From Auanema rhodensis (taxonomy: Eukaryota > Animalia > Nematoda), in NCBI GenBank assembly GCA_964057225.1, contig OZ059897.1, positions 3,782,001 to 3,846,000 of the forward strand: 64,000 bases of DNA, written 5' to 3'. Shown piece after piece: positions 1 to 64,000 of this stretch (position 1 is the stretch's first letter; each line of letters begins with the position of its first letter). Made by a program: the position numbers and the translations under genes. Under the pieces are notes generated by a model, which worked only from the letters and a program-made list of their open reading frames with translations, was not told the origin of the DNA and made no database searches.

Positions 1-179
1 ATCAACTGATATATGTTCACACATATATCCTCGATTTTCACCCTGAAGAAATGATTTTTTCGTTGAATAACATTGTCCATCGTCTTCGTCTTGAAAAAAG
101 GAATTTAAAAACTCCTACTTTTTGTGAAATTATTTAGAAATTTTTCGGGAAAATTTTTGTCACAATGTTTTTGGAAGCA

Positions 180-207
180 ATGTTGAGTGTACATGGGAAC
201 TCAACAT
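180..207. other. Native 9-bp inverted repeat of the monomer (example in the first copy)
   Basis: ATGTTGAGT-[gtacatggga]-ACTCAACAT; perfect arms with a 10-nt spacer. Confidence 0.85.
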
Positions 208-290
208 ACACTAATGCATTATTTTTCAAACGATCATAACTAATTTTTGTATGGAGCGTTTCTCAATGTAGTATAGTGCATTCGATGCAG

Positions 291-341
291 ATTTTTAAGC
301 TGCGTTGATCTGTGTTATCAGATTTGCGCTAGCTTAAAAAT
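291..341. other. Native imperfect dyad symmetry of the monomer (example in the first copy)
   Basis: ATTTTTAAGCT-GCG-ttg-ATCTG-[tgttat]-CAGAT-ttg-CGC-t-AGCTTAAAAAT: 11+3+5 bp of complementary arms. Confidence 0.85.
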
Positions 342-2459
342 GCACCGAGTAATCAACTGATATAGGTTCACACTTATATCCTCGATTTTCACCCTGAAGA
401 ATTAATTTTTTCGTTGAATAACATTGTCCATCGTCTTTGCCTTGAAAAAAGAAATCTAAAAACTCCTACTTTTTGTGAAATTATTTAGAAATTTTTCGGG
501 AAAATTTTTGTCAAAATGTTTTTGGAAGCAATGTTGAGTGTACATGGGAACTCAACATACACTAATGCATTATTTTTCAAACGATCATAACTAATTTTTG
601 TATAGAGCGTTTCTCAATGTAGTATAGTGCATTCGATGCGGATTTTTAAGCTGCGTTGATCTGTGTTATCAGATTTGAGTTAGCTTAAAAATGCACCGAG
701 ATATCAACTGATATATGTTCACACTTATATCCTCGATTTTCACCCTGAAGAAATGATTTTTTCGTTGAATAACATTGTCCATCATCTTCGTCTTGAAAAA
801 AGGAATCTAAAAACATCTACTTTTTGTGAAATTATTTAGAAATTTTTCGGGAAAATTTTTGTCAAAATGTTTTTGGAAGCAATGTTGAGTGTACATGGGA
901 ACTCAACATACACTAATGCATTATTTTTCAAACGATCATAACTAATTTTTGTATGGAGCGTTTCTCAATGTAGTATAGTGCATTCGATGCGAATTTTTAA
1001 GCTGCGTTGATCTGTGTTATCAGATTTGCGCTAGCTTAAAAATGCACCGAGTAATCAACTGATATAGGTTCACACTTATATCCTCGATTTTCACCCTGAA
1101 GAATTAATTTTTTCGTTGAATAACATTGTCCATCGTCTTTGCCTTGAAAAAAGAAATCTAAAAACTCCTACTTTTTGTGAAATTATTTAGAAATTTTTCG
1201 GGAAAATTTTTGTCACAATGTTTTTGGAAGCAATGTTGAGTGTACATGGGAACTCAACATACACTAATGCATTATTTTTCAAACGATCATAACTAATTTT
1301 TGTATAGAGCGTTTCTTGATGTAGTATAGTGCATTCGATGCGGATTTTTAAGCTGCGTTGATCTGTGTTATCAGATTTGCGCTAGCTTAAAAATGCACCG
1401 AGTAATCAACTGATATAGGTTCACACTTATATCCTCGATTTTCACCCTGAAGAATTAATTTTTTCGTTGAATAACATTGTCCATCGTCTTTGCCTTGAAA
1501 AAAGAAATCTAAAAACTCCTACTTTTTGTGAAATTATTTAGAAATTTTTCGGGAAAATTTTTGTCACAATGTTTTTGGAAGCAATGTTGAGTGTACATGG
1601 GAACTCAACATACACTAATGCATTATTTTTCAAACGATCATAACTAATTTTTGTATAGAGCGTTTCTTAATGTAGTATAGTGCATTCGATGCGGATTTTT
1701 AAGCTGCGTTGATCTGAGTTATCAGATTTGAGTTAGCTTAAAAATGCACCGAGATATCAACTGATATATGTTCACACATATATCCTCGATTTTCACCCTG
1801 AAGAAATGATTTTTTCGTTGAATAACATTGTCCATCGTCTTCGTCTTGAAAAAAGGAATTTAAAAACTCCTACTTTTTGTGAAATTATTTAGAAATTTTT
1901 CGGGAAAATTTTTGTCACAATGTTTTTGGAAGCAATGTTGAGTGTACATGGGAACTCAACATACACTAATGCATTATTTTTCAAACGATCATAACTAATT
2001 TTGGTATAGAGCGTTTCTTAATGTAGTATAGTGCATTCGATGCGGATTTTTAAGCTGCGTTGATCTGTGTTATCAGATTTGAGTTAGCTTAAAAATGCAC
2101 CGAGATATCAACTGATATATGTTCACACTTATATCCTCGATTTTCACCCTGAAGAAATGATTTTTTCGTTGAATAACATTGTCCATCGTCTTCGTCTTGA
2201 AAAAAGGAATCTAAAAACATCTACTTTTTGTGAAATTATTTAGAAATTTTTCGGGAAAATTTTTGTCACAATGTTTTTGGAAGCAATGTTGAGTGTACAT
2301 GGGAACTCAACATACACTAATGCATTATTTTTCAAACGATCATAACTAATTTTGGTATAGAGCGTTTCTTAATGTAGTATAGTGCATTCGATGCGGATTT
2401 TTAAGCTGCGTTGATCTGTGTTATCAGATTTGAGTTAGCTTAAAAATGCACCGAGATAT

Positions 2460-5400
2460 CAACTGATATATGTTCACACTTATATCCTCGATTTTCACCC
2501 TGAAGAAATGATTTTTTCGTTGAATAACATTGTCCATCGTCTTCGTCTTGAAAAAAGGAATCTAAAAACATCTACTTTTTGTGAAATTATTTAGAAATTT
2601 TTCGGGAAAATTTTTGTCAAAATGTTTTTGGAAGCAATGTTGAGTGTACATGGGAACTCAACATACACTAATGCATTATTTTTCAAACGATCATAACTAA
2701 TTTTTGTATAGAGCGTTTCTCAATGTAGTATAGTGCATTCGATGCGGATTTTTAAGCTGCGTTGATCTGTGTTATCAGATTTGAGTTAACTTAAAAATGC
2801 ACCGAGATATCAACTGATATATGTTCACACTTATATCCTCGATTTTCACCCTGAAGAAATGATTTTTTCGTTGAAAAACATTGTCCATCGTATTCGTCTT
2901 GAAAAAAGAAATCTAAAAACATCTACTTTTTGTGAAATTATTTAGAAATTTTTCGGGAAAATTTTTGTCAAAATGTTTTTGGAAGCAATGTTGAGTGTAC
3001 ATGGGAACTCAACATACACTAATGCATTATTTTTCAAACGATCATAACTAATTTTTGTATAGAGCGTTTCTCATTGTAGTATAGTGCATTCGATGCGGAT
3101 TTTCAAGCTGCGTTGATCTGTGTTATCAGATTTGAGTTAACTTAAAAATGCACCGAGATATCAACTGATATAGGTTCACACTTGTATCCTCGATTTTCAC
3201 CCTGAAGAAATGATTTTTTCGTTGAAAAACATTGTCCATCGTATTCGTCTTGAAAAAAGGAATCTAAAAACATCTACTTTTTGTGAAATTATTCAGAAAT
3301 TTTTCGGGAAAATTTTTGTCAAAATGTTTTTGGAAGCAATGTTGAGTGTACATGGGAACTCAACATACACTAATGCATTATTTTTCAAACGATCATAACT
3401 AATTTTTGTATAGAGCGTTTCTCAATGTAGTATAGTGCATTCGATGCGGATTTTTAAGCTGCGTTGATCTGTGTTATCAGATTTGAGTTAACTTAAAAAT
3501 GCACCGAGATATCAACTGATATATGTTCACACTTATATCCTCGATTTTCACCCTGAAGAAATGATTTTTTCGTTGAAAAACATTGTCCATCGTATTCGTC
3601 TTGAAAAAAGAAATCTAAAAACATCTACTTTTTGTGAAATTATTTAGAAATTTTTCGGGAAAATTTTTGTCAAAATGTTTTTGGAAGCAATGTTGAGTGT
3701 ACATGGGAACTCAACATACACTAATGCATTATTTTTCAAACGATCATAACTAATTTTTGTATAGAGCGTTTCTCATTGTAGTATAGTGCATTCGATGCGG
3801 ATTTTTAAGCTGCGTTTATCTGTGTTATCAGATTTGAGTTAACTTAAAAATGCACCGAGATATCAACTGATATATGTTCACACTTATATCCTCGATTTTC
3901 ACCCTGAAGAAATGATTTTTTCGTTGAAAAACATTGTCCATCGTATTCGTCTTGAAAAAAGAAATCTAAAAACATCTACTTTTTGTGAAATTATTTAGAA
4001 ATTTTTCGGGAAAATTTTTGTCAAAATGTTTTTGGAAGCAATGTTGAGTGTACATGGGAACTCAACATACACTAATGCATTATTTTTCAAACGATCATAA
4101 CTAATTTTTGTATAGAGCGTTTCTCATTGTAGTATAGTGCATTCGATGCGGATTTTCAAGCTGCGTTGATCTGTGTTATCAGATTTGAGTTAACTTAAAA
4201 ATGCACCGAGATATCAACTGATATAGGTTCACACTTATATCCTCGATTTTCACCCTGAAGAAATGATTTTTTCGTTGAATAACATTGTCCATCCTCTTCG
4301 TCTTGAAAAAAGGAATCTAAAAACATCTACTTTTTGTGAAATTATTTAGAAATTTTTCGGGAAAATTTTTGTCAAAATGTTTTTGGAAGCAATGTTGAGT
4401 GTACATGGGAACTCAACATACACTAATGCATTATTTTTCAAACGATCATAACTAATTTTTGTATAGAGCGTTTCTCAATGTAGTATAGTGCATTCGATGC
4501 GGATTTTTAAGCTGCGTTGATCTGTGTTATCAGATTTGAGTTAACTTAAAAATGCACCGAGATATCAACTGATATATGTTCACACTTATATCCTCGATTT
4601 TCACCCTGAAGAAATGATTTTTTCGTTGAAAAACATTGTCCATCGTATTCGTCTTGAAAAAAGAAATCTAAAAACATCTACTTTTTGTGAAATTATTTAG
4701 AAATTTTTCGGGAAAATTTTTGTCAAAATGTTTTTGGAAGCAATGTTGAGTGTACATGGGAACTCAACATACACTAATGCATTATTTTTCAAACGATCAT
4801 AACTAATTTTTGTATAGAGCGTTTCTCATTGTAGTATAGTGCATTCGATGCGGATTTTCAAGCTGCGTTGATCTGTGTTATCAGATTTGAGTTAACTTAA
4901 AAATGCACCGAGATATCAACTGATATAGGTTCACACTTGTATCCTCGATTTTCACCCTGAAGAAATGATTTTTTCGTTGAAAAACATTGTCCATCGTATT
5001 CGTCTTGAAAAAAGGAATCTAAAAACATCTACTTTTTGTGAAATTATTCAGAAATTTTTCGGGAAAATTTTTGTCAAAATGTTTTTGGAAGCAATGTTGA
5101 GTGTACATGGGAACTCAACATACACTAATGCATTATTTTTCAAACGATCATAACTAATTTTTGTATAGAGCGTTTCTCAATGTAGTATAGTGCATTCGAT
5201 GCGGATTTTTAAGCTGCGTTGATCTGTGTTATCAGATTTGAGTTAACTTAAAAATGCACCGAGATATCAACTGATATATGTTCACACTTATATCCTCGAT
5301 TTTCACCCTGAAGAAATGATTTTTTCGTTGAAAAACATTGTCCATCGTATTCGTCTTGAAAAAAGAAATCTAAAAACATCTACTTTTTGTGAAATTATTT

Positions 5401-5970
5401 AGAAATTTTTCGGGAAAATTTTTGTCAAAATGTTTTTGGAAGCAATGTTGAGTGTACATGGGAACTCAACATACACTAATGCATTATTTTTCAAACGATC
5501 ATAACTAATTTTCGTATAGAGCGTTTCTCATTGTAGTATAGTGCATTCGATGCGGATTTTTAAGCTGCGTTTATCTGTGTTATCAGATTTGAGTTAACTT
5601 AAAAATGCACCGAGATATCAACTGATATATGTTCACACTTATATCCTCGATTTTCACCCTGAAGAAATGATTTTTTCGTTGAAAAACATTGTCCATCGTA
5701 TTCGTCTTGAAAAAAGAAATCTAAAAACATCTACTTTTTGTGAAATTATTTAGAAATTTTTCGGGAAAATTTTTGTCAAAATGTTTTTGGAAGCAATGTT
5801 GAGTGTACATGGGAACTCAACATACACTAATGCATTATTTTTCAAACGATCATAACTAATTTTTGTATAGAGCGTTTCTCATTGTAGTATAGTGCATTCG
5901 ATGCGGATTTTCAAGCTGCGTTGATCTGTGTTATCAGATTTGAGTTAACTTAAAAATGCACCGAGATATC
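2460..5970. repeat. 5-monomer (1755 bp) tandem duplication in domain A
   Basis: Private variant TGCGTTTATC at 3811 and 5566; stop-loss ORFs at 3210 and 4965; both offsets are 1755. Confidence 0.8.
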
Positions 5971-6059
5971 AACTGATATAGGTTCACACTTATATCCTCG
6001 ATTTTCACCCTGAAGAAATGATTTTTTCGTTGAATAACATTGTCCATCGTCTTCGTCTT

Positions 6060-9000
6060 GAAAAAAGGAATCTAAAAACATCTACTTTTTGTGAAATTAT
6101 TTAGAAATTTTTCGGGAAAATTTTTGTCAAAATGTTTTTGGAAGCAATGTTGAGTGTACATGGGAACTCAACATACACTAATGCATTATTTTTCAAACGA
6201 TCATAACTAATTTTTGTATAGAGCGTTTCTCAATGTAGTATAGTGCATTCGATGCGGATTTTTAAGCTGCGTTGATCTGTGTTATCAGATTTGAGTTAAC
6301 TTAAAAATGCACCGAGATATCAACTGATATATGTTCACACTTATATCCTCGATTTTCACCCTGAAGAAATGATTTTTTCGTTGAAAAACATTGTCCATCG
6401 TATTCGTCTTGAAAAAAGAAATCTAAAAACATCTACTTTTTGTGAAATTATTTAGAAATTTTTCGGGAAAATTTTTGTCAAAATGTTTTTGGAAGCAATG
6501 TTGAGTGTACATGGGAACTCAACATACACTAATGCATTATTTTTCAAACGATCATAACTAATTTTTGTATAGAGCGTTTCTCAATGTAGTATAGTGCATT
6601 CGATGCGGATTTTTAAGCTGCGTTGATCTGTGTTATCAGATTTGAGTTAACTTAAAAATGCACCGAGATATCAACTGATATATGTTCACACTTATATCCT
6701 CGATTTTCACCCTGAAGAAATGATTTTTTCGTTGAAAAACATTGTCCATCGTATTCGTCTTGAAAAAAGAAATCTAAAAACATCTACTTTTTGTGAAATT
6801 ATTTAGAAATTTTTCGGGAAAATTTTTGTCAAAATGTTTTTGGAAGCAATGTTGAGTGTACATGGGAACTCAACATACACTAATGCATTATTTTTCAAAC
6901 GATCATAACTAATTTTTGTATAGAGCGTTTCTCATTGTAGTATAGTGCATTCGATGCGGATTTTCAAGCTGCGTTGATCTGTGTTATCAGATTTGAGTTA
7001 ACTTAAAAATGCACCGAGATATCAACTGATATAGGTTCACACTTGTATCCTCGATTTTCACCCTGAAGAAATGATTTTTTCGTTGAAAAACATTGTCCAT
7101 CGTATTCGTCTTGAAAAAAGGAATCTAAAAACATCTACTTTTTGTGAAATTATTTAGAAATTTTTCGGGAAAATTTTTGTCAAAATGTTTTTGGAAGCAA
7201 TGTTGAGTGTACATAGGAACTCAACATACACTAATGCATTATTTTTCAAACGATCATAACTAATTTTTGTATAGAGCGTTTCTCAATGTAGTATAGTGCA
7301 TTTGATGCGGATTTTTAAGCTGCGTTGATCTGTGTTATCAGATTTGAGTTAACTTAAAAATGCACCGAGATATCAACTGATATAGGTTCACACTTATATC
7401 CTCGATTTTCACCCTGAAGAAATGATTTTTTCGTTGAATAACATTGTCCATCGTCTTCGTCTTGAAAAAAGGAATCTAAAAACATCTACTTTTTGTGAAA
7501 TTATTTAGAAATTTTTCGGGAAAATTTTTGTCAAAATGTTTTTGGAAGCAATGTTGAGTGTACATGGGAACTCAACATACACTAATGCATTATTTTTCAA
7601 ACGATCATAACTAATTTTTGTATAGAGCGTTTCTCAATGTAGTATAGTGCATTCGATGCGGATTTTTAAGCTGCGTTGATCTGTGTTATCAGATTTGAGT
7701 TAACTTAAAAATGCACCGAGATATCAACTGATATATGTTCACACTTATATCCTCGATTTTCACCCTGAAGAAATGATTTTTTCGTTGAAAAACATTGTCC
7801 ATCGTATTCGTCTTGAAAAAAGAAATCTAAAAACATCTACTTTTTGTGAAATTATTTAGAAATTTTTCGGGAAAATTTTTGTCAAAATGTTTTTGGAAGC
7901 AATGTTGAGTGTACATGGGAACTCAACATACACTAATGCATTATTTTTCAAACGATCATAACTAATTTTTGTATAGAGCGTTTCTCAATGTAGTATAGTG
8001 CATTCGATGCGGATTTTTAAGCTGCGTTGATCTGTGTTATCAGATTTGAGTTAACTTAAAAATGCACCGAGATATCAACTGATATATGTTCACACTTATA
8101 TCCTCGATTTTCACCCTGAAGAAATGATTTTTTCGTTGAAAAACATTGTCCATCGTATTCGTCTTGAAAAAAGAAATCTAAAAACATCTACTTTTTGTGA
8201 AATTATTTAGAAATTTTTCGGGAAAATTTTTGTCAAAATGTTTTTGGAAGCAATGTTGAGTGTACATGGGAACTCAACATACACTAATGCATTATTTTTC
8301 AAACGATCATAACTAATTTTTGTATAGAGCGTTTCTCATTGTAGTATAGTGCATTCGATGCGGATTTTCAAGCTGCGTTGATCTGTGTTATCAGATTTGA
8401 GTTAACTTAAAAATGCACCGAGATATCAACTGATATAGGTTCACACTTGTATCCTCGATTTTCACCCTGAAGAAATGATTTTTTCGTTGAAAAACATTGT
8501 CCATCGTATTCGTCTTGAAAAAAGGAATCTAAAAACATCTACTTTTTGTGAAATTATTCAGAAATTTTTCGGGAAAATTTTTGTCAAAATGTTTTTGGAA
8601 GCAATGTTGAGTGTACATAGGAACTCAACATACACTAATGCATTATTTTTCAAACGATCATAACTAATTTTTGTATAGAGCGTTTCTCATTGTAGTATAG
8701 TGCATTCGATGCGGATTTTCAAGCTGCGTTGATCTGTGTTATCAGATTTGAGTTAACTTAAAAATGCACCGAGATATCAACTGATATAGGTTCACACTTG
8801 TATCCTCGATTTTCACCCTGAAGAAATGATTTTTTCGTTGAAAAACATTGTCCATCGTATTCGTCTTGAAAAAAGGAATCTAAAAACATCTACTTTTTGT
8901 GAAATTATTCAGAAATTTTTCGGGAAAATTTTTGTCAAAATGTTTTTGGAAGCAATGTTGAGTGTACATAGGAACTCAACATACACTAATGCATTATTTT

Positions 9001-12000
9001 TCAAACGATCATAACTAATTTTTGTATAGAGCGTTTCTCAATGTAGTATAGTGCATTCGATGCGGATTTTTAAGCTGCGTTGATCTGTGTTATCAGATTT
9101 GAGTTAACTTAAAAATGCACCGAGATATCAACTGATATATGTTCACACTTATATCCTCGATTTTCACCCTGAAGAAATGATTTTTTCGTTGAAAAACATT
9201 GTCCATCGTATTCGTCTTGAAAAAAGAAATCTAAAAACATCTACTTTTTGTGAAATTATTTAGAAATTTTTCGGGAAAATTTTTGTCAAAATGTTTTTGG
9301 AAGCAATGTTGAGTGTACATGGGAACTCAACATACACTAATGCATTATTTTTCAAACGATCATAACTAATTTTTGTATAGAGCGTTTCTCAATGTAGTAT
9401 AGTGCATTCGATGCGGATTTTTAAGCTGCGTTGATCTGTGTTATCAGATTTGAGTTAACTTAAAAATGCACCGAGATATCAACTGATATATGTTCACACT
9501 TATATCCTCGATTTTCACCCTGAAGAAATGATTTTTTCGTTGAAAAACATTGTCCATCGTATTCGTCTTGAAAAAAGAAATCTAAAAACATCTACTTTTT
9601 GTGAAATTATTTAGAAATGTTTCGGAAAAATTTTTGTCAAAATGTTTTTGGAAGCAATGTTGAGTGTACATGGGAACTCAACATACACTAATGCATTATT
9701 TTTCAAACGATCATAACTAATTTTTGTATAGAGCGTTTCTCATTGTAGTATAGTGCATTCGATGCGGATTTTCAAGCTGCGTTGATCTGTGTTATCAGAT
9801 TTGAGTTAACTTAAAAATGCACCGAGATATCAACTGATATAGGTTCACACTTGTATCCTCGATTTTCACCCTGAAGAAATGATTTTTTCGTTGAAAAACA
9901 TTGTCCATCGTATTCGTCTTGAAAAAAGGAATCTAAAAACATCTACTTTTTGTGAAATTATTTAGAAATTTTTCGGGAAAAGTTTTGTCAAAATGTTTTT
10001 GGAAGCAATGTTGAGTGTACATGGGAACTCAACATACACTAATGCATTATTTTTCAAACGATCATAACTAATTTTTGTATAGAGCGTTTCTCAATGTAGT
10101 ATAGTGCATTCGATGCGGATTTTTAAGCTGCGTTGATCTGTGTTATCAGATTTGAGTTAACTTAAAAATGCACCGAGATATCAACTGATATAGGTTCACA
10201 CTTATATCCTCGATTTTCACCCTGAAGAAATGATTTTTTCGTTGAATAACATTGTCCATCGTCTTCGTCTTAAAAAAAGAAATCTAAAAACTCCTACTTT
10301 TTGTGAAATTATTTAGAAATTTTTCGGGAAAATTTTTGTCACAATGTTTTTGGAAGCAATGTTGAGTGTACATGGGAACTCAACATACACTAATGCATTA
10401 TTTTTCAAACGATCATAACTAATTTTTGTATAGAGCGTTTCTCATTGTAGTATAGTGCATTCGATGCGGATTTTTAAGCTGCGTTGATCTGTGTTATCAG
10501 ATTTGAGTTAATTTAAAAATGCACCGAGATATCAACTGATATATGTTCACACTTATATCCTCGATTTTCACCCTGAAGAAATGATTTTTTCGTTGAAAAA
10601 CATTGTCCATCGTATTCGTCTTGAAAAAAGAAATCTAAAAACATCTACTTTTTGTGAAATTATTTAGAAATTTTTCGGGAAAATTTTTGTCAAAATGTTT
10701 TTGGAAGCAATGTTGAGTGTACATGGGAACTCAACATACACTAATGCATTATTTTTCAAACGATCATAACTAATTTTTGTATAGAGCGTTTCCTAATGTA
10801 GTATAGTGCATTCGATGCGGATTTTTAAGCTGCGTTGATCTGTGTTATCAGATTTGAGTTAGCTTAAAAATGCACCGAGATATCAACTGATATATGTTCA
10901 CACTTATATCCTCGATTTTCACCCTGAAGAATTAATTTTTTCGTTGAATAACATTGTCCATCGTATTCGTCTTGAAAAAAGAAATCTAAAAACATCTACT
11001 TTTTGTGAAATTATTTAGAAATTTTTCGGAAAAATTTTTGTCAAAATGTTTTTGGAAGCAATGTTGAGTGTACATGGGAACTCAACATACACTAATGCAT
11101 TATTTTTCAAACGATCATAACTAATTTTTGTATAGAGCGTTTCTCATTGTAGTATAGTGCATTCGATGCGGATTTTCAAGCTGCGTTGATCTGTGTTATC
11201 AGATTTGAGTTAACTTAAAAATGCACCGAGATATCAACTGATATAGGTTCACACTTGTATCCTCGATTTTCACCCTGAAGAAATGATTTTTTCGTTGAAA
11301 AACATTGTCCATCGTATTCGTCTTGAAAAAAGGAATCTAAAAACATCTACTGTTTGTGAAATTATTTAGAAATTTTTCGGGAAAATTTTTGTCAAAATGT
11401 TTTTGGAAGCAATGTTGAGTGTACATGGGAACTCAACATACACTAATGCATTATTTTTCAAACGATCATAACTAATTTTTGTATAGAGCGTTTCTCAATG
11501 TAGTATAGTGCATTCGATGCGGATTTTTAAGCTGCGTTGATCTGTGTTATCAGATTTGAGTTAGCTTAAAAATGCACCGAGATATCAACTGATATAGGTT
11601 CACACTTATATCCTCGATTTTCACCCTGAAGAAATGATTTTTTCGTTGAATAACATTGTCCATCGTCTTCGTCTTAAAAAAAGAAATCTAAAAACTCCTA
11701 CTTTTTGTGAAATTATTCAGAAATTTTTCGGGAAAATTTTTGTCACAATGTTTTTGGAAGCAATGTTGAGTGTACATGGGAACTCAACATACACTAATGC
11801 ATTATTTTTCAAACGATCATAACTAATTTTTGTATAGAGCGTTTCTTAATGTAGTATAGTGCATTCGATGCGGATTTTTAAGCTGCGTTGATCTGTGTTA
11901 TCAGATTTGAGTTAGCTTAAAAATGCACCGAGATATCAACTGATATATGTTCACACTTATATCCTCGATTTTCACCCTGAAGAAATGATTTTTTCGTTGA

Positions 12001-15000
12001 ATAACATTGTCCATCGTCTTCGTCTTGAAAAAAGGAATCTAAAAACATCTACTTTTTGTGAAATTATTTAGAAATTTTTCGGGAAAATTTTTGTCAAAAT
12101 GTTTTTGGAAGCAATGTTGAGTGTACATGGGAACTCAACATACACTAATGCATTATTTTTCAAACGATCATAACTAATTTTTGTATAGAGCGTTTCTCAA
12201 TGTAGTATAGTGCATTCGATGCGGATTTTTAAGCTGCGTTGATCTGTGTTATCAGATTTGAGTTAACTTAAAAATGCACCGAGATATCAACTGATATAGG
12301 TTCACACTTATATCCTCGATTTTCACCCTGAAGAAATGATTTTTTCGTTGAATAACATTGTCCATCGTCTTCGTCTTAAAAAAAGAAATCTAAAAACTCC
12401 TACTTTTTGTGAAATTATTTAGAAATTTTTCGGGAAAATTTTTGTCACAATGTTTTTGGAAGCAATGTTGAGTGTACATGGGAACTCAACATACACTAAT
12501 GCATTATTTTTCAAACGATCATAACTAATTTTTGTATAGAGCGTTTCTCATTGTAGTATAGTGCATTCGATGCGGATTTTTAAGCTGCGTTGATCTGTGT
12601 TATCAGATTTGAGTTAATTTAAAAATGCACCGAGATATCAACTGATATATGTTCACACTTATATCCTCGATTTTCACCCTGAAGAAATGATTTTTTCGTT
12701 GAAAAACATTGTCCATCGTATTCGTCTTGAAAAAAGAAATCTAAAAACATCTACTTTTTGTGAAATTATTTAGAAATTTTTCGGGAAAATTTTTGTCAAA
12801 ATGTTTTTGGAAGCAATGTTGAGTGTACATGGGAACTCAACATACACTAATGCATTATTTTTCAAACGATCATAACTAATTTTTGTATAGAGCGTTTCCT
12901 AATGTAGTATAGTGCATTCGATGCGGATTTTTAAGCTGCGTTGATCTGTGTTATCAGATTTGAGTTAACTTAAAAATGCACCGAGATATCAACTGATATA
13001 TGTTCACACTTATATCCTCGATTTTCACCCTGAAGAAATGATTTTTTCGTTGAAAAACATTGTCCATCGTATTCGTCTTGAAAAAAGAAATCTAAAAACA
13101 TCTACTTTTTGTGAAATTATTTAGAAATTTTTCGGGAAAATTTTTGTCAAAATGTTTTTGGAAGCAATGTTGAGTGTACATGGGAACTCAACATACACTA
13201 ATGCATTATTTTTCAAACGATCATAACTAATTTTTGTATAGAGCGTTTCTCATTGTAGTATAGTGCATTCGATGCGGATTTTCAAGCTGCGTTGATCTGT
13301 GTTATCAGATTTGAGTTAACTTAAAAATGCACCGAGATATCAACTGATATAGGTTCACACTTGTATCCTCGATTTTCACCCTGAAGAAATGATTTTTTCG
13401 TTGAAAAACATTGTCCATCGTATTCGTCTTGAAAAAAGGAATCTAAAAACATCTACTTTTTGTGAAATTATTTAGAAATTTTTCGGGAAAATTTTTGTCA
13501 AAATGTTTTTGGAAGCAATGTTGAGTGTACATGGGAACTCAACATACACTAATGCATTATTTTTCAAACGATCATAACTAATTTTTGTATAGAGCGTTTC
13601 TCAATGTAGTATAGTGCATTCGATGCGGATTTTTAAGCTGCGTTGATCTGTGTTATCAGATTTGAGTTAACTTAAAAATGCACCGAGATATCAACTGATA
13701 TATGTTCACACTTATATCCTCGATTTTCACCCTGAAGAAATGATTTTTTCGTTGAAAAACATTGTCCATCGTATTCGTCTTGAAAAAAGAAATCTAAAAA
13801 CATCTACTTTTTGTGAAATTATTTAGAAATTTTTCGGGAAAATTTTTGTCAAAATGTTTTTGGAAGCAATGTTGAGTGTACATGGGAACTCAACATACAC
13901 TAATGCATTATTTTTCAAACGATCATAACTAATTTTTGTATAGAGCGTTTCTCAATGTAGTATAGTGCATTCGATGCGGATTTTTAAGCTGCGTTGATCT
14001 GTGTTATCAGATTTGAGTTAACTTAAAAATGCACCGAGATATCAACTGATATATGTTCACACTTATATCCTCGATTTTCACCCTGAAGAAATGATTTTTT
14101 CGTTGAAAAACATTGTCCATCGTATTCGTCTTGAAAAAAGAAATCTAAAAACATCTACTTTTTGTGAAATTATTTAGAAATTTTTCGGGAAAATTTTTGT
14201 CAAAATGTTTTTGGAAGCAATGTTGAGTGTACATGGGAACTCAACATACACTAATGCATTATTTTTCAAACGATCATAACTAATTTATGTATAGAGCGTT
14301 TCTCATTGTAGTATAGTGCATTCGATGCGGATTTTCAAGCTGCGTTGATCTGTGTTATCAGATTTGAGTTAACTTAAAAATGCACCGAGATATCAACTGA
14401 TATAGGTTCACACTTGTATCCTCGATTTTCACCCTGAAGAAATGATTTTTTCGTTGAAAAACATTGTCCATCGTATTCGTCTTGAAAAAAGGAATCTAAA
14501 AACATCTACTTTTTGTGAAATTATTTAGAAATTTTTCGGGAAAATTTTTGTCAAAATGTTTTTGGAAGCAATGTTGAGTGTACATAGGAACTCAACATAC
14601 ACTAATGCATTATTTTTCAAACGATCATAACTAATTTTTGTATAGAGCGTTTCTCAATGTAGTATAGTGCATTTGATGCGGATTTTTAAGCTGCGTTGAT
14701 CTGTGTTATCAGATTTGAGTTAACTTAAAAATGCACCGAGATATCAACTGATATAGGTTCACACTTATATCCTCGATTTTCACCCTGAAGAAATGATTTT
14801 TTCGTTGAATAACATTGTCCATCGTCTTCGTCTTGAAAAAAGGAATCTAAAAACATCTACTTTTTGTGAAATTATTTAGAAATTTTTCGGGAAAATTTTT
14901 GTCAAAATGTTTTTGGAAGCAATGTTGAGTGTACATGGGAACTCAACATACACTAATGCATTATTTTTCAAACGATCATAACTAATTTTTGTATAGAGCG

Positions 15001-18000
15001 TTTCTCAATGTAGTATAGTGCATTCGATGCGGATTTTTAAGCTGCGTTGATCTGTGTTATCAGATTTGAGTTAACTTAAAAATGCACCGAGATATCAACT
15101 GATATATGTTCACACTTATATCCTCGATTTTCACCCTGAAGAAATGATTTTTTCGTTGAAAAACATTGTCCATCGTATTCGTCTTGAAAAAAGAAATCTA
15201 AAAACATCTACTTTTTGTGAAATTATTTAGAAATTTTTCGGGAAAATTTTTGTCAAAATGTTTTTGGAAGCAATGTTGAGTGTACATGGGAACTCAACAT
15301 ACACTAATGCATTATTTTTCAAACGATCATAACTAATTTTTGTATAGAGCGTTTCTCAATGTAGTATAGTGCATTCGATGCGGATTTTTAAGCTGCGTTG
15401 ATCTGTGTTATCAGATTTGAGTTAACTTAAAAATGCACCGAGATATCAACTGATATATGTTCACACTTATATCCTCGATTTTCACCCTGAAGAAATGATT
15501 TTTTCGTTGAAAAACATTGTCCATCGTATTCGTCTTGAAAAAAGAAATCTAAAAACATCTACTTTTTGTGAAATTATTTAGAAATTTTTCGGGAAAATTT
15601 TTGTCAAAATGTTTTTGGAAGCAATGTTGAGTGTACATGGGAACTCAACATACACTAATGCATTATTTTTCAAACGATCATAACTAATTTTTGTATAGAG
15701 CGTTTCTCATTGTAGTATAGTGCATTCGATGCGGATTTTCAAGCTGCGTTGATCTGTGTTATCAGATTTGAGTTAACTTAAAAATGCACCGAGATATCAA
15801 CTGATATAGGTTCACACTTGTATCCTCGATTTTCACCCTGAAGAAATGATTTTTTCGTTGAAAAACATTGTCCATCGTATTCGTCTTGAAAAAAGGAATC
15901 TAAAAACATCTACTTTTTGTGAAATTATTCAGAAATTTTTCGGGAAAATTTTTGTCAAAATGTTTTTGGAAGCAATGTTGAGTGTACATAGGAACTCAAC
16001 ATACACTAATGCATTATTTTTCAAACGATCATAACTAATTTTTGTATAGAGCGTTTCTCATTGTAGTATAGTGCATTCGATGCGGATTTTCAAGCTGCGT
16101 TGATCTGTGTTATCAGATTTGAGTTAACTTAAAAATGCACCGAGATATCAACTGATATAGGTTCACACTTGTATCCTCGATTTTCACCCTGAAGAAATGA
16201 TTTTTTCGTTGAAAAACATTGTCCATCGTATTCGTCTTGAAAAAAGGAATCTAAAAACATCTACTTTTTGTGAAATTATTCAGAAATTTTTCGGGAAAAT
16301 TTTTGTCAAAATGTTTTTGGAAGCAATGTTGAGTGTACATAGGAACTCAACATACACTAATGCATTATTTTTCGAACGATCATAACTAATTTTTGTATAG
16401 AGCGTTTCTCAATGTAGTATAGTGCATTCGATGCGGATTTTTAAGCTGCGTTGATCTGTGTTATCAGATTTGAGTTAACTTAAAAATGCACCGAGATATC
16501 AACTGATATATGTTCACACTTATATCCTCGATTTTCACCCTGAAGAAATGATTTTTTCGTTGAAAAACATTGTCCATCGTATTCGTCTTGAAAAAAGAAA
16601 TCTAAAAACATCTACTTTTTGTGAAATTATTTAGAAATTTTTCGGGAAAATTTTTGTCAAAATGTTTTTGGAAGCAATGTTGAGTGTACATGGGAACTCA
16701 ACATACACTAATGCATTATTTTTCAAACGATCATAACTAATTTTTGTATAGAGCGTTTCTCAATGTAGTATAGTGCATTCGATGCGGATTTTTAAGCTGC
16801 GTTGATCTGTGTTATCAGATTTGAGTTAACTTAAAAATGCACCGAGATATCAACTGATATATGTTCACACTTATATCCTCGATTTTCACCCTGAAGAAAT
16901 GATTTTTTCGTTGAAAAACATTGTCCATCGTATTCGTCTTGAAAAAAGAAATCTAAAAACATCTACTTTTTGTGAAATTATTTAGAAATGTTTCGGAAAA
17001 ATTTTTGTCAAAATGTTTTTGGAAGCAATGTTGAGTGTACATGGGAACTCAACATACACTAATGCATTATTTTTCAAACGATCATAACTAATTTTTGTAT
17101 AGAGCGTTTCTCATTGTAGTATAGTGCATTCGATGCGGATTTTCAAGCTGCGTTGATCTGTGTTATCAGATTTGAGTTAACTTAAAAATGCACCGAGATA
17201 TCAACTGATATAGGTTCACACTTGTATCCTCGATTTTCACCCTGAAGAAATGATTTTTTCGTTGAAAAACATTGTCCATCGTATTCGTCTTGAAAAAAGG
17301 AATCTAAAAACATCTACTTTTTGTGAAATTATTTAGAAATTTTTCGGGAAAAGTTTTGTCAAAATGTTTTTGGAAGCAATGTTGAGTGTACATGGGAACT
17401 CAACATACACTAATGCATTATTTTTCAAACGATCATAACTAATTTTTGTATAGAGCGTTTCTCAATGTAGTATAGTGCATTCGATGCGGATTTTTAAGCT
17501 GCGTTGATCTGTGTTATCAGATTTGAGTTAACTTAAAAATGCACCGAGATATCAACTGATATAGGTTCACACTTATATCCTCGATTTTCACCCTGAAGAA
17601 ATGATTTTTTCGTTGAATAACATTGTCCATCGTCTTCGTCTTAAAAAAAGAAATCTAAAAACTCCTACTTTTTGTGAAATTATTTAGAAATTTTTCGGGA
17701 AAATTTTTGTCACAATGTTTTTGGAAGCAATGTTGAGTGTACATGGGAACTCAACATACACTAATGCATTATTTTTCAAACGATCATAACTAATTTTTGT
17801 ATAGAGCGTTTCTCATTGTAGTATAGTGCATTCGATGCGGATTTTTAAGCTGCGTTGATCTGTGTTATCAGATTTGAGTTAATTTAAAAATGCACCGAGA
17901 TATCAACTGATATATGTTCACACTTATATCCTCGATTTTCACCCTGAAGAAATGATTTTTTCGTTGAAAAACATTGTCCATCGTATTCGTCTTGAAAAAA

Positions 18001-18510
18001 GAAATCTAAAAACATCTACTTTTTGTGAAATTATTTAGAAATTTTTCGGGAAAATTTTTGTCAAAATGTTTTTGGAAGCAATGTTGAGTGTACATGGGAA
18101 CTCAACATACACTAATGCATTATTTTTCAAACGATCATAACTAATTTTTGTATAGAGCGTTTCCTAATGTAGTATAGTGCATTCGATGCGGATTTTTAAG
18201 CTGCGTTGATCTGTGTTATCAGATTTGAGTTAGCTTAAAAATGCACCGAGATATCAACTGATATATGTTCACACTTATATCCTCGATTTTCACCCTGAAG
18301 AATTAATTTTTTCGTTGAATAACATTGTCCATCGTATTCGTCTTGAAAAAAGAAATCTAAAAACATCTACTTTTTGTGAAATTATTTAGAAATTTTTCGG
18401 AAAAATTTTTGTCAAAATGTTTTTGGAAGCAATGTTGAGTGTACATGGGAACTCAACATACACTAATGCATTATTTTTCAAACGATCATAACTAATTTTT
18501 GTATAGAGCG
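6060..18510. repeat. About 5-kb block duplication at 7371 bp (21-monomer) offset: ~6060-11140 vs ~13430-18510
   Basis: Rare variants paired at exactly +7371: TTTGATGCGG 7301/14672; AAATGTTTCGGAAAAA ~9615/16986; AGTTTTGTC 9981/17352; TCCTAAT 10791/18162; ORFs 8475/15846 and 8826/16197. Confidence 0.88.
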
Positions 18511-20999
18511 TTTCTCAATGTAGTATAGTGCATTCGATGCGGATTTTTAAGCTGCGTTGATCTGTGTTATCAGATTTGAGGTAACTTAAAAATGCACCGA
18601 GATATCAACTGATATATGTTCACACTTATATCCTCGATTTTCACCCTGAAGAAATGATTTTTTCGTTGAAAAACATTGTCCATCGTATTCGTCTTGAAAA
18701 AAGAAATCTAAAAACAGCTACTTTTTGTGAAATTATTCAGAAATTTTTCGGGAAAATTTTTGTCAAAATGTTTTTGGAAGCAATGTTGAGTGTACATGGG
18801 AACTCAACATACACTAATGCATTATTTTTCAAACGATCATAACTAATTTTTGTATAGAGCGTTTCCTAATGTAGTATAGTGCATTCGATGCGGATTTTTA
18901 AGCTGCGTTGATCTGTGTTATCAGATTTGAGTTAGCTTAAAAATGCACCGAGATATCAACTGATATATGTTCACACTTATATCCTCGATTTTCACCCTGA
19001 AGAATTAATTTTTTCGTTGAATAACATTGTCCATCGTATTCGTCTTGAAAAAAGAAATCTAAAAACATCTACTTTTTGTGAAATTATTTAGAAATTTTTC
19101 GGAAAAATTTTTGTCAAAATGTTTTTGGAAGCAATGTTGAGTGTACATGGGAACTCAACATACACTAATGCATTATTTTTCAAACGATCATAACTAATTT
19201 TTGTATAGAGCGTTTCTCAATGTAGTATAGTGCATTCGATGCGGATTTTTAAGCTGCGTTGATCTGTGTTATCAGATTTGAGGTAACTTAAAAATGCACC
19301 GAGATATCAACTGATATATGTTCACACTTATATCCTCGATTTTCACCCTGAAGAAATGATTTTTTCGTTGAAAAACATTGTCCATCGTATTCGTCTTGAA
19401 AAAAGAAATCTAAAAACAGCTACTTTTTGTGAAATTATTCAGAAATTTTTCGGGAAAATTTTTGTCAAAATGTTTTTGGAAGCAATGTTGAGTGTACATG
19501 GGAACTCAACATACACTAATGCATTATTTTTCAAACGATCATAACTAATTTTTGTATAGAGCGTTTCTCATTGTAGTATAGTGCATTCGATGCGGATTTT
19601 CAAGCTGCGTTGATCTGTGTTATCAGATTTGAGTTAACTTAAAAATGCACCGAGATATCAACTGATATAGGTTCACACTTGTATCCTCGATTTTCACCCT
19701 GAAGAAATGATTTTTTCGTTGAAAAACATTGTCCATCGTATTCGTCTTGAAAAAAGGAATCTAAAAACATCTACTTTTTGTGAAATTATTTAGAAATTTT
19801 TCGGGAAAATTTTTGTCAAAATGTTTTTGGAAGCAATGTTGAGTGTACATGGGAACTCAACATACACTAATGCATTATTTTTCAAACGATCATAACTAAT
19901 TTTTGTATAGAGCGTTTCTCAATGTAGTATAGTGCATTCGATGCGGATTTTTAAGCTGCGTTGATCTGTGTTATCAGATTTGAGTTAACTTAAAAATGCA
20001 CCGAGATATCAACTGATATAGGTTCACACTTATATCCTCGATTTTCACCCTGAAGAAATGATTTTTTCGTTGAATAACATTGTCCATCGTCTTCGTCTTA
20101 AAAAAAGAAATCTAAAAACTCCTACTTTTTGTGAAATTATTTAGAAATTTTTCGGGAAAATTTTTGTCACAATGTTTTTGGAAGCAATGTTGAGTGTACA
20201 TGGGAACTCAACATACACTAATGCATTATTTTTCAAACGATCATAACTAATTTTTGTATAGAGCGTTTCTCAATGTAGTATAGTGCATTCGATGCGGATT
20301 TTTAAGCTGCGTTGATCTGTGTTATCAGATTTGAGTTAACTTAAAAATGCACCGAGATATCAACTGATATAGGTTCACACTTATATCCTCGATTTTCACC
20401 CTGAAGAAATGATTTTTTCGTTGAATAACATTGTCCATCGTCTTCGTCTTGAAAAAAGGAATCTAAAAACATCTACTTTTTGTGAAATTATTTAGAAATT
20501 TTTCGGGAAAATTTTTGTCAAAATGTTTTTGGAAGCAATGTTGAGTGTACATGGGAACTCAACATACACTAATGCATTATTTTTCAAACGATCATAACTA
20601 ATTTTTGTATAGAGCGTTTCTCAATGTAGTATAGTGCATTCGATGCGGATTTTTAAGCTGCGTTGATCTGTGTTATCAGATTTGAGTTAATTTAAAAATG
20701 CACCGAGATATCAACTGATATATGTTCACACTTATATCCTCGATTTTCACCCTGAAGAAATGATTTTTTCGTTGAAAAACATTGTCCATCGTATTCGTCT
20801 TGAAAAAAGAAATCTAAAAACATCTACTTTTTGTGAAATTATTTAGAAATTTTTCGGGAAAATTTTTGTCAAAATGTTTTTGGAAGCAATGTTGAGTGTA
20901 CATGGGAACTCAACATACACTAATGCATTATTTTTCAAACGATCATAACTAATTTTTGTATAGAGCGTTTCTCATTGTAGTATAGTGCATTCGATGCGG

Positions 21000-23900
21000 A
21001 TTTTTAAGCTGCGTCGATCTGTGTTATCAGATTTGCGCTAGCTTAAAAATGCTCCGAGATATCAACTTATATAAGTTCACACTTATATCCTCGATTTTCA
21101 CCCTGAAGAATTAATTTTTTCGTTGAATAACATTGTCCATTGTCTTTGCCTTGAAAAAAGAAATCTAAAAACTCCTACTTTTTGTGAAATTATTTAGAAA
21201 TTTTTCGGGAAAATTTTTGTCACAATGTTTTTGGAAGCAATGTTGAGTGTACATGGGAACTCAACATACACTAATGCATTATTTTTCAAACGATCATAAC
21301 TAATTTTTGTATAGAGCGTTTCCTAATGTAGTATAGTGCATTCGATGCGGATTTTTAAGCTGCGTTGATCTGTGTTATCAGATTTGAGTTAGCTTAAAAA
21401 TGCACCGAGATATCAACTGATATATGTTCACACTTATATCCTCGATTTTCACCCTGAAGAATTAATTTTTTCGTTGAATAACATTGTCCATCGTCTTTGC
21501 CTTGAAAAAAGAAATCTAAAAACATCTACTTTTTGTGAAATTATTTAGAAATTTTTCGGGAAAATTTTTGTCACAATGTTTTTGGAAGCAATGTTGAGTG
21601 TACATGGGAACTCAACATACACTAATGCATTATTTTTCAAACGATCATAACTAATTCTTGTATAGAGCGTTTCTCAATGTAGTATAGTGCATTCGATGCG
21701 GATTTTTAAGCTGCGTTGATCTGTGATATCAGATTTGAGTTAACTTAAAAATGCACCGAGATATCAACTGATATATGTTCTCACTTATATCCTCGATTTT
21801 CACCCTGAAGAAATGATTTTTTCGTTGAATAACATTGTCCATCGTCTTTGCCTTGAAAAAAGAAATCTAAAAACATCTACTTTTTGTGAAATTATTTAGA
21901 AATTTTTCGGGAAAATTTTTGTCACAATGTTTTTGGAAGCAATGTTAAGTGTACATGGGAACTCAACACACACTAATGCATTATTTTTCAAACGATCATA
22001 ACTAATTTTTGTATAGAGCGTTTCTTAATGTAGTATAGTGCAGTCGATGCGGATTTTTAAGCTGCGTCGATCTGTGTTATCAGATTTGCGCTAGCTTAAA
22101 AATGCTCCGAGATATCAACTTATATAAGTTCACACTTATATTCTCGATTTTCACCCTGAAGAATTAATTTTTTCGTTGAATAACATTGTCGATCGTCTTT
22201 GCCTTGAAAAAAGGAATCTAAAAACATTTACTTTTTGTGAAATTATTCAGAAATTTTTCGGGAAAATTTTTGTCAAAATGTTTTTGGAAGCAATGTTGAG
22301 TGTACATGGGAACTCAACATACACTAATGCATTATTTTTCAAACGATCATAACTAATTTTTGTATAGAGCGTTTCTCAATGTAGTATAGTGCATTCGATG
22401 CGGATTTTTAAGCTGCGTCGATCTGTGTTATCAGATTTGAGTTAGCTTAAAAATGCACCGAGATATCAACTGATATAGGTTCACACTTATATCCTCGATT
22501 TTCACCCTGAAGAAATGATTTTTTCGTTGAATAACATTGTCCATCGTCTTTGCCTTGAAAAAAGAAATCTGAAAACATTTACTTTTCGTGAAATTATTCA
22601 GAAATTTTTCGGGAAAATTTTTGTCAAAATGTTTTTGGAAGCAATGTTGAGTGTACATGGGAACTCAACACACACTAATGCATTATTTTTCAAACGATCA
22701 TAACTAATTTTTGTATTAAGCTTTTCTCAATGTAGTATAGTGCAGTCGATGCGGATTTTTAAGCTGCGTCGATCTGTGTTATCAGATTTGCGCTAGCTTA
22801 AAAATGCTCCGAGATATCAACTTATATAAGTTCACACTTATATCCTCGATTTTCACCCTGAAGAATTAAATTTTTCGTTGAATAACATTGTCGATCGTCT
22901 TTGCCTTGAAAAAAGGAATCTAAAAACATTTACTTTTTGTGAAATTATTCAGAAATTTTTCGGGAAAATTTTTGTCAAAATGTTTTTGGAAGCAATGTTG
23001 AGTGTACATGGGAACTCAACATACACTAATGCATTATTTTTCAAACGATCATAACTAATTTTTGTATGGAGCGTTTCTCAATGTAGTATAGTGCATTCGA
23101 TGCGGATTTTTAAGCTGCGTTGATCTGTGTTATCAGATTTGAGTTAGCTTAAAAATGCACCGAGATATCAACTGATATATGTTCACACTTATATCCTCGA
23201 TTTTCACCCTGAAGAATTAATTTTTTCGTTGAATAACTTTGTCCATCGTCTTTGCCTTGAAAAAAAGAATCTAAAAACATTTACTTTTTGTGAAATTATT
23301 CAGAAATTTTTCGGGAAAATTTTTGTCAAAATGTTTTTGGAAGCAATGTTGAGTGTACATGGGAACTCAACATACACTAATGCATTATTTTTCAAACGAT
23401 CATAACTAATTTTTGTATAGAGCGTCTCTCATTGTAATATAGTGCATTCGATGCGGATTTTTAAGCTGCGTCGATCTGTGTTATCAGATTTGCGCTAGCT
23501 TAAAAATGCTCCGAGATATCAACTTATATAAGTTCACACTTATATCCTCGATTTTCACCCTGAAGAATTAATTTTTTCGTTGAATAACATTGTCCATCGT
23601 CTTTGCCTTGAAAAAAGAAATCGAAAAACTCCTACTTTTTGTGAAATTATTTAGAAATTTTTCGGGAAAATTTTTGTCACAATGTTTTTGGAAGCAATGT
23701 TGAGTGTACATGGGAACTCAACATACACTAATGCATTATTTTTCAAACGATCATAACTAATTTTTGTATAGAGCGTTTCTCAATGTAGTATAGTGCATTC
23801 GATGCGGATTTTTAAGCTGCGTCGATCTGTGTTATCAGATTTGAGTTAGCTTAAAAATGCACCGAGATATCAACTGATATAGGTTCACACTTATATCCTC

Positions 23901-24900
23901 GATTTTCACCCTGAAGAAATGATTTTTTCGTTGAATAACATTGTCCATCGTCTTCGTCTTGAAAAAAAAAATCTAAAAACATCTACTTTTTGTGAAATTA
24001 TTCAGAAATTTTTCGGGAAAATTTTTGTCAAAATGTTTTTGGAAGCAATGTTGAGTGTACATGGGAACTCAACATACACTAATGCATTATTTTTCAAACG
24101 ATCATAACTAATTTTTGTATAGAGCGTTTTTCAATGTAGTATAGTGCATTCGATGCGGATTTTTAAGCTGCGTTGATCTGTGTTATCAGATTTGCGTTAA
24201 CTTAAGAATGCACCGAGATATCAACTGATATATGTTCACACTTATATCCTCGATTTTCACCCTGAAGAAATGATTTTTTCGTTGAATAACATTGTCCATC
24301 GTCTTTGCCTTGAAAAAAGAAATCTAAAAACTACTACTTTTTGTGAAATTATTTAGAAATTTTTCGGGAAAATTTTTGTCAAAATGTTTTTGGAAGCAAT
24401 GTTGAGTGTACATGGGAACTCAACATACACTAATGCATTATTTTTCAAACGATCATAACTAATTTTTGTATAGAGCGTCTCTCATTGTAATATAGTGCAT
24501 TCGATGCGGATTTTTAAGCTGCGTCGATCTGTGTTATCAGATTTGCGCTAGCTTAAAAATGCTCCGAGATATCAACTTATATAAGTTCACACTTATATCC
24601 TCGATTTTCACCCTGAAGAATTAATTTTTTCGTTGAATAACATTGTCCATCGTCTTTGCCTTGAAAAAAGAAATTTAAAAACTCCTACTTTTTGTGAAAT
24701 TATTTAGAAATTTTTCGGGAAAATTTTTGTCACAATGTTTTTGGAAGCAATGTTGAGTGTACATGGGAACTCAACATACACTAATGCATTATTTTTCAAA
24801 CGATCATAACTAATTTTTGTATAGAGCGTTTCTTAATGTATTATAGTGCATTCGATGCGGATTTTTAAGCTGCGTTGATCTGTGTTATCAGATTTGAGTT
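21000..24900. repeat. Heterogeneous satellite segment with mixed A/B-type variants
   Basis: Many local variants (GCTCCGAG, AACTTATATAAGTT, GCAGTCGA, GTCGATCG, CAACACAC) plus B-type alleles (GCGTCGAT, ATAAGTTC, ATTAAGC, AATAACTTT); no regular period above 351. Confidence 0.75.
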
Positions 24901-25199
24901 AGCTTAAAAATGCACCGAGATATCAACTGATATATGTTCACACTTATATCCTCGATTTTCACCCTGAAGAAATGATTTTTTCGTTGAATAACATTGTCCA
25001 TCGTCTTCGTCTTGAAAAAAAAAATCTAAAAACATCTACTTTTTGTGAAAATATTCAGAAATTTTTCGGGAAAATTTTTGTCAAAATGTTTTTGGAAGCA
25101 ATGTTGAGTGTACATGGGAACTCAACATACACTAATGCATTATTTTTCAAACGATCATAACTAATTTTTGTATAGAGCGTTTCTCAATGTAGTATAGTG

Positions 25200-28100
25200 C
25201 ATTCGATGCGGATTCTTAAGCTGCGTTGATCTGTGTTATCAGATTTGAGTTAACTTAAAAATGCACCGAGATATCAACTGATATATGTTCACACTTATAT
25301 CCTCGATTTTCACCCTGAAGAAATGATTTTTTCGTTGAAAAACATTGTCCATCGTATTCGTCTTGAAAAAAGGAATCTAAAAACATCTACTTTTTGTGAA
25401 ATTATTTAGAAATTTTTCGGGAAAATTTTTGTCAAAATGTTTTTGGAAGCAATGTTGAGTGTACATGGGAACTCAACATACACTAATGCATTATTTTTCA
25501 AACGATCATAACTAATTTTTGTATAGAGCGTTTCTCATTGTAGTATAGTGCATTCGATGCGGATTTTTAAGCTGCGTTGATCTGTGTTATCAGATTTGAG
25601 TTATCTTAAAAATACACCGAGATATCAACTGATATATGTTCACACTTATATCCTCGATTTTCACCCTGAAGAAATGATTTTTTCGTTGAATAACATTGTC
25701 CATCGTCTTCGTCTTGAAAAAAAAAATCTAAAACATCTACTTTTTGTGAAAATATTCAGAAATTTTTCGGGAAAATTTTTGTCAAAATGTTTTTGGAAGC
25801 AATGTTGAGTGTACATGGGAACTCAACATACACTAATGCATTATTTTTCAAACGATCATAACTAATTTTTGTATAGAGCGTTTCTCAATGTAGTATAGTG
25901 CATTCGATGCGGATTCTTAAGCTGCGTTGATCTGTGTTTTCAGATTTGAGTTAACTTAAAAATGCACCGAGATATCAACTGATATATGTTCACACTTATA
26001 TCCTCGATTTTCACCCTGAAGAAATGATTTTTTCGTTGAAAAACATTGTCCATCGTATTCGTCTTGAAAAAAGGAATCTAAAAACATCTACTTTTTGTGA
26101 AATTATCTAGAAATTTTTCGGGAAAATTTTTGTCAAAATGTTTTTGGAAGCAATGTTGAGTGTACATGGGAACTCAACATACACTAATGCATTATTTTTC
26201 AAACGATCATAACTAATTTTTGTATAGAGCGTTTCTCATTGTAGTATAGTGCATTCGATGCGGATTTTTAAGCTGCGTTGATCTGTGTTATCAGATTTGA
26301 GTTAACTTAAAAATGCACCGAGATATCAACTGATATAGGTTCACACTTGTATCCTCGATTTTCACCCTGAAGAAATGATTTTTTCGTTGGAAAACATTGT
26401 CCATCGTATTCGTCTTGAAAAAAGGAATCTAAAAACATCTACTTTTTGTGAAATTATTTAGAAATTTTTCGGGAAAATTTTTGTCAAAATGTTTTTGGAA
26501 GCAATGTTGAGTGTACATGGGAACTCAACATACACTAATGCATTATTTTTCAAACGATCATAACTAATTTTTGTATATAGCGTTTCTCAATGTAGTAAAG
26601 TGCATTCGATGCGGATTTTTAAGCTGCGTTGATCTGTGTTATCAGATTTGAGTTAACTTAAAAATGCACCGAGATATCAACTGATATAGGTTCACACTTA
26701 TATCCTCGATTTTCACCCTGAAGAAATGATTTTTTCGTTGAAAAACATGTCCATCGTATTTGTCTTGAAAAAAGGAATCTAAAAACATCTACTTTTTGTG
26801 AAATTATTTAGAAATTTTTCGGGAAAATTTTTGTCAAAATGTTTTTGGAAGCAATGTTGAGTGTACATGGGAACTCAACATACACTAATGTATTATTTTT
26901 CAAACGATCATAACTAATTTTTGTATAGAGCGTTTCTCATTGTAGTATAGTGCATTCGATGCGGATTTTTAAGCTGCGTTGATCTGTGTTATCAGATTTG
27001 AGTTATCTTAAAAATACACCGAGATATCAACTGATATATGTTCACACTTATATCCTCGATTTTCACCCTGAAGAAATGATTTTTTCGTTGAATAACATTG
27101 TCCATCGTCTTCGTCTTGAAAAAAAAAATCTAAAACATCTACTTTTTGTGAAAATATTCAGAAATTTTTCGGGAAAATTTTTGTCAAAATGTTTTTGGAA
27201 GCAATGTTGAGTGTACATGGGAACTCAACATACACTAATGCATTATTTTTCAAACGATCATAACTAATTTTTGTATAGAGCGTTTCTCAATGTAGTATAG
27301 TGCATTCGATGCGGATTCTTAAGCTGCGTTGATCTGTGTTATCAGATTTGAGTTAACTTAAAAATGCACCGAGATATCAACTGATATATGTTCACACTTA
27401 TATCCTCGATTTTCACCCTGAAGAAATGATTTTTTCGTTGAAAAACATTGTCCATCGTATTCGTCTTGAAAAAAGGAATCTAAAAACATCTACTTTTTGT
27501 GAAATTATCTAGAAATTTTTCGGGAAAATTTTTGTCAAAATGTTTTTGGAAGCAATGTTGAGTGTACATGGGAACTCAACATACACTAATGCATTATTTT
27601 TCAAACGATCATAACTAATTTTTGTATAGAGCGTTTCTCATTGTAGTATAGTGCATTCGATGCGGATTTTTAAGCTGCGTTGATCTGTGTTATCAGATTT
27701 GAGTTAACTTAAAAATGCACCGAGATATCAACTGATATAGGTTCACACTTGTATCCTCGATTTTCACCCTGAAGAAATGATTTTTTCGTTGGAAAACATT
27801 GTCCATCGTATTCGTCTTGAAAAAAGGAATCTAAAAACATCTACTTTTTGTGAAATTATTTAGAAATGTTTCGGGAAAATTTTTGTCAAAATGTTTTTGG
27901 AAGCAATGTTGAGTGTACATGGGAACTCAACATACACTAATGCATTATTTTTCAAACGATCATAACTAATTTTTGTATATAGCGTTTCTCAATGTAGTAA
28001 AGTGCATTCGATGCGGATTTTTAAGCTGCGTTGATCTGTGTTATCAGATTTGAGTTAACTTAAAAATGCACCGAGATATCAACTGATATAGGTTCACACT

Positions 28101-28350
28101 TATATCCTCGATTTTCACCCTGAAGAAATGATTTTTTCGTTGAAAAACATGTCCATCGTATTTGTCTTGAAAAAAGGAATCTAAAAACATCTACTTTTTG
28201 TGAAATTATTTAGAAATTTTTCGGGAAAATTTTTGTCAAAATGTTTTTGGAAGCAATGTTGAGTGTACATGGGAACTCAACATACACTAATGCATTATTT
28301 TTCAAACGATCATAACTAATTTTTGTATAGAGCGTTTCTCATTGTAGTAT
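25200..28350. repeat. 4-mer higher-order repeat (1402 bp = 4x351-2), about 2 copies, decaying into shuffled copies up to ~32.4k
   Basis: ORFs 25584/26986 (+1402). Markers TTATCTTAAAAATACACC, GATTCTTAAG, ATTATCTAG, CGTTGGAAAAC, GTAAAGTGC and the 1-bp deletion AAAACATGTCC repeat in the same order. Confidence 0.8.
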
Positions 28351-31300
28351 AGTGCATTCGATGCGGATTTTTAAGCTGCGTTGATCTGTGTTATCAGATT
28401 TGCGCTAGCTTAAAAATGCACCGAGTAATCAACTGATATAGGTTCACACTTGTATCCTCGATTTTCACCCTGAAGAAATGATTTTTTCGTTGGAAAACAT
28501 TGTCCATCGTATTCGTCTTGAAAAAAGGAATCTAAAAACATCTACTTTTTGTGAAATTATTTAGAAATTTTTCGGGAAAATTTTTGTCAAAATGTTTTTG
28601 GAAGCAATGTTGAGTGTACATGGGAACTCAACATACACTAATGCATTATTTTTCAAACGATCATAACTAATTTTTGTATATAGCGTTTCTCAATGTAGTA
28701 AAGTGCATTCGATGCGGATTTTCAAGCTGCGTTGATCTGTGTTATCAGATTTGAGTTAACTTAAAAATGCACCGAGATATCAACTGATATAGGTTCACAC
28801 TTATATCCTCGATTTTCACCCTGAAGAAATGATTTTTTCGTTGAAAAACATGTCCATCGTATTTGTCTTGAAAAAAGGAATCTAAGAACATCTACTTTTT
28901 GTGAAATTATTTAGAAATTTTTCGGGAAAATTTTTGTCAAAATGTTTTTGGAAGCAATGTTGAGTGTACATGGGAACTCAACATACACTAATGTATTATT
29001 TTTCAAACGATCATAACTAATTTTTGTATGGAGCGTTTCTCAATGTAGTATAGTGCATTCGATGCGGATTTTTAAGCTGCGTTGATCTGTGTTATCAGAT
29101 TTGCGCTAGCTTAAAAATGCACCGAGTAATCAACTGATATAGGTTCACACTTATATCCTCGATTTTCACCCTGAAGAATTAATTTTTTCGTTGAATAACA
29201 TTGTCCATCGTCTTTGCCTTAAAAAAAGAAATCTAAAAACTCCTACTTTTTGTGAAATTATTTAGAAATTTTTCGGGAAAATTTTTGTCACAATGTTTTT
29301 GGAAGCAATGTTGAGTGTACATGGGAACTCAACATACACTAATGCATTATTTTTCAAACGATCATAACTAATTTTTGTATGGAGCGTTTCTCAATGTAGT
29401 ATAGTGCATTCGATGCGGATTTTTAAGCTGCGTTGATCTGTGTTATCAGATTTGAGTTAACTTAAAAATGCACCGAGATATCAACTGATATAGGTTCACA
29501 CTTATATCCTCGATTTTCACCCTGAAGAAATGATTTTTTCGTTGAAAAACATGTCCATCGTATTTGTCTTGAAAAAAGGAATCTAAAAACATCTACTTTT
29601 TGTGAAATTATTTAGAAATTTTTCGGGAAAATTTTTGTCAAAATGTTTTTGGAAGCAATGTTGAGTGTACATGGGAACTCAACATACACTAATGTATTAT
29701 TTTTCAAACGATCATAACTAATTTTTGTATAGAGCGTTTCTCATTGTAGTATAGTGCATTCGATGCGGATTTTTAAGCTGCGTTGATCTGTGTTATCAGA
29801 TTTGAGTTATCTTAAAAATACACCGAGATATCAACTGATATATGTTCACACTTATATCCTCGATTTTCACCCTGAAGAAATGATTTTTTCGTTGAATAAC
29901 ATTGTCCATCGTCTTCGTCTTGAAAAAAAAAATCTAAAACATCTACTTTTTTGGTAAAATATTCAGAAATTTTTCGGGAAAATTTTTGTCAAAATGTTTT
30001 TGGAAGCAATGTTGAGTGTACATGGGAACTCAACATACACTAATGCATTATTTTTCAAACGATCATAACTAATTTTTGTATAGAGCGTTTCTCATTGTAG
30101 TATAGTGCATTCGATGCGGATTTTTAAGCTGCGTTGATCTGTGTTATCAGATTTGCGCTAGCTTAAAAATGCACCGAGTAATCAACTGATATAGGTTCAC
30201 ACTTGTATCCTCGATTTTCACCCTGAAGAAATGATTTTTTCGTTGGAAAACATTGTCCATCGTATTCGTCTTGAAAAAAGGAATCTAAAAACATCTACTT
30301 TTTGTGAAATTATTTAGAAATTTTTCGGGAAAATTTTTGTCAAAATGTTTTTGGAAGCAATGTTGAGTGTACATGGGAACTCAACATACACTAATGCATT
30401 ATTTTTCAAACGATCATAACTAATTTTTGTATATAGCGTTTCTCAATGTAGTAAAGTGCATTCGATGCGGATTTTTAAGCTGCGTTGATCTGTGTTATCA
30501 GATTTGAGTTAACTTAAAAATGCACCGAGATATCAACTGATATAGGTTCACACTTATATCCTCGATTTTCACCCTGAAGAAATGATTTTTTCGTTGAAAA
30601 ACATGTCCATCGTATTTGTCTTGAAAAAAGGAATCTAAAAACATCTACTTTTTGTGAAATTATTTAGAAATTTTTCGGGAAAATTTTTGTCAAAATGTTT
30701 TTGGAAGCAATGTTGAGTGTACATGGGAACTCAACATACACTAATGTATTATTTTTCAAACGATCATAACTAATTTTTGTATGGAGCGTTTCTCAATGTA
30801 GTATAGTGCATTCGATGCGGATTTTTAAGCTGCGTTGATCTGTGTTATCAGATTTGCGCTAGCTTAAAAATGCACCGAGTAATCAACTGATATAAGTTCA
30901 CACTTATATCCTCGATTTTCACCCTGAAGAATTAATTTTTTCGTTGAATAACATTGTCCATCGTCTTTGCCTTAAAAAAAGAAATCTAAAAACTCCTACT
31001 TTTTGTGAAATTATTTAGAAATTTTTCGGGAAAATTTTTGTCACAATGTTTTTGGAAGCAATGTTGAGTGTACATGGGAACTCAACATACACTAATGCAT
31101 TATTTTTCAAACGATCATAACTAATTTTTGTATGGAGCGTTTCTCAATGTAGTATAGTGCATTCGATGCGGATTTTTAAGCTGCGTTGATCTGTGTTATC
31201 AGATTTGAGTTAACTTAAAAATGCACCGAGATATCAACTGATATAGGTTCACACTTATATCCTCGATTTTCACCCTGAAGAAATGATTTTTTCGTTGAAA

Positions 31301-32914
31301 AACATGTCCATCGTATTTGTCTTGAAAAAAGGAATCTAAAAACATCTACTTTTTGTGAAATTATTTAGAAATTTTTCGGGAAAATTTTTGTCAAAATGTT
31401 TTTGGAAGCAATGTTGAGTGTACATGGGAACTCAACATACACTAATGTATTATTTTTCAAACGATCATAACTAATTTTTGTATAGAGCGTTTCTCATTGT
31501 AGTATAGTGCATTCGATGCGGATTTTTAAGCTGCGTTGATCTGTGTTATCAGATTTGAGTTATCTTAAAAATACACCGAGATATCAACTGATATATGTTC
31601 ACACTTATATCCTCGATTTTCACCCTGAAGAAATGATTTTTTCGTTGAATAACATTGTCCATCGTCTTCGTCTTGAAAAAAAAAATCTAAAACATCTACT
31701 TTTTGTGAAAATATTCAGAAATTTTTCGGGAAAATTTTTGTCAAAATGTTTTTGGAAGCAATGTTGAGTGTACATGGGAACTCAACATACACTAATGCAT
31801 TATTTTTCAAACGATCATAACTAATTTTTGTATAGAGCGTTTCTCAATGTAGTATAGTGCATTCGATGCGGATTCTTAAGCTGCGTTGATCTGTGTTATC
31901 AGATTTGAGTTAACTTAAAAATGCACCGAGATATCAACTGATATATGTTCACACTTATATCCTCGATTTTCACCCTGAAGAAATGATTTTTTCGTTGAAA
32001 AACATTGTCCATCGTATTCGTCTTGAAAAAAGGAATCTAAAAACATCTACTTTTTGTGAAATTATCTAGAAATTTTTCGGGAAAATTTTTGTCAAAATGT
32101 TTTTGGAAGCAATGTTGAGTGTACATGGGAACTCAACATACACTAATGCATTATTTTTCAAACGATCATAACTAATTTTTGTATAGAGCGTTTCTCATTG
32201 TAGTATAGTGCATTCGATGCGGATTTTTAAGCTGCGTTGATCTGTGTTATCAGATTTGAGTTAACTTAAAAATGCACCGAGATATCAACTGATATAGGTT
32301 CACACTTGTATCCTCGATTTTCACCCTGAAGAAATGATTTTTTCGTTGGAAAACATTGTCCATCGTATTCGTCTTGAAAAAAGGAATCTAAAAACATTTA
32401 CTTTTTGCGAAATTATTTAGAAATTTTTCGGGAAAATTTTTGTCAAAATGTTTTTGGAAGCAATGTTGAGTGTACATGGAAACTCAACATACACTAATGC
32501 ATCTTTTTTCAAACGATCATAACTAATTTTTGTATTAAGCGTTTCTCAATGTTGTATAGTGCATTCGATGCGGATTTTTAAGCTGCGTCGATCTGTGTTA
32601 TCAGATTTGCGCTAGCTTAAAAATGCACCGAGATATCAACTGATATAAGTTCACACTTATATCCTCGATTTTCACCCTGCAGAATTAATTTTTTCGTTGA
32701 ATAACTTTGTCCATCGTCTTTGCCTTGAAAAAAGGAATCTAAAAACATCTACTTTTTGCAAAATTATTTTGAAATTTTTCGGAAAAATTTTTGTCAAAAT
32801 GTTTTTGGAAGCAATGTTGAGTGTACATGGAAACTCAACATACACTAATGCATCATTTTTCAAACGATCATAACTAATTTTTGTATTAAGCGTTTCTCAC
32901 TGTTGTATAGTGCG

Positions 32915-32968
32915 AAATCGAGGATATAAGTGTGAACTGATATAAGTTCACACTTATATCCTCGATTT
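32915..32968. repeat. Perfect inverted repeat (24-bp arms, 6-nt spacer) in 297-bp monomer variant, copy 1
   Basis: AAATCGAGGATATAAGTGTGAACT-GATATA-AGTTCACACTTATATCCTCGATTT; the arms are exact reverse complements; local period is 297 (ORFs 32672->32969). Confidence 0.97.
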
Positions 32969-33562
32969 TCACCCTGCAGAATTAATTTTTTCGTTGAATA
33001 ACTTTGTCCATCGTCTTTGCCTTGAAAAAAGGAATCTAAAAACATCTCCTTTTTGCGAAATTATTTTGAAATTTTTTGGAAAAATTTTTGTAAAAATGTT
33101 TTTGGAAGCAATGTTGAGTGTACATGGAAACTCAACATACACTAATGCATCTTTTTTCAAACGATCTTAACTAATTTTTGTATTAAGCGTTTCTCAATGT
33201 TGTATAGTGCATTCGATGCGGATTTTTAAGCTGCGTCGATCTTTGTTATCAGATTTGCGCTAGCTTAAAAATGCACCGAGATATCAACTGATATAAGTTC
33301 ACACTTACATCCTCGATTTTCACCCTGGAGAATTAATTTTTTCGTTGAATAACATTGTCCATCGTCTTTGCCTTGAAAAAAGGAATCTAAAAACATCTAC
33401 TTTTTGCAAAATTATTTTGAAATTTTTCGGAAAAATTTTTGTCAAAATGTTTTTGGAAGCAATGTTGAGTGTACATGGAAACTCAACATACACTAATGCA
33501 TCATTTTTCAAACGATCATAACTAATTTTTGTATTAAGCGTTTCTCACTGTTGTATAGTGCG

Positions 33563-33616
33563 AAATCGAGGATATAAGTGTGAACTGATATAAGTTCACA
33601 CTTATATCCTCGATTT
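33563..33616. repeat. Perfect 24-bp-arm inverted repeat, copy 2
   Basis: Identical sequence, +648 (351+297) from copy 1. Confidence 0.97.
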
Positions 33617-36600
33617 TCACCCTGCAGAATTAATTTTTTCGTTGAATAACTTTGTCCATCGTCTTTGCCTTGAAAAAAGGAATCTAAAAACATCTCCTTT
33701 TTGCGAAATTATTTTGAAATTTTTTGGAAAAATTTTTGTAAAAATGTTTTTGGAAGCAATGTTGAGTGTACATGGAAACTCAACATACACTAATGCATCT
33801 TTTTTCAAACGATCTTAACTAATTTTTGTATTAAGCGTTTCTCACTGTTGTATAGTGCATTCGATGCGGATTTTTAAGCTGCGTCGATCTGTGTTATCAG
33901 ATTTGCGCTAGCTTAAAAATGCACCGAGATATCAACTGATATAAGTTCACACTTATATCCTCGATTTTCACCCTGCAGAATTAATTTTTTCGTTGAATAA
34001 CTTTGTCCATCGTCTTTGCCTTGAAAAAAGGAATCTAAAAACATCTCCTTTTTGCGAAATTATTTTGAAATTTTTCGGAAAAATTTTTGTCAAAATGTTT
34101 TTGGAAGCAATGTTGAGTATACATGGAAACTCAACATACACTAATGCATCTTTTTTCAAACGATCATAACTAATTTTTGTATATAGCGTTTCTCAATGTA
34201 GTAAAGTGCATTCGATGCGGATTTTTAAGCTGCGTTGATCTGTGTTATCAGATTTGAGTTAACTTAAAAATACACCGAGATATCAACTGATATATGTTCA
34301 CACTTATATCCTCGATTTTCACCCTGAAGAAATGATTTTTTCGTTGAATAACATTGTCCATCGTCTTCGTCTTGAAAAAAAAAATCTAAAACATCTACTT
34401 TTTGTGAAAATATTCAGAAATTTTTCGGGAAAATTTTTGTCAAAATGTTTTTGGAAGCAATGTTGAGTGTACATGGGAACTCAACATACACTAATGCATT
34501 ATTTTTCAAACGATCATAACTAATTTTTGTATAGAGCGTTTCTCATTGTAGTATAGTGCATTCGATGCGGATTTTTAAGCTGCGTTGATCTGTGTTATCA
34601 GATTTGCGCTAGCTTAAAAATGCACCGAGTAATCAACTGATATAGGTTCACACTTGTATCCTCGATTTTCACCCTGAAGAAATGATTTTTTCGTTGGAAA
34701 ACATTGTCCATCGTATTCGTCTTGAAAAAAGGAATCTAAAAACATCTACTTTTTGTGAAATTATTTAGAAATTTTTCGGGAAAATTTTTGTCAAAATGTT
34801 TTTGGAAGCAATGTTGAGTGTACATGGGAACTCAACATACACTAATGCATTATTTTTCAAACGATCATAACTAATTTTTGTATATAGCGTTTCTCAATGT
34901 AGTAAAGTGCATTCGATGCGGATTTTTAAGCTGCGTTGATCTGTGTTATCAGATTTGAGTTAACTTAAAAATGCACCGAGATATCAACTGATATAGGTTC
35001 ACACTTATATCCTCGATTTTCACCCTGAAGAAATGATTTTTTCGTTGAAAAACATGTCCATCGTATTTGTCTTGAAAAAAGGAATCTAAAAACATCTACT
35101 TTTTGTGAAATTATTTAGAAATTTTTCGGGAAAATTTTTGTCAAAATGTTTTTGGAAGCAATGTTGAGTGTACATGGGAACTCAACATACACTAATGTAT
35201 TATTTTTCAAACGATCATAACTAATTTTTGTATGGAGCGTTTCTCAATGTAGTATAGTGCATTCGATGCGGATTTTTAAGCTGCGTTGATCTGTGTTATC
35301 AGATTTGCGCTAGCTTAAAAATGCACCGAGTAATCAACTGATATAGGTTCACACTTATATCCTCGATTTTCACCCTGAAGAATTAATTTTTTCGTTGAAT
35401 AACATTGTCCATCGTCTTTGCCTTAAAAAAAGAAATCTAAAAACTCCTACTTTTTGTGAAATTATTTAGAAATTTTTCGGGAAAATTTTTGTCACAATGT
35501 TTTTGGAAGCAATGTTGAGTGTACATGGGAACTCAACATACACTAATGTATTATTTTTCAAACGATCATAACTAATTTTTGTATAGAGCGTTTCTCATTG
35601 TAGTATAGTGCATTCGATGCGGATTTTTAAGCTGCGTTGATCTGTGTTATCAGATTTGAGTTATCTTAAAAATACACCGAGATATCAACTGATATATGTT
35701 CACACTTATATCCTCGATTTTCACCCTGAAGAAATGATTTTTTCGTTGAATAACATTGTCCATCGTCTTCGTCTTGAAAAAAAAAATCTAAAACATCTAC
35801 TTTTTGTGAAAATATTCAGAAATTTTTCGGGAAAATTTTTGTCAAAATGTTTTTGGAAGCAATGTTGAGTGTACATGGGAACTCAACATACACTAATGCA
35901 TTATTTTTCAAACGATCATAACTAATTTTTGTATAGAGCGTTTCTCAATGTAGTATAGTGCATTCGATGCGGATTCTTAAGCTGCGTTGATCTGTGTTAT
36001 CAGATTTGAGTTAACTTAAAAATGCACCGAGATATCAACTGATATATGTTCACACTTATATCCTCGATTTTCACCCTGAAGAAATGATTTTTTCGTTGAA
36101 AAACATTGTCCATCGTATTCGTCTTGAAAAAAGGAATCTAAAAACATCTACTTTTTGTGAAAATATCTAGAAATTTTTCGGGAAAATTTTTGTCAAAATG
36201 TTTTTGGAAGCAATGTTGAGTGTACATGGGAACTCAACATACACTAATGCATTATTTTTCAAACGATCATAACTAATTTTTGTATAGAGCGTTTCTCATT
36301 GTAGTATAGTGCATTCGATGCGGATTTTTAAGCTGCGTTGATCTGTGTTATCAGATTTGAGTTAACTTAAAAATGCACCGAGATATCAACTGATATAGGT
36401 TCACACTTGTATCCTCGATTTTCACCCTGAAGAAATGATTTTTTCGTTGGAAAACATTGTCCATCGTATTCGTCTTGAAAAAAGGAATCTAAAAACATTT
36501 ACTTTTTGCGAAATTATTTAGAAATTTTTCGGGAAAATTTTTGTCAAAATGTTTTTGGAAGCAATGTTGAGTGTACATGGAAACTCAACATACACTAATG

Positions 36601-37015
36601 CATCTTTTTTCAAACGATCATAACTAATTTTTGTATTAAGCGTTTCTCAATGTTGTATAGTGCATTCGATGCGGATTTTTAAGCTGCGTCGATCTGTGTT
36701 ATCAGATTTGCGCTAGCTTAAAAATGCACCGAGATATCAACTGATATAAGTTCACACTTATATCCTCGATTTTCACCCTGCAGAATTAATTTGTTCGTTG
36801 AATAACTTTGTCCATCGTCTTTGCCTTGAAAAAAGGAATCTAAAAACATCTACTTTTTGCAAAATTATTTTGAAATTTTTCGGAAAAATTTTTGTCAAAA
36901 TGTTTTTGGAAGCAATGTTGAGTGTACATGGAAACTCAACATACACTAATGCATCATTTTTCAAACGATCATAACTAATTTTTGTATTAAGCGTTTCTCA
37001 CTGTTGTATAGTGCG

Positions 37016-37069
37016 AAATCGAGGATATAAGTGTGAACTGATATAAGTTCACACTTATATCCTCGATTT
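37016..37069. repeat. Perfect 24-bp-arm inverted repeat, copy 3
   Basis: Identical sequence, +4101 from copy 1. Confidence 0.97.
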
Positions 37070-37663
37070 TCACCCTGCAGAATTAATTTTTTCGTTGAAT
37101 AACTTTGTCCATCGTCTTTGCCTTGAAAAAAGGAATCTAAAAACATCTCCTTTTTGCGAAATTATTTTGAAATTTTTTGGAAAAATTTTTGTAAAAATGT
37201 TTTTGGAAGCAATGTTGAGTGTACATGGAAACTCAACATACACTAATGCATCTTTTTTCAAACGATCTTAACTAATTTTTGTATTAAGCGTTTCTCAATG
37301 TTGTATAGTGCATTCGATGCGGATTTTTAAGCTGCGTCGATCTTTGTTATCAGATTTGCGCTAGCTTAAAAATGCACCGAGATATCAACTGATATAAGTT
37401 CACACTTACATCCTCGATTTTCACCCTGGAGAATTAATTTTTTCGTTGAATAACATTGTCCATCGTCTTTGCCTTGAAAAAAGGAATCTAAAAACATCTA
37501 CTTTTTGCAAAATTATTTTGAAATTTTTCGGAAAAATTTTTGTCAAAATGTTTTTGGAAGCAATGTTGAGTGTACATGGAAACTCAACATACACTAATGC
37601 ATCATTTTTCAAACGATCATAACTAATTTTTGTATTAAGCGTTTCTCACTGTTGTATAGTGCG

Positions 37664-37717
37664 AAATCGAGGATATAAGTGTGAACTGATATAAGTTCAC
37701 ACTTATATCCTCGATTT
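37664..37717. repeat. Perfect 24-bp-arm inverted repeat, copy 4
   Basis: Identical sequence, +648 from copy 3. Confidence 0.97.
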
Positions 37718-40700
37718 TCACCCTGCAGAATTAATTTTTTCGTTGAATAACTTTGTCCATCGTCTTTGCCTTGAAAAAAGGAATCTAAAAACATCTCCTT
37801 TTTGCGAAATTATTTTGAAATTTTTTGGAAAAATTTTTGTAAAAATGTTTTTGGAAGCAATGTTGAGTGTACATGGAAACTCAACATACACTAATGCATC
37901 TTTTTTCAAACGATCTTAACTAATTTTTGTATTAAGCGTTTCTCACTGTTGTATAGTGCATTCGATGCGGATTTTTAAGCTGCGTCGATCTGTGTTATCA
38001 GATTTGCGCTAGCTTAAAAATGCACCGAGATATCAACTGATATAAGTTCACACTTATATCCTCGATTTTCACCCTGCAGAATTAATTTTTTCGTTGAATA
38101 ACTTTGTCCATCGTCTTTGCCTTGAAAAAAGGAATCTAAAAACATCTCCTTTTTGCGAAATTATTTTGAAATTTTTCGGAAAAATTTTTGTCAAAATGTT
38201 TTTGGAAGCAATGTTGAGTATACATGGAAACTCAACATACACTAATGCATCTTTTTTCAAACGATCATAACTAATTTTTGTATTAAGCGTTTTTCAATGT
38301 AGTATAGTGCATTCGATGCGGATTTTTAAGCTGCGTCGATCTGTGTTATCAGATTTGCGCTAGCTTAAAAATGCACCGAGATATCAACTGATATAAGTTC
38401 ACACTTATATCCTCGATTTTCACCCTGCAGAATTAATTTTTTCGTTGAATAACAATGTCCATCGTCTTTGCCTTGAAAAAAGGAATCTAAAAACATCTAC
38501 TTTTTGCGAAATTATTTTGAAATTTTTCGGAAAAATTTTTGTCAAAATGTTTTTGGAAGCAATGTTGAGTGTACATGGAAACTCAACATACACTAATGCA
38601 TCATTTTTCAAACGATCATAACTAATTTTTGTATTAAGCGTTTCTCAATGTTGTATAGTGCATTCGATGCGGATTTTTAAGCTGCGTCGATCTGTGTTAT
38701 CAGATTTGCGCTAGCTTAAAAATGCACCGAGATATCAACTGATATAAGTTTACACTTATATCCTCGATTTTCACCCTGCAGAATTAATTTTTTCGTTGAA
38801 TAACATTGTCCATCGTCTTTGCCTTGAAAAAAGGAATCTAAAAACATTTACTTTTTGCGAAATTATTTTGAAATTTTTTGGAAAAATTTTTGTCAAAATG
38901 TTTTTGGAAGCAATGTTGAGTATACATGGAAACTCAACATACACTAATGCATCTTTTTTCAAACGATCATAACTAATTTTTGTATTGAGCGTTTCTCAAT
39001 GTTGTATAGTGCATTCGATGCGGATTTTTAAGCTGCGTCGATCTGTGTTATCAGATTTGCGCTAGCTTAAAAATGCACCGAGATATCAACTGATATAAGT
39101 TTACACTTATATCCTCGATTTTCACCCTGCAGAATTAATTTTTTCGTTGAATAACATTGTCCATCGTCTTTGCCTTGAGAAAAGGAATCTAAAAACAACT
39201 ATTTTTTTGCTAAAATATTCTGAAATTTTTCGAAAAAATTTTTGTCAAAATGTTTTTGGAAGCAATGTTGAGTGTACATGGAAACTCAACATACACTAAT
39301 GCATCATTTTTCAAACGATCATAACTAATTTTTGTATTAAGCGTTTCTCAATGTAGTATTATGCATTCGATGCGGATTTTTAAGCTGCGTCGATCTGTGT
39401 TATCAGATTTGCGCTAGCTTAAAAATGCACCGAGATATCAACTGATATAAGTTCACACTTATATCCTCGATTTTCACCCTGCAGAATTAATTTTTTCGTT
39501 GAATAACTTTGTCCATCGTCTTTGCCTTGAAAAAAGGAATCTAAAAACATTTACTTTTTGGGAAATTATTTTGAAATTTTTCGGAAAAATTTTTGTCAAA
39601 ATGTTTTTGAAAGCAATGTTGAGTGTACATGGAAACTCAACATACACTAATGCATCATTTTTCAAACGATCATAACTAATTTTTGTATTAAGCGTTTCTC
39701 AATGTTGTATAATGCATTCGATGCGGATTTTTAAGCTGCGTCGATCTGTGTTATCAGATTTGCGCTAGCTAAAAATGCACCGAGATATCAACTGATATAA
39801 GTTCACACTTATATCCTCGATTTTCACCCTGGAGAATTAATTTTTTCGTTGAATAACATTGTCCATCGTCTTTGCCTTGAAAAAAGGAATCTAAAAACAT
39901 CTACTTTTTGCGAAATTATTTTGAAATTTTTCGGAAAAATTTTTGTCAAAATGTTTTTGGAAGCAATGTTGAGTATACATGGAAACTCAACATACACTAA
40001 TGCATCTTTTTTCAAACGATCATAACTAATTTTTGTATTAAGCGTTTTTCAATGTAGTATAGTGCATTCGATGCGGATTTTTAAGCTGCGTCGATCTGTG
40101 TTATCAGATTTGCGCTAGCTTAAAAATGCACCGAGATATCAACTGATATAAGTTCACACTTATATCCTCGATTTTCACCCTGCAGAATTAATTTTTTCGT
40201 TGAATAACTTTGTCCATCGTCTTTGCCTTGAAAAAAGGAATCTAAAAACATCTACTTTTTGGGAAATTATTTTGAAACTTTTCGGAAAAATTTTTGTCAA
40301 AATGTTTTTGAAAGCAATGTTGAGTGTACATGGAAACTCAACATACACTAATGCATCATTTTTCAAACGATCATAACTAATTTTTGTATTAAGCGTTTCT
40401 CAATGTTGTATAGTGCATTCGATGCGGATTTTTAAGCTGCGTCGATCTGTGTTATCAGATTTGCGCTACCTTAAAAATGCACCGAGATATCAACTGATAT
40501 AAGTTCACACTTATATCCTCGATTTTCACCCTGCAGAATTAATTTTTTCGTTGAATAACAATGTCCATTGTCTTTGCCTTGAAAAAAGGAATCTAAAAAC
40601 ATCTACTTTTTGCGAAATTGTTTCGAAATTTTCCGGAAAAATTTTTGTAAAAATGTTTTTGGAAGCAATGTTGAGTGTACATGGAAACTCAACATACACT

Positions 40701-41470
40701 AATGCATCATTTTTCAAACGATCATAACTAATTTTTGTATTTAGCGTTTCTCAATGTTGTATAGTGCATTCGATGCGGATTTTTAAGCTGCGTCGATCTG
40801 TGTTATCAGATTTGCGCTAGCTTAAAAATGCACCGAGATATCAACTGATATAAGTTCACACTTACATCCTCGATTTTCACCCTGGAGAATTAATTTTTTC
40901 GTTGAATAACATTGTCCATCGTCTTTGCCTTGAAAAAAGGAATCTAAAAACATCTACTTTTTGCAAAATTATTTTGAAATTTTTTGGAAAAATTTTTGTC
41001 AAAATGTTTTTGGAAGCAATGTTGAGTGTACATGGGAACTCAACATACACTAATGCATCATTTTTCAAACGATCATAACTAATTTTTGTATTAAGCGTTT
41101 CTCACTGTTGTATAGTGCATTCGATGCGGATTTTTAAGCTGCGTCGATCTGTGTTATCAGATTTGCGCTAGCTTAAAAATGCACCGAGATATCAACTGAT
41201 ATAAGTTCACACTTATATCCTCGATTTTCATTCTGCAGAATTAATTTTTTTGTTGAATAACATTGTGTATCGTCTTTGCCTTGAAAAACGGAATCTAAAA
41301 ACATTTACTTTTTGCGAAATTATTTTGAAATTTTTTGGAAAAATTTTTGTCAAAATGTTTTTGGAAGCAATGTTGAGTGTACATGGAAACTCAACATACA
41401 CTAATGCATCATTTTTCAAACGATCATAACTAATTTTTGTATTAAGCGTTTCTCACTGTTGTATAGTGCG

Positions 41471-41524
41471 AAATCGAGGATATAAGTGTGAACTGATATA
41501 AGTTCACACTTATATCCTCGATTT
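41471..41524. repeat. Perfect 24-bp-arm inverted repeat, copy 5
   Basis: Identical sequence; first unit of the 8-mer HOR. Confidence 0.97.
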
Positions 41525-44224
41525 TCACCCTGCAGAATTAATTTTTTCGTTGAATAACTTTGTCCATCGTCTTTGCCTTGAAAAAAGGAATCTAAAAACA
41601 TCTCCTTTTTGCGAAATTATTTTGAAATTTTTTGGAAAAATTTTTGTAAAAATGTTTTTGGAAGCAATGTTGAGTGTACATGGAAACTCAACATACACTA
41701 ATGCATCTTTTTTCAAACGATCTTAACTAATTTTTGTATTAAGCGTTTCTCAATGTTGTATAGTGCATTCGATGCGGATTTTTAAGCTGCGTCGATCTGT
41801 GTTATCAGATTTGCGCTAGCTTAAAAATGCACCGAGATATCAACTGATATAAGTTCACACTTATATCCTCGATTTTCACCCTGCAGAATTAATTTTTTTG
41901 TTGAATAACTTTGTCCATCGTCTTTGCCTTGAAAAAAGGAATCTAAAAACATCTCCTTTATGCGAAATTATTTTGAAATTTTTCGGAAAAATTTTTGTAA
42001 AAATGTTTTTGGAAGCAATGTTGAGTGTACATGGAAACTCAACATACACTAATGCATCATTTTTCAAACGATCATAACTAATTTTTGTATTAAGCGTTTC
42101 TCACTGTTGTATAGTGCATTCGATGCGGATTTTTAAGCTGCGTCGATCTGTGTTATCAGATTTGCGCTAGCTTAAAAATGCACCGAGATATCAACTGATA
42201 TAAGTTCACACTTACATCCTCGATTTTCACCCTGGAGAATTAATTTTTTCGTTGAATAACATTGTCCATCGTCTTTGCCTTGAAAAAAGGAATCTAAAAA
42301 CATCTACTTTTTGCAAAATTATTTTGAAATTTTTCGGAAAAATTTTTGTCAAAATGTTTTTGGAAGCAATGTTGAGTGTACATGGAAACTCAACATACAC
42401 TAATGCATCATTTTTCAAACGATCATAACTAATTTTTGTATTAAGCGTTTCTCACTGTTGTATAGTGCATTCGATGCGGATTTTTAAGCTGCGTCGATCT
42501 GTGTTATCAGATTTGCGCTAGCTTAAAAATGCACTGAGATATCAACTGATATAAGTTCACACTTATATCCTCGATTTTCATTCTGCAGAATTAATTTTTT
42601 TGTTGAATAACATTGTGTATCGTCTTTGCCTTGAAAAACGGAATCTAAAAACATTTACTTTTTGCGAAATTATTTTGAAATTTTTTGGAAAAATTTTTGT
42701 CAAAATGTTTTCGGAAGCAATGTTGAGTGTACATGGAAACTCAACATACACTAATGCATCTTTTTTCAAACGATCTTAACTAATTTTTGTATTAAGCGTT
42801 TCTCAATGTTGTATAGTGCATTCGATGCGGATTTTTAAGCTGCGTCGATCTGTGTTATCAGATTTGCGCTAGCTTAAAAATGCACCGAGATATCAACTGA
42901 TATAAGTTCACACTTATATCCTCGATTTTCACCCTGCAGAATTAATTTTTTCGTTGAATAACTTTGTCCATCGTCTTTGCCTTGAAAAAAGGAATCTAAA
43001 AACATCTCCTTTTTGCGAAATTATTTTGAAATTTTTCGGAAAAATTTTTGTAAAAATGTTTTTGGAAGCAATGTTGAGTGTACATGGAAACTCAACATAC
43101 ACTAATGCATCATTTTTCAAACGATCATAACTAATTTTTGTATTAAGCGTTTCTCAATGTTGTATAGTGCATTCGATGCGGATTTTTAAGCTGCGTCGAT
43201 CTGTGTTATCAGATTTGCGCTACCTTAAAAATGCACCGAGATATCAACTGATATAAGTTCACACTTATATCCTCGATTTTCACCCTGCAGAATTAATTTT
43301 TTCGTTGAATAACAATGTCCATCGTCTTTGCCTTGAAAAAAGGAATCTAAAAACATCTACTTTTTGCGAAATTGTTTCGAAATTTTCCGGAAAAATTTTT
43401 GTAAAAATGTTTTTGGAAGCAATGTTGAGTGTACATGGAAACTCAACATACACTAATGCATCATTTTTCAAACGATCATAACTAATTTTTGTATTAAGCG
43501 TTTCTCAATGTAGTATAGTGCATTCGATGCGGATTTTTAAGCTGCGTCGATCTGTGTTATCAGATTTGAGTTAGCTTGAAAATGCACCGAGATATCAACT
43601 GATATATGTTCACACTTATATCCTCGATTTTCACCCTGAAGAAATGATTTTTTCGTTGAAAAACATTGTCCATTGTATTCGTCTTGAAGAAAGGAATCTA
43701 AAAACATCTACTTTTTGCAAAATTATTTTGAAATTTTTCGGAAAAATTTTTGTCAAAATGTTTTTGGAAGCAATGTTGAGTGTACATGGGAACTCAACAT
43801 ACACTAATGCATCATTTTTCAAACGATCATAACTAATTTTTGTATTAAGCGTTTCTCACTGTTGTATAGTGCATTCGATGCGGATTTTTAAGCTGCGTCG
43901 ATCTGTGTTATCAGATTTGCGCTAGCTTAAAAATGCACCGAGATATCAACTGATATAAGTTCACACTTATATCCTCGATTTTCATTCTGCAGAATTAATT
44001 TTTTTGTTGAATAACATTGTGTATCGTCTTTGCCTTGAAAAACGGAATCTAAAAACATTTACTTTTTGCGAAATTATTTTGAAATTTTTTGGAAAAATTT
44101 TTGTCAAAATGTTTTTGGAAGCAATGTTGAGTGTACATGGAAACTCAACATACACTAATGCATCATTTTTCAAACGATCATAACTAATTTTTGTATTAAG
44201 CGTTTCTCACTGTTGTATAGTGCG

Positions 44225-44278
44225 AAATCGAGGATATAAGTGTGAACTGATATAAGTTCACACTTATATCCTCGATTT
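44225..44278. repeat. Perfect 24-bp-arm inverted repeat, copy 6
   Basis: Identical sequence, +2754 from copy 5. Confidence 0.97.
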
Positions 44279-46978
44279 TCACCCTGCAGAATTAATTTTT
44301 TCGTTGAATAACTTTGTCCATCGTCTTTGCCTTGAAAAAAGGAATCTAAAAACATCTCCTTTTTGCGAAATTATTTTGAAATTTTTTGGAAAAATTTTTG
44401 TAAAAATGTTTTTGGAAGCAATGTTGAGTGTACATGGAAACTCAACATACACTAATGCATCTTTTTTCAAACGATCTTAACTAATTTTTGTATTAAGCGT
44501 TTCTCAATGTTGTATAGTGCATTCGATGCGGATTTTTAAGCTGCGTCGATCTGTGTTATCAGATTTGCGCTAGCTTAAAAATGCACCGAGATATCAACTG
44601 ATATAAGTTCACACTTATATCCTCGATTTTCACCCTGCAGAATTAATTTTTTTGTTGAATAACTTTGTCCATCGTCTTTGCCTTGAAAAAAGGAATCTAA
44701 AAACATCTCCTTTATGCGAAATTATTTTGAAATTTTTCGGAAAAATTTTTGTAAAAATGTTTTTGGAAGCAATGTTGAGTGTACATGGAAACTCAACATA
44801 CACTAATGCATCATTTTTCAAACGATCATAACTAATTTTTGTATTAAGCGTTTCTCACTGTTGTATAGTGCATTCGATGCGGATTTTTAAGCTGCGTCGA
44901 TCTGTGTTATCAGATTTGCGCTAGCTTAAAAATGCACCGAGATATCAACTGATATAAGTTCACACTTACATCCTCGATTTTCACCCTGGAGAATTAATTT
45001 TTTCGTTGAATAACATTGTCCATCGTCTTTGCCTTGAAAAAAGGAATCTAAAAACATCTACTTTTTGCAAAATTATTTTGAAATTTTTCGGAAAAATTTT
45101 TGTCAAAATGTTTTTGGAAGCAATGTTGAGTGTACATGGAAACTCAACATACACTAATGCATCATTTTTCAAACGATCATAACTAATTTTTGTATTAAGC
45201 GTTTCTCACTGTTGTATAGTGCATTCGATGCGGATTTTTAAGCTGCGTCGATCTGTGTTATCAGATTTGCGCTAGCTTAAAAATGCACTGAGATATCAAC
45301 TGATATAAGTTCACACTTATATCCTCGATTTTCATTCTGCAGAATTAATTTTTTTGTTGAATAACATTGTGTATCGTCTTTGCCTTGAAAAACGGAATCT
45401 AAAAACATTTACTTTTTGCGAAATTATTATGAAATTTTTTGGAAAAATTTTTGTCAAAATGTTTTCGGAAGCAATGTTGAGTGTACATGGAAACTCAACA
45501 TACACTAATGCATCTTTTTTCAAACGATCTTAACTAATTTTTGTATTAAGCGTTTCTCAATGTTGTATAGTGCATTCGATGCGGATTTTTAAGCTGCGTC
45601 GATCTGTGTTATCAGATTTGCGCTAGCTTAAAAATGCACCGAGATATCAACTGATATAAGTTCACACTTATATCCTCGATTTTCACCCTGCAGAATTAAT
45701 TTTTTCGTTGAATAACTTTGTCCATCGTCTTTGCCTTGAAAAAAGGAATCTAAAAACATCTCCTTTTTGCGAAATTATTTTGAAATTTTTCGGAAAAATT
45801 TTTGTAAAAATGTTTTTGGAAGCAATGTTGAGTGTACATGGAAACTCAACATACACTAATGCATCATTTTTCAAACGATCATAACTAATTTTTGTATTAA
45901 GCGTTTCTCAATGTTGTATAGTGCATTCGATGCGGATTTTTAAGCTGCGTCGATCTGTGTTATCAGATTTGCGCTACCTTAAAAATGCACCGAGATATCA
46001 ACTGATATAAGTTCACACTTATATCCTCGATTTTCACCCTGCAGAATTAATTTTTTCGTTGAATAACAATGTCCATCGTCTTTGCCTTGAAAAAAGGAAT
46101 CTAAAAACATCTACTTTTTGCGAAATTGTTTCGAAATTTTCCGGAAAAATTTTTGTAAAAATGTTTTTGGAAGCAATGTTGAGTGTACATGGAAACTCAA
46201 CATACACTAATGCATCATTTTTCAAACGATCATAACTAATTTTTGTATTAAGCGTTTCTCAATGTAGTATAGTGCATTCGATGCGGATTTTTAAGCTGCG
46301 TCGATCTGTGTTATCAGATTTGAGTTAGCTTGAAAATGCACCGAGATATCAACTGATATATGTTCACACTTATATCCTCGATTTTCACCCTGAAGAAATG
46401 ATTTTTTCGTTGAAAAACATTGTCCATTGTATTCGTCTTGAAGAAAGGAATCTAAAAACATCTACTTTTTGCAAAATTATTTTGAAATTTTTCGGAAAAA
46501 TTTTTGTCAAAATGTTTTTGGAAGCAATGTTGAGTGTACATGGGAACTCAACATACACTAATGCATCATTTTTCAAACGATCATAACTAATTTTTGTATT
46601 AAGCGTTTCTCACTGTTGTATAGTGCATTCGATGCGGATTTTTAAGCTGCGTCGATCTGTGTTATCAGATTTGCGCTAGCTTAAAAATGCACCGAGATAT
46701 CAACTGATATAAGTTCACACTTATATCCTCGATTTTCATTCTGCAGAATTAATTTTTTTGTTGAATAACATTGTGTATCGTCTTTGCCTTGAAAAACGGA
46801 ATCTAAAAACATTTACTTTTTGCGAAATTATTTTGAAATTTTTTGGAAAAATTTTTGTCAAAATGTTTTTGGAAGCAATGTTGAGTGTACATGGAAACTC
46901 AACATACACTAATGCATCATTTTTCAAACGATCATAACAAATTTTTGTATTAAGCGTTTCTCACTGTTGTATAGTGCG

Positions 46979-47032
46979 AAATCGAGGATATAAGTGTGAA
47001 CTGATATAAGTTCACACTTATATCCTCGATTT
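46979..47032. repeat. Perfect 24-bp-arm inverted repeat, copy 7
   Basis: Identical sequence, +2754 from copy 6. Confidence 0.97.
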
Positions 47033-49929
47033 TCACCCTGCAGAATTAATTTTTTCGTTGAATAACTTTGTCCATCGTCTTTGCCTTGAAAAAAGGAATC
47101 TAAAAACATCTCCTTTTTGCGAAATTATTTTGAAATTTTTTGGAAAAATTTTTGTAAAAATGTTTTTGGAAGCAATGTTGAGTGTACATGGAAACTCAAC
47201 ATACACTAATGCATCTTTTTTCAAACGATCTTAACTAATTTTTGTATTAAGCGTTTCTCAATGTTGTATAGTGCATTCGATGCGGATTTTTAAGCTGCGT
47301 CGATCTGTGTTATCAGATTTGCGCTAGCTTAAAAATGCACCGAGATATCAACTGATATAAGTTCACACTTATATCCTCGATTTTCACCCTGCAGAATTAA
47401 TTTTTTTGTTCAATAACTTTGTCCATCGCCTTTGCCTTGAAAAAAGGAATCTAAAAACATCTCCTTTATGCGAAATTATTTTGAAATTTTTCGGAAAAAT
47501 TTTTGTAAAAATGTTTTTGGAAGCAATGTTGAGTGTACATGGAAACTCAACATACACTAATGCATCATTTTTCAAACGATCATAACTAATTTTTGTATTA
47601 AGCGTTTCTCACTGTTGTATAGTGCATTCGATGCGGATTTTTAAGCTGCGTCGATCTGTGTTATCAGATTTGCGCTAGCTTAAAAATGCACCGAGATATC
47701 AACTGATATAAGTTCACACTTACATCCTCGATTTTCACCCTGGAGAATTAATTTTTTCGTTGAATAACATTGTCCATCGTCTTTGCCTTGAAAAAAGGAA
47801 TCTAAAAACATCTACTTTTTGCAAAATTATTTTGAAATTTTTCGGAAAAATTTTTGTCAAAATGTTTTTGGAAGCAATGTTGAGTGTACATGGAAACTCA
47901 ACATACACTAATGCATCATTTTTCAAACGATCATAACTAATTTTTGTATTAAGCGTTTCTCACTGTTGTATAGTGCATTCGATGCGGATTTTTAAGCTGC
48001 GTCGATCTGTGTTATCAGATTTGCGCTAGCTTAAAAATGCACTGAGATATCAACTGATATAAGTTCACACTTATATCCTCGATTTTCATTCTGCAGAATT
48101 AATTTTTTTGTTGAATAACATTGTGTATCGTCTTTGCCTTGAAAAACGGAATCTAAAAACATTTACTTTTTGCGAAATTATTATGAAATTTTTTGGAAAA
48201 ATTTTTGTCAAAATGTTTTCGGAAGCAATGTTGAGTGTACATGGAAACTCAACATACACTAATGCATCTTTTTTCAAACGATCTTAACTAATTTTTGTAT
48301 TAAGCGTTTCTCAATGTTGTATAGTGCATTCGATGCGGATTTTTAAGCTGCGTCGATCTGTGTTATCAGATTTGCGCTAGCTTAAAAATGCACCGAGATA
48401 TCAACTGATATAAGTTCACACTTATATCCTCGATTTTCACCCTGCAGAATTAATTTTTTCGTTGAATAACTTTGTCCATCGTCTTTGCCTTGAAAAAAGG
48501 AATCTAAAAACATCTCCTTTTTGCGAAATTATTTTGAAATTTTTCGGAAAAATTTTTGTAAAAATGTTTTTGGAAGCAATGTTGAGTGTACATGGAAACT
48601 CAACATACACTAATGCATCATTTTTCAAACGATCATAACTAATTTTTGTATTAAGCGTTTCTCAATGTTGTATAGTGCATTCGATGCGGATTTTTAAGCT
48701 GCGTCGATCTGTGTTATCAGATTTGCGCTACCTTAAAAATGCACCGAGATATCAACTGATATAAGTTCACACTTATATCCTCGATTTTCACCCTGCAGAA
48801 TTAATTTTTTCGTTGAATAACAATGTCCATCGTCTTTGCCTTGAAAAAAGGAATCTAAAAACATCTACTTTTTGCGAAATTGTTTCGAAATTTTCCGGAA
48901 AAATTTTTGTAAAAATGTTTTTGGAAGCAATGTTGAGTGTACATGGAAACTCAACATACACTAATGCATCATTTTTCAAACGATCATAACTAATTTTTGT
49001 ATTAAGCGTTTCTCAATGTAGTATAGTGCATTCGATGCGGATTTTTAAGCTGCGTCGATCTGTGTTATCAGATTTGAGTTAGCTTGAAAATGCACCGAGA
49101 TATCAACTGATATATGTTCACACTTATATCCTCGATTTTCACCCTGAAGAAATGATTTTTTCGTTGAAAAACATTGTCCATTGTATTCGTCTCGAAGAAA
49201 GGAATCTAAAAACATCTACTTTTTGCAAAATTATTTTGAAATTTTTCGGAAAAATTTTTGTAAAAATGTTTTTGGAAGCAATGTTGAGTGTACATGGAAA
49301 CTCAACATACACTAATGCATCATTTTTCAAACGATCATAACTAATTTTTGTATTAAGCGTTTCTCAATGTTGTATAGTGCATTCGATGCGGATTTTTAAG
49401 CTGCGTCGATCTGTGTTATCAGATTTGCGCTACCTTAAAAATGCACCGAGATATCAACTGATATAAGTTCACACTTATATCCTCGATTTTCACCCTGCAG
49501 AATTAATTTTTTCGTTGAATAACAATGTCCATCGTCTTTGCCTTGAAAAAAGGAATCTAAAAACATCTACTTTTTGCGAAATTGTTTCGAAATTTTCCGG
49601 AAAAATTTTTGTAAAAATGTTTTTGGAAGCAATGTTGAGTGTACATGGAAACTCAACATACACTAATGCATCATTTTTCAAACGATCATAACTAATTTTT
49701 GTATTAAGCGTTTCTCAATGTAGTATAGTGCATTCGATGCGGATTTTTAAGCTGCGTCGATCTGTGTTATCAGATTTGAGTTAGCTTGAAAATGCACCGA
49801 GATATCAACTGATATATGTTCACACTTATATCCTCGATTTTCACCCTGAAGAAATGATTTTTTCGTTGAAAAACATTGTCCATTGTATTCGTCTTGAAGA
49901 AAGGAATCTAAAAACATCTACTTTTTGTG

Positions 49930-52900
49930 AAATTATTTAGAAATTTTTCGGGAAAATTTTTGTCACAATGTTTTTGGAAGCAATGTTGAGTGTACATGGG
50001 AACTCAGCATACACTAATGCATTATTTTTCAAACGATCATAACTAATTTTTGTATGGAGCGTTTCTCAATGTAGTATAGTGCATTCGATGCGGAGTTTTA
50101 AGCTGCGTTGATCTGTGTTATCAGATTTGCGCTAGCTTAAAAATGCACCGAGTAATCAACTGATATAGGTTCACACTTATATCCTCGATTTTCACCCTGA
50201 AGAATTAATTTTTTCGTTGAATAACATTGTCCATCGTCTTTGCCTTGAAAAAAAAAATCTAAAAACTCCTACTTTTTGTGAAATTATTTAGAAATTTTTC
50301 GGGAAAATTTTTGTCACAATGTTTTTGGAAGCAATGTTGAGTGTACATGGGAACTCAGCATACACTAATGCATTATTTTTCAAACGATCATAACTAATTT
50401 TTGTATAGAGCGTTTCTCAATGTAGTATAGTGCATTCGATGCGGATTTTTAAGCTGCGTCGATCTGTGTTATCAGATTTGAGTTAGCTTGAAAATGCACC
50501 GAGATATCAACTGATATATGTTCACACTTATATCTTCGATTTTCACCCTGAAGAATTAATTTTTTCGTTGAATAACATTGTCCATCGTATTCGTCTTGAA
50601 AAAAGGAATCTAAAAACATCTACTTTTTGTGAAATTATCTAGAAATTTTTCGGGAAAATTTTTGTCACAATGTTTTTGGAAGCAATGTTGAGTGTACATG
50701 GGAACTCAGCATACACTAATGCATTATTTTTCAAACGATTATAACTAATTTTTGTATAGAGCGTTTCTCAATGTAGTATAGTGCATTCGATGCGGATTTT
50801 TAAGCTGCGTCGATCTGTGTTATCAGATTTGAGTTAGCTTGAAAATGCACCGAGATATCAACTGATATATGTTCACACTTATATCCTCGATTTTCACCCT
50901 GAAGAAATGATTTTTTCGTTGAAAAACATTGTCCATCGTATTCGTCTTGAAAAAAGGAATCTAAAAACATCTACTTTTTGTGAAATTATTTAGAAATTTT
51001 TCGGGAAAATTCTTGTCACAATGTTTTTGGAAGCAATGTTGAGTGTACATGGGAACTCAGCATACACTAATGCATTATTTTTCAAACGATCATAACTAAT
51101 TTTTGTATAGAGCGTTTCTCAATGTAGTATAGTGCATTCGATGCGGATTTTTAAGCTGCGTCGATCTGTGTTATCAGATTTGAGTTAGCTTGAAAATGCA
51201 CCGAGATATCAACTGATATATGTTCACACTTATATCCTCGATTTTCACCCTGAAGAATTAATTTTTTCGTTGAATAACATTGTCCATCGTCTTTGCCTTG
51301 AAAAAAGAAATCTAAAAACTCCTACTTTTTGTGAAATTATTTAGAAATTTTTCGGGAAAATTTTTGTCACAATGTTTTTGGAAGCAATGTTGAGTGTACA
51401 TGGGAACTCAGCATACACTAATGCATTATTTTTCAAACGATCATAACTAATTTTTGTATAGAGCGTTTCTCAATGTAGTATAGTGCATTCGATGCGGATT
51501 TTTAAGCTGCGTCGATCTGTGTTATCAGATTTGAGTTAGCTTGAAAATGCACCGAGATATCAACTGATATATGTTCACACTTATATCCTCGATTTTCACC
51601 CTGAAGAAATGATTTTTTCGTTGAAAAACATTGTCCATCGTATTCGTCTTGAAGAAAGGAATCTAAAAACATCTACTTTTTGTGAAATTATTTAGAAATT
51701 TTTCGGGAAAATTTTTGTCACAATGTTTTTGGAAGCAATGTTGAGTGTACATGGGAACTCAGCATACACTAATGCATTATTTTTCAAACGATCATAACTA
51801 ATTTTTGTATGGAGCGTTTCTCAATGTAGTATAGTGCATTCGATGCGGATTTTTAAGCTGCGTCGATCTGTGTTATCAGATTTGAGTTAGCTTGAAAATG
51901 CACCGAGATATCAACTGATATAGGTTCACACTTATATCCTCGATTTTCACCCTGAAGAATTAATTTTTTCGTTGAATAACATTGTCCATCGTCTTTGCCT
52001 TGAAAAAAAAAATCTAAAAACTCCTACTTTTTGTGAAATTATTTAGAAATTTTTCGGGAAAATTTTTGTCACAATGTTTTTGGAAGCAATGTTGAGTGTA
52101 CATGGGAACTCAGCATACACTAATGCATTATTTTTCAAACGATCATAACTAATTTTTGTATAGAGCGTTTCTCAATGTAGTATAGTGCATTCGATGCGGA
52201 TTTTTAAGCTGCGTCGATCTGTGTTATCAGATTTGAGTTAGCTTGAAAATGCACCGAGATATCAACTGATATATGTTCACACTTATATCCTCGATTTTCA
52301 CCCTGAAGAAATGATTTTTTCGTTGAAAAACATTGTCCATCGTATTCGTCTTGAAAAAAGGAATCTAAATACATCTACTTTTTGTGAAATTATTTAGAAA
52401 TTTTTCGGGAAAATTTTTGTCACAATGTTTTTGGAAGCAATGTTGCGTGTACATGGGAACTCAGCATACACTAATGCATTATTTTTCAAACGATCATAAC
52501 TAATTTTTGTATAGAGCGTTTCTCAATGTAGTATAGTGCATTCGATGCGGATTTTTAAGCTGCGTCGATCTGTGTTATCAGATTTGAGTTAGCTTGAAAA
52601 TGCACCGAGATATCAACTGATATATGTTCACACTTATATCCTCGATTTTCACCCTGAAGAAATGATTTTTTCGTTGAAAAACATTGTCCATCGTATTCGT
52701 CTTGAAAAAAGGAATCTAAATACATCTACTTTTTGTGAAATTATTTAGAAATTTTTCGGGAAAATTTTTGTCACAATGTTTTTGGAAGCAATGTTGAGTG
52801 TACATGGGAACTCAGCATACACTAATGCATTATTTTTCAAACGATTATAACTAATTTTTGTATAGAGCGTTTCTCAATGTAGTATAGTGCATTCGATGCG

Positions 52901-55900
52901 GATTTTTAAGCTGCGTCGATCTGTGTTATCAGATTTGAGTTAGCTTGAAAATGCACCGAGATATCAACTGATATATGTTCACACTTATATCCTCGATTTT
53001 CACCCTGAAGAAATGATTTTTTCGTTGAAAAACATTGTCCATCGTATTCGTCTTGAAAAAAGGAATCTAAAAACATCTACTTTTTGTGAAATTATTTAGA
53101 AATTTTTCGGGAAAATTCTTGTCACAATGTTTTTGGAAGCAATGTTGAGTGTACATGGGAACTCAGCATACACTAATGCATTATTTTTCAAACGATCATA
53201 ACTAATTTTTGTATAGAGCGTTTCTCAATGTAGTATAGTGCATTCGATGCGGATTTTTAAGCTGCGTCGATCTGTGTTATCAGATTTGAGTTAGCTTGAA
53301 AATGCACCGAGATATCAACTGATATATGTTCACACTTATATCCTCGATTTTCACCCTGAAGAATTAATTTTTTCGTTGAATAACATTGTCCATCGTCTTT
53401 GCCTTGAAAAAAGAAATCTAAAAACTCCTACTTTTTGTGAAATTATTTAGAAATTTTTCGGGAAAATTTTTGTCACAATGTTTTTGGAAGCAATGTTGAG
53501 TGTACATGGGAACTCAGCATACACTAATGCATTATTTTTCAAACGATCATAACTAATTTTTGTATAGAGCGTTTCTCAATGTAGTATAGTGCATTCGATG
53601 CGGATTTTTAAGCTGCGTCGATCTGTGTTATCAGATTTGAGTTAGCTTGAAAATGCACCGAGATATCAACTGATATATGTTCACACTTATATCCTCGATT
53701 TTCACCCTGAAGAAATGATTTTTTCGTTGAAAAACATTGTCCATCGTATTCGTCTTGAAGAAAGGAATCTAAAAACATCTACTTTTTGTGAAATTATTTA
53801 GAAATTTTTCGGGAAAATTTTTGTCACAATGTTTTTGGAAGCAATGTTGAGTGTACATGGGAACTCAGCATACACTAATGCATTATTTTTCAAACGATCA
53901 TAACTAATTTTTGTATGGAGCGTTTCTCAATGTAGTATAGTGCATTCGATGCGGATTTTTAAGCTGCGTCGATCTGTGTTATCAGATTTGAGTTAGCTTG
54001 AAAATGCACCGAGATATCAACTGATATAGGTTCACACTTATATCCTCGATTTTCACCCTGAAGAATTAATTTTTTCGTTGAATAACATTGTCCATCGTCT
54101 TTGCCTTGAAAAAAAAAATCTAAAAACTCCTACTTTTTGTGAAATTATTTAGAAATTTTTCGGGAAAATTTTTGTCACAATGTTTTTGGAAGCAATGTTG
54201 AGTGTACATGGGAACTCAGCATACACTAATGCATTATTTTTCAAACGATCATAACTAATTTTTGTATAGAGCGTTTCTCAATGTAGTATAGTGCATTCGA
54301 TGCGGATTTTTAAGCTGCGTCGATCTGTGTTATCAGATTTGAGTTAGCTTGAAAATGCACCGAGATATCAACTGATATATGTTCACACTTATATCCTCGA
54401 TTTTCACCCTGAAGAAATGATTTTTTCGTTGAAAAACATTGTCCATCGTATTCGTCTTGAAAAAAGGAATCTAAATACATCTACTTTTTGTGAAATTATT
54501 TAGAAATTTTTCGGGAAAATTTTTGTCACAATGTTTTTGGAAGCAATGTTGAGTGTACATGGGAACTCAGCATACACTAATGCATTATTTTTCAAACGAT
54601 CATAACTAATTTTTGTATAGAGCGTTTCTCAATGTAGTATAGTGCATTCGATGCGGATTTTTAAGCTGCGTCGATCTGTGTTATCAGATTTGAGTTAGCT
54701 TGAAAATGCACCGAGATATCAACTGATATATGTTCACACTTATATCCTCGATTTTCACCCTGAAGAAATGATTTTTTCGTTGAAAAACATTGTCCATCGT
54801 ATTCGTCTTGAAAAAAGGAATCTAAATACATCTACTTTTTGTGAAATTATTTAGAAATTTTTCGGGAAAATTTTTGTCACAATGTTTTTGGAAGCAATGT
54901 TGAGTGTACATGGGAACTCAGCATACACTAATGCATTATTTTTCAAACGATTATAACTAATTTTTGTATAGAGCGTTTCTCAATGTAGTATAGTGCATTC
55001 GATGCGGATTTTTAAGCTGCGTCGATCTGTGTTATCAGATTTGAGTTAGCTTGAAAATGCACCGAGATATCAACTGATATATGTTCACACTTATATCCTC
55101 GATTTTCACCCTGAAGAAATGATTTTTTCGTTGAAAAACATTGTCCATCGTATTCGTCTTGAAAAAAGGAATCTAAAAACATCTACTTTTTGTGAAATTA
55201 TTTAGAAATTTTTCGGGAAAATTCTTGTCACAATGTTTTTGGAAGCAATGTTGAGTGTACATGGGAACTCAGCATACACTAATGCATTATTTTTCAAACG
55301 ATCATAACTAATTTTTGTATAGAGCGTTTCTCAATGTAGTATAGTGCATTCGATGCGGATTTTTAAGCTGCGTCGATCTGTGTTATCAGATTTGAGTTAG
55401 CTTGAAAATGCACCGAGATATCAACTGATATATGTTCACACTTATATCCTCGATTTTCACCCTGAAGAATTAATTTTTTCGTTGAATAACATTGTCCATC
55501 GTCTTTGCCTTGAAAAAAGAAATCTAAAAACTCCTACTTTTTGTGAAATTATTTAGAAATTTTTCGGGAAAATTTTTGTCACAATGTTTTTGGAAGCAAT
55601 GTTGAGTGTACATGGGAACTCAGCATACACTAATGCATTATTTTTCAAACGATCATAACTAATTTTTGTATAGAGCGTTTCTCAATGTAGTATAGTGCAT
55701 TCGATGCGGATTTTTAAGCTGCGTCGATCTGTGTTATCAGATTTGAGTTAGCTTGAAAATGCACCGAGATATCAACTGATATATGTTCACACTTATATCC
55801 TCGATTTTCACCCTGAAGAAATGATTTTTTCGTTGAAAAACATTGTCCATCGTATTCGTCTTGAAAAAAGGAATCTAAATACATCTACTTTTTGTGAAAT

Positions 55901-58100
55901 TATTTAGAAATTTTTCGGGAAAATTTTTGTCACAATGTTTTTGGAAGCAATGTTGAGTGTACATGGGAACTCAGCATACACTAATGCATTATTTTTCAAA
56001 CGATTATAACTAATTTTTGTATAGAGCGTTTCTCAATGTAGTATAGTGCATTCGATGCGGATTTTTAAGCTGCGTCGATCTGTGTTATCAGATTTGAGTT
56101 AGCTTGAAAATGCACCGAGATATCAACTGATATATGTTCACACTTATATCCTCGATTTTCACCCTGAAGAATTAATTTTTTCGTTGAATAACATTGTCCA
56201 TCGTATTCGTCTTGAAAAAAGGAATCTAAAAACATCTACTTTTTGTGAAATTATTTAGAAATTTTTCGGGAAAATTTTTGTCACAATGTTTTTGGAAGCA
56301 ATGTTGAGTGTACATGGGAACTCAGCATACACTAATGCATTATTTTTCAAACGATCATAACTAATTTTTGTATAGAGCGTTTCTCAATGTAGTATAGTGC
56401 ATTCGATGCGGATTTTTAAGCTGCGTCGATCTGTGTTATCAGATTTGAGTTAGCTTAAAAATGCACCGAGATATCAACTGATATATGTTCACACTTATAT
56501 CCTCGATTTTCACCCTGAAGAAATGATTTTTTCGTTGAAAAACATTGTCCATCGTATTCGTCTTGAAAAAAGGAATCTAAATACATCTACTTTTTGTGAA
56601 ATTATTTAGAAATTTTTCGGGAAAATTTTTGTCACAATGTTTTTGGAAGCAATGTTGAGTGTACATGGGAACTCAGCATACACTAATGCATTATTTTTCA
56701 AACGATTATAACTAATTTTTGTATAGAGCGTTTCTCAATGTAGTATAGTGCATTCGATGCGGATTTTTAAGCTGCGTCGATCTGTGTTATCAGATTTGAG
56801 TTAGCTTGAAAATGCACCGAGATATCAACTGATATATGTTCACACTTATATCCTCGATTTTCACCCTGAAGAATTAATTTTTTCGTTGAATAACATTGTC
56901 CATCGTATTCGTCTTGAAAAAAGGAATCTAAAAACATCTACTTTTTGTGAAATTATTTAGAAATTTTTCGGGAAAATTTTTGTCACAATGTTTTTGGAAG
57001 CAATGTTGAGTGTACATGGGAACTCAGCATACACTAATGCATTATTTTTCAAACGATCATAACTAATTTTTGTATAGAGCGTTTCTCAATGTAGTATAGT
57101 GCATTCGATGCGGATTTTTAAGCTGCGTCGATCTGTGTTATCAGATTTGAGTTAGCTTAAAAATGCACCGAGATATCAACTGATATATGTTCACACTTAT
57201 ATCCTCGATTTTCACCCTGAAGAAATGATTTTTTCGTTGAAAAACATTGTCCATCGTATTCGTCTTGAAAAAAGGAATCTAAATACATCTACTTTTTGTG
57301 AAATTATCTAGAAATTTTTCGGGAAAATTTTTGTCACAATGTTTTTGGAAGCAATGTTGAGTGTACATGGGAACTCAGCATACACTAATGCATTATTTTT
57401 CAAACGATCATAACTAATTTTTGTATAGAGCGTTTCTCAATGTAGTATAGTGCATTCGATGCAGATTTTTAAGCTGCGTCGATCTGTGTTATCAGATTTG
57501 AGTTAGCTTAAAAATGCACCGAGATATCAACTGATATATGTTCACACTTATATCCTCGATTTTCACCCTGAAGAAATGATTTTTTCGTTGAAAAACATTG
57601 TCCATCGTATTCGTCTTGAAAAAAGGAATCTAAATACATCTACTTTTTGTGAAATTATTTAGAAATTTTTCGGGAAAATTTTTGTCACAATGTTTTTGGA
57701 AGCAATGTTGAGTGTACATGGGAACTCAGCATACACTAATGCATTATTTTTCAAACGATCATAACTAATTTTTGTATAGAGCGTTTCTCAATGTAGTATA
57801 GTGCATTCGATGCGGATTTTTAAGCTGCGTCGATCTGTGTTATCAGATTTGAGTTAGCTTAAAAATGCACCGAGATATCAACTGATATATGTTCACACTT
57901 ATATCCTCGATTTTCACCCTGAAGAAATGATTTTTTCGTTAAAAAACATTGTCCATCGTATTTGTCTTGAAAAAAGGAATCTAAAAACATCTACTTTTTG
58001 TGAAATTATTTAGAAATTTTTCGGGAAAATTTTTGTCAAAATGTTTTTGGAAGCAATGTTGAGTGTACATGGGAACTCAGCATACACTAATGCATTATTT
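49930..58100. repeat. Satellite subfamily C domain
   Basis: ACTCAGCAT in essentially every monomer, together with GCTTGAAAAT, GTCACAATG, GCGTCGAT and frequent CTAAATACAT. Confidence 0.88.
50700..55850. repeat. 6-mer higher-order repeat (2106 bp), about 2.4 copies
   Basis: AATTCTTGTC variant base at 51012, 53118 and 55224; GAAGAAAGG at 51651 and 53757; all offsets are 2106. Confidence 0.88.
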
Positions 58101-60299
58101 TTCAAACGATCATAACTAATTTTTGTATAGAGCGTTTCTCAATGTAGTATAGTGCATTCGATGCGGATTTTTAAGCTGCGTCGATCTGTGTTATCAGATT
58201 TGAGTTAGCTTAAAAATGCACCGAGATATCAACTGATATATGTTCACACTTATATCCTCGATTTTCACCCTGAAGAAATGATTTTTTCGTTAAAAAACAT
58301 TGTCCATCGTATTTGTCTTGAAAAAAGGAATCTAAAAACATCTACTTTTTGTGAAATTATTTAGAAATTTTTCGGGAAAATTTTTGTCAAAATGTTTTTG
58401 GAAGCAATGTTGAGTGTACATGGGAACTCAACATACACTAATGCATTATTTTTCAAACGATCATAACTAATTTTTGTATGGAGCGTTTCTCAATGTAGTA
58501 TAGTGCATTCGATGCGGATTTTTAAGCTGCGTTGATCTGTGTTATCAGATTTGCGCTAGCTTAAAAATGCACCGAGTAATCAACTGATATAGGTTCACAC
58601 TTATATCCTCGATTTTCACCCTGAAGAAATGATTTTTTCGTTGAATAACATTGTCCATCGTCTTCGTCTTGAAAAAAGGAATCTAAAAACATCTACTTTT
58701 TGTGAAATTATTTAGAAATTTTTCGGGAAAATTTTTGTCAAAATGTTTTTGGAAGCAATGTTGAGTGTACATGGGAACTCAACATACACTAATGCATTAT
58801 TTTTCAAACGATCATAACTAATTTTTGTATTAAGCGTTTATCAATGTAGTATAGTGCATTCGATGCGGATTTTTAAGCTGCGTCGATCTGTGTTATCAGA
58901 TTTGAGTTAGCTTAAAAATGCACCGAGATATCAACTGATATATGTTCACGCTTATATCCTCGATTTTCACACTGAAGAAATGATTTTTTCGTTGAATAAC
59001 ATTGTCCATCGTCTTCGTCTTGAAAAAAGGAATCTAAAAACATCTACTTTTTGTGAAATTATTTAGAAATTTTTCGGGAAAATTTTTGTCAAAATGTTTT
59101 TGGAAGCAATGTTGAGTGTACATGGGAACTCAGCATACACTAATGCATAATTTTTCAAACGATCATAACTAATTTTTGTATAGAGCATTTCTCAATGTAG
59201 TATAGTGCATTCGATGCGGATTTTTAAGCTGCGTCGATCTGTGTTATCAGATTTGAGTTAGCTTAAAAATGCACCGAGATATCAACTGATATATGTTCAC
59301 ACTTATATCCTCGATTTTCACCCTGAAGAAATGATTTTTTCGTTAAAAAACATTGTCCATCGTATTCGTCTTGAAAAAAGGAATCTAAAAACATCTACTT
59401 TTTGTGAAATTATTTAGAAATTTTTCGGGAAAATTTTTGTCAAAATGTTTTTGGAAGCAATGTTGAGTGTACATCGGAACTCAACATACACTAATGCATT
59501 ATTTTTCAAACGATCATAACTAATTTTTGTATAGAGCGTTTCTCATTGTAGTATAGTGCATTCGATGCGGATTTTTAAGCTGCGTTGATCTGTGTTATCA
59601 GATTTGAGTTAGCTTAAAAATGCACCGAGATATCAACTGATATATGTTCACGCTTATATCCTCGATTTTCACCCTGAAGAAATGATTTTTTCGTTGAATA
59701 ACATTGTCCATCGTCTTCGTCTTGAAAAAAGGAATCTAAAAACATCTACTTTTTGTGAAATTATTTAGAAATTTTTCGGGAAAATTTTTGTCAAAATGTT
59801 TTTGGAAGCAATGTTGAGTGTACATGGGAACTCAACATACACTAATGCATTATTTTTCAAACGATCATAACTAATTTTTGTATGGAGCGTTTCTCAATGT
59901 AGTATAGTGCATTCGATGCGGATTTTTAAGCTGCGTTGATCTGTGTTATCAGATTTGAGTTAACTTAAAAATGCACCGAGATATCAACTGATATAGGTTC
60001 ACACTTATATCCTCGATTTTCACCCTGAAGAAATGATTTTTTCGTTGAAAAACATTGTCCATCGTATTTGTCTTGAAAAAAGGAATCTAAAAACATCTAC
60101 TTTTTGTGAAATTATTTAGAAATTTTTCGGGAAAATTTTTGTCAAAATGTTTTTGGAAGCAATGTTGAGTGTACATGGGAACTCAACATACACTAATGTA
60201 TTATTTTTCAAACGATCATAACTAATTTTTGTATGGAGCGTTTCTCAATGTAGTATAGTGCATTCGATGCGGATTTTTAAGCTGCGTTGATCTGTGTTA

Positions 60300-63200
60300 T
60301 CAGATTTGCGCTAGCTTAAAAATGCACCGAGTAATCAACTGATATAGGTTCACACTTATATCCTCGATTTTCACCCTGAAGAAAAGATTTTTTCGTTGAA
60401 AAACATTGTCCATCGTCTTCGTCTTGAAAACAGGAATCTAAAAACATCTACTTTTTGTGAAATTATTCAGAAATTTTTCGGGAAAATTTTTGTCAAAATG
60501 TTTTTGGAAGCAATGTTGAGTGTACATGGGAACTCAACATACACTAATGCATTATTTTTCAAACGATCATAACTAATTTTTGTATAGAGCGTTTCTCAAT
60601 GTAGTATAGTGCATTCGATGCGGATTTGTAAGCTGCGTTGATCTGTGTTATCAGATTTGGGTTAACTTAAAAATGCACCGAGATATCAACTGATATATGT
60701 TCACACTTATATCCTCGATTTTCACCCTGAAGAAATGATTTTTTCGTTGAAAAACATTGTCCATCGTATTCGTCTTGAAAAAAGGAATCTAAAAACATTT
60801 ACTTTTTGTGAAATTATTTAGAAATTTTTCGGGAAAATTTTTGTCAAAATGTTTTTGGAAGCAATGTTGAGTGTACATGGGAACTCAACATACACTAATG
60901 CATTATTTTTCAAACGATCATAACTAATTTTTGTATAGAGCGTTTCTCATTGTAGTATAGTGCATTCGATGCGGATTTTTAAGCTGCGTTGATCTGTGTT
61001 ATCAGATTTGAGTTAACTTAAAAATGCACCGAGATATCAACTGATATAGGTTCACACATATATCCTCGATTTTCACCCTGAAGAAAAGATTTTTTCGTTG
61101 AAAAACATTGTCCATCGTATTCGTCTTGAAAAAAGGAATCTAAAAACATCTACTTTTTGTGAAATTATTTAGAAATTTTTCGGGAAAATTTTTGTCAAAA
61201 CGTTTTTGGAAGCAATGTTGAGTGTACATGGGAACTCAACATACACTAATGCATTATTTTTCAAACGATCATAACTAATTTTTGTATAGAGCGTTTCTCA
61301 TTGTAGTATAGTGCATTCGATGCGGATTTTTAAGCTGCGTTGATCTGTGTTATCAGATTTGAGTTAACTTAAAAATGCACCGAGATATCAACTGATATAG
61401 GTTCACACATATATCCTCGATTTTCACCCTGAAGAAAAGATTTTTTCGTTGAAAAACATTGTCCATCGTCTTCGTCTTGAAAACAGGAATCTAAAAACAT
61501 CTACTTTTTGTGAAATTATTCAGAAATTTTTCGGGAAAATTTTTGTCAAAATGTTTTTGGAAGCAATGTTGAGTGTACATGGGAACTCAACATACACTAA
61601 TGCATTATTTTTCAAACGATCATAACTAATTTTTGTATAGAGCGTTTCTCAATGTAGTATAGTGCATTCGATGCGGATTTTTAAGCTGCGTTGATCTGTG
61701 TTATCAGATTTGGGTTAACTTAAAAATGCACCGAGATATCAACTGATATATGTTCACACTTATATCCTCGATTTTCACCCTGAAGAAATGATTTTTTCGT
61801 TGAAAAACATTGTCCATCGTATTCGTCTTGAAAAAAGGAATCTAAAAACATCTACTTTTTGTGAAATTATTTAGAAATTTTTCGGGAAAATTTTTGTCAA
61901 AATGTTTTTGGAAGCAATGTTGAGTGTACATGGGAACTCAACATACACTAATGCATTATTTTTCAAACGATCATAACTAATTTTTGTATAGAGCGTTTCT
62001 CATTGTAGTATAGTGCATTCGATGCGGATTTTTAAGCTGCGTTGATCTGTGTTATCAGATTTGAGTTAACTTAAAAATGCACCGAGATATCAACTGATAT
62101 AGGTTCACACATATATCCTCGATTTTCACCCTGAAGAAAAGATTTTTTCGTTGAAAAACATTGTCCATCGTCTTCGTCTTGAAAACAGGAATCTAAAAAC
62201 ATCTACTTTTTGTGAAATTATTCAGAAATTTTTCGGGAAAATTTTTGTCAAAATGTTTTTGGAAGCAATGTTGAGTGTACATGGGAACTCAACATACACT
62301 AATGCATTATTTTTCAAACGATCATAACTAATTTTTGTATAGAGCGTTTCTCAATGTAGTATAGTGCATTCGATGCGGATTTTTAAGCTGCGTTGATCTG
62401 TGTTATCAGATTTGGGTTAACTTAAAAATGCACCGAGATATCAACTGATATATGTTCACACTTATATCCTCGATTTTCACCCTGAAGAAATGATTTTTTC
62501 GTTGAAAAACATTGTCCATCGTATTCGTCTTGAAAAAAGGAATCTAAAAACATTTACTTTTTGTGAAATTATTTAGAAATTTTTCGGGAAAATTTTTGTC
62601 AAAATGTTTTTGGAAGCAATGTTGAGTGTACATGGGAACTCAACATACACTAATGCATTATTTTTCAAACGATCATAACTAATTTTTGTATAGAGCGTTT
62701 CTCATTGTAGTATAGTGCATTCGATGCGGATTTTTAAGCTGCGTTGATCTGTGTTATCAGATTTGAGTTAACTTAAAAATGCACCGAGATATCAACTGAT
62801 ATAGGTTCACACATATATCCTCGATTTTCACCCTGAAGAAAAGATTTTTTCGTTGAAAAACATTGTCCATCGTATTCGTCTTGAAAAAAGGAATCTAAAA
62901 ACATCTACTTTTTGTGAAATTATTTAGAAATTTTTCGGGAAAATTTTTGTCAAAATGTTTTTGGAAGCAATGTTGAGTGTACATGGGAACTCAACATACA
63001 CTAATGCATTATTTTTCAAACGATCATAACTAATTTTTGTATAGAGCGTTTCTCATTGTAGTATAGTGCATTCGATGCGGATTTTTAAGCTGCGTTGATC
63101 TGTGTTATCAGATTTGAGTTAACTTAAAAATGCACCGAGATATCAACTGATATAGGTTCACACATATATCCTCGATTTTCACCCTGAAGAAAAGATTTTT

Positions 63201-63800
63201 TCGTTGAAAAACATTGTCCATCGTCTTCGTCTTGAAAACAGGAATCTAAAAACATCTACTTTTTGTGAAATTATTCAGAAATTTTTCGGGAAAATTTTTG
63301 TCAAAATGTTTTTGGAAGCAATGTTGAGTGTACATGGGAACTCAACATACACTAATGCATTATTTTTCAAACGATCATAACTAATTTTTGTATAGAGCGT
63401 TTCTCAATGTAGTATAGTGCATTCGATGCGGATTTTTAAGCTGCGTTGATCTGTGTTATCAGATTTGGGTTAACTTAAAAATGCACCGAGATATCAACTG
63501 ATATATGTTCACACTTATATCCTCGATTTTCACCCTGAAGAAATGATTTTTTCGTTGAAAAACATTGTCCATCGTATTCGTCTTGAAAAAAGGAATCTAA
63601 AAACATCTACTTTTTGTGAAATTATTTAGAAATTTTTCGGGAAAATTTTTGTCAAAATGTTTTTGGAAGCAATGTTGAGTGTACATGGGAACTCAACATA
63701 CACTAATGCATTATTTTTCAAACGATCATAACTAATTTTTGTATAGAGCGTTTCTCAATGTAGTATAGTGCATTCGATGCGGATTTTTAAGCTGCGTTGA
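60300..63800. repeat. Domain D: 5-mer HOR (1755 bp) built from a 3-mer plus a 2-mer, 2 copies
   Basis: AAACAGGAA variant base at 60431, 61484, 62186 and 63239 (+1053, +702, +1053); CATTTACT at 60796 and 62551 (+1755); markers GAAAAGATT, TTGGGTTAAC, CACATATATC. Confidence 0.85.
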
Positions 63801-64000
63801 TCTGTGTTATCAGATTTGGGTTAACTTAAAAATGCACCGAGATATCAACTGATATATGTTCACACTTATATCCTCGATTTTCACCCTGAAGAAATGATTT
63901 TTTCGTTGAAAAACATTGTCCATCGTATTCGTCTTGAAAAAAGGAATCTAAAAACATCTACTTTTTGTGAAATTATTTAGAAATTTTTCGGGAAAATTTT

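Follow-up and report, generated by a model that had tools for sequence, protein, structure and literature searches.

The 351-bp satellite of Auanema rhodensis contains a 297-bp monomer variant that carries a 54-bp nearly perfect palindrome, and we assign a probability of roughly 0.78 to its origin by one complex mutation that affected a single B-type monomer and was later passively copied. The variant and the swap that defines it are confirmed in the assembly sequence, and the fold-back geometry of the mutation is well supported. The event illustrates a known type of mutation in a clean natural case and involves no new mechanism or element. All coordinates refer to the window, i.e. the whole stretch of 64,000 nucleotides that was analysed. 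Features with a direction lie on the plus strand, whereas the spacer and the palindrome copies are given without a strand.

The 351-bp satellite forms one array that fills the window from 1 to 64000, as found with TRF, and it is AT-rich over this entire length. Segmentation with a conserved anchor motif, which was chosen in this analysis and fixes the monomer phase, gave 182 monomers: 161 of 351 bp, 13 of 350 bp, one of 352 bp and seven of 297 bp. When the monomers were clustered, A-type monomers were found on both flanks and B-type monomers from about 30.8 to 49.5 kb. The short form of 297 bp, here termed C, accounts for 3.8% of the monomers in the window. It was confined to the company of B monomers, and among the 182 clustered monomers none of this length was found in the A-type flanks. 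The monomer order was B C B C B, 7 A, B C B C B, 9 B and then three times C B B B B B A B. The FISH probes AT-1, XR-1, XT-1 and XT-2, which represent published Auanema rhodense repeats, were compared with the window with six mismatches allowed, and none of the four matched.

The junction 16-mer named in the original prediction was recovered seven times in the window, at positions 32908, 33556, 37009, 37657, 41464, 44218 and 46972. The seven 297-bp monomers are identical to each other over their whole length. In the first copy (32880-33176, with the phase taken from the anchor motif), 75 bp of the neighbouring B monomer (32563-32637) are replaced by 21 bp (32914-32934), which gives the net change of -54 bp that had been predicted. 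In the B monomer as well as in the variant, the swapped stretch is flanked by GTGC on the left and by AACT on the right. The bases GTGC (32910-32913) are the last four parental ones before the left breakpoint, and the basal stem GTGCATT of the deleted hairpin begins with them in the parent. They are followed by an odd G at position 32914, where the parental continuation and the reverse-complement donor both predict an A. The other 20 of the 21 new bases (32915-32934) match the reverse complement of 32949-32968 without exception, as had been claimed, and an in-register match of 20 nt is expected by chance with a probability of about 1e-12.

The new bases run into AACT (32935-32938) at the inner end of the left arm. 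This is a 4-bp overlap of the parent and the copied strand, and the switch point is ambiguous within it. The spacer GATATA (32939-32944) is the centre of a dyad found in every monomer of the array, and it is followed by the right arm (32945-32968), which is parental and the donor of the copy. The predicted perfect arms of 24 bp (32915-32938 and 32945-32968) around the 6-nt spacer were found exactly. The inverted-repeat search reported a 54-bp palindrome with 27-nt arms, no spacer, 96% complementarity and a single central mismatch, because the spacer itself is self-complementary at four of its six positions. Folded as single-stranded DNA, the palindrome gave -26 kcal/mol (z = -12.2), and none of 200 shuffled sequences was as stable. 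The further copies are located at 33563-33616, 37016-37069, 37664-37717, 41471-41524, 44225-44278 and 46979-47032, and the fifth of the seven (41471-41524) is in the first unit of a 2754-bp repeat of eight monomers. The adjacent arm, which had been named as the donor, also withstood a search of the window. Neither the 21-mer nor its complement had any other donor there, and the 20 outer bases of the arm, the source of the copy, are present in 144 monomers.

The 75-bp segment that is absent from the variant was then inspected in the neighbouring B monomer (32563-32637). It includes a perfect stem of 11 bp (32574-32584 paired to 32614-32624) and is bounded by the mutually pairing sequences GTGCATT and AATGCAC. 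In a sliding window of 80 nt it is the most stable DNA fold of the monomer, with -17.6 kcal/mol compared to -14.1 kcal/mol for the next best. Both its boundaries and its rank as the strongest hairpin are in agreement with the earlier claims. The left breakpoint lies 4 nt into the basal stem of this hairpin, and the new palindrome reached -26.7 kcal/mol in the same sliding 80-nt fold. In the large hairpin, AGT of the A monomers at the consensus positions 82-84 (e.g. 32610-32612) of the right arm is changed to CGC in the B monomers. These clustered changes add three G-C pairs opposite GCG and strengthen the hairpin that was later deleted in the variant.

The closest parent-like monomer of 351 bp (33825-34175) is identical to the variant in the flanks of the swap and shows four differences in the 3' half. 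Its twin at 37926-38276 has the same identical flanks and likewise differs from the variant at four sites on the 3' side. Since these two monomers have the exact flanks of the variant, a plausible parental allele is still present in the array. The presumed ancestral state is thus taken from parent-like alleles of the same array as the variant. The central dyad is found in all monomers (e.g. 32638-32651), and its eleventh base was scored as T 83 times, as G 55 times and as A 46 times. The AACT/AGTT seed had been attributed to the parental B allele. This was borne out, as the central site is an A in the B-type and a T or G in the A-type monomers, and the pairing is given by A alone. With its three high-frequency alleles, the eleventh base of the dyad may be a mutational hot spot.

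The geometry was tested by an enumeration in which the variant was composed of a parental left part, the reverse complement of any parental stretch and a parental right part, in all combinations. No exact solution with a single switch was found in this enumeration. When one mismatch was allowed, a single family of solutions was obtained, in which the parent is kept through GTGC, the complement of the parental positions 120/124-144 is copied and the parent is resumed at AACT. The family has five equivalent members that differ only within the 4-nt AACT overlap, and the sole mismatch is the G at 32914. The composition of the four-point template-switch model (left, reverse-complement copy and right) was therefore present with one mismatch, and the copy explains the clustered changes except for this G. 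No monomer in the window has a variant that would template a G at the parental continuation or at the donor site. Because the G at 32914 is templated by neither partner, the event was not a clean one-switch copy. Classical quasi-palindrome correction stays within the dyad and does not involve a loss of 75 bp outside of it. In the classical case both switches are inside the dyad and there is no large net deletion, whereas the return point of the variant is 75 bp away and 54 bp were lost in total.

Fold-back template switching, the central claim of the original prediction, was upheld in its geometry. A 3' end on a 4-bp overlap, a copy of 20 nt and rejoining past the 75-bp hairpin segment agree with the enumeration, the parental allele and the hairpin. 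The claim did not account for the 21st base, the G at 32914. An 8-mer spanning this G, TGCGAAAT (32911-32918), is found again in the same monomer 143 bp further downstream (33054-33061), and this downstream site is itself A/G polymorphic among the B monomers. The recurrence could be a coincidence, or it could point to a third templated step of short length. As evidence for a third patch it is weak, because the A allele of the downstream site fits the expected junction equally well.

We propose that a free 3' DNA end at the AACT/AGTT dyad would have folded back on itself, with 4 bp paired and a loop of 6 nt. A polymerase would then have used the strand's own flank as the template for 20 nt, and the last base added would have been wrong or untemplated. 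The 3' end would finally have been connected to the base of the monomer's strongest hairpin, at a distance of 75 bp. The predicted product is a deletion of 75 bp with a reverse-complement insert of 21 bp, by which the small existing dyad would be converted into the 54-bp near-perfect palindrome. Both the role of the hairpin as the cause of the stall or break and the identity of the enzymes are inferred. The product does not distinguish between the plus and the minus strand as the one that folded back, nor between a fork and a broken end, as the mirror-image pathway and break repair give the same sequence.

At somewhat less than even odds, the scar might stem from a break at the blocked hairpin that was closed by end joining of the polymerase-theta type, a route outside the original prediction. 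A purely replicative strand switch, as originally proposed, is a tentative possibility with the odds clearly against it. We lean slightly towards polymerase theta, which would be a strong candidate in a nematode, and the sequence does not separate the two. In C. elegans, polymerase theta generates deletions of 50-200 bp at replication blocks, with inserts copied from the flank (PMC4032859, PMC5068794). About a quarter of these deletions have flank-copied inserts, which average about 10 nt, and snap-back reverse complements are a minority of the inserts. The copying errors cluster where the extension aborts (PMC4032859, PMC5068794). Similar to the scars in C. elegans (PMC4032859, PMC5068794, PMC4490562), the 75-bp deletion falls into the 50-200 bp class. 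The donor 32949-32968 begins 10 nt from the right breakpoint and is copied as a reverse complement, as snap-back predicts, and the wrong base is the last one of the copied stretch. In contrast, the insert of 21 nt is longer than the average, its snap-back type is the minority class in C. elegans, and the product has a G where a junction homology of 1 nt was expected (both partners A/T).

Alternatively, two separate events could have occurred in either order, namely an extension of the quasi-palindrome by template switching and, separately, a slippage across the base of the hairpin that deleted this segment. In the parent, the left side already matches the complement of the right arm in scattered blocks, which makes a correction without a deletion conceivable. 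In addition, hairpins are known hot spots of deletion, and the odd G could be the remnant of a second junction. However, an intermediate was found in none of the 182 monomers, and the new left arm was observed only together with the deletion. The observed junction base is also not obtained when a simple deletion is assumed to follow on a corrected intermediate. One event is more parsimonious than two that end on the same nucleotide, and we consider the two-event origin unlikely.

After the single mutation, ordinary unequal exchange would have spread the variant to at least seven identical copies by at least three duplication steps. Three units of 2754 bp with eight monomers each were found at 41436-49697, which are about 99.9% identical, with about six substitutions between them in 5.5 kb. 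At 31346-38285, a block of 2.8 kb is repeated at an offset of 4101 bp, and the C-B pair is doubled inside the block. Equally recent runs of near-identical monomers were seen in the A-type flanks, for example the 14 monomers 17-30 at an offset of 21 monomers. The idea that the palindrome drives its own amplification was not supported, with equally recent multi-monomer duplications in the parts of the array that have no variant. Since comparably recent duplications are found all over the array, the palindrome shows no special tendency for amplification.

Nothing suggests a function of the palindrome. A functional or self-promoting role, be it as a protein-binding or cruciform site, a break motif for DNA elimination, a hairpin-RNA gene or a break hot spot driving amplification, is in our view highly improbable. 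The dyad centre is conserved in all monomers, the segregating substitutions are biased to keeping or improving hairpins, and the palindrome is perfect in all seven copies, which speaks in favour of such a role. Against it, the variant is rare relative to the whole satellite, and the equally recent duplications without the variant speak against self-promotion. The nematode elimination motif SFE is a degenerate palindrome of 29 bp with a conserved GGC-N3(4)-GCC centre (PMC13060919), and its GGC-N3-GCC core was found nowhere in the window. An RNA gene was rejected as well, since Rfam gave only sub-threshold matches to generic miRNA hairpins, the best with 34 bits compared to a gathering threshold of 90. 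A public run search returned no RNA runs with the sequence.

The same dyad centre was perfected a second time. Five monomers contain AACTTATATAAGTT, a perfect palindrome of 14 bp, at 21064-21077, 22117-22130, 22819-22832, 23521-23534 and 24574-24587. It corresponds to the B allele with one G-to-T change and represents an independent perfection of this dyad. The effect of substitutions on the local hairpins was evaluated across the array by a stratified comparison of 112 segregating substitutions with unobserved ones of the same base-change type, which assumes the polarity and the independence of the changes. The mean change was +0.14 kcal/mol for the segregating and +0.38 kcal/mol for the unobserved substitutions (p about 0.009). 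A third of the segregating substitutions were stabilising, compared to a fifth of the unobserved ones of the same type (p about 0.0008). This bias towards hairpin-stabilising or hairpin-neutral changes could result from hairpin-directed mutation or from selection on the dyads, and we regard it as a lead. It would be a bold extrapolation, and a very doubtful one, that hairpin-directed snap-back repair acts generally to build and lengthen palindromes in the germline satellites of this nematode, which is reported to discard satellites from its body cells. The conserved dyad centre, the second dyad-perfecting variant and the substitution bias are hints in this direction, none of which shows a function. 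If it were true, new palindromes could supply break or elimination motifs or bias the local amplification.

The satellite was also found in public data, in 13 runs from four studies. It is very abundant, including the B-type-specific stretches (32500-33300), in the contigs of four runs (X1, X6, X8 and X9), which have three organism labels and belong to three studies. The abundance under three organism labels indicates that the satellite family is shared beyond the source sample. The depth at the junction was measured on the assembled contigs of these four runs and summed per bin. In the bin 32905-32931, which holds the junction, the contig depth was 15,535, 292, 48 and 64 in the four runs, compared to 1e5 to 1e7 elsewhere. 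The contig depth of the junction bin was 200 to 17,000 times below that of the flanking bins, and among the contig pieces listed for the four runs none bridged it. In the best run the junction reached at most about 0.4% of the flanking contig depth, compared to the 3.8% of the window monomers. As the junction-bin depth is far below that of the flanks, the variant is rare in the satellite as a whole. In X1, the best holder, the depth ratio of the junction bin to the left bin exceeded that of the runs from organisms B and C by a factor of 35-70, a hint that fits real but rare and restricted junction contigs. Metagenome scans with the junction and with a conserved monomer stretch were both blank, and an ORF of 61 amino acids crossing the palindrome had no exact-protein record.

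An artefact of assembly or sequencing, such as a chimeric or mis-polished consensus propagated through the repetitive assembly, would agree with the contig-depth dip in the four runs, the blank metagenome scan and a junction known from the assembly sequence alone, but we consider it very improbable. The junction stands seven times in three repeat contexts with neighbouring monomers that differ by real substitutions. In missed-adapter fold-back chimeras, the whole read past the adapter site is mirrored, and an in-register patch of 20 nt would not be made. The higher depth ratio of X1 relative to organisms B and C is suggestive of a real junction.

A stretch of 130 bp includes the parental allele, the donor, the overlap and also the hairpin that was deleted, which makes the variant an unusually legible natural footprint of a single complex mutation. 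Its product is preserved in seven identical copies and can serve as a worked example for the one-step origin of a long perfect palindrome in satellite DNA. The difference between 297 and 351 bp is a variant-specific marker for the turnover of the array between strains. Conserved short dyads predicted to form non-B DNA are also known from the monomers of other satellites (PMC5889037). These are shorter than 10 bp and family-wide, whereas the palindrome described here has arms of 24-27 bp and belongs to one rare variant, and no centromere role is known for the 351-bp satellite. In yeast, inverted repeats expand by template switching, and imperfect arms are homogenised and lengthened by arm-to-arm copying (PMC8604942, PMC13100816), as in the variant. 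The yeast cases are in genes and promoters and show neither a large deletion nor a tandem amplification. Short-range template-switch mutations, described by the quasi-palindrome model of Ripley and by four-switch-point models (PMC8794818, PMC7954356), share with the variant the clustered changes that are a reverse-complement copy from a few bases away. Template switching can make perfect stems in one event (PMC8794818), and the variant likewise shows a perfect stem made in one step with a switch at a short overlap. It differs from these mutations in that the return switch is 75 bp away and the hairpin-bearing segment was deleted, that one base is untemplated, and that the event took place in a satellite monomer whose product was amplified.
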